From the NCBI GenBank assembly GCA_000004985.1, contig GG738876.1: a DNA stretch of 64,000 nt; one strand, given 5' to 3'. The stretch is from Naegleria gruberi (Eukaryota). Both the position numbers and the translations under genes were made by a program. Positions 1 through 64,000 of this stretch are shown piece by piece; within the stretch, counting starts at the first letter, position 1, and each line of letters begins with the position of its first letter. The notes beneath the pieces were generated by a model that saw nothing but the letters and a program-made list of their open reading frames with translations, ran no database searches and was not told where the DNA came from.

Positions 1-1132
1 AAAAAGTAGGAAACCAGCTGCTTTCTCTCCCGTTCTGCATTTCTCAACTCTTGAATCAGAAACTTCTCAGTGTAATTCTGAGGAGGATATTCCAAAACGA
101 GATTCAATTTCAGATTTTTAATAACCTGCTCATCAAAGTTGACCCAAGTTTTTGCTCCACTAATGTAACGTGTAGCATTCACTGTACGATAGTATCGATA
201 ATTCAAGCTCAGTGGATTATCTATAGCCATCCAATTAGGAATATACCATCCAACTTGTCCTAATGGACCTAAATCTCCAATATCCATTACATTTCGTCCA
301 TTTAACACATACTTTCTAAAACATTTCAATAAGAAACATTCAATTATTATTCCACCATTCCAGAAAACAATCCAAAAATCAATCACAGTTTAATTATTTA
401 TCAAGTAAAAATTGAGATTTCTTACCTGTAAACATCCAAATGATTTAACTTCCAAAATTCTAACAAGACGTAGGGAACCTCATCTCCTCTACTCTCCATC
501 ACTCTAAGAGATTCATCCACGCCATATTCCTCAACATCGACACATACTCCAAGTACTTCCTCGAGGAAAACTTTTGCTATTTGAATGTTCATCGTTGTTG
601 CTAACCAATTATATTGGATTAGTTTAATTCTGGGCGAAAGTGGTGTGCATGCAGTTCCTGAGGCGGTATGAAGTGAAGGAAGGCATGATGATGATGTTGA
701 ATATGATGTTGGTGAAACATGTTGTTGGTTTGATGGTTTAGAATGTGCAAACAAGATGACTAAACACAAGACTAAACTCAATCGAAAGAAGTAACGAAAT
801 AGAAGGGAATAATTGCGTCGCCGTTTCTTCATTGTTTCTTTTCTCAAAAACCACACAAACAACCAATACAGTACCAACTCCAGTTTGGATTCGTTCAGTT
901 TCCCTTTATCTATATTAGGACATGAGACATATAAATATTGAGGACCAAGTTTCCTCCACATGTTGAGAGATTCTATCCCGCATGTTGGGATCCATGTCTT
1001 CTCATTTCGTACAAAATTATTAAGGCCTACGACGTTTAGTGATTGCTTGTTCTGTACAGTTTCATTTGAGGAAATAGATATTGATAAAAAAGATGAGAAG
1101 GATAGTAATTGATCACAAGATAATAGTTTCAT
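1..1132 (-). CDS. Membrane protein, 5'-complete and 3'-partial (runs off window start), 2 exons: 426..1132 and <1..315, with a 110-bp intron at 316..425. A possible type II signal-anchor topology (MKKRRR + TM) starts at an internal ATG at 832, suggesting a Golgi glycosyltransferase-like protein. Function unknown.
   Basis: ORF 422..1132 (236 aa) has hydrophobic N-terminal segments. On the minus strand the ORF ends at GAT GTT TAC AG|GTAAGA. An intron with acceptor TTTTAG sits at 316..425. The downstream exon stays open in frame (RKYVLNGRNVMDIGDLGPLGQVGWYIPNW...) to position 1. No family was recognised by eye. Confidence 0.45.
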
Positions 1133-1994
1133 TTGTGCAAGTGATGATAAAGGTAATTACTAGAGCTGGTTTCGGATTGGTTGGTTTCGAATAATATTGG
1201 TTAACAGATGTAAGTTGATGATGATAAAATAACCTGTGTGCTATCATGTTATCTGGTTTCGGCAGTTTTTTAAATGATTATTGTGTTCTATCTTTCTAAT
1301 AATTATTGTGATCAATTTCGAATACACATGTATTATCAGAAACGTACGTTACTATTTTGAACTCTCTACGAAAGTAATAGGCAGTTAATGGCAAGACATT
1401 ATGACAATCATTTGATTGAAAAAGCAAGAATAGTTTCAGTTTCCAATAATGAAATCTGCAAATCGTACAAGTTCATTCTCTCTGATTTTCAAAAGACCTT
1501 TTCAATAATCAAATCTTCCAAAATCAACACGTTCCCCTTACAACCCGAACCATTAAGCTTTTCAAGTTTTTTATCCATACTTTCGAATTTTCTTTCGAAT
1601 TTAATTTCTTATTAAGAAGCACAAGAGACCATTGTATTTTTCCAAAACAACACTTTAAATAAAACTTTTCTTTTTCACTTTTGGCTATTGGGAGTAATTT
1701 CACAAACCACTCTCTATTTGTCGATTTACAACAATATCCAAAATTCTCATCCAACACTATTAATATTTTTTTACAAACACTTGAAAAAATGTTTGAAAAA
1801 ATGTTATGAAAATTTTCTCAAATCTCTTTCGATTGATTTAGTAATTAATTGTTAAATTTATTGAAATTCAACCTTTTTAAAAAGACAAGCGAAGTTATTG
1901 GTCTTGCTTGTTCATAGATGGCATATGCACGTAAAGTTGTCACAACTCGATACCAAATTAAACAACTGCAAGATTTCGAATAAGATTAAAAAAA

Positions 1995-4900
1995 ATGTCA
2001 CTACTCAATGCCAGTGATTTTTCTGATGGAATTCCTTCGCCGATTCATACACCAAAATCTAACAAGGAGATAGTCTTTCCGAATGGTGATTCTGGTATGC
2101 TAACGCCTCTTCAAGATGATTCGAATGTACTTTCAGAAGATTCGAATAATATTTCTTCTTCAAATTCTTCACCTTCTATTGCTATTATCAAGAATGGATC
2201 ACATGAAGAGGATTTAAAAGATGATATCAAGATTTATTCATCATCACCTGTTCCTGCACTTGCCCTGTCAAAATTAATGAAAAATCATCAGGAAGAATCT
2301 ATCCGAAACATTTCCAATAATTATCCAAATAATAATAACAATAACAACACTCTTCAAACAACACCAAACAGTAGCCGAAGTACTCATTCCACTCTCTCAA
2401 ATGGTTCTTCCACCATCATGATGGGAAATACTTCACAAAGAACACTTTCTCCCATTTATCATTCTCTTCACAATGCTTCGTCTACCTATTCGAATGTTAA
2501 TCACAGTCAGCAGCATAATTTAAACTCGAGTCGTTCCAACAATTCTTCGTCAGGTTCAAGATTTCTTTCACCCCAAACTCCAAGAAGATTTAATCATTAT
2601 CCAATGTATCGATCAACTTCGACACCAATCATTTCTCCAAGGTACAATCCACAAATGGTTTCTCCACGTGTCATGATGAATACAAGTTTACATAGTGGAT
2701 TAAACTCTGCTAGATCGAATAGAATGATTTCCATGCAGCAACAACAGTTCAATTCATCAGCAGCAGCAGCAGCATCAGCAGACGAAACTTCATTGAGTGA
2801 AATAGTGCAGATGAGTATTGATGAGGAAGGTACTTATCCTTCATTTGGATTCTTATTGGATACGTTGTGTGAGAGACAGTTTGATAGAGTTGTGAAGGGA
2901 GTTCACACAATTATCGATGATTCTGAGAGGGAAATTGAACAATTGAAAATGTGGATTGAAAAGAATGTGGAAGAAATTGATTATCTGAATCAAGTGAAAG
3001 ATAGTTTAATGGTTCAGTATCAGGAATTAACGAGAGAGATGGATAGAGAAAGACAAACTCTATTGATTAAGAGTAAGGAGAATGAAAATCTCAAATTTGA
3101 GCTGGAAATGAAGAGTATGGAAATTAAGAATGTTGAAAGACAGTTAATGACCAATAAGAATCAAAATTCTGAATTGAATGATAGAATTGAACAAGTGGAA
3201 AAGGAACTAAAGCAAAAAGAAAGACAAATTAATTCCACAAATAATAATTTAATCGAATCAGAGGAGAAATTGAAATCCAAATTGAATGAAATCTCCTCAC
3301 TGAATAACAAGATTGAAATGTACACTTTAGAAACGAGCGAACTCAAACTTGCAAAGGAAAAGTTAGAGAAACAAATTGAAACTCTGAGAAATGAGGTCAA
3401 AACTCTCAAGAGTAATAATGAAGGATACGTGACAATTATCGATCAACAAAACAAGACAATCAATAGAGTTAATGCCAATCTGAAAGAGAAGCAATCAGAG
3501 CTGGAAGAAAAAGATAATGAAAAACAAGATTTATACAATCAAATGGTCATTCTCAAGAGAAATTTCACAGAGAAGGAAAATTCATTGGTTGACTCTCAAA
3601 GTGATTTGGTCAAAATGAAGAGAAAGTTTGAAGATCAGGCACGAGAATTTGAATCATATCGACAAGAGATGAAACAGGAAATGGAAAAGTATCACACCCT
3701 TGTTTCTGATCATCAACAATCAAAGATGAATGAATTAGAAAAGGATCAAGTATTGAAAAAGCATGCAACACTGTTGGAACAATTTGAAGCTTTGCAATTG
3801 AAACATAACAGTTCAGTGTATGATTTACATGAAACCAGACGTGAAAGTCAAGAATATCAAAGAACAAACGAATCCCAAAAGAAGGACATTGAGAAATTGT
3901 TAAAGAGAATTAAGGAACAGGACGATGAAAAATTACAACTCGAAGAGAGGATCAAATGGTTAGAGAGTAACTCTCTCGAGCAAAAGAGCTCCATATCCAA
4001 ACTTCATAAGGAAAATGAAGAGCTCGAGAGTACCGTGTATGGCCTGAAAAAGGATATCAAGATAAGAGAACAAGTATTGGCAGATAAGGATAATGAAATT
4101 TCGCAAAAGGAAAAGGAAATTCAACTCTCCACTGATATTGCCAAAGAAAAAGATTTGGAAATTGAAAAATCTCAAGAAAAGAACCTTTCTCTCCAAAAGC
4201 AAATCGAGCAACTTGATACACAAGTCAAACAATTAACTGGTGATGTTTCAGATCTGAATGAAGAATGTGAAATGTTGAGAAAATATATTTCAGAAGAGAA
4301 GAGTTTCATTCTAGAATCAGATCCAACTCTCAAATTAGTATTACTCATGAAGCAAGAAGGTTTCCCAATTGATGAGTCATACGTTGATAAAATTAGAGGA
4401 AGAAGCATATTCAATTTATTGAGAATGGGAGTTGGTGCTTACAATGTTAGAGTTGGAGATGATGGAAATGGACAAATTGATAGTGAGAGAAGAAAGGAAG
4501 AAACCTTCTTTGCTGAAAAGGCACTCTCTAAATGGTTGCAAAATTTACTTCCTGAAGATTACAATCCTGAACAGAATTTGTATGAAAATATTGCTGATGG
4601 TTTCATGTTGTGTAGAATGATCGATACATTATTTAAGGAAGTTCAGCCTTGCGATCATATTAGAGTAGATAATGCTCTTATTAGAAATCAAAGATCAGAT
4701 TCTGATAACTTGGCAGTTTATTTGGATTATTGTAAAAAGTTAGAATTGAAGAGCTATTTTGAACCTGATATGCTATTCAAAGTTAAAGAAGCCTTTCATG
4801 GTATTCCATCTCTAGCACAAGATTCCATGATAATGGCAAGAGAAAGAGCCTTGATTGTTTCTAATATTGCACAAATATTCGAATTGAATATTAAATGCAA

Positions 4901-5696
4901 CATGTCACCAAGAAAGAAAGAAGAAATACTCGGAAAACTTTTTAATGCAAAACTGGAAAGAGATGCTAATTCACCAATTCTACCAAGATCCAGATCTTCA
5001 TCTGTCAACTCATCTAGAAGTGGTGGTATACGTCCATCAAAAAGAAATAGCATTGCCTTAACTAACTTTTCTATAGCTGTTTCTCCTTCACCACGTATGA
5101 ATGAGGGAATTACACCAAAATCAGCTCGATTTGCAAAAGACATGTTTGAATCTCCAACGATTGGAAACAAAACTCCACCTACTATTCCCTATCTCAAACC
5201 GTTCACATCAAATATGGATTGTCTTTCTCAAGTTTCATCGCCACTCAGTAATGTAACAACTGAGGATGATATTTGGTTGGAACACATGTTAGAAGATATG
5301 AAAATTACACCTTCATCACCTGCAGAATCCAAATTTCAACTCAAATATTATTTGAACAGAGCTGGATCATACTTTGCAAGTGAAGAGCAAAGAGATGAAT
5401 TCATGTCACTTTTGAGAACATTCAAGTTTTTACAAATTGATTTATCAGATTGTCAAAAGTTTGTCAATGAGAAGGAGATTGTTGAAATATTGACAAGATT
5501 GTGTGAAAATAGACATGCATTAAGATTGGATCTGAGTGGATATTGTCTAAAGCCTTACATTAGTCTTGTTGAAAAGTATCTTGCATCTAAAACAGCCATC
5601 AAATATTTGATAATGAAAGACTGTGGATTTAGTGAGGAAGAAAAATCTTCATTGAAACGAGTTGCAAAGACCTTTGACATTTTGACAGATCTGTAA
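1995..5696 (+). CDS. Large coiled-coil protein (1233 aa) with an N-terminal Ser/Asn-rich low-complexity region, a long central coiled coil and a C-terminal calponin-homology (CH)-like domain
   Basis: Uninterrupted ORF with AAAAAAATG start context. Heptad-rich E/K/Q/L segment at roughly aa 300-760. The segment WLQNLLPEDYNPEQNLYENIADGFMLCRMIDTLF...AVYLDYCKKLEL...ALIVSNIAQIFEL matches the CH-domain pattern. Confidence 0.75.
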   Translation: MSLLNASDFSDGIPSPIHTPKSNKEIVFPNGDSGMLTPLQDDSNVLSEDSNNISSSNSSPSIAIIKNGSHEEDLKDDIKIYSSSPVPALALSKLMKNHQEESIRNISNNYPNNNNNNNTLQTTPNSSRSTHSTLSNGSSTIMMGNTSQRTLSPIYHSLHNASSTYSNVNHSQQHNLNSSRSNNSSSGSRFLSPQTPRRFNHYPMYRSTSTPIISPRYNPQMVSPRVMMNTSLHSGLNSARSNRMISMQQQQFNSSAAAAASADETSLSEIVQMSIDEEGTYPSFGFLLDTLCERQFDRVVKGVHTIIDDSEREIEQLKMWIEKNVEEIDYLNQVKDSLMVQYQELTREMDRERQTLLIKSKENENLKFELEMKSMEIKNVERQLMTNKNQNSELNDRIEQVEKELKQKERQINSTNNNLIESEEKLKSKLNEISSLNNKIEMYTLETSELKLAKEKLEKQIETLRNEVKTLKSNNEGYVTIIDQQNKTINRVNANLKEKQSELEEKDNEKQDLYNQMVILKRNFTEKENSLVDSQSDLVKMKRKFEDQAREFESYRQEMKQEMEKYHTLVSDHQQSKMNELEKDQVLKKHATLLEQFEALQLKHNSSVYDLHETRRESQEYQRTNESQKKDIEKLLKRIKEQDDEKLQLEERIKWLESNSLEQKSSISKLHKENEELESTVYGLKKDIKIREQVLADKDNEISQKEKEIQLSTDIAKEKDLEIEKSQEKNLSLQKQIEQLDTQVKQLTGDVSDLNEECEMLRKYISEEKSFILESDPTLKLVLLMKQEGFPIDESYVDKIRGRSIFNLLRMGVGAYNVRVGDDGNGQIDSERRKEETFFAEKALSKWLQNLLPEDYNPEQNLYENIADGFMLCRMIDTLFKEVQPCDHIRVDNALIRNQRSDSDNLAVYLDYCKKLELKSYFEPDMLFKVKEAFHGIPSLAQDSMIMARERALIVSNIAQIFELNIKCNMSPRKKEEILGKLFNAKLERDANSPILPRSRSSSVNSSRSGGIRPSKRNSIALTNFSIAVSPSPRMNEGITPKSARFAKDMFESPTIGNKTPPTIPYLKPFTSNMDCLSQVSSPLSNVTTEDDIWLEHMLEDMKITPSSPAESKFQLKYYLNRAGSYFASEEQRDEFMSLLRTFKFLQIDLSDCQKFVNEKEIVEILTRLCENRHALRLDLSGYCLKPYISLVEKYLASKTAIKYLIMKDCGFSEEEKSSLKRVAKTFDILTDL

Positions 5697-5713
5697 TAAA
5701 TATTAGTGTATTA

Positions 5714-8179
5714 TTACTTAGTCTTTTTTGGTGTTGATTTCTTTTTTCCTCTTCCTGGACTTTTCTTGGTCTTTGATTTAGATTTTGGAGTGGAAGGTTC
5801 CTCTTTTGGTTCTTCTTTGCTTTCAGTTTCTTCCTTTACAGGTGTGGAAGGCTCTTCTTTTTTCTCTGCCATTTGCTCTTCCTTAATTTCTTCCTTCTCC
5901 TTTTTTTCCACCTTCTTTTCTTTTTTTGGTGTTGCTTTCTTTTTCTTAGTTTCTTTCTTAGGAGTACTCTTCTTTTTTGGAGATTTCTTTGGCTTTTTTT
6001 CCTCCTCTTCTTCTGTTTGATACTCTTCCTCATCTTCATCAGGAAGTTCTAGATTTTCAAAGTCAACTGGAGCCTCTTTCTTTGCTGCTCTCTTTCTCTT
6101 TTTTTCAGGTTGTACATTCTGTGAAAATATTGTTGGATAGGTCATGAAAAGAATATTTGAGAGTGCGTTAGAAAGCCATTCTTGCTCTGGATCCAGGTCA
6201 CTTGCTTTCTTAGAGTTCAACTTGGTAAATTTATCCTTCAACAGACCAGAGATTATTGTATCAAAAAGAATATGATTGTTAAATGTTGGTGTACATTCTT
6301 CCGTTAATAATTTTTCAAAACTATTTTCAATCAGCTCAGAAATATCTACTAATGGGAAATAATATGAAAATACCTTCTTGATATTTTCAACATTTTCACT
6401 ATAATTATAGATATCAGGTACAATGGTAAGCTCATACTGCTTCAGAGGTAATTTTCGAAGTAATGAAATTTTCTCCTTGAGATAGACTTTTGGAAGTGTT
6501 GTAGATCTTCTTGGTCTTGAAGATGTTGAAGTTTCAACCTCTGTTCCAGCTGTCTCTGTAAATGTTCTTCCTATTAAAACTCTAGAAACTCCCTCCTCTG
6601 CATGTTTCGAAAAATATTGAATAGCATCCATTACTGGTTCAATGATTGGCTGATAACTAGATGATCCGTTTCCACTCAATAACTCGCTTCCATTTCCAGA
6701 ACTATTACCGAAAATATTTGAGAAAACATTATGTGAATAATAAGATGCCTCAGGTACTTGCGTTTGACATCCATCATGATCGAAACGTGACTTGTATATA
6801 TACAAAAACTTAGAGTGATCCACCAATTCTTGAATTTGATCAAATACTAGATTAATATTTACACTTTCACTCTTTTGTGAGTGTCCAATAAGATAATCAG
6901 TCAAATATTGGCAAAATTGTTGTGATGTAAACTTGGTATTAACATTAGATAGAATAGTTGTATAAATTTTAGAAAGTGAAGTATTTTCAAACTTTCTAAA
7001 AAGATAATAATCCATTGGAGATGCATCACCTTGTTCTTCCAAATCTTCTTTAGATAAATTTTCTTCTGGTTTTTTTTGCCTTGTACTTCTTCTCGTGTTA
7101 GTGGATTCTGTTGGAGTAGTTGGGCTTGATTCAAGTAATTTCTTACGATCTTTCTTCATCTGTAAATATGCCAACAGATCAAACATGTGCACATATATTA
7201 AGAGTAAAAAGCTTCTCCTAACAATATAGAAATTTTTGCAATGCTCAGTCGGATTCATGTACATTGGTTTCTCTTTACCACTCTTGGTGGCAGATCCAAA
7301 CTTTTGAAGTAAATTCTCGTAGAATGTTTCATGTACTAAATTTTGTGCTTTTGGATAATGTTTAAATCCTGCTTTTCCAATTAAACTTTTTGATCCTTTT
7401 GGGCTAGAAGCACTAAACTTATTTCCAACATAAAAATTACCACTCACAGATTGATGTCTTCTTTCAAATTCTCTCATGTCTATAGCAAAATCAAAGTAGA
7501 GTAAATATGAATCTCCAGAAAGAAGAGAATCTAATATGAACTTTGTTTTTCCTGCTGCTTCATCCTGTATAAGAACGTGAGCTTTTGATTTGTTTGATTC
7601 CACTAATTTTTTGAATGCCTCAGGACTAAGAGATTGATCTGATTTGTCATCAAATAATGCTCGACTTTTCTTTTTCTCTGGTTCGGTTGTATCTTGCTCT
7701 TTTCTAAATGTTGCTCCCATGAGCATATCAACTTCTCCAACATTCGAATAATTATTTTCTATAGGACATGATAAGAACATGTTAGAATTGGTTGTTTTGT
7801 CAATTGGAAGAGTAGCTTCGGATAATGATTTTTGTGAACTTTTCCATCTCAAATATTCAACTTTAAGTTGTGCAATATGTGATGCTAGAATGGATTGAAT
7901 ATTACCCTCTATAGTTGAGCTTGCAAAGTCTAATGAAATACAAGATGCATTGTCTGAGTCATTTGTCTTCGGACTTGGTGCGAATTGTGTTTTTAAAGTA
8001 TTAGATAAAAGTAGGCTAGATTGCTTCTTTTTTTGCTTTTGAATAGAGTTTCTCATCTTTAATAATACATTCCACTTGGCTGATTGATCATCCGATGATG
8101 AAGATTCCTTTTTAGTTTCCTTCTCATTGTTTTTCTTTGATCCACCATCTATTAGTTTTACAATAAATTTAGTTGTCAT
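5714..8179 (-). CDS. Hypothetical protein (~821 aa) with a strongly basic, Lys/Glu-rich C-terminal tail carrying repeated S/TPKK-type motifs (histone H1-like DNA-binding tail). Probably nuclear.
   Basis: Continuous ORF. The true ATG is at 8179 (the track start at 8182 is a GTG). The C-terminus reads KKPKKSPKKKSTPKKETKKKKATPKKEKK...PSTPKSKSKTKKSPGRGKKKSTPKKTK. No catalytic motif was recognised. Confidence 0.65.
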   Translation of the reverse strand: MTTKFIVKLIDGGSKKNNEKETKKESSSSDDQSAKWNVLLKMRNSIQKQKKKQSSLLLSNTLKTQFAPSPKTNDSDNASCISLDFASSTIEGNIQSILASHIAQLKVEYLRWKSSQKSLSEATLPIDKTTNSNMFLSCPIENNYSNVGEVDMLMGATFRKEQDTTEPEKKKSRALFDDKSDQSLSPEAFKKLVESNKSKAHVLIQDEAAGKTKFILDSLLSGDSYLLYFDFAIDMREFERRHQSVSGNFYVGNKFSASSPKGSKSLIGKAGFKHYPKAQNLVHETFYENLLQKFGSATKSGKEKPMYMNPTEHCKNFYIVRRSFLLLIYVHMFDLLAYLQMKKDRKKLLESSPTTPTESTNTRRSTRQKKPEENLSKEDLEEQGDASPMDYYLFRKFENTSLSKIYTTILSNVNTKFTSQQFCQYLTDYLIGHSQKSESVNINLVFDQIQELVDHSKFLYIYKSRFDHDGCQTQVPEASYYSHNVFSNIFGNSSGNGSELLSGNGSSSYQPIIEPVMDAIQYFSKHAEEGVSRVLIGRTFTETAGTEVETSTSSRPRRSTTLPKVYLKEKISLLRKLPLKQYELTIVPDIYNYSENVENIKKVFSYYFPLVDISELIENSFEKLLTEECTPTFNNHILFDTIISGLLKDKFTKLNSKKASDLDPEQEWLSNALSNILFMTYPTIFSQNVQPEKKRKRAAKKEAPVDFENLELPDEDEEEYQTEEEEEKKPKKSPKKKSTPKKETKKKKATPKKEKKVEKKEKEEIKEEQMAEKKEEPSTPVKEETESKEEPKEEPSTPKSKSKTKKSPGRGKKKSTPKKTK

Positions 8180-8613
8180 CACACATGATGATAAATGTTC
8201 AATTAATCACAATTTTAATGATGAAAAAAACAAACCCTTCTTTGAAGATCTTGTTGCAGGCATTTTTTTGGCGGTAATTGTTCTTACCCATTTCCTCTAA
8301 AAGCTGGAAACATAAAAATATTCCAAATACACTTTTCAGCCTTGGTTATTCCGTAACTTGAAGAGCCTAACAAAATTGGATTGAATTTTATTGTCTTGTT
8401 CATTATCAAATTAAGCAAATTTCAAACTCAGCATGTACAATTAATCGAAAATAAAACTAAAATATTCTCAAGTGTGATGAGTGCTTGGGAGAATATTTTT
8501 AGGTTTTAAAGAGATCCAAAATTTTATTGTTTAAAAAAAACTTAACACAACAACAACTAGCAGCATTTCGGAACCTTCTATTATCAAGAAGTAAATTTAA
8601 TAATAACAACAAC

Positions 8614-11600
8614 ATGGAAGAAGAGTATCAAAATTCAAATCAAATAGAAGAGGAAGAAGAAGAAGAAACAACTGAACAAATTTTGGAAGAAATCGCCGAA
8701 GGTGATGATATTGATGATGATGATGAATTGTTGCAACAATCATTACTTCCAACAAAGAAACATCACGATATTTCCATCCAATCACTTGACCAAATTAAAC
8801 AAATTATATCTTTTAATCAATATGATTTAATTGATGCTAAAGGAGGTTTAGATTTGGTTATTGTTAATGGCGATCAATTAGTAGCACACTTTTTAAGAGA
8901 CTCCTTCGGAAGAAATGAATCTAATGAAAGTCTTTATAGATTGGATTGGTTAAAACATGGTGGTCAACTTCTTCACCTGACATACCTTGTTGAAACATTC
9001 GTTAAAAACTTGTTGGATCGTGATATGAGAATTGATATTGTCTTTTTTGAAGATATTAGAACAAGTCAATGTATCAAATCATCATTCTTGTTGAATTTGG
9101 CTTATGAAATTCATCAAGATTTAGGAATTTCTTTCCAATCATTAGCTTACAGCTTTTTGGTTGCCAAACAAGCTATTTCATCACAATTGAAGAAAATTTC
9201 CGAGAATTATTCCAAGTCAGATGTTTTTACTGTTACTTTCCTCAACGATACATGGTACAAATCAAGTAATTGGGAAAATCTTATCACAAAGAGAAAACCA
9301 TCATTTATTATTTCAACATTGGCACAAAATTCGATCATTGACGAACTTTTCTGTACAGAGACTGTCCTTGTAAGACAAGTAATTTTGACCTATGATTTAT
9401 GTTTTTACGGAAATACTGTAATTGGTTTCTGTTCAGCTGTTAGAGATAACATGACAAACTCTTACAAATTGAGAGAAGTTGAATTGTTTTTGGAAAAAAA
9501 TTTCTCTGAAGAAAGGTCAGAAAATGTATTCAAATTGACTTCTCAAATTGGGCTTGCAGCTGAAAAACATTTCTCAGAAATTAAATCAAATATTGAGCAA
9601 ATTATTTCAAAGGAGCTCTCGGATTCATCTCTTACCAAAAAGGTTTCTGTGTCAAGTTTAACCCTTTCAGCCATTGCCTCCATTGATTCTCTCTCTGAAC
9701 AAACAACTCCAAATGCATTGGCTCTCTCAAAGATATTTATTCTCACTAATATTATTCAAAACATTATTCCACTCAAAGACAGAGCACAACATATTGAAGA
9801 CGTTTCCTTGGATACATCATTAATCTCATTCCAAGAAAAAATTTTGACATCCCTTTACCACTCTCTCAAGCAAACAAACATTGAAGATAATTTATATGAT
9901 CTTTTGGACTTTAGATTGTTTTTGAAGGTTCTGACTATTTTATTGAGCTCAGGAGTTGCTCAAAAACTTGAAAATAATTCATCAGATGATCACCTTTTAG
10001 CAGAACTTTTACCAAAAGAGCTTCAGAATCTATTTAAATCCTTGGTGTCTCTATTGACAACATCAAAGTCAACCAAGGATGCCTCATGGTGGGAAAAGGT
10101 ATTAAATCCTTTAGTTTCAAAAAGATCAGAAACTGAGGATTACAAACCAAGACATCCTGAGTGTCTTTTAAGAGAGATTCTACCATTAAATCAAGATGTA
10201 ATCAATGGATTGGTATCTGGCGTAAATATTACTCTTCCTCACAAATCTGAAAAGATAATTACTGAACAAGCTCCTGTTAAAGAAGAACCTAAACCAGAAA
10301 TTGTAGAAGAAGCACAAGATGGATTGGAAGATTGGGAAAAGGAAGACTGGCTTCAGGAAGAACAAGTTGAGGAAGTTGTCGAAGTTAAAGAAGAACAAGA
10401 AATACTCACAGAAGAAGAAGCTAAGGAACTCAGTTTTGAAAGATGTTTCCCTGTGAGAGAACAAGAAGTCAACTATTCCCAAAAGAAGGACGTCGAAGAA
10501 CAAATTCCAAACGATTTTTCTGGACCAAAGAGTGAATGGGAAAAGATCAAGGTACAAGAAGCTCAAAAGAGATTGCACAGATACTCCGAATCAATGAGGG
10601 CTTTATCCGATAAGAAGGTTATTGAAAATGCTAAATCATCAGGTGTTGTAGCTGAAGAAGTCAAACCTGTCGAACAAACAAAGGGTGGAAAACCAGCTAA
10701 ACCTAATAAGAAGGAAGAAAAACAAGCAACTCCAGCTGCATCAGCAGCTCCTTCAACAAAGGTTAGATTGATGATGATTGAATCTAACACAAAGAAACGT
10801 GAAAAGGAAATTAATGAACTTACTGGAAAATTGTCTGAATACCAACAAAAATTCAGCGAATATAACAATAAGGCCGACGAATTGAAAGAACACGGAGGAA
10901 AGATTGAACAATATGAATCATTGACCAAATTATTGTTGGAAGGTATTTTCAAGGATATTAGACTTGTACAAAATATTCAAGCTACTGAAGGTGGTAGCTC
11001 TGCAAATAAGAAGAGTGCCAGTAGTAGTTCTGAAAGTTTCACAGCTGCTACTTTGTTACTAGAACAAAGAACAACTTGTGAAAATTTGTGGGTTCAACTT
11101 TCTATCCTCAGGCTTCAATTTATGACAAGAAAGTTGTTACTTGAAAGACAAGATCTTCAAACCTCTTTGAGAAGAACTCAATCATCTGCTCCAAAGAAGG
11201 GCGTTAAATTCCTTAGTTTTGACGAAGAGCCATCCGAAGACTCCAAAGAAAAGAAAGACGATAAGAAGAAAGGTGCCCTCAAGGAAGCAAACCCTAATGC
11301 AATTCCACAAATTGACAACTTGTCTGGAGGTGCTGACTTGGATTTATCTTTGTACTGGGAGCCTTTTGAACTTACCAATAGGATCTACGAAATTGTTACA
11401 CAATTGATTAATGATTCCTACATTTCAGAATTGTCTGTGGCAACATCAGCATCCCAAGAAAAGGATAAAAAACCAACAAAGGCTGCTGCCAAAAAGCCTG
11501 CAAAGGGGGACAAGAAGGGTGAAAAAGTTAAACCAATCTCAAAGATTGATCTCAAAGATGTCATTCAAACCTTGATCAATTTCATGTGTGATTTGGGCTT

Positions 11601-14600
11601 TGTTAAATTTGCAAGCAGAATTTCTGAAAAATTCAATCAAGGAGAAATTACTTTTGGTTCTCTTATCAAGGATAATTTGATGCAACAATTAGAAGTTGAA
11701 TCTCTTCCTGCTGAAACTGTCAATGTTAAAGATTCTGTCAACGATAAGCCTGAATCAGCTGAATTCCAACTTCTCTATAACAATGCAATTATTGATTCTG
11801 CCACAAATATTGAAATTCCTCCAGCTGAAATTCCAGAGACTGTAACCATTGACTCTAAGGGAGCCAAGCCAAAGGGACATCCTAAGAAGGAAAAGCCTTC
11901 TCGTACCAGAAAGGATGAAAAGGCAACAACAGAAGAAGAATCAACAACAGATGAACCTTCTACACCTATTTCTCAAAATTATGTTATACCAACGGCTAAA
12001 TCTCTTGGTTTCACACCAGATCCTTGGCAAGAGAATATGATTTTATCAATTTTACAAAATAAGTCAATCCTGGTTAGTGCTCCAACCAGTTCTGGTAAGA
12101 CATTTATTGCATTCTTTGCCATGGAAAAGGTTTTGAGGGAATCTGATGATTCTATCATTGTTTATTGCTGTCCAACAAAGGCCTTGGTAAATCAAGCTTA
12201 TGCTGAAGTTTATAGTAGATTCCAAAAGGTTTACAACAATACTTCACCTTATGGTGTTTCCAGTATGTTGGGAATGTACACTGCTGACGAAAAGATTAAC
12301 GTAACTACATGTCAAGTACTCGTCACTGTTCCACAATCTTTAGAACATTTGATGACCAGTCCAGAAAATCTAGAATGGAAGAGAAGAATGAAGTACATCA
12401 TCCTCGACGAAATTCACTGTATCAACGAATCATCATCCAGTGGTCAAGTTTGGGAACATGTTTTGAGTCTTCTTGAATGTCCATTTATTGCCCTCAGTGC
12501 CTCTATTGGTAATCCAAAGGAATTCGCAGATTGGTTGAATGAAAATTACAACAAGGAAATTGTAAGCCACATCACTTACTTGAACGATCAACAACAAGGT
12601 GTAGACTTGGTTGTTCACGACGAAAGACCTCGTCCATTAGAATTCTATAACTATGATAGTTCTGCAGATAGATTCACCGAAATCCATCCAATGGCCACAC
12701 TTAATCCAAATTCTATTGATACTGTTTCTTTCTCATTGATTCAAAACTTCTCTCCTCTCCAATGTCTTACTCTTTTCAAGGTTGCTACAGCAATCAAAAC
12801 CTCATTCAAGGAGCAAGGAAAGCCAATCTCTACTGCTATTGAAAAATTCTTGGCTACTTTCAATCCAGATTCATACTTTAATAACTTTGGACTTTTCAAG
12901 AGACAACAATTCTCTAGTTATGGCAAGACTATGAAGGAAGAATTAATCAAACTCTCAACTGAAACTGAGAATCATGAATTCTTGTTAGGTATTATTAGAA
13001 CCTTGTTGAAGGATGTTAGTTTAAGTTTTGACAACATGGAAGGAGATTACAAGTCTCAACAATCAATTTCAGACAATGTTTCTGAATCGGATGCTGCTTC
13101 TACTACATCTAGTAAGGTTATTTCTAGACACAAGTTCGGTTCAGATGGTTGGTTGAAGGACAATATTATTCAATTGGTTACTAGATTGGCAGAAGAAAAG
13201 CTAACTCCTTCAATCTTCTTTAGCTTTGATAGAACTATGTGTGATTATTTACTCAAAAAGATTTCCACCCATCTCCGTACAGCCCGTGCCAATTCACAAC
13301 TTGGTAACTATTTCCATCTCTATTCATCTAGCTTGGAAAAGGTTAGATCTGAAAAGGAAATTCGTTACAGTTTACAAAGTATTGAACAATTCGGAACTAA
13401 AATTCCAATCGAACTTAAGGAAGGTTTAGAAGTTGGTGTTGCTGTCCATCACCACAGTTGCCCAAGTGAATATCTCACTGAAGTTGAAAGACTTTTCAGA
13501 TTGAGATGTTTACCTGTTGTCATTTCTACTTCTACTTTAGCTCTTGGTATTCACATGCCTTGTAAGACTGTAGTCATGGTTGGTCACTCAATTTACTTGA
13601 CCACGACAATGTTCCAACAATGTGCTGGTCGTTCTGGTCGTAGAGGTTACGATGTCAAGGGTAGAGTTGTTCTCTATGGTATTCCTCAAGTTACAGCCAA
13701 CAGATTGCTCTCTGGTGTTACTCCAAAGATCAAGGGTGCTATGGGTTTAAGAGCTAATTTCTTGTTAAAGATGCTTACTCTCCTCAATAGGGCTAAATCC
13801 GATGACACCAAATATCAAATTGTAGCTGACGATCTTTCTCGTTTGGTAAACAAGAAGATTTTCTATCTTGGACAAATTTTGGAAAATTCTGAACTCCAAA
13901 ACAAATTGTGCTTTAGATTTATTTTAGACTTTTTGAGAAGAAACAATTACATTCAAGAAGATGGTACTTTGGGAGAGTTCTCCTTGCTCGCCAATAGTCT
14001 TTTCTATTATGAACCAGCTAATTTCTTATTCATTCATTTGTTAAAGACTGGCGCCATCAACACTTATTTGCAAAAGTGGAAAGATGTTTTGGACGAATCA
14101 TCAATGAGACCTGAAGAAAAGGTTGAATTATTAGGTGAAAAATTATTAATCTTGTTGAACTTGCTTTTCGAAGCCAGAAAATTATCTCATTGGGATCTTT
14201 CTCCATACAAATTGGAAAATTATTATTCCAATGACACTTTGGAAATTATTACCAGTGGTAAGGCTGCTCTTAATAGCAAGACAGATATTTCCTCAGAAAA
14301 TGTCTTATCTCAATTGAATGACTACAATAGAATTGTTCTCAAGGAATTTGCAACATTTGTAGTATCTTATTGCAAGAATTATCAAAAGGAAACTGTTGAT
14401 AATGTTCTTCCATTATCTAATATTGCCTTCCCTCATGAAGAAAGCTATCTCGAACAACTTTATCAAGAATCCAGTCTCTGCAAGTCTCTCAATGAAAGTA
14501 AGCTCAAGTATTATGGTACTAGCAGCTTTGTTGCTATCAGTGGTAATGATGACATGTTTACTAGTGTTTCTCAATTACTCAATTGCCGTAATCAGAATGT

Positions 14601-15054
14601 AATTTTGGATGTATCATTGTTGCCATATCTTGACCTTGTAGAAAAGATTTCTCAAAAGGCTAGTTTGTCCCTCAGCTCATATGCTGTTGAATTCTTGAGA
14701 AATGGTCAAAAGAGACAAGTATCAACTGATTGCGACTTCCCTTCACTTTCTCTTTGCTTCAATTCTCTTAAGAATGTTGATAGAGTTTTAGGTCAAGCTC
14801 TTTACAATATCCATTTGTTCATGAATATTAAGAATGGTGCAAACAATGATTTATTCCTCTCTACTCTTACCAAATTACGTACCAGATTCCATGACCGTGT
14901 CACTGGAGGTAAGAAGACAAGAAAAAAGCTCAAGATGTTGAAGACTATCAATGTAGAAATGGACGATTTGGAAATGGTAAACTCCAAAGGAAAATTGAAA
15001 AATGTATCCAAATCTACAAAGAAAGACTCAGTAACCAAAGATCCATCACTGTAA
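8614..15054 (+). CDS. Large superfamily-2 DExH-box helicase, Ski2-like and DDX60-like (~2146 aa from ATG 8614; ORF open from 8527). It has a long N-terminal non-catalytic region plus a C-terminal helicase core.
   Basis: Helicase motifs: motif I LVSAPTSSGKTF, motif II ILDEIHCIN (DEIH), motif III SASIGN, motif VI QCAGRSGRRGYD. The N-terminus is acidic/low complexity with K/E-rich linkers. Confidence 0.85.
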   Translation: MEEEYQNSNQIEEEEEEETTEQILEEIAEGDDIDDDDELLQQSLLPTKKHHDISIQSLDQIKQIISFNQYDLIDAKGGLDLVIVNGDQLVAHFLRDSFGRNESNESLYRLDWLKHGGQLLHLTYLVETFVKNLLDRDMRIDIVFFEDIRTSQCIKSSFLLNLAYEIHQDLGISFQSLAYSFLVAKQAISSQLKKISENYSKSDVFTVTFLNDTWYKSSNWENLITKRKPSFIISTLAQNSIIDELFCTETVLVRQVILTYDLCFYGNTVIGFCSAVRDNMTNSYKLREVELFLEKNFSEERSENVFKLTSQIGLAAEKHFSEIKSNIEQIISKELSDSSLTKKVSVSSLTLSAIASIDSLSEQTTPNALALSKIFILTNIIQNIIPLKDRAQHIEDVSLDTSLISFQEKILTSLYHSLKQTNIEDNLYDLLDFRLFLKVLTILLSSGVAQKLENNSSDDHLLAELLPKELQNLFKSLVSLLTTSKSTKDASWWEKVLNPLVSKRSETEDYKPRHPECLLREILPLNQDVINGLVSGVNITLPHKSEKIITEQAPVKEEPKPEIVEEAQDGLEDWEKEDWLQEEQVEEVVEVKEEQEILTEEEAKELSFERCFPVREQEVNYSQKKDVEEQIPNDFSGPKSEWEKIKVQEAQKRLHRYSESMRALSDKKVIENAKSSGVVAEEVKPVEQTKGGKPAKPNKKEEKQATPAASAAPSTKVRLMMIESNTKKREKEINELTGKLSEYQQKFSEYNNKADELKEHGGKIEQYESLTKLLLEGIFKDIRLVQNIQATEGGSSANKKSASSSSESFTAATLLLEQRTTCENLWVQLSILRLQFMTRKLLLERQDLQTSLRRTQSSAPKKGVKFLSFDEEPSEDSKEKKDDKKKGALKEANPNAIPQIDNLSGGADLDLSLYWEPFELTNRIYEIVTQLINDSYISELSVATSASQEKDKKPTKAAAKKPAKGDKKGEKVKPISKIDLKDVIQTLINFMCDLGFVKFASRISEKFNQGEITFGSLIKDNLMQQLEVESLPAETVNVKDSVNDKPESAEFQLLYNNAIIDSATNIEIPPAEIPETVTIDSKGAKPKGHPKKEKPSRTRKDEKATTEEESTTDEPSTPISQNYVIPTAKSLGFTPDPWQENMILSILQNKSILVSAPTSSGKTFIAFFAMEKVLRESDDSIIVYCCPTKALVNQAYAEVYSRFQKVYNNTSPYGVSSMLGMYTADEKINVTTCQVLVTVPQSLEHLMTSPENLEWKRRMKYIILDEIHCINESSSSGQVWEHVLSLLECPFIALSASIGNPKEFADWLNENYNKEIVSHITYLNDQQQGVDLVVHDERPRPLEFYNYDSSADRFTEIHPMATLNPNSIDTVSFSLIQNFSPLQCLTLFKVATAIKTSFKEQGKPISTAIEKFLATFNPDSYFNNFGLFKRQQFSSYGKTMKEELIKLSTETENHEFLLGIIRTLLKDVSLSFDNMEGDYKSQQSISDNVSESDAASTTSSKVISRHKFGSDGWLKDNIIQLVTRLAEEKLTPSIFFSFDRTMCDYLLKKISTHLRTARANSQLGNYFHLYSSSLEKVRSEKEIRYSLQSIEQFGTKIPIELKEGLEVGVAVHHHSCPSEYLTEVERLFRLRCLPVVISTSTLALGIHMPCKTVVMVGHSIYLTTTMFQQCAGRSGRRGYDVKGRVVLYGIPQVTANRLLSGVTPKIKGAMGLRANFLLKMLTLLNRAKSDDTKYQIVADDLSRLVNKKIFYLGQILENSELQNKLCFRFILDFLRRNNYIQEDGTLGEFSLLANSLFYYEPANFLFIHLLKTGAINTYLQKWKDVLDESSMRPEEKVELLGEKLLILLNLLFEARKLSHWDLSPYKLENYYSNDTLEIITSGKAALNSKTDISSENVLSQLNDYNRIVLKEFATFVVSYCKNYQKETVDNVLPLSNIAFPHEESYLEQLYQESSLCKSLNESKLKYYGTSSFVAISGNDDMFTSVSQLLNCRNQNVILDVSLLPYLDLVEKISQKASLSLSSYAVEFLRNGQKRQVSTDCDFPSLSLCFNSLKNVDRVLGQALYNIHLFMNIKNGANNDLFLSTLTKLRTRFHDRVTGGKKTRKKLKMLKTINVEMDDLEMVNSKGKLKNVSKSTKKDSVTKDPSL

Positions 15055-15135
15055 ATGCTGGTTCAATAATAAATTTACATTTATTTTGTTTCAAAATTGT
15101 TCGAAAATATTTACACCTCTCTTTTGTGTTTTAAA

Positions 15136-17127
15136 TTATAATAAATAATTGGAAAAGTAATTATCTAAATCGTGAGCCAAAGTTTGAATGGAAGTTTCAA
15201 GATTTTGACCAGTTTTTGCACTACATTCGAAAAATTTGACTGCATCAATCCTGTCACAATCATCTACAGAAGAAATTGAATTTCCTGTTAGACTGTTATC
15301 CTCAAAACTTGCTGCAACATTGGTATTTGAAAGAGCCCCAAGATCATTCTTGAATGATTTCAATTCATTATTAGATTTGTCATCAAAAACATTAGCAACC
15401 TTTTGAGGTATGGTGGTTGGAGAAGGAGATGATGAGATGGCATTCAAAATACTTCTGTTCATAGCTCTTGCAAACTCAAGACCTTGAATAAAGTCAACAC
15501 TTCGTTCACAGTCAAGATCAGTCTTATTTCCAAGTAAAACAATTTTAACATGTGGTAGATAGTGGTTCTTAATTAATTGAGGAAGCACTTGAGTGTTCCA
15601 TAATTGCTTCAGCCTTTCAAAGCTAGAAACTGAATTGATAGAATAAACACAGATAATACATTGAATATCTTTCAAGTATTCTCTGAAAAGTGATTCTTCC
15701 TGATAACTACTGAATCCCATATCCCAAAATTGAAGTTGAATTTTGTGTTTGTTAGTGAACAAAATACTTCCTTGTGGACTTGTGGATGTCATGTGAGGAG
15801 AAGCTGCCGTCAAGCTATTAGCTTGTGTTTTTGCTGTATGATCAATAAATCTGGTTGTAAACTCCAAACCAACTGTTCTTCTTGTTGAACTAGAGAATGT
15901 ATTTCCTTCAAATCTTGACAGACATGAACTTTTACCAACTTCTCCATCTCCAATAAAAACAACTTTAAAAAGTAATGTTGTATCTGAGTCAACTTGATTC
16001 TTTGAATTTGATTTTGATGTTTTCACCTTATTCACTTTAGGCAAATTGTTTGGAATAGCAAACCAAGAATTTGTACCAGAGCTCAAATCCAAACTATTAG
16101 GTGGAAGTGTACTAGATTTTTCCTTTTGTGGATGCTTTCTAATAGTACCAGTTTCTTGTTGAATCTTGGCAAATTGTTGAACAGAATCCAATGATTCATC
16201 TTCATCAGAAATGTCCATATCTTCCTCTTCAGATTCATCAGATTCTTCCAATTTAACAATCAAGTTACTGGATGATGGCTTTTTAAAATCAGAGATTTGT
16301 TGTTTCTTTGAATCAATCACTGGCTTTTTTTCATTAAAACTCAACATTGAAGTGCTCGAAGTAACCTCTAAATGGCTTGGTTGTTGATATTCTGAGAGTG
16401 TCCTTCTTGATGCTCCTTGCTTTCTCTTCATTGACTCCATATGTTGTTTAATTTGTTGCTGTTGTAAACTTAATGTCAACAATGAAGGAGATGAAGGAAC
16501 ATGATGATGGTGATGTCCATGACTACTCGTACTATTGCTTGATACTAAAGACCCCAGTGCTGGATTAATTCCTTTCATAATACTAGAATATTTCACAGCT
16601 GATGAATAGGATGAATTAGCAAGGGATGATATTTTCAATGATTCTAAGTCACCATTCGTTGGATGATTTAGAGAAACATGATGATTGGATGGATGTTGAT
16701 CATCGGAATCATGTTCCATCTCAGCTGTATTGACAATATCCTCGTAATAATAGTAATTTGTTCTTGGACTATTACTTGGTGAATTTTCAAACGAAGCTGC
16801 TAATTCGTCTTGTCTTGACTTTGAAAACTTTCTGGTTAAACTCTTCTTTGAACGATTCTTCTTCTTTCTCTTTTGATTCTTCTTTGGAGAGGTCGGATCA
16901 TGATCCTCTTCAGAGCTACTATGTACGGAATGTTGATTCCGAAGACTTGATGTTACTGATGCTACAGTATTGCTATTGGTTTTTCCATGTAAACTAATGT
17001 TAATAGATTCTAGGGTTGTATTTTGTAAATTAGAGTTTGATATTGAATGACGTTCCTCATCATCCTCCAGTGGATGATTCGTATGATGATCATCTACAGT
17101 ATCAGCAGAAGAGCAACACAATCCCAT
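15136..17127 (-). CDS. Atypical Rab-like small GTPase (663 aa) with a long N-terminal Ser/His-rich low-complexity extension. Its N-terminal MGLCCSS motif is a candidate myristoylation/palmitoylation site and it has no C-terminal prenylation cysteines.
   Basis: G1 GDGEVGKS, Rab-type switch I TVGLEFTTRF, G4 GNKTD and G5 ECSAKTG are present. G3/switch II is degenerate (WDMGFSSYQEE instead of WDTAGQE). The C-terminus ends NYFSNYLL without a CC/CXC motif. True ATG at 17125..17127. Confidence 0.8.
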   Translation of the reverse strand: MGLCCSSADTVDDHHTNHPLEDDEERHSISNSNLQNTTLESINISLHGKTNSNTVASVTSSLRNQHSVHSSSEEDHDPTSPKKNQKRKKKNRSKKSLTRKFSKSRQDELAASFENSPSNSPRTNYYYYEDIVNTAEMEHDSDDQHPSNHHVSLNHPTNGDLESLKISSLANSSYSSAVKYSSIMKGINPALGSLVSSNSTSSHGHHHHHVPSSPSLLTLSLQQQQIKQHMESMKRKQGASRRTLSEYQQPSHLEVTSSTSMLSFNEKKPVIDSKKQQISDFKKPSSSNLIVKLEESDESEEEDMDISDEDESLDSVQQFAKIQQETGTIRKHPQKEKSSTLPPNSLDLSSGTNSWFAIPNNLPKVNKVKTSKSNSKNQVDSDTTLLFKVVFIGDGEVGKSSCLSRFEGNTFSSSTRRTVGLEFTTRFIDHTAKTQANSLTAASPHMTSTSPQGSILFTNKHKIQLQFWDMGFSSYQEESLFREYLKDIQCIICVYSINSVSSFERLKQLWNTQVLPQLIKNHYLPHVKIVLLGNKTDLDCERSVDFIQGLEFARAMNRSILNAISSSPSPTTIPQKVANVFDDKSNNELKSFKNDLGALSNTNVAASFEDNSLTGNSISSVDDCDRIDAVKFFECSAKTGQNLETSIQTLAHDLDNYFSNYLL

Positions 17128-18308
17128 TATAATGTTGTTGTTATTATATGATGATGATGATATTTAAATTACACTATATTCAAGAAGCTTAATTATTACT
17201 AATATTATTATTATTATTATACATATGAGTTATTGTTGTTAATGATTATATTATATACAAATTATTAATAATAATTTCAAAATATTGAGAGAAATTATTC
17301 TTCTTCTCTTTCAAATTGTTATGAAAATTCCAATCAATTTTTGGACCACCAACAAGTAAAACTACCACACGTGTTGATATATAATTGCAATAGGTCTCTC
17401 AAGAGTTTTCTAAAGCAAATAATAAATTGTGTCGTCGTCGTAACTTTTTGTATTTTCCACCGAGGTGCAACAAATAGGGAAACGTGTTGAAAAAGTAGGT
17501 TTTTTCCTTTGCAATTTGTTTCAAACAAATGGGTATCTTCTTTGAGAACAAATAAAGAAATATAACTGTAAATTGCAGAAGAGAAGCGACCACAAATAGA
17601 ATTGAAACAGTTGTGCAAGAGGAATGTTTGAAACAATGTGCAGTACACTGTAATGATGATACTGATCGGTTGCTGTTGGTCGATGATAATAAAAAACCAA
17701 ATCAAAATGAAGGTGTGATGCAATCAATAGTGGTCGTTGAGTGTCAAGTCAATCGGAGCTTCCTAGGCAGAGCTCCTTTATGCACTTTTTTTATTGTGAT
17801 TGGGGAAGTACTCCTTCCAATATGAATGTGAGAAATTAACGTGTAAATGCTCTTTTTAGTGAAGGAGCAAATCGGTATCTTATTGTGTGAATTAGTGAGA
17901 AATTGGAATTGAGGTAATAGATTTTAGCTGAATGAGTGATACGTGTCCATCCACACTTAATGTCTTCCAATTAGAAAGGCACTAAGAACATGAAATATTT
18001 CTTCTTCGGCCGATGCTACTCCTGAATTATTGCATCCTATCCTACTCCCAAAGTTCTTCCACCAATTAATAATATAAAATTAATACGCAACACCATGGCT
18101 TTAGGAATCTTAAATATGTTCATGGTATTTACAATGATTTTTGGATCCAGGATTTCGAAACTCGTACCGTATCATCATCACCATATTATTAATATTAATA
18201 TTGAAAATTACTAAATGGAAAATTATTAAAATTAATTTTGGCAATTTAAAAAAAATTTTCTCAACACTTGGATAGGAGAGGATTTTTTGTATTATTCGGA
18301 ACAATCAT

Positions 18309-19371
18309 TATGTTTGAAAATATTGATTCTGGTTTATTAACAGCTGGATTTCTTGCTGGTACAACCCTCTTGTTGGGTTATTTGATGGGTAAATCTGATG
18401 ATAATAGTAGTGAAATTAAGAAATCAATGACAAAGGAGGAAATTGAAGATATGCTTTCAAAAGCTACCAAGGAAATTGAATCCGGATTGGTTGGAGCTTC
18501 CGATAAAACAACACAAAAGTTGAATGCTCTCAAGCAACTTGTAAAATGTGTTTATGATCTTTATGATATTAGTTACACTGAAAGCTTACCAATTAATCAA
18601 GGAGTTGATTGTGAATGTGCATATGGTTTTAAACGTGAGGAATTTAAAGATCCACAAGACAAACTTGTTGGTAGAATTACACCACATAATTCATTATTAT
18701 TATTCTTAACAAATGTTCGTGCTACTGAATGGGAAGCAAATGCTGAAGAAACTCAATTCCCAATGATTGGTAAGGCAACAACTCTTTTAAAGAAGAAGAA
18801 GATAAAAATCAGTATTGCTGAAGCTTATGATGGAGAAAAGATTGAAGGAAATACATTTATCATGATACCTGAACAAATCAAATTTACAAATGTTGTAGAT
18901 GAAGTTGAATTGGAAAAGCTTGTAACATTTGCAATGAGTGGACAAACTAGCAGTGCAGAAGTTGATGTATCTAAAATAGAGAGAAATGTTAAACAAAGTA
19001 CTATTATGATTTGTTGTCACCATCAAAGAGATCAAAGATGTGGATATTGTGGACCAAGATTATATGAAGCTTTCCGTGATTTCTGTATTCAAAATCAAAT
19101 TGATATTGTTTTAAGAAGAGTTAACCATTTAGGAGGACACAAATATGCTGGAAACGTTGTCATTGTTTACCAAAATAAGAAAATGCAAAAATTACCATGG
19201 TTTGTTGATTGGTACGGATATGTAGATTTGAAGGATGTAGAAAGATTAATGTATGCCCATTTTGATTTCACAGAAAATCCTCAACCTTCATACAGAGTTG
19301 TTAAGGATTTATGGAAAGGTAGACCATCAATGAATAAGGATATGTTTGAAAAGTTTTTAATGATGCAATAG
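18309..19371 (+). CDS. Sucrase/ferredoxin-like (Apd1/Aim32 family) thioredoxin-like [2Fe-2S] protein with an N-terminal hydrophobic anchor
   Basis: Motif MICCHHQRDQRCGYCGPRLY...VNHLGGHKYAGNVVIVYQ matches the C-x-H...R-C-G...H-x-G-G-H-K-x-A-G-N signature of the Suc_Fer-like family. The ATG is at 18309; the track start at 18268 is a TTG. Confidence 0.7.
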
Positions 19372-19716
19372 GCCTAACTTTGTACAGTATTATCGAAAAT
19401 AAAAAGATTATTTATGACAACCATGCTTTGACGTTTAAATTTTGTCATTTGTCACCGATTGGCGCACTCAACAGAAAAAAATACACAACCTCACACACTT
19501 CTCCATTCATCAATATTTGCTACACTTTCTATTTCCTGTACATTATATCATATCAGTAACAATAGTATATTATTCCTAATAGTAGTAGTAGTCGAGAGTA
19601 GTGATCATCATCTCCATAACACAACTGCATCATCGTGACGACACGTTCACCACACTTTCATTATCAATAGATATATATAATTTATCAACACATCTTTACT
19701 CTTTATTAGCATCAAT

Positions 19717-22611
19717 ATGAGTTCAGCAGCGAGTAGAAAGAGACAAAAGATTTTCGAAGAAATTATTGAAACAGAAGAGGAATATGTTAACAATTTGGAA
19801 ATTCTTAGTGTAGTCTATGAGAAACCACTACAAGAAAAAGGAGAAGAAGTTGGTTGTTCCAAATCTCTTCATATTAAAGTATTCAATGATTTGGGTCCGA
19901 TTCGTAAGTTATTTCTTTCAGTGTTCGGTGTGTGCGAATTAGAATCCTTGTTTCGAATATGTAATTTTTTAAAATAATTATTGGAATAATGTTGTTTCGT
20001 TCACAGGTATTACAAATGGAAGATTATTGGCCGATTTGAAAAAGCTCATGGAAGAGGAAAAACAAACAGGAAAGAAACCAGAACAAACAATTGGTGAAAT
20101 CTTTTTGAGATATGCACCATTCATGAAGAGTTACACAACCTATTGTAATCAATATAATAATATTGCTACAGCATTGAGAGTTGCCAAGTAGGTATTTAAT
20201 TTTTTTCTTTATAGAAATACTAATCAATTATTTTTCCAGAAAGGAACATCCAGAATTGGATAAATTCTTAACATCTCAACAAAAGAGTGGATTGCATGGA
20301 GTCAATAATAGAGCACTCAATTCGTTCCTTATTTTACCAGTTCAGAGAATTCCAAGATACAAGATGCTTCTTTCAGAACTTTTATCAAAAACTTCTCAAT
20401 ATCACAAGGATTTTGCCTCTCTCACTGAGGCCTTAAAAGCAGTTTCAGATATTGCTGATTATGTCAATGAGAAAATTAGAGCATATGAGAGTGAGGAACG
20501 TCTCGTTTCTCTCTTTACTCTCTTTGAGGATGATATGAAAATGGATGGAATTGATGAAAAGGAACTTAAGGAAAAACATACTAGAAAATTCCAATGTGAA
20601 GTTTTGAAAAATGTAAAATTCTTTTCCTATTCGAAGCATTTGAAATTGCAAAAAGTCAACTTGTACTTGTTTAATGATTTAATTCTAGTCAGTATTCCTC
20701 CACCTCCAGTAGTTCCGTATGTATTTTCTCTAACTGTTAACATTATTCTAACATTCTAATTTATATAGACAAACCGATGAAAAGAAAAAGGTAAAGGAAG
20801 AAGAACCAGTTCAAGAAAAGTACTTGTGCAGAATTCATTTAGATTCATCACCATATCCTTGGCTTAGAGATATTGCAGATAAATTCATTCCTGAATTGTC
20901 TTTAGGTATGGGTTCATTTGGCTTTGATTCTCAAATGGCAAGAGTAAGAAACACACTCTCCACCCCAACAAGTCCAGCATATGGTGGAAGTGGTCATTTA
21001 TTATCAACTCCATCTACTGCATCAGTTGGTGGAATTCTCGTGGGAAGTCACACCTCCCTCGTTGTACCATCCAATGATAAGGATAGAAGAGCTAGCACAG
21101 ATTCTCTATCATCTACTAATTCATCATTTTCTATTTTTGATAATTTGGAAATTGTTGGTCTGAATAATGCATTCCAAGTAATTGCTCATGATGATGTCTA
21201 TGTATTTGATTTTCCAGATTTTGATATGAAGGTCAAGTACATTACACAAATAACTGATAATATTCACGAGTATGCAAAGAATGCAACTTCATTAGAGTAT
21301 GCCATTGTACACAACAGTGGACTCATTCCTTATCCATTCTATACTAATTTGTCCTATCTCACTCAAAAGTTAGCCAATGAGGAAAGGAGGAAGAGTAAGA
21401 GATCAAATTCTGGAGGTGCCAATAAGTTGAATCAAGATTCTCCAACTCTTCAATCATCCTCATCTCAACAAACTGAACCAAAGAAGAAGGGAGGATTTTT
21501 AAGATTTTTCAAGAGTAAGAAACATTTAGGTGGTGAAAATACAGAAAAAACCAAATATAATGATGTTGAATTGGATCCAAATGAGATTAATCCTGATGAA
21601 ATTCCAAAAGTATCATCATCAGATATTCCATCTGAATCTCGTCTCGAAGTAGTGAAGGGAAGAGATCTCGAAGAGAGATTCTACATTGCTCAAGCCATGA
21701 ATACATATAGACCTCACCGATTCTTCAATGGTAAAGGAGTTGGCCAAACAGATTCACAAGGTGTCATGTCATTCCATCGTGGAGATGTTTTGATTGTTTT
21801 TGAGAAACCAAATACTGATTTTGTTTTGGTCAAGAAGGCAGGTTTAAATAGTGATCCAGATAGAAAGCAAAAGATTTTAGAAAGTTACATTCCTAGAGAT
21901 TTTGAAACATTGAAAATCCTCATGAATACTCAAAGAAATCGTGAAGGAATCAATGCTGGAGATCCACCAGCAGTCAAACAATTGAGAAGAATCAAGCACA
22001 GTTTTATTCAAATCAGAGATTTAAATAATGAATTGTTAGAATACTACAGCTCCAGTTCTTCTAAAGATATGGCAGTCAATGTTAGAAACAGCACTTCGAC
22101 ACTCATTAACAATAATAAGGGAGATGATTTAATTCAAAAGATGGACTTGTTATCACTCTTTGAAGCAAGTGAACAAAAGAAAAAGACAACATCTTCATCT
22201 AATTTCGAAAAGGATCAAGTATTGAGTAAGGTCAGTGCCAGAAAATCCCTTTCATCCATTTTCGGAACCGATAGCACAAAGGGTTATGCCAATGATGAGG
22301 AAGAGAGTTTGTTCAGAAATTTGATCAATCTCTACGAAGAATGGAATGAAGTGGGTCTCGTTCCTGTTAAATATATTGAAGAATTCAAATCCACCTCAAC
22401 AAGCTCAAAACTTGCCAAATTAATTGAATGGAGAAATGAACAAGAAGACAGAAAGGTAAGAAACTTTGTCATTAAAAAGAAAAAACCAACCAAGGCCGTC
22501 GAAGTTGATGATTTGGGAATAAGCTGTAGTATTGCTGTTTCAGGCATTCCAAGAATTGATACTATTAATGAAAAGGAAGTTGCTGCCATTATCAAGAAAT
22601 CTAAGAAATAA
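19717..22611 (+). CDS. Rho guanine-nucleotide exchange factor with DH and PH-like domains and a long Ser-rich C-terminal region. 4 exons: 19717..19903, 20007..20187, 20240..20716, 20769..22611.
   Basis: DH motifs span the exon junctions: RKRQKIFEEIIETEEEYVNNLEIL...YEKPL in exon 1, IGEIFLRYAPFMKSYTTYCNQYN in exon 2, LILPVQRIPRYKMLLSELLSK in exon 3. Donors are GTAAGT, GTAGGT and GTATGT, acceptors are CACAG, TTCCAG and TATATAG. Phases are consistent and every exon length checks out. Confidence 0.8.
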
Positions 22612-22919
22612 AGTCTTAAGTTATATTGTCAATATATCAAGAAAAATACCAATGTTATGTATAACAATTAACACAGTTGAACTTACAAATATTTTTTAAT
22701 ATTTTTAGCTCATTCCTTAATGCAAATTAAGATTGTTAATTCCATTGAAGGATCTTCGTCCTACTTTATACACAAGCTTCCTTTCCAAAGCATAAATCTT
22801 CGCTTTACGGGAGCTGTAATTGTCGTCAAATAAATGCAAAATTCTCTTTTTTGAATTTCGGTCCAGACAACCTAAAAAAGCAGCCAATTCTACAAACCTC
22901 TCATATAGGCATTGGATCC

Positions 22920-23651
22920 TCAATCATAGTTGCACAACTCGCTTGTTGATGAAGAAGGTGGAAATTTAAAGGTTTGCAATCTCTTGTGTAGCTCTATTGA
23001 TGAATGGTTTTCTGAGAAGGACTTTTTCAATACAAAGGTCTTCTTCATCAAATGTTGATGGAATTTATCTTGAGGGAGCGATTTCTCAATAGTAACGATT
23101 GAAGGAAGTTTGAGATAGTGAGGTTCTCTTCTTCCTTTTGGTGTTTCATCAGGTTCTTCTCTGTTGATTAACTTGTTTGTTTGAATATCAGTGAGCTGAA
23201 GACAACTCTCACTCTTACACGATTTCAAACTAGAGAGGGATAATCTTTCCTTAAATTTCACTGGTATAATTACTTCTATATTTTCACAGGTGGATTCAGG
23301 AATCAATGATTCTTCTTCCTCTTCTTCATCTTCAATTGTTGCTTCTGAAAATCTGTTACTACTTAATTCGAGTGAGGAATTTGATTTGGTTAGTGTTGAT
23401 GAATGTTGAATGGATGGTTGTGGAGAGTTGTTGTTGATAGTGGCAGAAGTCTCATCGATGACCTCTCCAAGAATCGACAATGATCTCGAATGCACCAAAT
23501 GCTGCGAGGCCTCATATTCTATGTTATCCAAAGACATTCTTCTCACATTGAGATATTCAGGTGGAAGTGATAGTGCTTGCATAATCAATGAAAATAAATT
23601 GCTGAGAAGGGTCAAAATTGTGAAAACATATTCCTTAGTGGTTTGTATCAT
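22920..23651 (-). CDS. Hypothetical Ser-rich acidic protein (243 aa)
   Basis: ORF with a true ATG and no recognisable domain. The adjacent 68-aa ORF 22717..22923 is in another frame with no usable splice signal and was not merged. Confidence 0.4.
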   Translation of the reverse strand: MIQTTKEYVFTILTLLSNLFSLIMQALSLPPEYLNVRRMSLDNIEYEASQHLVHSRSLSILGEVIDETSATINNNSPQPSIQHSSTLTKSNSSLELSSNRFSEATIEDEEEEEESLIPESTCENIEVIIPVKFKERLSLSSLKSCKSESCLQLTDIQTNKLINREEPDETPKGRREPHYLKLPSIVTIEKSLPQDKFHQHLMKKTFVLKKSFSENHSSIELHKRLQTFKFPPSSSTSELCNYD

Positions 23652-24287
23652 CTTGATCTGGTGTGAGGTGTAGAATGAATATTCTTGATGAGATTTTAAA
23701 GGAGAATTAATGGTAGTTAGGTTTTGCTCTTTTTTTTATATTGAGAGAGAGGGCAAACATTGCTCGGCGGTCTTGTCCTCAATGTTCAACACGATTCGAG
23801 TCCTCAATATGTACATTCGGCTACACATTTAAGGAAGGTAAATACTTCGATATTAAGACTATCCTTATAAAAGGAAGGGTTGGGAAGCTTTTTGGTGAGC
23901 TGGAGGCGCTGTGAGGAAATTTATATTGAGAATATGGCTCGGTTGTGTTCTTGTAGATAGCTAGGTTGGAGAATTTGTGTTTGGTGGTGCGCTGGGTTAT
24001 TCACCATTGTGATCATGAGAAGAATCCTTGTATCTTGTTCTGTCGTGGGATTATATTTGTATATTGATTCATTTATGAAACCTTAAATTATACAAGTAAT
24101 TCCTATTGATAGAAATTGCTGTTAGTGAACTCTGTGAAGAATCAGCATTTTTCATTTATCAAAGTCCTATCAATGTTTGCATAAAGGCAATCCTTCGGAG
24201 GCAATTAGGCTGTAGATGATACCAAAGAGCACTTGAATTTTGTTCAAATTTGAATAAAAAAATGTTGAATAATAAATATCGAAAAAA

Positions 24288-25916
24288 ATGAAAAGAGGTG
24301 CAGCCCCAGTTTCCGAAAGATTATTGAAAAAGGTCAAACAAGGTAGTGGTAAGACTGCTACAAGTGGTGAAGAGAAGAAGAAGGCATCATCTTCATCAAG
24401 TGCTGAAAAAAAAGTTGAAATACAATATTGTAATGTACCATTGATGATTGAACCAGAATCGGAGGAAGAAGAACCAATTCTTCAACCAGCTGAAATTAAA
24501 AAGGAACAACTTGTGATGAAGCATACACCAAAGGATGGTATTGAATTGATGAAAAATCCAAAATCTAATGATTCCAGAGCTCAAGGAAAGTCAGTATTAG
24601 ACTGGGTTTATGCACCAATAGATATGGATAAATTATATCAAGAATTCGTAGAGAAGAGAGTTTTGGTAATCAGAAGAAATGAAGTATATCCAGATTACTA
24701 CAAGGGATTATACAGTTTGGATGAAATTAAGAAAACTCTTGTGGATCATGAACTTAGATATTCTTACGATTTGGATTTGGCTCTCTATAGAAATGGACGT
24801 CGTTTCACATTGAATCCTAATAAGGATGATGTTGCTGATCCAACATTAGTATGGGATTTATATGAAAATGAAAAGTGTTCCATTAGAATGTTGAGACCAC
24901 AAGAACACTCTGATGTCTTGTTGTCTTTATTGTGTCATTTTGAAGAATATTTCGGTCAAGGAGCTGGTTTGAATGCTTATTTAACACCTGCTGGTTCTCA
25001 AGGATTTGCTCCTCATTACGATGATATTGAAGCTTTCCTCATTCAATTGGAAGGTGAAAAGCATTGGAAGATTTACAGACCTCTTGAAAATCAACAATAT
25101 TTGGATAGATTCAGTTCCAAGAATTTCACTCAAGAAGAAGTTGCAGGATTTGAATGCTTTGAAATCTTGTTAAAACCTGGTGATATGTTATATGTTCCAA
25201 AGGGTGTTATTCACCAAGCTGTCACATCACAAGATCAGCACTCCCTCCACATTACTGTTTCCACTTCACATTTGATGAGTTGGACTGATTACTTGGAAAA
25301 GGCCCTTCCTTTGGCTCTCCAAATGGCTACAGAAAATCATGTTGACTTGAGAACAGCTCTACCAAAAGACTTTAAAGAATACATGGGAACTAATATTGCT
25401 GAATGTGAGGATCCAAGAAGAGAGGAATTCATTTTAAAGTGTTCTGAAATGGTTGGTCTTGTTATGAACTCAATTCCTATGGATCAAGCTGCAGATGAAA
25501 TGGTCAAGAAATTCATGCATGATAGACATGTGTCGAGTGGTCTTTCAATTTTGAGAGAAAAATCAAATAAGGATCAACAAATTAGTGAGGCAACTGTTTC
25601 AAAGTTGAAGGTCAGACTTGCCACTGCTAACACTGCTCACATTGTTATTGATAATTTATCGGAGGAGAAATCTGAAAACCAAGAAGAGGAAGAAGAAGTC
25701 TTTTCAATTATTTATTCATCTCAAAATACCAGAGTTTACCATGAAGTTGAACTCCAACATTTGGACTTGGACGGAATCTTCTTGGAAGCTGTTCAAACCA
25801 TTTTTACTGCCTATCCAAAGAGTGTCAAGGTTGCTGATCTTCCAAACCTTTCAGATGAAGAAAAGGTCATGTTGATCGAACAATTAGTGGGAGAAAAAAT
25901 TGTTGAACTTGCTTAA
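24288..25916 (+). CDS. JmjC-domain ribosomal oxygenase of the NO66/MINA53 (RIOX) family (542 aa)
   Basis: GAGLNAYLTPAGSQGFAPHYDDIEAFLIQLEGEKHWKIY...LKPGDMLYVPKGVIHQA closely matches the NO66/MINA JmjC core (HxD...H iron ligands). AAAAAAATG start context. Confidence 0.85.
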   Translation: MKRGAAPVSERLLKKVKQGSGKTATSGEEKKKASSSSSAEKKVEIQYCNVPLMIEPESEEEEPILQPAEIKKEQLVMKHTPKDGIELMKNPKSNDSRAQGKSVLDWVYAPIDMDKLYQEFVEKRVLVIRRNEVYPDYYKGLYSLDEIKKTLVDHELRYSYDLDLALYRNGRRFTLNPNKDDVADPTLVWDLYENEKCSIRMLRPQEHSDVLLSLLCHFEEYFGQGAGLNAYLTPAGSQGFAPHYDDIEAFLIQLEGEKHWKIYRPLENQQYLDRFSSKNFTQEEVAGFECFEILLKPGDMLYVPKGVIHQAVTSQDQHSLHITVSTSHLMSWTDYLEKALPLALQMATENHVDLRTALPKDFKEYMGTNIAECEDPRREEFILKCSEMVGLVMNSIPMDQAADEMVKKFMHDRHVSSGLSILREKSNKDQQISEATVSKLKVRLATANTAHIVIDNLSEEKSENQEEEEEVFSIIYSSQNTRVYHEVELQHLDLDGIFLEAVQTIFTAYPKSVKVADLPNLSDEEKVMLIEQLVGEKIVELA

Positions 25917-25929
25917 TTAAATAATTTAT

Positions 25930-26815
25930 TTACCACTTTAGTTCAACACCGTCATATTGTAAGAATTTACCATTCTGAGTTTCGGGTTTGAACTCATCAA
26001 TTAGACTTTTAATTGATGGACCTACATCGTCAACAGATAATGGAGCTCTTTCTCCACCTAAAATAATAAAATTAAATACTATTCGAATAATTACTAACCT
26101 GTGTCCGTTTTAACCCAACCTTAAATAATTAAGAATTAAATAAAATTAAAATAACTGAATAATACCAACCAGGATGAATGCAAAAACAGTAAACTCCTTC
26201 CAACTCTATACTAATCATTTTTGTTAACATATTCAATGCTGCCTTTGATGTACAATAGCTCACTCTCTTTCTTGGCCTATTTGTCCTATTAATACTGGCC
26301 ATACCACTCGAAATATTGGCAATAATTGCATCATTTTCAAAACATTGATTATTATACAAATGTTGCATCATTAGCATTGGTCCAATACAGTTAGTTTCAT
26401 ATACAGACAGCATCCCTTCTTTGGTAGCATTTTGGAGATTTTCAAATCGATCCAAGGAATAAGTTCCTGCATTATTTATCAGTACTTTGAATTTAACAGA
26501 ATCCCTTCTTTTTTCAACATAATTCTTAATAGTCTCCTCCTTTGAAACATCAATCATATCAATATCCAAACGACTCGGATACTTTTCCAATAATTCATTC
26601 AATTTCGTAGCATTTTCTGGATTTCTACAAGTGGCAAATACTTTTTTAGTTTCATCCTTCAAAAATAATTCCACCAATTTTAATCCACTAAATATTCGTA
26701 TGAACATGTCATTAACATTCCACACACTCACACTGATTACCTACATTCCTTTCGAACATCCAGTAATCAGAATATTTTCCAAAGCCCGTGATGAGTGACT
26801 TAGTAGTTGACTCAT
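25930..26815 (-). CDS. Short-chain dehydrogenase/reductase (SDR), 4 exons on the minus strand: 26745..26815, 26170..26687, 26099..26119, 25930..26057
   Basis: Exon 1 encodes ILITGCSKG(I), the TGxxxGxG cofactor motif. Exon 2 carries LINNAG, YCTSKAAL (YxxxK) and HPG. Exons 3 and 4 restore the conserved HPGWVKTDTGGERAPLSVDD...NGKFLQYDGVELKW C-terminus. Introns are 57, 50 and 41 bp with GTAGGT, GTTGGT and GTTAGT donors. Confidence 0.75.
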
Positions 26816-27159
26816 TTTTTTCTCAAACTCTTCCGATTGGTTCTTTTGTCGTGTTTGATAACGAAGACTCTAGTTTACAACGTGAATAACATCAAGCCTC
26901 ATCAATAGAAACATTTCATTTTGATGGGTGTATTCGTTCCTTATTGTTTTCCATAAACATCAAGTTTGTTATCCACTTTCTGATGTTGTACAATAAATTC
27001 TCTTTGCATTTCGATCATAACTAGAATGCTATTTTTATATTAAAAAAATCAAAAAACAAATAACACGTTTCAAGTCCACTCAGACTTGAAAAAGAGTTTC
27101 ATTTGGTTCAAACCGATAATAACAATATTTCAGCCCCACAGGGTTTTGTATTATATAAT

Positions 27160-28044
27160 ATGTTCGCAGGATTTAATATCAAGGAGGATTATTTGAGTGA
27201 TGAGGAATCAAGTATGCATGTAAATAATAATCAGCAGACTACTACATCATCATCAATTGAAAGTCTTGTTGCCGATGATGAATTATTGTCATCAGAAGGC
27301 TCTAGAAACGTTGTGGTGATAAATAATAATATTAGTACACAAGAAGATGAAGATTCGTTCATTCTCATTACAAATTATAATACATCAAATCAAGAAGAAA
27401 ATCAAAATGCTAGTACTATGGCAACTAGTAGCATGACCGAATTGCCAACAACACAAGAAATTACCGAGTCGTATCATAACAAAGTTAGTACAGGATTCAT
27501 TGCCGAATCAGTTACTGCACATGAGGAAATTGTCGAGTTTCATGCAACCATGGATCAATCATATCAAAATGAACAGCCGTTTGAGAATATGACACAATCT
27601 TTCATGGCACATGAAACTTCAGTAACATCACAAACTCGTGAGCCTTTGAGTATTTTAGCAAGTGAAGAAATTGATACAGATGATTCATCAGCATCAAGTT
27701 CTCCAGTACTTTTAATCGAGGAAGGAGATCAAGTAATTGAATCTCAACAAGATGTTGTCGAAACTGTTGAGGAAACCAGACAGGTATTCGATGAAACTCT
27801 ATCCAATTCAAATGAAGAAACTATTCTAGGAACTGTTCTCTCTCAAGAAACATCTAATGATTCTGTTGTCCAATCAGAAGACAACAATAACACCACTTGT
27901 ACTACCATTAATGAGGTTGGAATTGCCAATTTTTTAGCCCAAATCAGCCCAGGAAACCCAAGATTTAATTTCTTGGTGCAAGCAGGAGTGATCGCCTGTC
28001 TTTCCGTATTTGTTTTCAGTTTATTCGAGATTGTTTGTAATTAA
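27160..28044 (+). CDS. Hypothetical acidic Ser/Thr/Asn-rich protein with a single C-terminal transmembrane segment (tail-anchored topology)
   Basis: ORF with ATG at 27160 (track start 27103 is a TTG). The C-terminus FLVQAGVIACLSVFVFSLFEIVCN is hydrophobic. No domain recognised. Confidence 0.45.
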   Translation: MFAGFNIKEDYLSDEESSMHVNNNQQTTTSSSIESLVADDELLSSEGSRNVVVINNNISTQEDEDSFILITNYNTSNQEENQNASTMATSSMTELPTTQEITESYHNKVSTGFIAESVTAHEEIVEFHATMDQSYQNEQPFENMTQSFMAHETSVTSQTREPLSILASEEIDTDDSSASSSPVLLIEEGDQVIESQQDVVETVEETRQVFDETLSNSNEETILGTVLSQETSNDSVVQSEDNNNTTCTTINEVGIANFLAQISPGNPRFNFLVQAGVIACLSVFVFSLFEIVCN

Positions 28045-28073
28045 TAAATAAGTAAAGTTTATAAGAAATTAGA

Positions 28074-30440
28074 CTACCTCTTTATTTTCTTAATGGCAGC
28101 TGATTTGAGAACTACAACATCAGTAGTGACTCCAAATGTTCTACTCGAAAGCTTTGAAAGTTTCTTTCCACCAGAATCGTATCTACAAAATACATCAACC
28201 ACATCCTCGGTAAGGAATTTTGGCCCTTTTCCAATGATTTTCTTAACCAGTATTTGGTCAGATCTCTTTTCAATATTTGGTGACTCTGAACGAGAGGAAT
28301 TGTCTGTCCTGTTACTGTCTGTAGTTGAAGTGCTACTGCCAACGTTTGCATTAAGGCCATCAGTTACGACAACATAGAGAGCTCTGAAAGCTGGAACATT
28401 AACCTCTCTAACAAGTATTATCATTTGGTTTGTATCTTCGTATTCTTTCATGGCCTCAAACACATCTTCTCGTTCCTTCTTATTTACCTCGCCTGCTAAT
28501 GTTAAATGGATAAGAGCATTCTTTATCAGCAGTTTGTTCGTCTTATTTGGTTGTTTCATATTTTTCAAAATCATTCCATTTTCGGCTGTCTTTGCTTCTG
28601 TTGAAATTGGTTGGGGTTTCTCTTTCTTTTTGGTTTCCTCAATTTTCTCTATCTTTTGCTTTCTAACCTCTAAGAATTTCTTATTCCTCATTTCCATTTG
28701 CTTTTTCATATCAGCAGTATTTTCAAATTCATCAGGGAGAATCTCAATAACTTCCTTCTTTTTAGGTTTCGTGGTGGCTATTGTTGCTCTTGGAGACTCT
28801 TTCACTCTGATGGTTTCAACACTCTTCTCTGGGGACTCAGACTTTTTCATATCTCTGACAGTTTTCTTCTCTGGTTTTTGCTCTGTAGGGGTTGGAGTTT
28901 GTTGTTTCTTTGAGGAAATGAAATCTTTCAAAGCTTCTGATTTTGCTCTTTCAATTTCTTGCTCAATTCTTTCCTGAAGTACAATTTTCCCTTCTTCTAT
29001 CATTCTCTGTTGTTCTAAGAGTTGCATTCGTAGTAAATGATTTTGTTTCTTAATTTTATCCATATCATTTTCTGAAATTGACTCGTTAAGGTTGATATTG
29101 GGTTTTGGAATTTCCAAAACTTTGGAAACTCTTAAAGGTTGGTCTGTTGGTGTTTTGAGCTTCTTTGAAGAGTGATCTAATCCAACAACACTTTGAGAAA
29201 CTTGATTCGCCTTGTATTGTTTGAAGAGAGAAATACTCTGAAGAATGTTTTCTTTCATGTCAGAAGACTGATGCTTCATTTCTTCGTTGCGTGTAGTAAC
29301 AACGGTTGGTAAATTGTCTTGATGTTTTTCAACACTTCTATGTACATGGTTGGTTTGAAGTTCATCTTCAGCATCATCTTGAACCTCTGTTTCCAACTCC
29401 TCTAAATCCTTATAACCATCTCCTTCTTCATCATCAGTCCCTTCAATTTCAGTTTTAATTGTGTTGGCAAGTGAGGACTCTTCAGAAATGACCTTTTCAG
29501 AGAACGATTGTTTAAGCATACTCTTGGTCATTGAATTGGAGGGAGGTAACACAGCTTCATCTATTTCCTCATCAATATGCTCTTTCTCTTCAGCAAGCTC
29601 ATCTGTTTCACTGTCATCCTCGCTTCCATACGCAATTGAGTTTTGGTGTTGAGTGGAATACCTCATATCTTCTGCGATACTAGTTCTAATGGAGCTCCTA
29701 GCTATAGATGAACTGCTGGAATTTCTTGCATTTAAATTATTAGTTGACCTGGTTACTTCACGTACTTGAAAGTCTGTTTCTTCTTCCTGATTCTCTTCCT
29801 CTTCTTCCTCATCCTGCACCTCTTCAGACTCCTTGAATTCATCGGTTTCCTCTTCTTGATCCTCATCTTGAGATTCTTCATTGTATTCTTGGTGATCCTC
29901 TTCTGTTTCTTCATTGTATTCTTCCTTATTCTCTTCCTCATCTTCCTGCTTCTCGTCTTGTTGCTCATTTTCATAATCAGAGCACTCCATTTCTTCTTCC
30001 TCTTCTTCCTCATCTACCTCCTGTTGGGTTTGATGTTCTGGCAATGTTGATTCCGAAATACTATATGAACATGTCAAATCAGCTTGATATCTCTGGGGAA
30101 ATGAGTTCATATTTGTATTCTTAATAGCAGATAATGAAACAAGAGAGTCATTAACTAAGCATATCCTTGGATTAACACTTTGACCCTTTGAGGAGGAATT
30201 GTTTTTTGTTTGTTGTTGTAAATTTTCATTAGACTTTTTTGAGTTTTTGTACATTTGGGCATAACTTCCACCACCCTTGGCAGGTGACTTGGAGATTGTA
30301 TCAACCTTAACCACAGTTGTTACAGAGGCTAATAAATCCTCTGGAGCGTGTTCATCTTCCCCTTCGGAAGATAGATCCTTATAGCTATCTTCATCATCTT
30401 CCTCTTCAATAATGTAATTCTGTTTTTCTATTCTACTCAT
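28074..30440 (-). CDS. CAMSAP/Patronin-type CKK-domain protein (788 aa) with an acidic region, coiled coil and a C-terminal CKK domain. No N-terminal CH domain.
   Basis: C-terminal KTNKLLIKNALIHLTLAGEVNKKEREDVFEAMKEYEDTNQMIILVREVNVPAFRALYVVVTDG...GKGPKFLTEDVVDVFCRYDSGGKKLSKLSSRTFGVTTDVVVLK aligns with the CAMSAP1 CKK pattern (SNRLIIRNALSHCCLAGKVNE...FLILFRDSSCQFRALY...GYGPRTVTPAMVEGIYKYNSDRKRFTQIP). A long poly-Glu/Asp tract sits centrally. Confidence 0.75.
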   Translation of the reverse strand: MSRIEKQNYIIEEEDDEDSYKDLSSEGEDEHAPEDLLASVTTVVKVDTISKSPAKGGGSYAQMYKNSKKSNENLQQQTKNNSSSKGQSVNPRICLVNDSLVSLSAIKNTNMNSFPQRYQADLTCSYSISESTLPEHQTQQEVDEEEEEEEMECSDYENEQQDEKQEDEEENKEEYNEETEEDHQEYNEESQDEDQEEETDEFKESEEVQDEEEEEENQEEETDFQVREVTRSTNNLNARNSSSSSIARSSIRTSIAEDMRYSTQHQNSIAYGSEDDSETDELAEEKEHIDEEIDEAVLPPSNSMTKSMLKQSFSEKVISEESSLANTIKTEIEGTDDEEGDGYKDLEELETEVQDDAEDELQTNHVHRSVEKHQDNLPTVVTTRNEEMKHQSSDMKENILQSISLFKQYKANQVSQSVVGLDHSSKKLKTPTDQPLRVSKVLEIPKPNINLNESISENDMDKIKKQNHLLRMQLLEQQRMIEEGKIVLQERIEQEIERAKSEALKDFISSKKQQTPTPTEQKPEKKTVRDMKKSESPEKSVETIRVKESPRATIATTKPKKKEVIEILPDEFENTADMKKQMEMRNKKFLEVRKQKIEKIEETKKKEKPQPISTEAKTAENGMILKNMKQPNKTNKLLIKNALIHLTLAGEVNKKEREDVFEAMKEYEDTNQMIILVREVNVPAFRALYVVVTDGLNANVGSSTSTTDSNRTDNSSRSESPNIEKRSDQILVKKIIGKGPKFLTEDVVDVFCRYDSGGKKLSKLSSRTFGVTTDVVVLKSAAIKKIKR
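29760..30030 (-). repeat. GAA/GAT-rich coding low-complexity tract (poly-Glu/Asp) within the CKK-domain gene
   Basis: Translated as EEEEEEMECSDYENEQQDEKQEDEEENKEEYNEETEEDHQE... It produces the artefactual ORFs 29766..30050(+) and 29753..30013(-). Confidence 0.75.
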
Positions 30441-30666
30441 CTCCTATTTTTACTAAATAAATTGTATGTATGATTTTAATTAAATTTTTTCTCTGAAGAG
30501 AAAGGGATTGATAGATTTTGGAGAGGAATTGAAAAATTGTTTCCTTCTCCTATCGGTTTCGATCAATTTTTTTAAAGTGTAGTTGGTTGGCGCTAACTCG
30601 TTTTCGCGCCAAATCTTTTTTAAATTAAAAAACCAAAAAATAGGTTTTTAGAAAAAGTTAAAAAAA

Positions 30667-33600
30667 ATGTCCAACAACGAAAATGATGCTATTGAAATTG
30701 ATTTAATGGAAGACGATGATGAAGAAGACGAAGAAGAAGAAGAGGAAATAAAAATTGCCAATAATGAGGAGATAATCCTTTCCGATGATGAAGAGGAAGA
30801 CGATGATGACGATATGGAGGATGAAGACGCAAAGTTTATAGTAGAGGAAACAGCAGAAGGCATACCGGAACAAATCCAAGATCCGATGATGGTTGTTGCA
30901 GATTTATTGAATGAAGAACAAACAGACCTTCAAAAGGATAATGAAGAAACAGAAGTGGAAACTGAAACTAATCAACCTCAAACCGAAACTAAGTCATTGA
31001 GTCTTGCTGCTCAAGTAGCTGTTTATTTGAAAGGAACGCAAAATATTGTAGTTGAAAAAGAAGAGTCAATTGCAAAAAGTATATATTGCACTGCTCTGTC
31101 TTATCATTCTAAACGTGATTATGATAGAGCCATCGATTATTATTTCAAAGTTTTGAAACGTGAATTCGTGGATCAAGCTCTTGTAGATCCGTTACAAAAA
31201 GAATTTTTTGAAATCAAACAAAACACATTCATTTATTTGAAATATTTGTCTCTTAAAAACCTTGGAGCTATTTTCCTTGCCAAGAAGAATTATTCAGATG
31301 CATCAATTTCCCTTGCAAAAGCTCTCACTATTGAAGATAAGGATACGTCCTTATGGTATGATTATGGTGTGGCTTGTTTTAAAAATAATGATCATGCAGC
31401 TGCCAAATTAGCACTGGAAAAAACTATAATACTCAATCCTAATCACTACCCAGCCTTTAACTTGCTTTTAGAGTTGTCATACATTGTTGGTGATATTGAG
31501 GGATGTGATTCTGTTTCCAAAGATATTTTGAAATTAAGCAGTGACCACAAGGTAGCCAATTTTGTTCAAAAAGAAATTCACCCAAGCCCATATCATCTGC
31601 TTTTCTTTCAAAACACAGCTCTAAGCAATTCTCTCTATAAGGGATGGTGTAATTATTGTATACCCGAAGATGAGAAAGATGAAACACACAAATGCCTTGT
31701 TAAAATATCAGAACTTGATTGGAAATTTATTTGTACAAAATTACTGAAAATTTATGCTTACATGAAGTCTGATTGCGAGATATTGATTATGTATGAGGAG
31801 AAGGATATCATAGCAGAGACGAATGAAACAACCGATGAAGTAGTAGAGGAAACAGTTGTTGATGAGCCAAAAGCACAAGAGTCACTGAGAAGATTTAAAC
31901 GAAAGAGATATGATCTAGGAGTTCCTCTGTAAGTATTTAAGAATAATTATTGTACTAACATTTTCAAGTTCAAAAAAGCCAAAAACTTTAGCAGGAACTC
32001 TTGCATACGATTTTCTAAAGCTGACAAGAATGGATCCTGTCTCTTTGGATAGTACCCAACATTCAAATTCTGACAATAGGGCCGAAATAGTAAGTCAGGA
32101 TATTTCTTTAGAACCATTGAAGAAGTGGCTCAAGAAAGTCAGGGGGCTGAAACTCAAATTGTTAGACACCATTAAACACGTTCTAGAGTTAGTTTGTGGA
32201 GAATTATGGTCATATAAATGGCCAGCAGATCTATCCTCAATGTTGTCCAACATGGCATTCACCCTTACTAGGCACAATATTTCCTATTCCTTTAAAACCA
32301 ATCTTTGCATTGCTGAACTCTTATACGATAAATATGAAGAAACTGGTGGCCTGGGATATTTCGAAATGGCAAGAAAGATTTTCAACAAGTTTGGTACATT
32401 GCTATTAACCTCCGACAGAATGCTAGAGAAAATTGACAGGACAACATCATGCAGAGCTTTGTGGCTTAGAGGACTTGTGGAGAGATCTTCAAAGTCAGCT
32501 ATCACCAATCAATGGTTCGAGCAATCTAAGCAAATGATAGACAAAGATATAATACTCCCTAATTGGTAAGTTTCTGTCTAAATATTAATTAACCTCAGCA
32601 GTACAAAGAACAGTATTATTACAATACAAAATATTGAAACTAAGATTTTGGAGCTTAATTTTAACATCATTCTGGAAAATATTAAAAAGCAGAGAGAAAA
32701 TGGTAATTGTGCTCTTGCCTTGAAATCAGTGAGCGAACCACTTACTGTTTCATTACCTGAAAAATCCCATGCTCTACTTGCTCAAATCCTTTGCAGTGCA
32801 CTTGGCAATATAGATATTAGTGAGCTAGAAACACTTGACAAGGTTCAAGTAATAGCAATTTTAGATTTTTTTATTACTTATTTTACTAAAAATGTTTCAG
32901 ATATGTTGGACTATCCAGATATTCAAAGTACAATAGCAAAAATCGATCAATATACTCAAAGAGTTATTTTCCCCGATGAAGATATCAAGCAAACCAAGCC
33001 TATACATACTTTAGCTTACAAAATACTCAATCTCCTAAACTCTTTAGGTCTTGGAAAGCGCTCCATCAGTGTTTACACGAAAGAGATTTGCAGATTCTTG
33101 AAGATATTTTACCATTTAGCTCCGTTTACAAATGAAAAGGAAAGAAAAGAATTTTTGACACATGTTCGTAAAAAGGTACTCTACGAATTTGATCCTCTCA
33201 GAAGAATTAGTAAGTTTATATTTACAATATTAGATACGAATAATTTTATTAAGGCAACTTTAATATTTTCTTACTAAAAGAATTACACAGATTGTATGGA
33301 AAATCTGCAACAGACAAATCATTAACAAGCGAAAAAAATTCAATCCTTGCTGAAATTTCAACAGTCATCTACATGACCTTTGACATGAAAATTAATCTAA
33401 CCGATTCTGGTCCTGACACAAAATTCAAAGATTGTGAGAAACCATCAAAAGTATTAGTTGATGAGGATGCAAACGCAATCCTCTTTAGAATTTTGAAACC
33501 AACATTTGATAGCAAGCTTGAAGGAAAGTCTTCCATGAGACAGATAATATTACCATTTATCAAAAGAATTTCCAATGCATTCGATACTATTCCTACACCA

Positions 33601-36042
33601 TGTAAGGATATCAAGCCATCCATAGAAAAGTTAATAGATGGAGATTTGGTATTTGAAGAGGTAGTAACTCTTCCTGCACTCAATCTTGAATGTGAGAACA
33701 AAGGTTTGTAATTATTATTTTATCACACTTACCTCGTTAGATATCTATGAAGAAATACCTCTTTACATTGCCAAATATTTGCTTAAGGAATTAGAATCAA
33801 ATCCAAAACCCGAGGAATATTTTGGAGATGATGAATATCGCTTCTCCTCTTGCGTATACAAATTAGAAAAATCTCTATGTTGTAAACCTGATAATTATAA
33901 TTCTTGGATCAATCTTGCAAATTCCTATTATTCAGTGCTAGAGTTTCTGTTGGATCTAGTTGATATTACAACAAATAGAACTGATGTATTATTTAGGCAA
34001 GGGATTGACAGACAACATTTGAGACTCGATAATGATGCTGATTTCGAAAAAGATTTAGATATTTTTACTCGTAGATGTTTGAATTGCTTCACAATAGCTC
34101 TCAAACTTTGCACAGTTCCAGAAGAGCAAGGTAAAATTCATGAAAAGATTGGAATGCTATTATTTTCGGTTCATGACTGTAGAAAATATTTTAAACAGTA
34201 CCTCGCTCCATTTTCAGAGTCTAGAATTTCTAATGAATGTTTTGATCATCTTCAAAAGGCTTATGACCATGACAAAAAGAATCATCATCTTCTGTTCTTT
34301 ATGGCCAGAATCAGACACAAGATGGACGCCCCAAGTGTAGAATATATGAATCTTTATCTTAAATCCTTAAAGATGAAGAGCAATGAAGACACATGGTTCT
34401 ATTTTAATAGTGGTAGATTTGGAATATTGGATAGAAAAGAGCAAATAGATGTAAGTAGTATTGCCTTTCAGTGCTTGACATTATTGTAATAGGATCGTAT
34501 CTTTAATGAGTCATATTTATGTGAAATTGTAACGTTATCAAATCCTTATTATTGCACATGTCCAATTATCAATAATCTAATTACAATCAACAAAGAAAAC
34601 TTTAAACATTGGCGAGTTGTGGTTGAGTCTTACTATAATATGGTGAAACCAAATCCTAATTTATTCAAATGTGTAGGCTCTATCTCGCAATGTTTTGCAT
34701 CAGAAAATGGCCCATGGAATGATTTGACATCAGCAGAATACGTATTATCCTCAGTTATTAAAAAGAGAATTAATAAGACATCTCCCCCAACCATTGAATT
34801 AGATGTTCCTTCTCCCATGTAAGTTTCAAAAACTCTAAATATTTAATTAACAAAACCAGCAAAGAGAAAAAACGATTTCACAGAGAAGGAAAATTATTTG
34901 TGGTCAAATCTTTCCTGGAAGTTGTCACTCGTAAAATGGCCATGGATAGCTTTATGGATTTGATTCATTGGATGATTCACGAGCTTTTAGAGAAAGACAA
35001 ACATCTCTCTATTTGCTTCCCAGACATTCTTTCCAATGCAATTAATGTGCTTTTTACACTAATAGAAGAAAAACCATCTGAAAATCATCTCAAATACGCT
35101 ATTCCACTATACTTTGCAATTTCTAAAGTCAGAAAGAACAAGTCGTCTTTGAACAATAATCAGAACCTTATCGAACACAAAATTAGAATCAGAGAATATC
35201 TTTCCAAACATCCATCTACTTCCAGTTGCGTAGTCACAGAGAAGGGTACAAAGAAAAATCTTAATGCTCTGTATCAAAAGGAATACTTTGTGGACCTTGT
35301 TAAATTCAAAAATATTGAAAGAGAAGAACCTAAAGAAAAGAAAAAGGATAAAGAGAAGAAGGATAAGAAGGATAAGAAAGATAAGAAAGAGAAAAAGAGT
35401 GAAAAGAAGGATAAAAAGGATAAGGAAAATAAGGAAAAGAAGGATAAAAAGGAAAAGAAGAAAGATAAATCCGAAAAGAAGGAAAAGACTGAATCCAAAG
35501 ATAAAAAAACTGACAAGAAGGAAAAGAAGGAAAAAAAAGAAAAGACAGAAGTGAAGAAAAAGAAAGAAACTAAAAGTACAGAGCCACTTTTATCTGCACC
35601 AACCGAAACAAAACGAAGAAAAAAGCAACCTCCAACTCCATCAAAACCAATTCAATCCTCATCTTCAGAAAACACTATCCCACCAAGCACACTCGCTCAA
35701 ATCATTGAAAATCCTATTTTACAATCAGTGGCCACTGACCTTCTACCACTTGTTGGTAATCCTGCCCTCAACCTAACTCCTGAGAAGAAATCTCCTTCAA
35801 AGAAAATATCGAGCTCGCCATCCAAACAAGCCAACAATACCAAATCACCAAAAAAAGAATTCATCTTCCACAACTACACTCCTGCTCAACCACCAACCAT
35901 TATTGCACCACCAACTCAATCAAAAACCAGTTTACAACAACTGGTCACTTCAATGGCTCCTACTGAATTCACTCCCCCAAGAACACCCCAAAAACCAACT
36001 GCAACTACAGAGCCAGAAGTAATTTTAATAGATGATGAATAA
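30667..36042 (+). CDS. Cabin1/Hir3-like TPR protein (putative HIRA histone-chaperone complex subunit), ~1689 aa, 7 exons: 30667..31928, 31969..32565, 32599..33209, 33281..33703, 33741..34450, 34511..34818, 34884..36042. Acidic N-terminus, TPR repeats, a Lys/Asp/Glu-rich tract and a Ser/Pro-rich C-terminus.
   Basis: Seven consecutive same-strand ORFs join in frame through GTAAGT or GTTTGT donors and AG acceptors. Every exon length agrees with the phase carried over from the previous exon. The TPR segment LKNLGAIFLAKKNYSDASISLAKALTIEDKDTSLWYDYGVACFKNN...LEKTIILNPNHYPAFNLLLELSYIVGDIEGC resembles the N-terminal TPRs of CABIN1 as recalled from memory. Several inferred introns are extremely short (40, 33, 71, 37, 60 and 65 bp). 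Confidence 0.55.
35330..35560 (+). repeat. Imperfect AAG/GAT-rich coding microsatellite encoding a (K/D/E)n tract inside the Cabin1-like gene
   Basis: AAGGATAAGAAGGATAAGAAAGATAAGAAAGAGAAAAAGAG... is translated as KDKEKKDKKDKKDKKEKKSEKKDKKDKENKEKKDKKEKKKDK. The antisense ORFs at 35264..35554 and 35274..35516 are artefacts of this repeat. Confidence 0.8.
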
Positions 36043-36148
36043 ACTCCTGTATGTTTTATTCATCCGCAGAAACTCCACATTCTCCTACTGGGAGACGCCT
36101 AATATTATTATTGGTGATCACTTTGAAAATTGAGTTAAGTAAAAAAAA

Positions 36149-37868
36149 ATGAAAAGGGTAATCATCTCTACTCTTGCCATCATTCTCTCCGTGATGATGA
36201 TGTTGCAAGTTTCCATGGCTAACAAACTCACAAAGGAACAAATTAAAAAATCCGTCTTTATGAGAGGAAGAACATTAAATGATGAATATGGATATTTGAA
36301 TAGAATGGCCTCTCATCCAGTCTTTGCTTCCATGCCAATCAGTGTTGAAGGAAAGGGTCCAATTAAATCGGAACAAGAAAATCCATTTGTTAATAGTGGT
36401 TTTTTCACTGTCAACAAGACTGTTGGAGGACAAATGTACTATGCTTTCTTTGAAGCTCAAGTAAGTTGTTGACAATGTACTAAATTGACAAGTTCTGTTT
36501 AATAATTGACAATGACAGGATGGTAATCAAAATGCTCCAATTATTTTGTGGCTCCAAGGTGGTCCAGGTTGTAGCTCTTGTACTGTAAGTTATTGACATT
36601 GTCCTAGTTTGATTCGAGCTCTACACTTTCTTTGACATTTTTTTATTTTGTTCAAATTTTAATAGGGTATGCTTATCGAAATGGGTCCATATCGTATTAA
36701 TAAGAAGACTCTTGAACTCTATCCAAATGAATATACTTGGAATAAGCATTATCACTTGTTGTTCGTTGATAATCCTCTTGGAGCTGGTTTCTCACACATG
36801 GCCAATCCAAATGGTTACATTCACAATGAAGAACAAATGGCTAATGAATTATATTCTCTCTTGATTCAATTTATGGCCAAGTACAACCAATATTCTAAGA
36901 ATCCATTCTATGTCTTTGGTGAAAGTTATGCCGGAAAGTATGTTCCATCTATCAGTTACAAGATTGCCAATGAAGGTTTTGCCATTAATCTTAAGGGATT
37001 CGGTATTGGAGATGGTTTGACTCATCCTCTCGTATGTTTTCTATTTGTAATTTGAATTTTAACATTATTTTGTAATAGATTCAAATGGCCAGTTATGATG
37101 AATATGCCTATTCTTTGGGACTTGTTGATCTCAAGCAAAGATCCTACATTCAAGGACTCCAAAAGGAAGTTGAATCATTGATCATGCAACAAAAGTGGTT
37201 CGATGCTACCTCTACATGGGATAAGATCATGTCTGCCCTGAATAACTACACTGGAGGTGTCAATGTTTATGATGTCAGAGAATATGGAGATTATAACTTT
37301 GATTATTACCTTGCCTTCTTGAACTTGCCAAAGACTAAGGAATTGATGCACACTGTTGGTATCACATACAATGATTGTGATGCTCAAGCTTACTCTGCTT
37401 TATATGCTGACATGTCAAAGTCTGTTCAATATAAGGTTGAAAGTTTATTGGATAGAGGTGTCAGAGGTATCTTATATAATGGACAAGTTGATCTTATCAT
37501 CAATATGGTTCAAACCAAAGTAAGTTTGATATATCATCCAAGTTGAATTTTAACAATTCCTTATTAATTTTTATGAATTTTAAATAATTCCTTAATAATT
37601 TCCCCTAAAAACAGTGGATTGAAGAAATGAAATGGAAATATGCCAATCAATTCTATAACGCTCCAAGAAAGCAATGGACTATTAATAATAATATTGTTGG
37701 TTATGTCAAGCAATACCAAAATTTATATAAGGGTAAGTTTAATTTCAATTAAGTTTTAATATTAACACAATAATAGTTCAAGTCAACCTTGCTGGTCACT
37801 TGAGTCCAATGGATCAACCAGCCAACTTGTTGGATATGGTTACTCGTTTCATTAACAACCAACTTTAA
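36149..37868 (+). CDS. Serine carboxypeptidase, peptidase family S10 (464 aa), with signal peptide. 6 exons: 36149..36460, 36519..36584, 36666..37031, 37079..37519, 37615..37732, 37777..37868.
   Basis: Signal peptide MKRVIISTLAIILSVMMMLQVSMA. S10 motifs are spread across the exons: GFFTVNKTVGGQMYYAFFEAQ, LWLQGGPGCSS, GESYAGKYVP (catalytic Ser) and NLAGHLSPMDQP (catalytic His). All junctions are phase-consistent with GTAAGT or GTATGT donors. Introns are 58, 81, 47, 95 and 44 bp. Confidence 0.85.
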
Positions 37869-38098
37869 TTTATTTTGAATAAATTTAAATTATTATTTTA
37901 AAGGTCTGACATATTTTATTAATAACACCATAACTGGTAATCCAGTGGGGATCATGTAATTATTAATAATATTAAATTATTCGTCGAATTCAAAGTTTTC
38001 TTTTTTTAAATTTTAATGTAAAACTTGAGCTAATATTTAATCAATTTAAAACACAAAATTATTAACAAGTTCAAGTTTTGTAAATTATTTTGTAAAAA

Positions 38099-38749
38099 AT
38101 GTCTCAACATCATGAAAAACGAAAAGCATTCATGTTTGTTAGATATCCGGAAGCATCAGGTCCCAAATCAATAATGAAACATCTTGGATCATTCTTTATT
38201 TTTCATTATTCGTATGACATTTCCGATTTGTTAAAAGAATCGTTTAGTCTAGTGGTTATTCCTGGAGGAACTGCCAAAAAACAAGCAAAAGACTTGGGCT
38301 CTGAAGGTTTGGCCATCATTAAAAAGTTTGTTTCTGATGGTGGTTCTTATCTGGGAATTTGTGCTGGAGGATATCTGGCATGTTTTTCAGAGTTGAAATT
38401 ATTGGAAAATGTCGAGTTTATTCTTCCAAAAAAGAAGAGTAATTTCAAAGGAAATATAAAAGTGAGCTTGAGTAAGCAAACAGAAGACAGCATGGAGAAT
38501 AGTGAGGCAACAGTTTACTATCAAAATGGACCAGTTTTCAATGTTGGAAATGATTCGAATATTTCCATTCTTGCGACAATTGTAGAGAGTGGTGAAATTG
38601 AGTGGCCAGACATGATTGGAAAACCATGTGTAGTCTATGGTAGATCTGGTAGGGGAAAAGTCTTACTAATGGGTCCTCACTTTGAAACATCTAAAGGTAC
38701 TTCTCAATTGTTTGTAACCTTTGCAAACAAACTGATTGATGAAACTTAA
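38099..38749 (+). CDS. Class I glutamine-amidotransferase-like protein resembling the BPL_N domain of eukaryotic biotin-protein ligases (216 aa, stand-alone)
   Basis: LVVIPGGTAKKQAKDLGSEGLAIIKKFVSDGGSYLGICAGGYLAC matches the GGsYlGiCAG pattern of the BPL_N / DJ-1-like fold. True ATG start. Confidence 0.5.
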   Translation: MSQHHEKRKAFMFVRYPEASGPKSIMKHLGSFFIFHYSYDISDLLKESFSLVVIPGGTAKKQAKDLGSEGLAIIKKFVSDGGSYLGICAGGYLACFSELKLLENVEFILPKKKSNFKGNIKVSLSKQTEDSMENSEATVYYQNGPVFNVGNDSNISILATIVESGEIEWPDMIGKPCVVYGRSGRGKVLLMGPHFETSKGTSQLFVTFANKLIDET

Positions 38750-39005
38750 AGATATAATTGAATAGCTAAACTCATGTCCCATCCGATTTAAATTAAAAAT
38801 TAGCTAATAGTTCGTTCTTAAAAATTCTAAATGCATTAATTTAAAAAAAAATAAAAAAAAAAATATTTTTAACAATTTTTTTAAAAAATAAAATTTAACA
38901 CAATATTTAAATAAATAAGATAGAATTAACGTATATTAATTCTTGATATTTTGTACAGGTGTAATGATAAATTAAGAAAAATGGGAAAAGGGGAAAATTG
39001 GGAAA

Positions 39006-40175
39006 TTAGAAGTTTGGTCTAATCTTCTTGATAGCTCTGGCACAACCTTGTTCATCATATTCCTTCTTTGTCAACCAGAAATTAGCACCACTATCCTTCA
39101 TGATTTCAGCAAGGACAGCACCACCCAAGAAGACCATGTGCTTTCTACGTGGAGGATCTTCAATCTTCAACTTGAACTTGCTCAAACCTTCTTCGTTACC
39201 TCTGAGAATATTCTTCAAATAGAGATCAGTAATTTCCTTTTCCAAACGAGATGGGAGACCAGGATACATAGTAGTACCACCAGACAAGACAATGTGTGAG
39301 TAAAAGTCAGTACGCAAGTCAATATCAGCCTTGTTAATAGTTTCGAACACTTGCAAGTGCATACCACCTTCTTCTTTATCACTGAGAGCAGGATTGAAAA
39401 GACATTCTGGAGCTTGGAAACGTTCAGCACCAATCTTAATAACTCTACCATCAGGCAAAGTATATTTCTTCATAAGAACAGTAGTTTCCAAAGCAAGCTT
39501 ATTTTCCAAAGCCATATCATAACCAACATAACAATACTTTTCCTTGATTTGACGAACTGTTTCAAAGTCAGCAGTTCTGTTGAATGAATAACCACGCATC
39601 AACAAGAGTTTGATTAAGTGGTCGGTAACATCTCTACCAGCCAAATTCAATCTCTTGACTAAATGTTCCAAACTGAAACCATCATAGACAGGAACTGTGT
39701 GAGTGACACCATCACCAGAGTCAACAACGACACCAGTGACGAGACCTTGAGCGTACAAAGTCAAGACAGCTTGAATAGAAATGTACAATCCTTGGAATCC
39801 GTAATGTTCAAACATGGTTTCAACAACCTTCTTTGTCTTTTCTTTTGGATTCATAGGTGGTTCAGTCAAGAGGATTTGACTGTCCTTTGGGTCAACCTTT
39901 AAACGATCCCAAGTATAATCCCACAAGTGGATCATGTCTTCAAAGTTAGTAACAATACCATTGGTCAATGGATAGGAGACTTCAAGAGCAGCTCTGAGCT
40001 TTGCACATTCATCACCGACCATAATATCCTTCAATTCAACATCTCCAATAGATTCTTCGGCACGCAAGAGTGGACGACCAACCATAGCTGGGAAAGTAGC
40101 CTTTGGGAAGTTATCACCAGCAAAACCACACTTAACGAAACCAGTACCGTTATCGCAAACTACAGTTTTAACCAT
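39006..40175 (-). CDS. ARP2: Actin-related protein 2 (Arp2), Arp2/3 complex subunit (389 aa, single exon)
   Basis: Near full-length identity pattern with Arp2: [86 protein letters not shown]. Confidence 0.95.
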
Positions 40176-40541
40176 TTTAAATAAATTTGTTGTTGTTGAT
40201 GATGATGATCAAATAATTTAAAAATCTTTTAAAGAGGAAAGGCTTATCAGTTTCACGTGAAAACGGGGAAGGGTAAGACTAGCCACTTAATTTTTTTTTG
40301 ATGATTTTTTTACAAAGCTGCTGTGTGATGACTTGTTGATAGGTGAATGCTGGATTTAACAGCAGGAGAAGAATAACTTGAAAGACATCAACCACTGAAT
40401 TCATTGGTGATGTTGATAAAAAACATACCAAATCATTATTCATTGAACAGGCAAGAAAATCTTCAATCCATGACTTGTATCTACTTTAGTGTGTTATTGT
40501 TCGGAAGCGATGGTTCAAATTAATTGTTATTGTTTTAATAT

Positions 40542-42006
40542 CTAATTGTTAATACTGTCAAGATTAGTTGAAGGTAAGCCACTGTCTGTGTATGCTCTAA
40601 CAAGAATCCTTTCAATTTCACTAATTTGTTCTGGTAGAGTATCAATGTCTCCATATTGGTGTGTTTCTGGGATTGTCTTCTTTGTACAATAGAAAATGTC
40701 GTCAGTTTTGTATGTGTGAATATCTACATCCAAATCATATCTTTCTTTGGCCAAATCGTCAAAAGATTTGATTGACTAATTGATTTGCTTTAGCTGAGAC
40801 GTTATCTTAATGGTACTTACTTTTTGGTTAAATTTGTTTCCTGCAACGAACAATTTGGATAATACTTCATTCTTACTGGCAAGTGTCTTGGCAAGAAAAG
40901 TCAAACTATCATCTCCAATATTATTTCCAGAAAGATCCAGATAGGTCAGTGTTTTGTTCTTGATTAAGCACTTTGCAATTTGAATACCTCCATCACTATC
41001 AATTCTATTTGCAGATAAATCCAACAGTTGAATAGCACAATTTGGATTTTCCAAATATTTAGCAATAACATCAACACTCATTGTAATACAATTTGCTCCT
41101 AACCTTAAATGAGTGAGTGTTCTGCACAATTTAATTCCTTGGAAAAATGTATTGATACCAGAATCAGATATGGATTGGAAACTCAAATCTAATGATCTTA
41201 TAACGGTATTAACTCTAAAAATTTCTGCCAAGTGTTGCAGACTTTCCTCTTTTTTTGAATTACAAAGTGTTTTTCCAATTCTCAATTCTTGAAGGGAAGG
41301 ATGATGACGAACAGAAATGGCTAATTTAATAACTGAAGATGTTTTCAGATCACAACTGCTCAAATTCAAAAATTTTAAAGTAATATTTTCTTCCAACATG
41401 TCGGCCATTTTCATTCCTCCCTTATCCTCAATAGCATTGTAACTAAAATCAAATGATAATAAATTTCTATTTTCTTTTAGAGAATCTGCAATATCAGAGG
41501 CTCCTCTTTCTGAAATGGAATTTGATCTGAGAGACAAATGCTGAATTGAGCTATTAATCTTTAACATTCTTGCTATTGAGTTTGCTCCACTATCTCCAAT
41601 ATTATTATAAGATAAATCACAACTGACAATAAATCCTGTATGTAAAATTTCCAAAGTATCACAAATTGGGAAAATATCCAGATTGTGTAATCTCTTTTCA
41701 AACATTGAAACACAATTTCCATTCAATATTAAATGTCTCATTTCCTTTCTATTATTTCATTGACCCAACTCTTTAAACCAAATGAAACAGACAGAAAACA
41801 TACCCTTTCTCTTTTACTGCATTATATTCCTTAAGAAGTCTTGTTACAGGTGTAGATATCGAGTAATCGGAACACTTTTGGAGATATAATTCAAGAAAAT
41901 CAGAAGGATAGGATGCATACTCCTTTGCTGATGAGGCTTCCGACAAAGCAGCAGGTGTTGCTGTAACAGTTCTATCAAGATTAGTTGCTGGTTCTTCGTA
42001 AGACAT
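40542..42006 (-). CDS. Ribonuclease-inhibitor-like leucine-rich repeat protein (~453 aa), 3 exons on the minus strand: 41804..42006, 40821..41748, 40542..40775
   Basis: Central ORF with about ten RNI-type LRRs (LxxLxLxxNxIgdxG). The 5' exon (MSYEEPATNL...KEKG) joins via GTATGT...AATAG (55-bp intron) to KEMRHLILNG. The 3' exon joins via GTAAGT...AATTAG (45-bp intron) and stays in frame as SIKSFDDLAKERYD... Confidence 0.6.
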
Positions 42007-42262
42007 TTTTTATTTTTGTTGTTTGATTAATCGTAGATGACAACGATTTGTTTGAGCGGGTTTTCTTCAATTATTTAATCAAATAAGAGATTATTCAATC
42101 CTGTTTAATATTTAATAATAATTTAACGAAATAATAAAGTTTATAAAGGTTTTACGTGCATTGTGCACATAGTGCCACATTTCATTTCTCGCGATAGTGT
42201 GGCATTAGATTGTTTAATTCCTTCTCGTCTATCTTACCACAGATACCTACACCTTCTCTGAT

Positions 42263-42823
42263 TTATTCATTGTCCACAATTTCAACATCATCATCCTCCG
42301 ATTGCTTTCTCTTTGTTGATTTCTTGGAAGTATTTTGTAATTTCAATTCGGTATCCAACATGGCTTGGTTTTCTCTGAGAGCAGCCATTTCTTGAGAACG
42401 TTTAGCAGAAACTGGAGCATAGATCAAATCAATATTAGTCTTCAACTCTCTAGCAATTTGCATCTTTCTAACCTTGAGAGATGGAACCATTCTCTTGAAG
42501 TAGTAGGCTCTTTGTCTTTGTTCTTGAATTTCGTTGACTCTCTTGATAGAGTGGATAGTCTTGGCGTAGAGTTCTCTGTCGTATTTGACTGGAACGTTTC
42601 TCTTCTTTTCAAATTCAAAAGTATTATCAACAGACAATTCCTTGCCGTTCTTTCTACGGTAGGCCTTTGTCCATCTCAATCTGTTAGGATTAACTCTACG
42701 TTCAAAGAGTTTTCTGGCCTTCTTGGAGGAGAATCTAAAGACTTTACCATCGTTTCTGACAAAGGTGATACCATGTCCAGGATACATTGGTGCACCTGAT
42801 ACGGAACATTGCTCAATACGCAT
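42263..42823 (-). CDS. RLP24: Ribosome biogenesis protein RLP24 (ribosomal L24e-domain protein), 186 aa
   Basis: MRIEQCSVSGAPMYPGHGITFVRNDGKVFRFSSKKARKLFERRVNPNRLRWTKAYRRKNGKELSVDNTFEFEKKRNVPVKYDRELYAKTI is co-linear with RLP24 (TRASH/L24e zinc-ribbon N-terminus). Confidence 0.9.
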   Translation of the reverse strand: MRIEQCSVSGAPMYPGHGITFVRNDGKVFRFSSKKARKLFERRVNPNRLRWTKAYRRKNGKELSVDNTFEFEKKRNVPVKYDRELYAKTIHSIKRVNEIQEQRQRAYYFKRMVPSLKVRKMQIARELKTNIDLIYAPVSAKRSQEMAALRENQAMLDTELKLQNTSKKSTKRKQSEDDDVEIVDNE

Positions 42824-43280
42824 TTTGAAAAATTTATGAAGGGTTTTTGTGGAGAAGAAGTTGTGGAATTTTTTTCAAGTCAAAATTTTTGAACACCACA
42901 CAATAAAAATAGAGCTGAAGTAAAATTCGGTTTGATGATGAATAATTATTTTGAATATTTAAAATCAATGTATTGTTGATAGTTATCCAATAATCAATAT
43001 ACCTTACGGAATGTACCATCAAACACCAACTTGAAATTGTAATATTGTTGAAATATGTTCCATCTACAAATGCCATAATACGTTAAAATTTCGTCATCTT
43101 GAATGAAGGAAGTATGATGAACTGTGCTAATTGCAGCTAAAAATAAAACAACCAATAAAATTCAGCATAAATACCCAGAAATTTCAAGGAAACAATTTTC
43201 AACACACAAATAAAAAGCAAAACAACAACAATACTGCATTGTATTGAAAAGAAATTATTATACTGATCTAACTGATACAA

Positions 43281-43931
43281 ATGGCTATTACTTATGCTCT
43301 TGTTGCCGAAGGTTCTATTAAGAGTACCACTGAAAGAAACTATCAAGTTTCAGTTGTTGCCGAAACTTCTCGTCAAAAGACATTGAGAAGGGTCATTGAA
43401 GAGAAGGTCATTCCAAGAATGATGGATAAGCAAGCCATCTCTTCCTATGACAAGTTACTTTTAACTCATGAAATGTTTACCTTCTTCATTAAGAGAGAAC
43501 GTTCAAGCTTGGGTGATGTTTTCCATGTTGTGATTTCAACTCATGAAGGAAAACAAAGAATTTGTTGGAAGATGATTGACTCAATGTCCCATGAATATCA
43601 TACTGATAAGAAGAAGATGAATTTAACTAAATTATTGGAATTCCACAATAATCCAGAAAATGACAAGATTACCAAATTGCAAAATGCAATTGAAGAAACA
43701 AAGAATGTCATGATTGTAAATATTGATAAGATTTTGGATAATCACAAAAAGATGCATGAAATTATTGTTGAAACTGATTCTCTCAAAGAGCAAGGTGAAC
43801 TATTCGAAAAGGGTAGTAAAAAGTTAAAGTGGGCCATGGTCAAAAGATGGATTTATTTAACTGGTGCTGCTATTGCTACTGGTGCTATTTCAATTGGTAC
43901 AATTGCCTTAATTCTGGTCATTGCATTGTAA
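43281..43931 (+). CDS. Longin-domain SNARE (VAMP7/Sec22-like), tail-anchored, 216 aa
   Basis: N-terminal longin-like profile, a SNARE heptad segment KITKLQNAIEETKNVMIVNIDKILDNHKKMHEIIVETDSLKEQGELFEKGSKKLKW, then a C-terminal TM AISIGTIALILVIAL. The expected zero-layer Arg appears to be replaced by N/H. Confidence 0.6.
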   Translation: MAITYALVAEGSIKSTTERNYQVSVVAETSRQKTLRRVIEEKVIPRMMDKQAISSYDKLLLTHEMFTFFIKRERSSLGDVFHVVISTHEGKQRICWKMIDSMSHEYHTDKKKMNLTKLLEFHNNPENDKITKLQNAIEETKNVMIVNIDKILDNHKKMHEIIVETDSLKEQGELFEKGSKKLKWAMVKRWIYLTGAAIATGAISIGTIALILVIAL

Positions 43932-44216
43932 TGAAAAAGAATGTTGAAAAAACAAAACGAAACACCTAGGATTGAATCTAAGCAGCTAACAGCTATTCGA
44001 AATTTTGAACGAAAATGTAAATAAACACAGAGAATTATACAAGATTTTAAAAGGGTTATGACATTATTCATCTCTTCATTAAATTGCAGACTGTAAACAT
44101 GATTTTTATAAAACTGTTGTACAACATTCAAAAAAAGATCTTTGTGGATCTAACAAACCATTACCTTTCATCTTTGTAAGGGGCTTTAAATTTCATCAAT
44201 CATCAACAACTAAAAA

Positions 44217-47200
44217 ATGTCAAACTTCAACAGCAGTCCACTGTTGTTGGTATTGGCACTTGTATTCCTCACGCTTACATTTTCATCTTTATCATTCGTT
44301 AGTCCACAATGTCCTCATCAACAATCTGGTCTCATCAACTTTTCCACACTCTCCAACTACAACACTCAGTCAGCAAATATTGTCCTCACAGGTGGACAAC
44401 AAGTTCTCGTCGATGTTTCCACAACAAACGTTCTACGTTCCATCGTTGTTAGTTCGGGTACTAGTTTGATATTTAACGATGCCAATTTGAATTTAAATGT
44501 TGAATTTATTAGAGTGGAGAGTGGAGGAAGTTTAATCATGGGAAGTTTGTCGTGTCCAATTAATAATAAGATTGTTGTTACTTTCTATGGAGGTAGAACA
44601 ACTGATAATGTTATTGGAAGTGATCCAGCAGATTCTACTGAAACTGGTATGTTTCATTTTCTAATTTCATGTGTTAAATATTTCATTGTAAACTATTATT
44701 GAAAATGTTACAAAATAGGTTACAAGGGATTAGTGCTCATGACTGGCTCAACAGTTCAAATGCACGGTAAGGTCTACACTCCATCTTGGACAACCCTTTC
44801 CACAACTGTCACCAAGGGATCAGCAACTATTCAAGTTTCCGAATCAACTCAATGGAGAGTTGGTGATAAAATTGTAATCGCTTCAAGTGATTATTCTGAT
44901 TTGTACAATTGGGATGAAGATACTAGAGACTCGTTGCTTTGGAAACGTGGATTTGGTTTTAAGGATCAAACAGAAGAACGTACCATTAAGAGAATTATCA
45001 ATGCTTACACTTTTGAATTGAACTCACCATTGAATTACACTCACTTTAGTCAAGCACCTGACATGATGTGTGAAGTTGCAGTTTTGAATAGAAATATTGT
45101 GTTCACAGGTGATTCATCATCTGATACTAGTTTATTTGGTGGACATATTATGGTTCGTCCAACTGCTTCCAAATGTGAAATTAAAGGAATTGAAATTACC
45201 AAAATGGGATTGAGTGGAATTATGGGAAGATACCCAATCCACTTCCACGTTTGGGGAGAACACGCAAATTCCAATCCAGGAGCTTTCTATTTGAAAGATT
45301 CTTCCATTCACGACACTTATCAAAGATGTGTCGTTGTTCACGATACTAATGGATTGATTATTCAAGGAAATGTTTGTTACAACACTGTAGGCCATCAATA
45401 TTTCTTGGAAGATGGTCCAGAAATGTCCAATTCGTTCATTGGAAACTTAGGCTTAAAGGCAATTCCAGTCCCCAATGAAGATACCAAGCAATTAATCAAA
45501 TCTGAATCATCACCAGCAATTTTCTGGATTACCAATGCCAATAACACATTTATTGGAAACCATGCTGTTGGAGGTCGTTTTTCCTATTGGTTTACTCAAC
45601 CAGCCAATCCAACTGGTCTCTCAGCAACTAAATACGGTACCAATAACTATTATGTCAGGCCAAGGAATCAACCACTTGGTGTCTTTAGGGATAACGTTGC
45701 TCATGGTGCTGGTGAAAATGCACTCCATATTGATGACATGGTTAAGCCAGATACAACTACTGAACCGGAGGCTTTCGTTCCTTTGAGAGGTCCATATCCT
45801 GTTCTTGATTATTGGGTAGCTCCTGATTATGTGGATGCTATTTTTGAAAATTTTGTTGCTTGGAAGAATAGAGGATATGGTATTTGGTCTCGTTCCGCTC
45901 ACTTGGTTTTCAGAAATTGTAGATTGTACGATAATAGAATTGGTATGAATGCTCCACCTAATGGTCCTGTTTTATTTGAGAATTGTTATATTGTTGCTGA
46001 AACAGCAAATGTTGGCGAAGTCACCTCAATGAGAAGTCAAGTTGATAAGGGAGGAAGAACTAGACCTGGGCAATGGTCTTCTGAAGAAGTTTTGAAAGGT
46101 ATGGAACACTATGATAATGGTGGCCCTCAATTGGTTAGAAATGTTACCTTTGTTGGATTTAAGACTGATCAATACAGAGCTGCTGGTTCGCTTTCTGGGT
46201 TGAGTTACGCACCATTTAAGCATCAAACCAAGAACAAGTATGCTGATATGAAATTCATTGATAGTAATGTCTATTATCAATATGATTCTTTCTATGATTC
46301 ACACAAAGGAACAACTGTATTGGATGTTGATGGTTCATCAACTGGACTCAAACCAAATGGTTGGATTGTTAGCAATGATTCCCTCCTTATTCATCCAAAA
46401 TGTGAAGCCAAATCTGAATGGAATGGTTTTAAATGTCCTGTATTCCCTGAAAGTTATGGACAATTGGAAGTTTTGAATTTACAATTCTCTAGTACTTCAA
46501 ATACTGGTTCCAATGGTGTCAACTATCCTGATCTTTCTGATCCATCAAAGCGTGTCATGAGAATGAAAGTAATTGATTTAAAGAGAGGCTCTTCATCTTC
46601 AGTAATTGGTGCAACATCATCTGGTTCACCTAATGTATTGGCATTATTGTCAAATATTGTCATGAGAAATTTATATACTCTAAGATGGGCTTTCAACACT
46701 CCTACACCAAGTCAATTGCAACTTTCTCTCCGTTCCAATGCTCACAGTGATTGGGTCATTATTGCAATTCAATATCCAACTGGATCAACTTTTGAAGTTG
46801 TTCGTAAAACCTGGTCACAAAGTCCATTAACTTTGAGTTCAGTTGATTCTCTCTCTGCCTTGATGGATAATCCAGATTCCTACTATTACGAAAGTTACTC
46901 TCAACATTTGTACATTAAATTGGAAAATAGAGCCGGATTGGATGCCTGGGAAGAATGGCGTGGTTTCAGTGATTATGCATATGATGGTATTTCAATTACT
47001 ATTAAGGCAACATGTCCTAGCAACTCATGCTCGCCTACCAAATTTGATTATCCAACCAATTATGCCACTCTTTTGCAAAGAAACATTCGTGAAGAGAGAT
47101 ATGCCGGTGTTTTGCAAACTTGTCAACAAAACCTTGTGAAATCTGTCAATACCAATACTGGATCTGGTTATGTCTTTGCTTTTGCCAATCCTGTTAAGAG

Positions 47201-48347
47201 AACTGTCGATTTTAGTGTTTATCATGACTTGTCTTCAATTGTTACTAAGGTTGAAGTTGGAATTGGGTTGCCAGGTGCTGAAAAGAGAATTGTTCAAAGA
47301 CCTTACAAGATTAGTCCTTACACTGTTTCACGTTTCACTCTCCAATACACTTATGATGAATATGTTTCACTTTTGAAAGGTGAAGTTTTTGTGAAATTAT
47401 CAACAAGTCAAAATCCAAATGGTCATTTGAGAGCTCAAATTTATTGTAATAACGGTAAGAGAGATGGTCTTCCTAATTGTTCTCTTCCACCTACTATTTC
47501 AACTGCCAAACCGTGTGATGCTGTCCCTGGAGCTTTAAATATTTATTCTGAAAAGACTGATATTACTGGATGGCCTGATTGGGATATTTACTCATACACA
47601 GATAATATTGACACAAACCAGACCTATGTTAATTATTCATATACTGAATCTCCAATTTGTGGTGCTACTTCTATTCTATTTGGTACTCAAAGAGGAGCTA
47701 TTCAAATTTACCATCACACTGGAAGCCCAATGCCTTCTATTGACACTGCTCAATACAAGTACTTTGAATTCTTTGCCAAGGCCAAGAGTGGAGGACCAGT
47801 TCAATTGGGTATTGCCTTTTTCAAATACGATTCTGCTAAGGGTTCATCTGTTGCAATTGGAAATCTTGAACCAATCACCAACTCTTACATTCAACATTTC
47901 ATGATTGATGATCAAAGAGTAACTAGAGTGAGAATTCCACTTTCTGCCGTTCCTGGATTTACTGGCCAACAAAGCCTTCAAACAATCACCATTTACACAG
48001 TCCAACCATGGAACAGTGCTATTTTCAGAGAAGTTATTATTGATAATTTGAGATTTGTTAAGGAAACTACCGATGTCAAATCATTACAGGGAATTAATGG
48101 AACTAGTGATATTGTTTATTTCAATGAAAAGGTCTGTTCAGCTTCACCTGTCACTAATCCAGACTCTGATCCATTGGGATTAATTACTTTCAGTGCATTG
48201 CCAGCTCCAGATCCAATTCCACAATCTAGCACAACACCATCCAATAGTTCTGGAAATAATTCCAAGCTCTCTGTTGGTTCTATCTCTAGAGCTAATAACT
48301 TTATTGTTGGATTATTGGTTGCTTTGATTTGCTTCTTTCTAATATAA
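44217..48347 (+). CDS. G8-domain plus right-handed beta-helix (PbH1) cell-surface protein of the CEMIP/TMEM2 family (putative polysaccharide hydrolase/lyase). Signal peptide and probable C-terminal GPI-anchor signal. 2 exons: 44217..44646, 44719..48347.
   Basis: Signal peptide MSNFNSSPLLLVLALVFLTLTFSS. G8-like segment (GGQQVLVD...VESGGSLIMG...KIVVTFYGG). Repeated GxxxHxxxN-type beta-helix motifs follow (GGHIMV, IHFHVWGEHANSNPGAF, VVVHDTNGLIIQGNVCYN...). The GTATGT...AAAATAG intron (72 bp) is phase-consistent. The C-terminus is Ser-rich followed by the hydrophobic NNFIVGLLVALICFFLI. Confidence 0.75.
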
Positions 48348-48534
48348 TAAAATAGTTTTCAGTTGTAACAAGATGAATTTCAAAATTATTACTTCCATTT
48401 CCAGTTTCATTTTATTGTCTCAAAACGTTTCTTTAAGGAAATGTAAACATGTCAATTAAAAAGTATGTGATTTAGTTTATTTACAAGTTGTGAGATATTT
48501 ACAAATTTTCAATGTCAAAATCCTGCTTTCAACA

Positions 48535-50584
48535 TTATTGCTGTTGTTCTTCGTGAGCAGAGTCGTGATGATCGTCATCCACCAAGACGTCCATGACATC
48601 TTCAACATCGTTGACCTGTTCCTCAGTGATAACCATTTGCTTTTCAGCCAAGTTTCTATAGATACCATTTGGAATCTTGACGAGTTCACTATGTTTACCC
48701 TTTTCTTTCATGACGCCTTTAACCAAGACACAGATAACATCTGAGTTAATGACAGTTGTCAATCTGTGAGCAATACAAATGGTAGTTCTTCCCTTCATCA
48801 ATTGATCCAAAGCAGCTTGAACCAAACTTTCAGATTCAGTATCTAGAGCAGAGGTAGCTTCATCCAAAAGTAAAATCTTTGGATTTTGCAATAAGGCTCT
48901 AGCTATGGCAATTCTTTGCTTTTGACCACCAGATAAAGAAACACCCTTTTCACCAAGTTGGGTTTCATACTTATCAGGTAAATCCATAATAAAGTTGTGA
49001 GCATTAGCTTGTTTGGCAGCATTTTCAATTTGTTCAGGAGTACAATTTTCCAATCCAATTGAGTAGGCAATATTATACTTGATAGATCCAGCAAAGAGAA
49101 CTGGTTCTTGTCCTACAATACCAATCACCTTGTGTAAGTACATTGGATCGATAGTTTCCAAATCGACTCCATCCAAATAAATCTTTCCCTTAACTGGTTT
49201 GTAGAATCTTTCCAATAAACCAACAATTGTTGATTTACCAGAACCAGATGGACCAACTAAAGCAATGGTTTGACCCTTTTTGATATCCAAACTAAAGTCC
49301 TTCATAACAAGAGTATTCGGTCTGGAAGGATAGGCAAAATCAACATTATCAATAACAATGTTTCCTTCAATATTTTCAGGTTGAACTCCTCCCATGAATG
49401 GAATATCTGGCTTTCTCAAAACAACCTTCAACAAGGTTGTTTCAGAAACGAATGCTTTACCATAATGAGGATAAAAAGTTGCTGATCTAGTCAAACTGAT
49501 AACACCCAAATAAAGCATACCAAAAACTTTGAATATCGAACCGAGTGTGGCTTGTTTTTCAGCTACCATATCACCACCAAACCAAAAGGCCAACGCAATA
49601 GTTCCATAAGTAACCATAGCAGCCCATCCATAAGCGAAAGAGTGAGCCATTCCCTTATAAATACCATTTCTATTAATCTTGAATAAATCCAATTTAAATC
49701 TTTCAATTTCCTTTAATTCTCCAGCCATTGAACGAATTGTCTTGATACAACCTGTAATTTCATTGGAAACAGCAGCAGAATTTTCAGTCAATCTATTAAT
49801 TCTCTTTGTGATGAGTGTAGAGATGGTGGACATGATCATGTAATTGATAAAAGTTAATGGTGATGTACTAACTAGGATCAATGCCATTTTCCAATTGACA
49901 CACATTGCCAAAATGAAACCAACAATAAATTGAATAATTTCTTGAAGGTAGAGATACAATTCGTTGGTGTAAACATCTTGAATTTTTGGAATATCTTCAG
50001 ATAAGACAACTGTCAATGCACCCAATTTCTTAATATCAAAGAAACTCATTTCTTGCTTGGCGAGGGCCTTCATATAGGCCTCTCTGAGAGCAGTACCCAA
50101 ACGAGCATTACTCAATTGCAAGAAGAAATGTTGCATGGCAAAGGCAACCATACCACAAAATGTAATAATTGTCAATTTGATAGCTGTTTGAGCGACAGCA
50201 TCTTTCAATTGATCCACAGTTGCAGTTCCAGCATTGAGGAAAAAGGCATCAATTAAATCACCTAAAATCCATTGACAACTGAAAATGCAAGTCAGATTAT
50301 TGAAATTTCACTAGAAAAACTTACATGACAGGAATTAAACCATAAGCCATACATCCAATAGCTCCAATTCCTACAAAAATCAAATTCCAACCAAATATTT
50401 GAAGAATCTTTAAGTGGTGATAAAACTTAATGTTAGGTTCTCTTGCATCTTTGATTGCAACTTCATTCTCCTTCTTTACTTTCTTATTCTTTCTTTTAAA
50501 AACGTGTCTTCTTTCCTCAGTTGATTGTTTGGTGGCAACACCAGTTCCTTGTTGTTGTTGCAATTGTACAACTTCAGTAGGCAT
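48535..50584 (-). CDS. ABC transporter, B-family half-transporter (TMD-NBD, ~667 aa). 2 exons on the minus strand: 50325..50584 and 48535..50278.
   Basis: Walker A GPSGSGKST, ABC signature LSGGQKQRIAIARAL, Walker B ILLLDEATSALD, H-loop IAHRL. Six TM helices lie upstream. Exon 1 (MPTEVV...GLIPV) joins via AT|GTAAGT...TTTTCAG (46-bp intron) to ICQWILGDLIDAFF... in frame. Confidence 0.85.
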
Positions 50585-50999
50585 AGTGAAATAATGAATA
50601 TTAGTTTTTTTTGTGATTGTTCTATATCGAAATCATTCAAACATTTGCTATTTAAATGATGATAGTACTGTGATGATCTCATATTTCGTTGCTGATTCTC
50701 TAACTTGTAGCCATGATGGTGATTCTTTTTCGTTGTTCATAATTTTAGAACAGATTACAAATTGAATAATACTCCTCAATTCGGATTCCATTCTTGAACA
50801 AGTTGCCTCAAGTATTTTCAACTGCACAGTCACGGGGAATTGTCATCATAAACATCCGAATGAAAGATGTTAGTATTCTGAAGGTTATGATGACTTTTTA
50901 TTTAGAATTTTAGCATAAAATAAAAATTATTTAAATAAAAAAATAAAAATAAAATAGAATTTAATTTTTCTTGCTCACAAACACATTCATGTGATTATT

Positions 51000-51060
51000 A
51001 TTAGTTGTTGTTTTAGTGAACAGGCTCTTAACCTTGTGGTCGTGGGTTCGACCCCCAGTT
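51000..51060 (+). pseudogene. Decayed tRNA-Lys(CUU)-derived remnant. The 3' half is recognisable, the 5' half is degenerate and the acceptor stem cannot form.
   Basis: CAGGCTCTTAACCTTGTGGTCGTGGGTTCGACCCCCAG matches the anticodon loop CTCTTAA and the GGTCGTGGGTTCGAGCCCCACG T-arm of eukaryotic tRNA-Lys(CUU). Upstream, only a TAGTGAAC D-arm vestige remains. The B-box-like GGGTTCGACCCC sits at 51044..51055. Confidence 0.4.
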
Positions 51061-51206
51061 TAAAGTAATGGCAAGACTACTTTTACCAACATTGGAAGGA
51101 GCAATTAATAGAATTCTTGCCCAGTTAATCTTTTCTGATCGTTTTTTGAGCTCTACGGTTTCCCACATAATTTAGGTTTCCAATGTAAATTAGAAAAATT
51201 AAAGAA

Positions 51207-51216
51207 AAATTAAAAA
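51207..51216 (-). terminator. RNA polymerase III terminator (T5 then A2T5 run) at the SRP RNA 3' end
   Basis: Minus-strand ...GACUAAUG followed by TTTTTAATTTTTC. Confidence 0.6.
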
Positions 51217-51550
51217 CATTAGTCTGACTCCCAGATTTCACTCTCTGTTAGCTCATGCTCAGTTCTGCAATCTGACCATCCTACAGTGTGAAGGCTATGA
51301 TTTGCTCAGTTATCCTGCCTCAACCGGTTCACCTTTCATTAGGACCCTAGTTTCTCCTTATTCATGGGGAGGTACTATGGTCACACCGCTATTGGCGCAG
51401 ACAGAACATCGTCACCATATTGCTAACAGAGGAATGAGTCTGAAGAACCATCCCTTTGCCTGACGCTGTGGCAGAGAACCATCACAGCTACCTCCCTACA
51501 GTAGCCCAGCTTGTCTTTGTGGATAGATCTAGAGGTAGAAGAGTGGATCT
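51215..51550 (-). ncRNA. 7SL/SRP RNA: Signal recognition particle RNA (7SL/SRP RNA) gene. The 3' end is defined by the terminator; the 5' end is approximate (51510-51555).
   Basis: The minus-strand sequence contains the helix-8 core AAAGGUGAACCGGUUGAGGCAGGAUAACUGAGCAAAUC (compare human GGGGUGAACCGGCCCAGGUCGGAAACGGAGCAGGUCAAAAC). It also carries the conserved CAAUAUGGUGAC and an Alu-domain hairpin GCUAC-UGUAGGGAG-GUAGC whose loop ends in GGGAG. Helix 5 is supported by perfect pairing of CUCUGUUAGC with GCUAACAGAG. A T5 terminator follows directly. No ORF conservation; the ORF at 51423..51635 is spurious. Confidence 0.75.
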
Positions 51551-51582
51551 GATCGTAAAAACCTGATTTGATGTGGTTCTCA

Positions 51583-51634
51583 AATAAAAAATATTTTAAC
51601 CTTATCATGATCAATGGATTATTTGATGACGTCA
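51583..51634 (-). promoter_or_regulatory. Candidate SRP RNA upstream promoter elements: a perfect CRE/ATF palindrome TGACGTCA (51627..51634) and a TATA-like TATTTTTTATTT (51583..51594)
   Basis: The elements lie about 30-85 bp upstream of the inferred 5' end on the minus strand. Vertebrate 7SL genes use an upstream ATF/CRE-like element, which makes this arrangement suggestive. Confidence 0.35.
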
Positions 51635-51659
51635 TTTGGCTTTCAAGGGATTAATAATG

Positions 51660-53150
51660 TTAGTATTGGTAAATCTTGTTAAGCCACTCCTCGCCAAAGG
51701 ATAGAGTTATTAAACAAATGAGAAAGCAGGTGGCCATCTTTCCATTCATTTCTGTGGCAAAGTATCTTCCAATGAAAGGAGATGCATCACTGAGTGAGCT
51801 TTGAAAGAGAGACATGCCACCGAATGAGTAATTTTCATCACTTAGGGACAAATGGAGAGCTGGTGGTACATAATTGCTCTTACTGCAACCTCTAAATTCA
51901 TTATCATTGTCATATGAAATGGAAAATGATAACCTAGTCGCCTCCTTACTTGGCCAGTGAATAAAAAGTGTGGCATCTAGTTTATCGTAGGAATATTCGT
52001 GACTGGTTGAGTGGTCTATTATACAGGTATTGGAAAATATGTTGGTTATAAATTGGTTGAATACACAGGGATTATTCGAGAAATGAGGTTTAAAAGCACT
52101 CACAATCTTTGTGAGTTGAGCTTGGTGTGGAAGTTGAAGCAAGTTGGCATTGTTCAATACGGTGAAGAATTTCCAATTACCAATTCTGGAAGAAACCTCT
52201 TGAGGTAGGCTAGTTCTTAACTTGTGAATGTATCTCCATACTAGATTATTGGATAATAGAGTTGACCACTCCTTGCTTAACATTGACATGAAATTCAATT
52301 CTTTTCCAGATAAGTAGCTCATGATATTAAGCACAATATCAGTGGAGAAGTATTGTTTCTGTATCTTAACTCCTTCCAAAGAAGAAATATCAAATGCTAA
52401 ACTAGTATCATCTGAATTGATAAGTTTAAAATCAATTTCCTGATCCTTAAAGAACTTTTTCAAAATCAAAGGTTGATACAGAATTTTGTGAACTTTTCCA
52501 GCTAATTCTGCAATATTATCTACAACACATGTGAAAATCTTATTGTCGTGGTTGGAGCAACAGATTTTTTGAACAGCAAGTAGAATGTGCTCATCGAGAT
52601 TATCAATATCCATCCAAGTATTAAATCTTGGAAGGATAAATCCACAAACCTGCTGAGCAATATAATCCCATGATTCTTGATAGAATTCAATATCATCAGT
52701 CGATTTTAACTTCCTCTTGATGGGAGATGTTTTGAAAACATCCTTCAATCGTTTCATATTAGATGGTAATATCTCATCACAGAGCATATCTTTTGTAATA
52801 TTGTAAGGATAATTATTGGTGACAATCTGTGAAACAATATTAATAGAAATTTCTCTAAACAATTCACTATCGGTATTTTGATGGGATTTGAAGAGTGTTT
52901 GTAATACTGTCACTTTGATCAACCTATCATAGTATATAAAATCAAGTGGATCGGTAGCAGTGTCAAATGGAGGGTTGAGAAATGCATTCTCGAGCTTATT
53001 AATCATCCTAATGAGTGAAAAATCATTCAAGTGAATTTTCCATTTTTCCATCTCAATATTTTGACAAAGGTGGGATCTTTTCAATACTTCCAATAAGCTT
53101 AATGGCGCTAAAAATGCTTTTTTAAAGAAAGGTACCGAAACCTTTTCCAA
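51660..53150 (-). CDS. F-box-domain protein, 3' ORF (496 aa) of a probable split gene with 53165..53713. The two are joined either by an 80-bp GTTTGC...AAAAG intron (53142..53221) or by a 1-nt frameshift.
   Basis: F-box-like motif IVLNIMSYLSGKELNFMSMLSKEWSTLLSNNLVWRYI. The ORF opens with a TTG only. An in-frame splice ...KDWKEIS|VSVPFFKKAFL... is possible. Confidence 0.5.
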   Translation of the reverse strand: MEKVSVPFFKKAFLAPLSLLEVLKRSHLCQNIEMEKWKIHLNDFSLIRMINKLENAFLNPPFDTATDPLDFIYYDRLIKVTVLQTLFKSHQNTDSELFREISINIVSQIVTNNYPYNITKDMLCDEILPSNMKRLKDVFKTSPIKRKLKSTDDIEFYQESWDYIAQQVCGFILPRFNTWMDIDNLDEHILLAVQKICCSNHDNKIFTCVVDNIAELAGKVHKILYQPLILKKFFKDQEIDFKLINSDDTSLAFDISSLEGVKIQKQYFSTDIVLNIMSYLSGKELNFMSMLSKEWSTLLSNNLVWRYIHKLRTSLPQEVSSRIGNWKFFTVLNNANLLQLPHQAQLTKIVSAFKPHFSNNPCVFNQFITNIFSNTCIIDHSTSHEYSYDKLDATLFIHWPSKEATRLSFSISYDNDNEFRGCSKSNYVPPALHLSLSDENYSFGGMSLFQSSLSDASPFIGRYFATEMNGKMATCFLICLITLSFGEEWLNKIYQY

Positions 53151-53164
53151 TATTTCAAACGATT

Positions 53165-53713
53165 TTAATCATTGCAATATTCAATCTCAATAATCGATCC
53201 ACAATTCAATTGAAGGCAAACAGATATTTCCTTCCAATCTTTTGGCAAAATTTCATTAATTCTCAAAGTTACTTCCTCTTCGCTGTCATCATTCAAATTT
53301 TCATGGGTGAAATTCTGAACCTTGATCAAGTAATTAATTCTCACCTCTCGAATAACCTTACCACTACTCGATATCAATAACTCTTTCAATGATCCAATAT
53401 CCATACACACCAAATCCCAATCACTTTTATCAATATTCAAAAATCTCTTCCGACTCTGCTTCATAATAAAGTGATTTCTATAGAGTGTATCATCAAACAT
53501 CTCTAAATTAGTATCCTGATAGTATTCTATTAAAGCCCTCGAGCCAATCAATAGAAAATCAAGAGGAGGAATCTTTTCTTGATCATCATTGTACCTCTGT
53601 TTTGATGGAAATTCCCTTTTTAAAATGTTGATCAATTCATCAACACTGATCACTCTCATCCATTCCGTTAGTGATAATTGGCGATTATCATCACTAGTAT
53701 CGTGTTGAAACAT
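53165..53713 (-). CDS. Hypothetical protein, 5' ORF (182 aa) of a probable split gene, continued by ORF 51660..53150
   Basis: True ATG at 53711. It ends in a TAA that overlaps the opening of the downstream ORF inside the sequence GATTAAAATCG. The downstream ORF has no ATG near its 5' end. Confidence 0.5.
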   Translation of the reverse strand: MFQHDTSDDNRQLSLTEWMRVISVDELINILKREFPSKQRYNDDQEKIPPLDFLLIGSRALIEYYQDTNLEMFDDTLYRNHFIMKQSRKRFLNIDKSDWDLVCMDIGSLKELLISSSGKVIREVRINYLIKVQNFTHENLNDDSEEEVTLRINEILPKDWKEISVCLQLNCGSIIEIEYCND

Positions 53714-53819
53714 TTTTTTCTACTCAAACTTGGAATTTAACTAGCTTACAATATATTAAGAACTGTTTCGAATACAGTTCAATATTCTTCTTCCTAAATT
53801 CGATACATAATTAAACAAA

Positions 53820-54236
53820 ATGGGACAATCACTGGCTGCAGAACATTCCCATCTCTTCCTAGCTCCACCAACCTCTATTTCCTATCCAATCCCATTTCAA
53901 TCACGAGATGATTTCACTCAAGATGCTCATCAATTCCGAATTGATTTCCATTCGGTGAGTCATGAGGATTATCAAAGGAGTTTCTCAACGAAGGGATTCT
54001 ATGTAAGATCGTGCGTGAATTTGTATGTTGTTCGGAAGCTGCTCGAGAATGAACAAGATTATCAATTACTTGCTCAGTACTGTTTAGTGTATGGTCCTTG
54101 TTCGGGACAATATAAAATCTATAGAATTTGTTCGAGTTTGAATGGTGGAAAATCAGAGTTGGTTAATTCGCAGAGATTGACTGCTGATTTGATTAATTTT
54201 GTCAGGAATGACATTGTAAATATATTATTAAATTAA
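53820..54236 (+). CDS. Hypothetical small protein (138 aa) with an N-terminal MGQSLAA motif (possible N-myristoylation site)
   Basis: ORF with a true ATG. No recognisable domain. Confidence 0.35.
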   Translation: MGQSLAAEHSHLFLAPPTSISYPIPFQSRDDFTQDAHQFRIDFHSVSHEDYQRSFSTKGFYVRSCVNLYVVRKLLENEQDYQLLAQYCLVYGPCSGQYKIYRICSSLNGGKSELVNSQRLTADLINFVRNDIVNILLN

Positions 54237-54305
54237 TAATACTGTAACTATTAAATTATTAAAATAATATTTAATAATTATTTAATAATTATTAAAAAAA
54301 ATAGC

Positions 54306-61833: not shown

Positions 61834-64000
61834 TTACTGATTATATTCCAATAACTCATCTTGCAAAGTATATAATTGTTGAGCTAATTCTTCAATACTT
61901 GGTCTCTCCTTTGGATTGTGATCCCAACATCTTTTAATGAGCTTGGTCAACTCATACACAATAGCAAAATCAGCTGATTCATCCTCCATAAACATTTCAC
62001 ACCACTCCTCACACGAATCCAAAGATTCGAATGGTATAATTGGCCTTAAATTCTTTTCACAGACCATTCTAGATAACTTGTAAGGTGACATGTACTCTGG
62101 TTTAGTTTCCAATCCTAATTTTTCCAAAACTGAGGGAATTCCACTCATATACGGATCTCTCACTTCAAATAAGAGTTGCCACATGATTATTGACAGACTG
62201 TAAATATCGACAGCAGTTGCATTTTCTGGATCAATTGACTGAATATCATTCATTTCTGGACTCATGTAAAAAACTGATCCAATATTATTAGTAATTGAAT
62301 TTTTGGTTCCTTGTGATAATAATCTACTCAATCCAAAATCACAAACTTTACAATTTTCATTCGAATCTAATAGAATATTTTGTGGTTTCAAATCTCTATT
62401 TCAAAAAATTAAAAAATCTCAATTCAAAACTTGAACACACATACCTATGAATAATCTTTCTCGGTTTCAAATTGTGTAAATATTCCACACCATTCGAAAT
62501 GGAAATTAACATTTTAATCTTTTCCACAAGTGGAAGGGCCAATGTTTTGGATTCCAATTTTAAAATTACCTTATCCAAACTTTGTTCCAAACATTCCATG
62601 ACAATGTATCGTTTCGTTGGTGAGGTAGAAACTCCATAAAAATTGATAATATTTGGATGTCGGAGTTTGCTTAATAAAATTGCTTCCACTCTGAAATCTT
62701 CCTCTGAAATATTGACATTATTCAAATCAAAGACTTTGACAGCAACAATCATTCCAGACCACATGGTTTGATAGACACTCCCTACTCCGCCCTCACCCAA
62801 TCTTTTCATTGGTTTTTCCATTCCTAATTTTTGAAGTGGAATGATAAAATCATTTTCTTTGAGTTCCTCAGCAATTGGTTCCAAATGATACGAGTTGATA
62901 ATGAGTCTTTCATCCAATGCCAAGTCAACTTGAATAATCTTTCGTTGGGCTCTATTCTTCTTAATAAGTATGGAGCTGAAAAAGGTAATGGCCACAACGA
63001 GTGCAATGCAAAGGAATAGCACAGCAATGAAACTCACAATAAAGGCAATGATTTGTCCACCATCTTGACAATTATTTCCAGAATATCCAAAATTACATTC
63101 ACAATCTCCTGTAGTTTTGCAAACTCCTCTTCCATAACAAACATGTGGATCCTTTTCGCTGATTCCAGAACATGAACTGAGCTGGCACTCCTCTCCAATG
63201 AAACTTCCCTTACATGAGCACTTGTTTCTCGAGGTGCAAATTCCACGTTCGCTTCCTCCACACGAATCTCCAATTAGTTTGGAGAAACAAATTGCATTTT
63301 CACATTGGAAACCATAATAACCATCATTGCATCGACATGAATCAGGTTCACTACAGGTTCCATTATTATTGGAGCATACTTGAGAATTGTTTGCTGTAAT
63401 TCCATAACAAATTGGAATTTCACATTGACTGCCCGTGTATTTTTCTTGACATTGACACTTGTTTGGTGACACACAAGCACCATGGTTGTGACAAACTGAC
63501 AAGGTTTCATTATCAGGAATCCCAAAGCATACAGCCAAACATTCAGTTCTATTAGAATCTAATTGATAACCCTCATTACACATTGGAGTTAATCTCATAA
63601 TGGTATCGTACAATGCAAGGTAAATTGTGTTATCGCTAGTGACCTGAATATCTGAAAGGATGCCATCATGATTAACTGTTGTTCTAATTTTCCCTTTGGA
63701 AACAATTCTAAGCATATAATTAAGCGTGTCACCAATCACCAAGTCTCCATTACTAAGGAAGGAGACAGCTCTTGGGTAGGATAATTTAACTTGTAGAGGA
63801 TCAGTGCCAGAACTGAAACCTTCCTCTCCAGATCCAGCAATTGTAGAAATTTCATAATGATCATCTTTTTTAGTCAACTTTCTAATACGATGATTACTCG
63901 TGTCTGAAAAAACAATATCCTTAGTTATTGGATTTATGGCTAATCCAGTTGGTGATCTTAGATTTGCTAAAATACCAATGCTGCCATCACCTGAAAATCC
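61834..64000 (-). CDS. Receptor-like protein kinase, 5'-partial (runs off window end). Extracellular NHL-repeat region plus tandem Cys-rich EGF-like modules, a single TM and a cytoplasmic Ser/Thr (TKL-like) kinase. Two exons visible: 62445..>64000 and 61834..62395 (49-bp intron 62396..62444).
   Basis: NHL-like repeats (LAINPITKDIVFSDTSNHRIRKL, VSFLSNGDLVIGDTLNYMLRIV). At least five CxCxxGYxGxxC EGF modules. TM IIAFIVSFIAVLFLCIALVVAITFF. Kinase motifs GEGGVGSVY, AVK, HRDLKPQNIL (split across the GTATGT...AATAG intron), DFG and SPE. Confidence 0.8.

Follow-up and report, generated by a model that had tools for sequence, protein, structure and literature searches.

Rab GTPases are mechanistically defined by C-terminal geranylgeranylation, by GDI-mediated membrane cycling and by a timer based on GTP hydrolysis. 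GTPase-deficient small GTPases are known, namely the Rnd proteins and RhoH, with Rab24 and Rab25 among the Rabs themselves; in these another residue stands in place of the switch II Gln, and the nucleotide-binding motifs, the DxxG Gly, the canonical length of switch II and C-terminal prenylation are all kept. The large Rabs (Rab44, Rab45/RASEF, CRACR2A) are likewise prenylated at the C-terminus and have EF-hand and coiled-coil domains in their extension. This long N-terminal extension, set ahead of a C-terminal Rab domain, contains functional domains (PMC5869587). The C-terminus of a Rab typically combines a hypervariable domain with a Cys motif for geranylgeranylation (such as XXXCC or XXCXC; PMC5902227). 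ARA6 (RabF1) of plants and green algae and the Rab5B of alveolates, for example PfRab5B, join a Rab G domain to an MGxxxS-type myristoylation motif with a nearby Cys for palmitoylation, and have no C-terminal geranylgeranylation motif (PMC5869587, PMC3912013); ARA6-type paralogues of Rab5 carry dual acylation (PMC5869587), and PfRab5B is myristoylated on Gly2 (PMC3912013). As they are anchored via the N-terminus, their attachment is independent of both REP and GDI. They are Rab5 paralogues with a canonical DTAGQE and short N-terminal leaders. Arf/Arl and G-alpha likewise have a G domain of the Ras superfamily that is anchored by an N-terminal myristoyl and/or palmitoyl group and bears no lipid at the C-terminus.

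We examined a window of 64,000 nucleotides from contig GG738876.1 of Naegleria gruberi (assembly GCA_000004985.1), numbered from its first letter. Positions 15136-17127 of its minus strand form a single ORF of 663 codons with no stop inside, the translation of which is 100% identical to XP_002675776.1 ("small GTPase", N. gruberi). The host is thus a heterolobosean, and not an amoebozoan as the preliminary description had implied. Table S8 of Herman et al. 2021 (BMC Biol) classes the protein as 'Rab' and gives NfowleriV212_g4517.t1, the orthologue in N. fowleri, the name RabX19, a "divergent lineage-specific paralog". The gene is therefore one entry among the Naegleria RabX paralogues of that study, and as a single-copy, syntenic gene it is unlike the expanded F-box/CaaX Rab-like subgroups reported there. 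The supplements of Herman et al. 2021 hold nothing on myristoylation and no statement on palmitoylation, acylation or prenylation of this protein, and we came across no account of how it is lipidated or of its switch II. The features of the locus, in order along the protein, are as follows.

15136..17127, minus strand: complete single-exon coding sequence of a Rab-like GTPase (663 amino acids plus stop), equal to XP_002675776.1 / EFC43032.1
17107..17127, minus strand: MGLCCSS, residues 1-7, with predicted N-myristoylation of Gly2 and S-palmitoylation of Cys4/Cys5
16072..17106, minus strand: Ser/Lys/acidic-rich extension, residues 8-352, predicted disordered (AF2 pLDDT <50 nearly throughout)
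16429..16491, minus strand: invariant SPSLLTLSLQQQQ, residues 213-233, the only predicted helix in the extension
16021..16071, minus strand: NSWFAIPNNLPKVNKVK, residues 353-369, bearing the P-x-NLP(K) signature, about 20 residues before the G domain
15139..15987, minus strand: Rab-like G domain, residues 381-663 (Pfam Ras; AF2 core pLDDT >90)
15928..15951, minus strand: G1 / P-loop GDGEVGKS, residues 393-400, intact
15847..15876, minus strand: switch I / RabF1-like TVGLEFTTRF, residues 418-427, containing Thr418, invariant and Mg-binding, and Phe423 of the triad
15748..15837, minus strand: insert 1, residues 431-460, in the beta2-beta3 (interswitch) hairpin, disordered (pLDDT 46-56)
15694..15723, minus strand: G3 / switch II DMGFSSYQEE, residues 469-478, degenerate
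15517..15531, minus strand: G4 GNKTD, residues 533-537, intact guanine-specificity motif
15247..15429, minus strand: insert 2, residues 567-627, between alpha4 and beta6, disordered (pLDDT 40-55)
15214..15228, minus strand: G5 ECSAK, residues 634-638, intact
15139..15180, minus strand: C-terminus LAHDLDNYFSNYLL, residues 650-663, ending at helix alpha5

An in-frame stop lies 13 codons 5' of the ATG, with no other start codon in between, and the stop codon lies only 81 bp away from the convergent helicase gene. The GTPase gene occurs in one copy, and its synteny is conserved in the order Suc_Fer-like / GTPase / DDX60-like helicase. All five orthologue genes compared, four from Naegleria and one from Willaertia (N. 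gruberi, N. fowleri, N. lovaniensis, an environmental Naegleria and Willaertia magna), are likewise uninterrupted ORFs. Their products all begin with MGLCCS, have a disordered extension some 375 residues long and two disordered inserts, and end directly after α5; G1, G2-Thr, G4 and G5 are intact in all of them, and D[MT]G[FYH] replaces DTAGQ. The dN/dS ratio was 0.008-0.043 in the core and 0.12 in the N-terminal extension (N. fowleri vs N. lovaniensis); the low values in insert 1 (0.027) and insert 2 (0.154) indicate that both inserts are coding. Conservation, synteny and purifying selection of the ORF across five species confirm the locus, far beyond chance, as a real and conserved N. gruberi gene.

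Pfam Ras (PF00071) matched the protein with 93.1 bits (cut-off 21.6; E=1.8e-26), in three stretches separated by the inserts; Pfam Arf reached 29.7 bits. The best 60 sequence matches in the PDB and the best 50 Foldseek PDB matches were all Rab, Ypt or Sec4, with a Foldseek TM(target) of 0.83-0.90 to Rab8/10/6/1/4/11, so that the best matches lie within the Rab family and not outside the superfamily. The Rab-type switch I, G1, G4 and G5 recognised in the preliminary description are all in place between residues 393 and 638, and G1, T418, NKTD (534-537) and SAK (636-638) are invariant in the five orthologues. The hydrophobic triad F423/W468/Y484 is invariant in the whole family and aligns with invariant or nearly invariant columns of 60 Rabs. 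Judged from the alignment and not by a formal scorer, the recognisable RabF motifs are RabF1 (VGLEF vs IGVDF), RabF2 (QLQFW vs KLQIW) and RabF5 (CVYSIN vs LVYDIT), RabF3 (RFRSIT) being absent and RabF4 (YYRGA) reduced to Y484; the consensus sequences used are reportedly those of Pereira-Leal and Seabra. A conserved hydrophobic triad of the effector surface is a Rab trait (PMC5902227), and having one or more RabF motifs is the Rabifier criterion for the Rab family (PMC3192815). These comparisons of profile, fold and motif support the reading of the protein as a divergent Rab-family GTPase.

The MGLCCSS start is present at residues 1-7 as first described, and MGLCCS is invariant in the five orthologues, the following 40 or so residues being divergent. 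Cys4 and Cys5 are the sole Cys within the first 400 residues. MG[CL]C starts are retained in distant family members despite unrelated downstream sequence, and 10 of 10 family N-termini match the N-myristoylation pattern that we applied, G-{EDRKHPFYW}-x2-[STAGCN]-{P}, a PROSITE-type pattern, each with a Cys at residues 3-7. No TM segment was found in the protein. At the other end, the preliminary description had remarked on a C-terminus without Cys; there is none after residue 635 and, moreover, the entire Rab hypervariable tail is missing. Aligned with named Rabs, the protein stops about 13 residues past the last core helix residue (...DLDNYFSNYLL), and an ending of the form (D/E)LxxYFxxY is found family-wide. 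A Cys within the last six residues occurs in none of the 9 complete family members, against 250 of 284 other Rab hits. The combination that marks the N-terminus of the ARA6/Rab5B type (Met-Gly in an NMT-compatible context, a nearby Cys, no C-terminal Cys) is thus found here with MGLCCSS, and the apparent replacement of C-prenylation by N-acylation, as put forward earlier, stands as a prediction that these sequence comparisons support.

The extension as a whole comprises about 375-380 residues, and not the ~390 originally estimated; it is indeed Ser-rich (19%), its His content, which had been put on a par with Ser, being only mild (5.8%). No Pfam domain matched residues 1-380 at E<=1. Several short motifs are conserved along it: the polybasic KKNQKRKKKNRSKK (82-95), NSPRxNYYYYED (119-130), YSSAVKYSS (174-182), RRTLSEY (241-247) and an acidic cluster (294-312). 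In the helical segment the columns S213-Q225 are invariant, and AF2 places the helix at 216-233 (pLDDT 69-82). The P/N/L/P of the NLPK signature are invariant in 8 of 8 family sequences, and a short beta-strand is predicted within this element at 364-366 (pLDDT ~83-86 in both models). The insert said to lie between switch I and beta-3 does exist, at about 30 residues (431-460) instead of 35; it holds an invariant AASP motif, and neither named Rabs nor the compact family member introduced below have it. Insert 2, which the preliminary description did not mention, is 61 residues long and specific to Naegleria/Willaertia.

In switch II, DMGFSSYQEE for DTAGQE was correctly read, being conserved and no sequencing or annotation artefact. 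As aligned, the catalytic Gln is lost and the DxxG Gly is displaced: Asp469 is retained, the Gly is shifted by one position, and one extra residue is present. In Willaertia the motif reads D-T-G-H, and switch II carries a further 8-residue insertion. The WDxxGQ motif is present in 260 of the 284 other Rab hits.

Relatives were sought by exhaustive profile search. The clade so recovered includes compact environmental members of 217-375 aa with MG[CL]C starts, the NLPK motif and no tail; its environmental members are P0153, P0024, P0028 and the spliced L007 gene. In a simple bootstrapped NJ tree (185 columns), the Naegleria/Willaertia proteins and the compact members form one clade (98% bootstrap), within which the environmental relatives are a sister clade (88% bootstrap) to the Naegleria/Willaertia proteins and not a grade. 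The N. gruberi core has 39% identity and 129 bits to a compact member, versus at most 35% and 92 bits to named Rabs, the closest named proteins being Rab39B/8A/37. The Ypt5/Rab5 references come near the bottom (66-78 bits vs the N. gruberi core), and the compact member scores 96-105 bits against them versus 154 against Rab8A; these pairwise scores and the separate 98% clade rule out a relationship to Rab5/ARA6. As the clade is not Rab5-related, its predicted N-acylation looks like an independent (convergent) origin with respect to ARA6/Rab5B. The Naegleria protein would then be a long, derived branch of a small tail-less Rab-like clade for which N-acylation is predicted.

A homologue search with the family profile was filled by Rab37/26/8 and yielded no new members. 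A scan of JGI metagenomes gave 80 loci, 76 of the 78 complete ORFs being ordinary prenylated Rabs. The high-scoring multi-stretch matches (P0007-P0011, P0013-14 and others) are tandem-Rab fusion gene models, and not relatives.

One compact member keeps WDAAGQ, and WDAAGE is found in other members. Because the former still has its Gln, the acyl anchor probably preceded the loss of the catalytic residue, although this order of events rests on parsimony and few sequences, as the relatives carry no taxonomic assignment and form a sister clade and not a grade. The anchor would have come first, followed by a change from WDAAGQ to WDAAGE and on to WDMGF/WDTGH, the inserts and the long tether also being later additions.

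We consider it probable that this divergent Rab-family GTPase reaches membranes via its N-terminus rather than its C-terminus. Gly2 would be N-myristoylated co-translationally and Cys4/Cys5 then S-palmitoylated, leading to a stable membrane attachment that would need neither REP nor Rab geranylgeranyltransferase, and that GDI would be unable to reverse. A disordered tether of about 375 residues would join this anchor to the G domain, carrying the polybasic patch, the one conserved helix, possibly phosphorylated Ser-rich motifs and the NLPKV element. The G domain may still bind guanine nucleotide and Mg2+ and expose switch I and the interswitch as an effector surface of the Rab type. The missing cis-Gln and the displaced DxxG Gly would leave both intrinsic GTP hydrolysis and the usual switch II transition weak or lost. 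The protein could then be mostly GTP-bound, or be controlled by palmitate turnover, by phosphorylation or by a GAP with catalytic residues in trans. One might go further and speculate, although we find it doubtful, that an undescribed, dually N-acylated, tail-less clade of independent origin has produced in Naegleria a permanently membrane-bound, hydrolysis-dead 'pseudo-switch', regulated no longer by GAP/GDI cycling but by palmitate turnover and by phosphorylation of tether and inserts; the NLPK strand, and perhaps the SPSLLTLSL helix too, would dock on the G domain as an intramolecular pseudo-effector or autoinhibitor.

Other explanations have to be weighed against N-terminal anchoring of a Rab with weakened hydrolysis. 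The gene model could be an artefact, with unrecognised introns whose removal brings back WDTAGQE and a CC/CXC at the C-terminus, or the gene could be a decaying pseudogene paralogue, a view favoured by the disrupted copies and the birth-and-death evolution that Herman et al. describe in some divergent Naegleria Rab-like subgroups. However, no sequence encoding DxxG[QLSE] occurs in the six frames of positions 13500-17600, and in the region of insert 1 and switch II no GT..AG segment can be cut out in frame so as to restore a canonical motif, consensus donors being absent as well, which rules out a hidden intron. That the inserts are retained introns is ruled out as well, by codon-level purifying selection and by intact ORFs in five species. 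The unrecognised intron restoring WDTAGQE, named in the preliminary description as the finding that could overturn it, is thus nowhere to be seen in these scans, and the inserts evolve as coding sequence. Adding the 81 bp to the helicase gene and the single-copy, syntenic state, we give an artefact or a pseudogene almost no credence. The MGLCCS could also be unlipidated or only palmitoylated, the protein being soluble or recruited to membranes by its polybasic patch or by partners. A polybasic stretch does exist at 82-95, but the first six residues are invariant, MG[CL]C is kept in distant members in front of unrelated sequence, the prenylated tail is completely lost alongside it, and the same type of motif is a proven NMT substrate on PfRab5B (PMC3912013); such a protein seems to us quite unlikely.

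A protein that is N-acylated and tail-less might nevertheless cycle normally, if a TBC dual-finger GAP or another residue replaces the cis-Gln and the modified switch II merely alters partner specificity. TBC-domain RabGAPs bring both Arg and Gln fingers in trans, the Gln of the Rab staying outside catalysis (PMC5902221), so that loss of the cis-Gln alone is no proof of a failure to switch off; G1, G2-Thr, Asp469, G4 and G5 are moreover intact and under strong purifying selection, and one family member retains WDAAGQ. Against this, the DxxG Gly, which contacts the gamma-phosphate, is also displaced (D-M-G-F), and the length of switch II is variable (one residue more in Naegleria, 8 more in Willaertia), a feature ill-suited to a precise catalytic or switch geometry, and we see normal cycling as rather unlikely. 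The displaced Gly might even mean that GTP sensing is lost altogether, in which case the protein would be a nucleotide-state-independent scaffold instead of 'GTP-locked'. Such a pseudoGTPase scaffold would function free of nucleotide state, possibly of nucleotide binding too, its G domain acting as an interaction module on an acylated tether. The degenerate G3, the loss of RabF3/RabF4-type switch II residues, the large disordered inserts and the long motif-bearing tether would suit this role, and ArlEM of Microsporidia offers an acylated precedent (PMC13393502). Class-i pseudoGTPases are, however, typically without P-loop, NKxD, SAK and switch I Thr, all of which are invariant in Naegleria and Willaertia, where the core evolves at a dN/dS of 0.008-0.04. 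A scaffold of this kind is therefore improbable in our eyes, and a nucleotide-binding Rab held at the membrane by its N-terminus remains the reading that we prefer.

Compared with ARA6/Rab5B, the tail-less clade has no Rab5 affinity and ends right after alpha5, and the Naegleria protein further differs in its tether of ~375 residues, its two inserts and its degenerate G3. It resembles Rnd, RhoH, Rab24 and Rab25 in the replaced switch II Gln and the retained nucleotide-binding motifs, and differs from them in its displaced Gly, its variable switch II length and its predicted N-terminal anchor. The predicted anchor recalls Arf/Arl and G-alpha, but here the G domain is of the Rab type (Arf 29.7 vs Ras 93 bits, with fold matches that are all Rabs), and the amphipathic N-terminal helix that Arf/Arl have beside the G domain gives way to a long disordered tether. 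In contrast to the large Rabs, with which it shares a long N-terminal extension and a C-terminal Rab domain, the extension is without a Pfam domain and predicted disordered apart from a single helix of 18 residues, and a prenylation site is missing.

The protein varies a known theme in an unusual way and is no new kind of system. On our reading, the tail-less clade would have given up geranylgeranylation and GDI cycling, and Naegleria apparently, as predicted, the hydrolysis timer too. N-acylation would then have arisen in Rabs a second time, independently of the Rab5-derived ARA6/Rab5B group, and the clade may offer a natural series for the rewiring of a Rab into a resident membrane protein, from a compact form with Gln, through Glu members, to Naegleria with its broken DxxG, tether and inserts. 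Its practical weight is modest: the gene had been catalogued before (RabX19), Naegleria possesses about 90 Rab-like loci, and every statement on function is a prediction. The occurrence of this gene in Willaertia and in environmental relatives makes it not strictly Naegleria-specific.

At the Rab-like GTPase locus, the ATG is preceded by an in-frame stop 13 codons 5', with no other start codon in between, the stop codon lies just 81 bp from the adjacent gene, and the opposite strand carries no ORF of more than 79 aa. Over its whole length the product matches XP_002675776.1 / EFC43032.1 ("small GTPase [Naegleria gruberi]") at 100% identity; the window is thus from Naegleria gruberi, of the Heterolobosea, and the assignment to the Amoebozoa in the preliminary description was wrong. 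The motifs quoted there were all recovered where it had placed them:

15136..17127, minus strand: Rab-like GTPase ORF, one uninterrupted run of 663 codons
Residues 1-7: N-terminal MGLCCSS
Residues 393-400: G1, GDGEVGKS
Residues 418-427: switch I, TVGLEFTTRF
Residues 469-478: degenerate G3, DMGFSSYQEE
Residues 533-537: GNKTD
Residues 634-638: ECSAK

The protein had been called Rab-like, and sequence and fold both bear this out. It scores 93 bits against Pfam Ras (PF00071), its best 60 PDB sequence matches are all Rab/Ypt/Sec4 proteins, and the best 50 Foldseek PDB matches of the AlphaFold2 (AF2) domain model are all Rabs (Rab8, 10, 6, 1, 4, 11 and others; TM(target) 0.83-0.90). In the model of residues 340-663, pLDDT exceeds 90 in the core and is below about 55 in both inserts (insert 1, beta2-beta3; insert 2, alpha4-beta6). 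The hydrophobic triad, defined as a Rab feature previously (PMC5902227), is invariant (F423, W468, Y484), and RabF1-, RabF2- and RabF5-like motifs are discernible, RabF3 and RabF4 (switch II) being degenerate. The gene was already catalogued, as it is covered by the re-annotation of the Naegleria Ras superfamily by Herman et al. 2021 (PMC8296547), whose supplements contain no myristoylation term and no palmitoylation, acylation or prenylation wording about this GTPase.

When the N-myristoylation pattern G-{EDRKHPFYW}-x2-[STAGCN]-{P} was applied at Gly2, all 10 N-termini of the family (the Naegleria and Willaertia orthologues and their environmental relatives) matched, and all 10 have a Cys in residues 3-7; of the 9 complete members, not one carries Cys in its last six positions. 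In a comparison set of 284 other Rab-type proteins, 250 have a C-terminal Cys and 3 the N-terminal motif with Cys. The MGLCCSS acylation motif and the Cys-free C-terminus proposed earlier are thus upheld, the latter incompletely described: no Cys follows residue 635, but the entire Rab hypervariable tail is gone as well. Cys4 and Cys5 are the sole Cys of the first 400 residues in N. gruberi, and no hydrophobic segment of the protein is long enough to span a membrane. A published precedent for the predicted anchor is PfRab5B, in which the C-terminal motif is likewise missing and the N-terminal Gly is myristoylated (PMC3912013). The three comparison Rabs with the N-terminal motif (P0116, P0144, P0250) have a canonical WDTAGQERF and are unrelated to the family clade; because of this, prenylation seems to have been replaced by N-terminal acylation several times in protist Rabs. 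These environmental proteins have MG(A/N/C)C-type N-termini; P0250 (Rab7-like by eye) and P0144 show no C-terminal Cys motif, the C-terminus of P0144 being possibly mis-predicted, and P0116 (Rab11-like by eye) has just one Cys near its C-terminus, six residues before the end.

A profile was searched exhaustively against 1.84 billion representative proteins; scores fall sharply past the orthologues, and four environmental proteins are genuine relatives. Most of the next-ranked matches are not relatives and correspond to tandem-Rab fusion gene models. The orthologues other than that of N. gruberi, and the four relatives, are:

N. fowleri orthologue: 742 aa
N. lovaniensis orthologue: 735 aa
Environmental Naegleria orthologue: 650 aa
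Willaertia magna orthologue: 621 aa
P0153/P0015, environmental relative: 305 aa
P0024, environmental relative: 375 aa
P0028, environmental relative: fragment
L007 gene, intron-containing environmental relative: 217 aa after splicing (GTACGT donors)

The four environmental relatives begin with MGC(L/V/A)(F/W)S or MGLCWSS, have in common an acidic FSEL(S/A/D)(D/E/S)(D/E) motif and an invariant P-x-NLP(K) a short way N-terminal of the G domain, and end in (D/E)LxxYFxxY right behind alpha5, where there is no Cys. In the 217-aa spliced product the inserts are absent and the Rab spacing is canonical. An NJ tree of 77 taxa, built on 185 columns and bootstrapped 200 times, recovers the eight family sequences as a clade in 98% of replicates, with support of 100% for the Naegleria and Willaertia subclade and 88% for the environmental one. 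Once the inserts are taken out, the core of the N. gruberi protein shares 39% identity with the compact 217-aa member (129 bits), as against at most 35% and at most 92 bits for named Rabs, of which Rab39B, Rab8A and Rab37 are the closest and Rab5/Ypt5 among the farthest. Two short introns, 86 and 87 nt long and with GTACGT as donor, interrupt the compact gene (L007 1437-2263, plus strand); its deposited protein, P0012, reads through them, and has therefore gained a false 'insert' and lost the MGLCWSS exon. In P0155 / L008, an environmental relative of P0153, the frame is open 5' of the MGCLFS start across a (CA)n/(TA)n microsatellite (translated THTHTHTHTYIYIY), leading to N-terminally extended gene models (330 and 365 aa) in which the acylation motif would be hidden.

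The degenerate switch II could have reflected an unrecognised intron hiding a canonical motif, or a protein from outside the Rab family. No DxxG[QLSE]-like motif is encoded in any frame of window positions 13500-17600, and among 15 possible in-frame GT..AG excisions at the gene none restores DxxG[QLSE] and none has a consensus donor; no intron thus restores the canonical motif, and the best matches lie inside the Rab family. The gene is an uninterrupted ORF in all five orthologous genes, N. gruberi included, and the non-canonical G3 is conserved across Naegleria, as WDMG(F/Y), and Willaertia, as WDTGH with an extra 8-residue insertion, so that the degeneracy noted earlier stands. G3 reads WDAAGE in P0153, P0024 and P0028, and WDAAGQ in the spliced L007 member. 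The missing Gln is by itself no proof of a dead GTPase, because the two catalytic fingers are provided in trans by TBC RabGAPs (PMC5902221). Yet the glycine of DxxG is displaced and switch II varies in length, which argues for more than a plain Gln substitution.

Insert 1 exists as described, although with about 30 residues (431-460) and not about 35; the N-terminal extension is indeed Ser-rich (19%), but spans about 375 residues, not about 390, and has just 5.8% His. For N. fowleri against N. lovaniensis, a comparison free of saturation, the Nei-Gojobori dN/dS values were:

Core segments: 0.008-0.043
Insert 1: 0.027
Insert 2: 0.154
N-terminal extension: 0.119

Given these low values, both inserts and the extension are translated and under selection. 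In the full-length AF2 model, residues 1-355 are predicted to be disordered, except for a helix (216-233, pLDDT 69-82) falling in the invariant SPSLLTLSLQQQQ motif; a short strand (364-366, pLDDT about 83-85) within NLPKV is seen in both full-length and domain-only models, and may dock on an edge strand of the G domain. Three elements of the protein, all on the minus strand, are:

15247-15429 (residues 567-627): insert 2, 61 disordered residues
16021-16071 (residues 353-369): P-x-NLP(K), about 20 residues N-terminal of the G domain
16429-16491 (residues 213-233): SPSLLTLSLQQQQ motif, sole predicted helix of the extension

Insert 2, absent from the preliminary description, is confined to Naegleria and Willaertia, evolves in a coding manner (dN/dS 0.15) and holds a conserved stretch, DNSLT.NS.SS.DDCDR. 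P-x-NLP(K) is the best-conserved element beyond the G domain, invariant in 8/8 family sequences and noted in L006, L007, P0153 and P0028 too. The SPSLLTLSLQQQQ motif is missing from the compact environmental relatives.

As read from the alignments, the acylation motif of the GTPase and its non-canonical G3 are conserved, the motifs for nucleotide binding and the effector triad are intact, and a prenylation tail is lacking. Dual acylation would give stable, GDI-independent membrane attachment, the G domain would bind nucleotide, and intrinsic hydrolysis and the switch II transition would be impaired. The protein is practically beyond doubt a genuine and conserved member of the Rab family that lacks the tail, and its predicted N-acylation is highly probable; we incline, with some caution, to a strong impairment of GTP hydrolysis, and a tail-less N-acylated Rab that binds nucleotide and is impaired in hydrolysis/switching is a reasonably probable combination. 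N-acylated Rabs, Gln-less small GTPases and the gene itself were already known. What appears to be new is the clade, compact relatives included; that it is independent of Rab5; that the tail is lost completely; and that G3 decays stepwise, together with a long disordered tether.

In four Naegleria, including the window, the gene has a Suc_Fer-like gene on one side and, on the other, a convergent gene for a DDX60-like helicase (about 2170 aa); the adjacency to the helicase is not kept in Willaertia. Other features of the window are:

1995-5696, plus strand: 1233-aa protein with a calponin-homology domain
8527-15054, plus strand: DDX60-like helicase, about 2175 aa, with DEAD/ResIII/Helicase_C domains and a weak PIN-like_DDX60 match
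18268-19371, plus strand: Sucrase/ferredoxin-like (PF06999) protein, upstream neighbour of the GTPase, syntenic in Naegleria
58844-58917, plus strand: tRNA-Glu (anticodon TTC), sole tRNA of the window

What the first reader, a model, noticed from the sequence alone, without database searches (positions are those of the whole stretch)
28074..30440. CAMSAP/Patronin-type CKK domain protein without a CH domain
The C-terminal 120 residues align convincingly with the microtubule-minus-end-binding CKK domain. Upstream there is only an acidic poly-Glu region and a coiled coil, with no N-terminal calponin-homology domain. A separate gene in this window (1995..5696) has a coiled coil plus a C-terminal CH domain. 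Minus-end regulators are poorly characterised in Amoebozoa.
Basis: partly seen in the sequence, partly recalled or inferred. Interest (0 to 1): 0.55.

Follow-up and report, generated by a model that had tools for sequence, protein, structure and literature searches.

The report
Known Naegleria CKK microtubule-binding protein

Summary
The 788-aa ORF at 28074..30440 (-) is real. It carries a significant C-terminal CKK domain (Pfam PF08683, 73 bits, E 2.5e-20) and no CH domain. It is already known. The exact sequence is Naegleria gruberi XP_002675779.1 / D2VJG4 (NAEGRDRAFT_50049). Residues 620-788 are 100% identical to PDB chains 6QUY_W and 6QVE_W, the "NgCKK" of Atherton et al. 2019 (PMC6868217). 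That study showed that the domain binds between protofilaments at the intradimer site, coats the whole lattice, and shows no minus-end preference on mammalian microtubules. It also described the 34-residue disordered loop 4 insert. A 2024 preprint lists the gene as "CKK domain only" and groups it as "Core", meaning upregulated in both mitosis and flagellate differentiation. The organism belongs to Heterolobosea (Discoba), not Amoebozoa. A missing CH exon is very unlikely: there is an in-frame stop two codons upstream, only 226 bp to a conserved divergent TPR gene, the N. fowleri and N. lovaniensis orthologs also have CKK only, and the N-terminal 393 residues are predicted disordered. The CH-domain gene at 1995..5696 has a generic, internal CH domain and appears unrelated. 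About half of the long CKK proteins I surveyed lack a detectable CH domain. Two weak leads remain: a possible CC1-like coiled coil, and a possible CH domain in the Willaertia ortholog.

The parts
28074..30440 (-). Complete single-exon CDS including the stop codon. It encodes 788 aa = N. gruberi XP_002675779.1 / EFC43035.1 / D2VJG4, NAEGRDRAFT_50049 ('NgCAMSAP').
   Evidence: ORF list; exact-sequence look-up.
28077..28607 (-). aa 612-788: the NgCKK construct used for TIRF and cryo-EM (N-terminal extension 612-632, core 633-784, short C-terminal tail).
   Evidence: aa 620-788 are 100% identical to 6quy_W/6qve_W. Construct boundaries are given in PMC6868217 Methods.
28089..28544 (-). CKK core, aa 633-784. 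This is the microtubule-binding wedge that sits between two tubulin dimers of neighbouring protofilaments.
   Evidence: Pfam PF08683 at 73.2 bits; PMC6868217. The family-invariant Asn (N641) and Pro (P740) are present.
28248..28358 (-). Loop 4 insert, about aa 695-731, Ser/Thr-rich (24% S, 11% T) and disordered. It faces away from the microtubule. It is conserved in N. lovaniensis and N. fowleri and is 23 residues shorter in Willaertia.
   Evidence: [quoted passage not shown]
28626..28718 (-). Pre-CKK basic helix, aa 575-605 (EILPDEFEN...RNKKF...), inside a Lys-rich linker (aa 511-632, net charge +11).
   Evidence: AF2 helix 575-605; conserved in Naegleria spp. and Willaertia; charge.
28905..29072 (-). 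Coiled-coil helix, aa 457-512 (KIKKQNHLLRMQLLEQQRMIEEGKIVLQERIEQEIERAKSEALKDFIS). This is the most conserved part outside the CKK domain. It may be CC1-like, but that is unproven.
   Evidence: AF2 helix with pLDDT ~90; invariant columns in the three-sequence alignment; module-profile hits in other CKK proteins; hhalign to CC1 gives Prob 35% versus <2% for reversed controls; no Pfam CC1 hit.
29199..29261 (-). Conserved short helix, aa 394-414 (ILQSISLFKQYK...). It marks the start of the module shared with Willaertia.
   Evidence: AF2; BLASTP alignment with Willaertia starts here.
29241..30050 (-). Acidic, disordered region, aa 131-400 (net charge about -76). It includes an N. gruberi-specific expansion encoded by imperfect 33-nt repeats (29853..29945) and a second GYKDL motif at aa 342-346.
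   Evidence: Composition and motif scan; tandem repeats; gaps in the orthologs; AF2 disorder.
30087..30407 (-). Conserved N-terminal short motifs: aa 12-45 (EEE..YKDLSS..PEDLLASVTTV) and aa 98-118 (DSLVSL.AI..TN..PQRY). No predicted fold. They may be partner-binding motifs (inference).
   Evidence: Invariant columns in alignment A1; AF2 disorder.
30441..30666 (.). 226-bp divergent promoter shared with the TPR gene NAEGRDRAFT_50050 (30667..31932, +). It contains an in-frame TAG two codons upstream of the ATG and an E2F-like palindrome at 30601..30613.
   Evidence: Sequence; upstream translation; motif statistics; the head-to-head TPR neighbour is conserved in N. lovaniensis and N. fowleri.

Best explanation
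This is the single CAMSAP/Patronin-family gene of Naegleria gruberi (NAEGRDRAFT_50049, 'NgCAMSAP'). Shown by published experiment on this exact sequence: the C-terminal CKK domain (core aa 633-784), helped by its flanking extensions, wedges into the groove between two protofilaments at the intradimer interface. It contacts two alpha- and two beta-tubulins every 8 nm, but not at the seam. Unlike human CAMSAP1 CKK, it sits shallower, does not skew protofilaments, and decorates the whole lattice with no minus-end preference on mammalian microtubules. Its 34-residue loop 4 insert is disordered and points away from the microtubule. Inferred here: the conserved helix at aa 457-512 dimerises the protein, giving two CKK heads and so higher avidity or cross-linking. 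The Lys-rich linker and pre-CKK helix add electrostatic affinity for the lattice. The long acidic disordered N-terminus, with its short conserved motifs, recruits partners or modulates binding. Interphase amoebae have no microtubules and the gene is upregulated in both mitosis and flagellate differentiation. The protein therefore most likely stabilises or organises non-centrosomal microtubules in both the acentrosomal spindle and the flagellate cytoskeleton. There is no CH domain, and none is needed for this mechanism.
For: Exact identity to XP_002675779.1/D2VJG4. aa 620-788 are 100% identical to PDB 6quy_W/6qve_W. Pfam CKK at 73.2 bits. Binding mode, lack of minus-end preference, truncation and chimera data and the loop 4 insert come from PMC6868217, and the construct numbering there (612-788) matches this ORF. 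[quoted passage not shown] 'NgCAMSAP ... Core', with the definition of 'core'. No interphase microtubules. AF2 shows aa 1-393 disordered, helices at 394-414, 457-512 and 575-605, then the CKK fold. The module from aa 399 to the C-terminus is conserved in Willaertia (37% identity, E 5e-66) and in three Naegleria species. Charge distribution.
Against: All binding data were obtained on mammalian tubulin, and the authors themselves note that NgCKK might still recognise minus ends on native Naegleria microtubules. Nothing in the held literature localises or perturbs the full-length protein. Dimerisation through the helix at aa 457-512, and every proposed role for the acidic N-terminus, is inference from sequence and a shallow-alignment AF2 model (mean pLDDT 44.6).
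Confidence: 0.93

Rival explanations
1. In its native setting the protein is a true minus-end-targeting CAMSAP. On Naegleria's own divergent tubulins, or as a full-length dimer, it would cap and stabilise free minus ends. The lattice binding seen in vitro would then be an artefact of using heterologous mammalian tubulin and an isolated domain.
For: The authors state that this is possible (Discussion of PMC6868217). A chimera carrying the HsCKK termini on the NgCKK core gained slight minus-end preference. The family-invariant Asn and Pro of the CKK core are retained. Naegleria tubulins, especially the mitotic ones, are highly divergent.
Against: NgCKK showed no minus-end preference at a range of concentrations. 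It induced no protofilament skew, which is the structural signature that correlates with minus-end recognition.
Confidence: 0.25
2. The gene model is incomplete, and a CH-domain exon lies upstream and is spliced onto this ORF.
For: Some other protist CKK proteins carry CH domains: one Trichomonas paralog is listed as 'CH + CKK', and 18 of 41 long representatives hit CAMSAP_CH. The Willaertia ortholog is 1214 aa and has a sub-threshold CH_CAMSAP2_N hit.
Against: There is an in-frame TAG two codons upstream of the ATG. Only 226 bp separate it from the divergent TPR gene, and that head-to-head layout is conserved in N. lovaniensis and N. fowleri. The next large ORFs upstream are all on the + strand, and the first large minus-strand ORFs upstream are Arp2 and an LRR protein. 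The N. fowleri and N. lovaniensis orthologs start with the same conserved N-terminal motifs and have CKK only. tblastn of the Willaertia N-terminus against the window finds nothing (best E 1.1).
Confidence: 0.02
3. A 'split CAMSAP': the CH-domain coiled-coil protein encoded at 1995..5696 supplies the CH function in trans to the CKK protein.
For: Both genes lie in the same 64-kb window, and both products have coiled coils.
Against: The CH domain is generic PF00307 with no CAMSAP_CH or CH_CAMSAP2_N hit at E<=0.1, and it lies after the coiled coil rather than at the N-terminus. It shows no significant similarity to the Willaertia CKK protein (best E 0.056). It is ~22 kb away on the opposite strand, with many genes in between. 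CH domains are widespread, so proximity at this scale carries no information.
Confidence: 0.02

Closest known systems
NgCKK, the Naegleria gruberi CKK domain protein (PDB 6QUY and 6QVE; Atherton et al. 2019, Nat Commun 10:5236)
   Same: It is the same molecule. aa 620-788 are 100% identical, and the paper's residue numbering (612-788) fits this 788-aa ORF.
   Different: Nothing differs in the domain. The N-terminal 611 residues of the full-length protein were not studied there.
Human CAMSAP1/2/3 and Drosophila Patronin
   Same: A C-terminal CKK domain with the same fold and the same intradimer, inter-protofilament binding site. A coiled coil lies upstream of the CKK. Sequence similarity in the CKK is weak but significant (E 6.6e-10 to the CAMSAP1 chain).
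   Different: No CH domain and no Pfam CC1 hit. The loop 4 insert is 34 aa and the C-terminus is shorter. The microtubule footprint is shifted, with no protofilament skew and no minus-end preference on mammalian microtubules. The protein is much shorter and has an acidic disordered N-terminus.
CKK-only proteins of other protists (Giardia, Tetrahymena, Phytophthora, Salpingoeca, Trichomonas paralogs), as tabulated by the 2024 preprint
   Same: The same 'CKK domain only' architecture. In my survey only 18 of 41 long CKK representatives hit CAMSAP_CH.
   Different: The N-terminal regions are not alignable. The SISLFK helix + coiled coil + basic helix module upstream of the CKK is seen only in Naegleria, Willaertia and one unnamed relative, P0007.
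Willaertia magna KAL9642593.1 (1214 aa), the nearest non-Naegleria relative
   Same: Its C-terminal 378 residues align with aa 399-788 here (37% identity, E 5e-66). The CKK domain itself shows 59% identity.
   Different: It has ~830 extra N-terminal residues that are predicted helical, with a sub-threshold CAMSAP2-like CH hit (25 bits against a cutoff of 27). Its loop 4 is shorter.

Membership tests
CAMSAP/Patronin family (defined by the CKK domain) | CKK domain (Pfam PF08683) scoring above the curated threshold | tested here: met
   73.2 bits against a cutoff of 27, E 2.5e-20, aa 629-776. A phmmer search of 1.84 billion representatives recovers 177 family members at E<=0.001.
CAMSAP/Patronin family (defined by the CKK domain) | CKK located at the extreme C-terminus | tested here: met
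   The domain ends 4-12 residues before the stop codon. The placement is the same in nearly all relatives.
CAMSAP/Patronin family (defined by the CKK domain) | CKK fold and binding at the intradimer, inter-protofilament site of microtubules | not testable with these tools
   Published cryo-EM at 3.8 A or better on this exact sequence (6QUY/6QVE; 100% identity; PMC6868217). My own AF2 model of this region reached only pLDDT 50-65.
Canonical metazoan CAMSAP architecture (CH - CC1 - coiled coils - CKK) | N-terminal CAMSAP-type CH domain (PF11971 / PF25532) | tested here: not met
   No CH family hits at E<=10 on the whole protein or on aa 1-398. AF2 predicts aa 1-393 as disordered. The published table says 'CKK domain only'.
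Canonical metazoan CAMSAP architecture (CH - CC1 - coiled coils - CKK) | CC1 region (PF17095) | tested here: inconclusive
   No Pfam hit. A CC1-only HMM scores in the decoy range. However, hhalign of the Heterolobosea coiled coil against a CC1 alignment gives Prob 35% and P 3.9e-4, versus 0.6-1.6% for reversed controls. jackhmmer reaches Willaertia at round 2 with E 2e-5.
Functional class: microtubule minus-end-targeting proteins | Preferential binding to microtubule minus ends | not testable with these tools
   Published TIRF assays show that NgCKK binds the whole lattice with no minus-end preference on mammalian microtubules. Native Naegleria microtubules have not been tested.

The most novel reading that the evidence does not exclude
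The CKK-only state may be a recent loss rather than an ancestral condition. On this reading, the common ancestor of Naegleria and Willaertia had a fuller CAMSAP, with an N-terminal CAMSAP-type CH domain and a CC1-like coiled coil. Naegleria then replaced the CH-containing N-terminus with an acidic disordered region, while keeping the CC1-like coil, the basic helix and the CKK domain. It also gained a conserved Ser/Thr-rich loop 4 that could be a phospho-regulatory switch. Cell-cycle expression could be driven by the E2F-like palindrome in the divergent promoter.
Probability: 0.2. Interest if true: 0.3.

Novelty: already known. Interest (0 to 1): 0.08.

Why it matters
The finding matters little as a discovery. 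The gene is annotated, its CKK domain has been solved on microtubules and characterised biochemically, and its CKK-only architecture and expression class are published. The real open question is what the full-length protein does in a cell that has no interphase microtubules and builds an acentrosomal spindle from divergent tubulins. A related question is whether it recognises minus ends on native Naegleria microtubules. Both need experiments, not sequence analysis. The conserved pre-CKK module and N-terminal motifs mapped here could guide construct design.

Tried and rejected
1. Hidden CH exon: rejected. There is an in-frame stop, a 226-bp divergent promoter conserved in two sister species, no minus-strand ORF with a CH domain upstream, and no tblastn match to the Willaertia N-terminus.

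2. Cryptic folded domain in the N-terminal 400 residues: rejected as far as a three-sequence AF2 model can show, since the region is predicted disordered.

3. Link to the CH gene at 1995..5696: rejected. The CH is generic and internal, with no CAMSAP-type CH hit, and a PDB search of its C-terminal part was uninformative.

4. Willaertia CH domain: not confirmed. The Pfam hit is below threshold. The single-sequence AF2 model is unusable at pLDDT 41. The word-based homology search found nothing, not even the query's own protein. A local CH profile scored it no better than shuffled decoys.

5. CC1 homology of the coiled coil: weak and mixed evidence, so it is left as a lead.

6. The search for homologous proteins with the full protein and with the CKK domain alone returned only Naegleria sequences, because of word-index limits. 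The full HMMER scan was needed to see the family.

7. The 2017 NSMB paper (PMC6134180) is not held, so its content is cited only through the 2019 paper.

8. Rfam, tRNA and tandem-repeat scans of 26-32.5 kb found nothing relevant beyond the codon-level repeats of the acidic tract.
Full report
**Observation.** The window holds an uninterrupted 788-codon ORF at 28074..30440 on the minus strand, starting with ATG. Pfam gives a single hit: CAMSAP_CKK (PF08683), 73.2 bits against a curated cutoff of 27, E 2.5e-20. It matches residues 629-776 to profile positions 6-117 of 119, so the domain contains a ~36-residue insertion. No CH family is reported even at E<=10, on the whole protein or on residues 1-398 alone. 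Residues 131-330 are 28% Glu with net charge -59. A long, confident helix spans 457-512.

**Identity.** A search of PDB sequences shows that residues 620-788 are 100% identical to chains 6quy_W and 6qve_W, named 'CKK domain protein' (E 1.7e-102). The exact 788-residue sequence is on record as Naegleria gruberi EFC43035.1 / XP_002675779.1 / UniProt D2VJG4, locus NAEGRDRAFT_50049, on a 396,977-bp scaffold. Five other ORFs of the window are also exact N. gruberi proteins: the TPR protein NAEGRDRAFT_50050, Arp2, a JmjC/RIOX-type oxygenase, a myotubularin-related protein and a small GTPase.

**What is already known.**
- Atherton et al. 2019 (PMC6868217) used this domain ('NgCKK', constructs 612-788, core 633-784) as the comparator for human CAMSAP1 CKK.
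- Cryo-EM at 3.8 A or better shows a typical CKK fold. It is wedged at the intradimer, inter-protofilament site every 8 nm and is absent at the seam.
- Compared with the human domain, the footprint is shifted and shallower, contacts with alpha-tubulin are smaller, and there is no protofilament skew.
- Loop 4 is 34 residues longer than in the human domain, is invisible in the map, and points away from the microtubule.
- Both termini contribute to affinity.
- The authors note that NgCKK might still recognise minus ends on native Naegleria microtubules.
- They also say their earlier work identified the N. gruberi and P. infestans CKKs as lacking a minus-end preference that was proposed for the ancestral eukaryotic CKK.
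[quoted passage not shown] One Trichomonas paralog is listed as 'CH + CKK'.
- It also records that interphase amoebae contain no microtubules.
- I found nothing in the held literature on the localisation or function of the full-length protein.

**Is a CH exon missing?**
- A TAG lies in frame two codons upstream of the ATG.
- Only 226 bp separate the ATG from the ATG of a divergently transcribed TPR gene.
- The same head-to-head TPR neighbour is present in N. lovaniensis and N. fowleri.
- The large ORFs between 30.6 and 38.8 kb are all on the + strand. The first large minus-strand ORFs upstream encode Arp2 and an LRR protein.
- The N. lovaniensis (740 aa) and N. fowleri (747 aa) orthologs begin with the same conserved N-terminal motifs and hit only CKK.
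- An AlphaFold model of the full protein was built on a shallow three-sequence alignment (mean pLDDT 44.6). It shows residues 1-393 without structure, then helices at 394-414, 457-512 (pLDDT ~90) and 575-605, then the CKK fold with a disordered 693-730 loop.
- I conclude that the CH domain is truly absent.

**Anatomy beyond the CKK.** Alignment of the three Naegleria orthologs and of Willaertia magna KAL9642593.1 shows a conserved module from residue ~399 to the C-terminus. In order, it contains a short helix (SISLFKQYK), the coiled coil (KIKKQNHLLRMQLLEQQRMIEE...ALKDFIS), a Lys-rich linker, a basic helix (EILPDEFEN...RNKKF), and the CKK domain. Willaertia residues 837-1214 align to residues 399-788 here (37% identity, E 5e-66). 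Within Naegleria there are also short N-terminal motifs, at aa 12-45 and 98-118 and a repeated GYKDL at aa 19-23 and 342-346. The Ser/Thr-rich loop 4 insert is conserved in sequence within Naegleria, whereas Willaertia's loop is 23 residues shorter. The acidic tract is expanded in N. gruberi through imperfect 33-nt repeats. The family-invariant Asn and Pro of the CKK core are present, as N641 and P740. By my numbering inference from the paper's construct boundaries, N641 corresponds to human N1492.

**How unusual is CKK without CH?** A full HMMER scan of 1.84 billion representatives with residues 612-788 found 177 proteins at E<=0.001, usually with the match at their C-terminus. Of 41 representatives of at least 600 residues, all hit CKK, 18 hit CAMSAP_CH, 16 hit CH_CAMSAP2_N and 15 hit CC1. 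The CKK-only architecture is therefore common, which agrees with the published table.

**Two weak leads.**
- *A possible CH domain in Willaertia.* The Willaertia protein has ~830 extra N-terminal residues with a sub-threshold CH_CAMSAP2_N hit: 22-25 bits against a cutoff of 27, E 2e-5 on the isolated region. If real, Naegleria lost the CH domain after the split from Willaertia. I could not corroborate it. The single-sequence model was unusable, the word-based search found no relatives, and a local CH profile scored it no better than shuffled decoys.
- *A possible CC1 remnant.* The coiled coil at aa 453-515 may be a diverged CC1. A jackhmmer run seeded from a bona fide CC1 reaches Willaertia at round 2 (E 2e-5) and then Naegleria. 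hhalign gives Prob 35% and P 3.9e-4, against 0.6-1.6% for reversed-column controls. However, a CC1-only HMM does not separate Naegleria from decoys, and Pfam reports nothing.
- Both are recorded as inconclusive.

**The other CH gene.** ORF 1995..5696 (+) encodes 1233 residues. It has a generic CH domain (PF00307, 35.7 bits) at aa 841-932, after a long coiled coil and before ~300 further residues. It has no CAMSAP-type CH hit and no meaningful similarity to the Willaertia CKK protein. It lies ~22 kb away on the other strand. I see no reason to connect it with the CKK gene.

**Mechanism.** The microtubule-binding mode of the CKK domain, and its lattice rather than minus-end behaviour on mammalian microtubules, are shown experimentally. 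The rest is inferred: dimerisation by the 457-512 helix, electrostatic help from the basic linker, partner binding or modulation by the acidic N-terminus, and a role in organising non-centrosomal microtubules of both the spindle and the flagellate array. The main rival is that the native protein does target minus ends on Naegleria tubulin. That remains open (confidence about 0.25).

**Verdict.** Interest is low.

Noticed in passing
window 30587..30613 (divergent promoter between the CKK gene and the TPR gene): A palindromic TTTGGCGCGAAAA lies at 30601..30613. From my own knowledge this matches the E2F-site consensus TTTSGCGC. It gives the only TTTSGCGCS matches in the 64-kb window (0.09 expected), and a second TTGGCGC core lies at 30587..30593. 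The orthologous N. fowleri promoter has an exact TTTCGCGC (L002 3813-3820). N. lovaniensis has GGCGGGAA and CGCGCGC elements instead. In all three species these sit just upstream of a conserved TACAYTTTAAAAAA block. This would fit the mitotic upregulation reported for the gene.
   Followed up: partly
L002 4001..6296 (N. fowleri) and L001 4001..6266 (N. lovaniensis): In N. fowleri the ortholog is called as two ORFs (511 aa and 243 aa) that change frame right after the coiled coil. In N. lovaniensis the gene is 43 nt longer than its CDS. Both point to a short intron, which the continuous N. gruberi ORF lacks.
   Followed up: partly
P0005 = Willaertia magna KAL9642593.1 (not in the window): This is the nearest non-Naegleria relative. 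It is 1214 aa and has ~830 extra N-terminal residues that are predicted helical, with a sub-threshold CAMSAP2-like CH hit (25 bits against a cutoff of 27). It hints at loss of the CH domain in Naegleria, but I could not corroborate it.
   Followed up: partly
window 1995..5696 (+): A 1233-aa ORF with an S/N-rich N-terminus, a ~450-residue coiled coil, a generic CH domain at aa 841-932, and a ~300-residue tail that hits no Pfam family at E<=0.1. The exact ORF translation is not in the protein collection, so the annotated gene model probably differs.
   Followed up: partly
window 27103..28044 (+); L001 6347..10266 and L002 6366..9536: The convergent downstream neighbour of the CKK gene is a SPEF2-like flagellar gene in N. 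lovaniensis and N. fowleri. In N. gruberi it is instead a 313-aa ORF with no family hit, ending 29 bp from the CKK stop codon. No SPEF2-like sequence is found anywhere in the window. This indicates a synteny break downstream, while the upstream TPR neighbour is conserved.
   Followed up: partly
window 29853..29945 (-): Imperfect 33-nt tandem repeats encode an N. gruberi-specific expansion of the acidic tract (EEYNEE.. units). The expansion is absent from the N. lovaniensis and N. fowleri orthologs.
   Followed up: partly
window 39006..40175 (-): This is the Arp2 gene (XP_002675780.1). Its locus tag is three away from the CKK gene's in both N. fowleri and N. lovaniensis.
   Followed up: no

Follow-up and report, generated by a model that had tools for sequence, protein, structure and literature searches.

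The locus holds the gene for the cytosolic SRP (7SL) RNA of Naegleria gruberi, a canonical eukaryotic RNA of ~299 nt encoded on the minus strand of the 64-kb stretch of DNA that was analysed as a whole (hereafter, the window). We consider it very likely that the locus is explained by this gene (51510-51212), by RNA polymerase III as the enzyme that transcribes it and, as a weaker lead, by an upstream promoter element represented by CCACATCAAATCAG, with the motifs that the original prediction had flagged upstream being incidental. The gene itself is an ordinary housekeeping gene that is found by any Rfam scan, and it is already known, since an earlier covariance-model search (PMC8321541) reported, as a positive control, a 7SL homologue from the nuclear genome of N. 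gruberi. The only mildly new item is a first hint of a short upstream block common to the 5S, U2 and SRP genes of Naegleria. Should the block prove general across the genome, the small-RNA promoter would be defined in a lineage from which none is known to have been characterised, and Pol III expression cassettes for Naegleria, such as those for guide RNAs, could be designed more easily.

Identity and architecture of the SRP RNA gene

When the whole window was scanned against Rfam, SRP RNA was matched once, by RF00017 (Metazoa_SRP), on the minus strand at 51509..51212; the score of 98.2 bits exceeds the gathering score of 70, and the E-value is 1e-23. The match is untruncated, covering model positions 1-299 of 299, and the gene, with its terminal U5 counted, occupies 51212..51510 (minus strand, 299 nt). 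Permissive E-value scans of both halves of the window revealed no credible further small-RNA gene. The call of an SRP RNA gene at this site, made originally from the sequence, was thus right, and the strong conservation of helices 5 and 8 claimed with it is supported by the RF00017 alignment.

Both domains of the RNA are complete, the Alu domain with helices 2, 3, 4 and 5 and the S domain with helices 6 and 8. In the covariance-model alignment, the Alu 5′ domain (51465..51510, minus strand) consists of helix 2 (GCUG/CAGC), helix 3 (GGCUAC/GUAGCU), the motif UGUGAU and helix 4 (UGG/CCA); posterior probability is high across model positions 1-45, and the pairings can also be read by eye. UGUGAU is the counterpart of UGUAAU in the model, a UGUNR-type motif. 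Helix 8 of the S domain, the SRP54-binding region, aligns at 51290..51337 (minus strand) with a posterior of ~1.0 and keeps the internal-loop motifs GGUGAACCGG, AGG and AGCA in that order. Its apical loop is GAUAA (51314-51310, minus strand), five nucleotides long, with one U inserted relative to the GAAA of the model; a GNAR tetraloop closing helix 8 is typical of eukaryotic SRP RNAs, without being strictly defining.

Folding 51510..51212 by minimum free energy (-98 kcal/mol, z = -1.98) produces, independently, the long rod of helix 5, closed by the 5′ and 3′ parts of the molecule, and the branches of helices 6 and 8; the small Alu hairpins are not reproduced in this energy-only fold. Compared with the eukaryotic SRP RNA represented by RF00017 (clan CL00003), the Naegleria RNA has the same Alu domain, helix 5 rod, helices 6 and 8, length of ~300 nt and 3′ U-run, whereas it differs in having GAUAA rather than GNAR as the helix 8 loop and several non-canonical pairs in helices 5 and 6. 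It also comes from a heterolobosean, while the model is named for Metazoa. On every tested feature, with the helix 8 loop as the one oddity, it belongs to the eukaryotic SRP RNA family, and it would serve as the scaffold for the SRP proteins in co-translational targeting to the ER. A heterolobosean thus keeps the canonical Alu domain, which its trypanosomatid relatives are not known to keep.

Ends of the transcript and the polymerase

The covariance model has its position 1 at 51509, and G51510 completes the pairing of helix 2. With the entire Alu 5′ domain aligned from 51510, the 5′ boundary is placed at ~51510, and the model points to a mature 5′ end at G51510, give or take ~2 nt, which was set as +1 for all distances given here. 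The primary transcription start would lie at, or very near, this mature end. The original prediction had described the 5′ boundary as ambiguous and had weighed starts at ~51550 and ~51460; this description fails, as helices 2, 3 and 4 and UGUGAU all lie at 51510-51465. With the Alu domain complete from 51510, both of the proposed starts are disfavoured: the one at ~51460 would cut away helices 2-4, and with the one at ~51550, the RNA would gain a leader of ~40 nt, superfluous to the model and, as far as we know, unprecedented for 7SL.

At the other end, three T5 runs can be read from the minus strand at 51216-51212, 51209-51205 and 51198-51194 (together 51194..51216). The first of them is the end of the RF00017 match, so that the SRP gene ends in a T-run of the Pol III type, and the other two follow within 22 nt. 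Such an arrangement is what a Pol III terminator usually looks like, the first run presumably acting as the terminator and the other two as back-ups, and this signature, together with the known biology of 7SL genes, argues for assignment of the gene to Pol III. In the scheme that we propose, RNA polymerase III would transcribe the SRP gene from a start at or near the mature 5′ end, and transcription would stop at 51216-51212, with two more T5 runs lying behind.

A candidate upstream element shared with 5S and U2

The intergenic promoter space of the SRP gene is limited to ~150 bp by the stop codon (51660..51662, minus strand, from the ORF list) of its upstream neighbour, the F-box protein gene NAEGRDRAFT_69040. 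The likeliest promoter element within this space would be CCACATCAAATCAG at -66/-53 (51563..51576, minus strand; given also as CACATCAAATCAG, -65/-53). It emerged as a candidate when the upstream regions (130-160 nt) of the window's four small-RNA genes were compared, namely, SRP, tRNA-Glu(UUC) (58845-58916, plus strand), 5S rRNA (59529-59647, plus strand) and U2 snRNA (59868-60059, plus strand).

The 5S and U2 genes carry the similar blocks TCACATCACGAACAAACAGAAT (59470-59491, plus strand, -59/-38) and TCACTTCACAACAAACAGAAT (59815-59835, plus strand, -53/-33), respectively. These blocks, 21-22 nt long, conform to TCACWTCAC(N0-1)AACAAACAGAAT, the extra base being G, and the window contains two matches to this pattern and no more, against 0 expected. 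Because the flanks of the two blocks do not align, the block looks like a discrete element rather than the trace of a segmental duplication. It may represent a promoter element common to genes of two polymerases, Pol III for 5S and Pol II for U2.

The SRP candidate CCACATCAAATCAG is a shortened version of this block. Formulated as CACATCA-N(0-10)-AANCAG, the shared pattern has two occurrences in the window, found only upstream of SRP and 5S, compared to 0.20 expected, and none of 100 shuffled sequences contained at least two copies; a caveat is that the sequences on which the pattern is scored, few in number and from three genes only, are also those that gave rise to it. The only match of the CACTTCA variant in the window is the one upstream of U2. 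In 230 kb of Naegleria and Willaertia DNA, only two other matches to the pattern were found, both in coding regions of other species. When any 7-mer allowing for one mismatch and lying at the same position within +/-8 nt was sought as common to all four upstream regions, resampling produced such a positional motif in 5.6% of random sets, and in 0.2% of them when AT-rich seeds were left out.

CACWTCA starts at -65 in SRP, at -58 in 5S and at -52 in U2, and this spacing, varying by ~13 nt, is loose for a PSE-like element. Moreover, no copy of the element precedes the 5S and tRNA genes of W. magna or the tRNA genes of N. fowleri and N. lovaniensis. We treat CCACATCAAATCAG as the most credible candidate for an SRP upstream promoter element, a lead rather than a result. 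That CACWTCA-N(0-5)-AANCAG, located ~35-65 bp before the start, might be a general promoter element of small-RNA genes, serving U2 (Pol II) as well as 5S and SRP (Pol III), is a tentative proposal which we judge rather unlikely to hold in that generality. Equally doubtful, to our minds, is the further step of regarding such an element as the heterolobosean counterpart of the PSE, USE or DUSE, although, if this were true, the SRP gene would depend on it and not on a CRE or a TATA-like box. Our literature search found no description of Naegleria small-RNA gene promoters or of an element of this kind.

The concept has a parallel in the DUSE, defined as [AT]CCCA[AT]AA, located ~60-63 nt upstream of small non-coding RNA genes and described only for dictyostelids (PMC3188802, PMC7919456). 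There, too, one short element lies upstream of small-RNA genes of different polymerases, and this concept may carry over to Naegleria, whereas the Naegleria candidate has another sequence and looser spacing. As a separate observation, an identical 10-mer, TCTTCACTTC, is present at -57 of the tRNA and at -56 of U2.

The main alternative is that the SRP gene possesses an internal promoter of type 2, from which TFIIIB would be recruited without a specific upstream element, leaving all upstream motifs incidental, CACATCA..CAG included. Animal and yeast 7SL genes are generally known to use internal control regions (PMC7279448), and a consensus scan of the Naegleria gene found an A-box-like TAGCTGTGATGG at +21/+32 and a B-box-like GGTTCTCTGCC at +31/+41. 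This alternative would also accommodate the variable spacing of the upstream candidate and the fact that it was not seen upstream of Pol III genes of the relatives. However, the A-like match (one mismatch) and the B-like match (two mismatches) overlap, instead of being separated by the usual 30-60 bp, so that, judged on sequence, they do not make a convincing type 2 arrangement. In addition, the 21-22 nt block of 5S and U2 greatly exceeds what chance would produce, and this speaks for a use of upstream elements by the small-RNA genes of Naegleria. We regard an internal promoter as a possibility of some substance, yet a distinctly minor one, and continue to prefer CCACATCAAATCAG as the lead.

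Upstream motifs flagged earlier

Mammalian 7SL genes carry the CRE consensus TGACGTCA at -51/-44, and their TATA-like box, with the consensus CTCTAGTA, occupies -31/-24 (PMC7279448). The original prediction had proposed a vertebrate-like arrangement of this kind upstream of the Naegleria gene, together with a DUSE-like sequence. The motifs themselves are there: the palindrome TGACGTCA at 51627..51634 and ATCCACAAAG at 51515..51524 (minus strand) were confirmed exactly as described, and the T-rich TATTTTTTATTT is likewise present, but it lies at 51582..51593 (minus strand), one base off the coordinates 51583-51594 given for it, and is unremarkable among the comparable runs of the window. It is the arrangement that does not survive, since the distances are wrong. 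TGACGTCA lies at -124/-117, ~73 bp farther upstream than the mammalian CRE, and the T-rich run lies at -83/-72, ~50 bp farther upstream than the mammalian TATA-like box. Given that the host is a heterolobosean, the comparisons with both CRE/TATA and DUSE are drawn from distant lineages.

What the Naegleria locus does have in common with the mammalian promoter is a perfect TGACGTCA octamer upstream and, near the start, the sequence CTCTAGAT (51527..51534, minus strand), which agrees with CTCTAGTA at 6 of 8 positions. At -24/-17, however, CTCTAGAT is 7 bp nearer the start than the mammalian box, and its likeness to CTCTAGTA is possibly due to chance. At -30 of the SRP gene there is no AT-rich element; the stretch -40/-15 has only 56% A+T, compared to 72-84% in the other three small-RNA genes of the window.

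The frequencies of the flagged motifs differ in what they allow us to say. The window has a single TGACGTCA, with 0.58 expected, and at least one copy is present in 45 of 100 shuffles; the a priori chance of finding a perfect TGACGTCA within ~150 bp of a 7SL gene is nevertheless ~0.001 (from 0.58 per 64 kb), and its presence near the SRP gene is therefore not trivially dismissed. It is probably not a CRE of the 7SL type, and it might conceivably be a functional bZIP site at an unusual distance. The T-rich TATTTTTTATTT belongs to the A/T-only run 51582-51599; the 64-kb window has 101 such runs of at least 12 nt. At its position, TATTTTTTATTT is too distant upstream to be a TATA-like box at -30. 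As for ATCCACAAAG, which at -14/-5 adjoins the start site, it has two exact copies in the window, where the related 7-mer WCCAYAA occurs 72 times. Both TGACGTCA, 26 nt past the stop codon of the upstream gene, and the T-rich run lie in or beside the 3′ end of that F-box gene. Most likely, TGACGTCA, the T-rich run and ATCCACAAAG are all incidental to the SRP gene.

Transcription could in principle begin at ~51550-51560, in which case the T-rich run would act as a TATA-like box at about -30, TGACGTCA would be a CRE at ~-70, and a leader of 40-50 nt would be removed from the transcript. In its favour, a start at ~51555 would place the T-rich run at ~-38/-27, TGACGTCA is the sole copy in 64 kb, and -30 relative to 51510 holds no AT-rich element. 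Yet even then, only the T-rich run would reach a mammalian-like position, the CRE still being at ~-70 rather than at -51/-44; the comparable A/T-only runs in the window number 101, the covariance model requires no additional 5′ sequence, and to our knowledge, 5′ processing of 7SL RNA has not been described in any organism. We consider such a leader improbable. Still less probable is that the locus is a non-expressed or redundant pseudogene copy of the SRP RNA, given that its conserved motifs and helices are all intact, its score is well above the gathering threshold, its terminator cluster is proper and it has a promoter-like element in common with the neighbouring small-RNA genes. Finally, a start at ~51460 with ATCCACAAAG as a DUSE-like element at ~-60 is scarcely conceivable, for although ATCCACAAAG resembles the two-C DUSE variants of some dictyostelids (PMC3188802, PMC7919456), relative to the start at 51510 it sits at -14/-5 and not at ~-60, it has CC and not CCC, WCCAYAA is as common in the window as noted above, the host is Naegleria and no dictyostelid, and the Alu helices 2-4, aligned with high posterior at 51510-51465, would be deleted.

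Genomic neighbourhood and comparison with relatives

Among Discoba, the best-studied relatives of Naegleria are the trypanosomatids, in which the 7SL promoter reportedly depends on a divergent upstream tRNA gene, a finding ascribed to Nakaar et al. in 1994. A tRNA-derived sequence is found near the Naegleria SRP gene as well, namely, a tRNA-Lys-like element at 51001-51064. In contrast to the trypanosomatid arrangement, this element is downstream, convergent and degenerate, and what adjoins the SRP gene upstream is a protein-coding gene, with its 3′ end, rather than a tRNA; in addition, the Naegleria RNA retains the canonical Alu domain, which is not known of its trypanosomatid counterpart. The tRNA-Lys-like element (plus strand, ~150 bp beyond the SRP 3′ end) appears as a pseudogene or fragment, with the T-arm/B-box GGTTCGACCCC intact and the D-arm and anticodon stem weak. 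ARAGORN detected it only at a lowered threshold, and Rfam reported none.

Three protein-coding neighbours were used to look for SRP loci in relatives by synteny. By way of the F-box neighbour, a W. magna locus (L001) was reached which is without an SRP RNA gene. The ABC-transporter neighbour led to loci of N. lovaniensis (L002) and W. magna (L003 and L004) that hold 5S and tRNA genes only, and to a short ENA contig (L005) without an SRP RNA gene, while the loci of the myotubularin neighbour in N. fowleri (L123 and L124), N. lovaniensis (L125) and W. magna (L126) hold only a tRNA. Pattern searches were similarly negative with respect to SRP RNA. A specific helix 8 pattern had no match in metagenomes; a looser pentaloop pattern matched 117 metagenomic loci, none of them homologous to SRP RNA by blastn or nhmmer, and 0 of 17 tested pentaloop-pattern loci had an Rfam SRP match. 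Two scans of prokaryote genome contigs with SRP-derived patterns gave 0 and 14 matches, respectively, and the 14 were without SRP homology by blastn and nhmmer.

Two of the protein-coding neighbours could be matched to known N. gruberi proteins. The ORF at 51663-53150 (minus strand) is 100% identical to NAEGRDRAFT_69040, and the myotubularin-like ORF at 55909-58404 is likewise 100% identical to an N. gruberi protein. A dictyostelid source, which the DUSE-like motif, a GC content of ~34% and the N-rich ORFs had seemed to favour, is rejected by the protein identity to N. gruberi. In the F-box region, two adjacent ORFs on the minus strand, 53713-53165 (182 aa) and 53150-51660 (496 aa), lie in different frames only 14 nt apart; the annotated N. 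gruberi protein has only 375 aa, and the Willaertia orthologue has 709 aa. The ORF pair at 51660-53713 points to a gene model that is incomplete, to a frameshift or to an intron of very small size.

The tRNA-Glu, 5S and U2 genes of the window are clustered within 1.2 kb on the plus strand (58845-60059), with a gap of 220 bp between 5S and U2. Neither 5S nor U2 is present at the myotubularin loci of N. fowleri and N. lovaniensis, and the upstream regions of the tRNA genes of these two species do not align with that of the N. gruberi tRNA-Glu. The tRNA itself recurs in all three species, ~270-440 bp upstream of the myotubularin gene and divergent from it, at 9662-9733 of L123, 1336-1407 of L124 and 9685-9756 of L125, corresponding to 58845-58916 of the window. 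Its anticodon is UUC (Glu) in N. gruberi and, read by eye, UUG (Gln) in N. fowleri and N. lovaniensis. With unalignable upstream regions and a different tRNA, these loci have no bearing on the shared motif.
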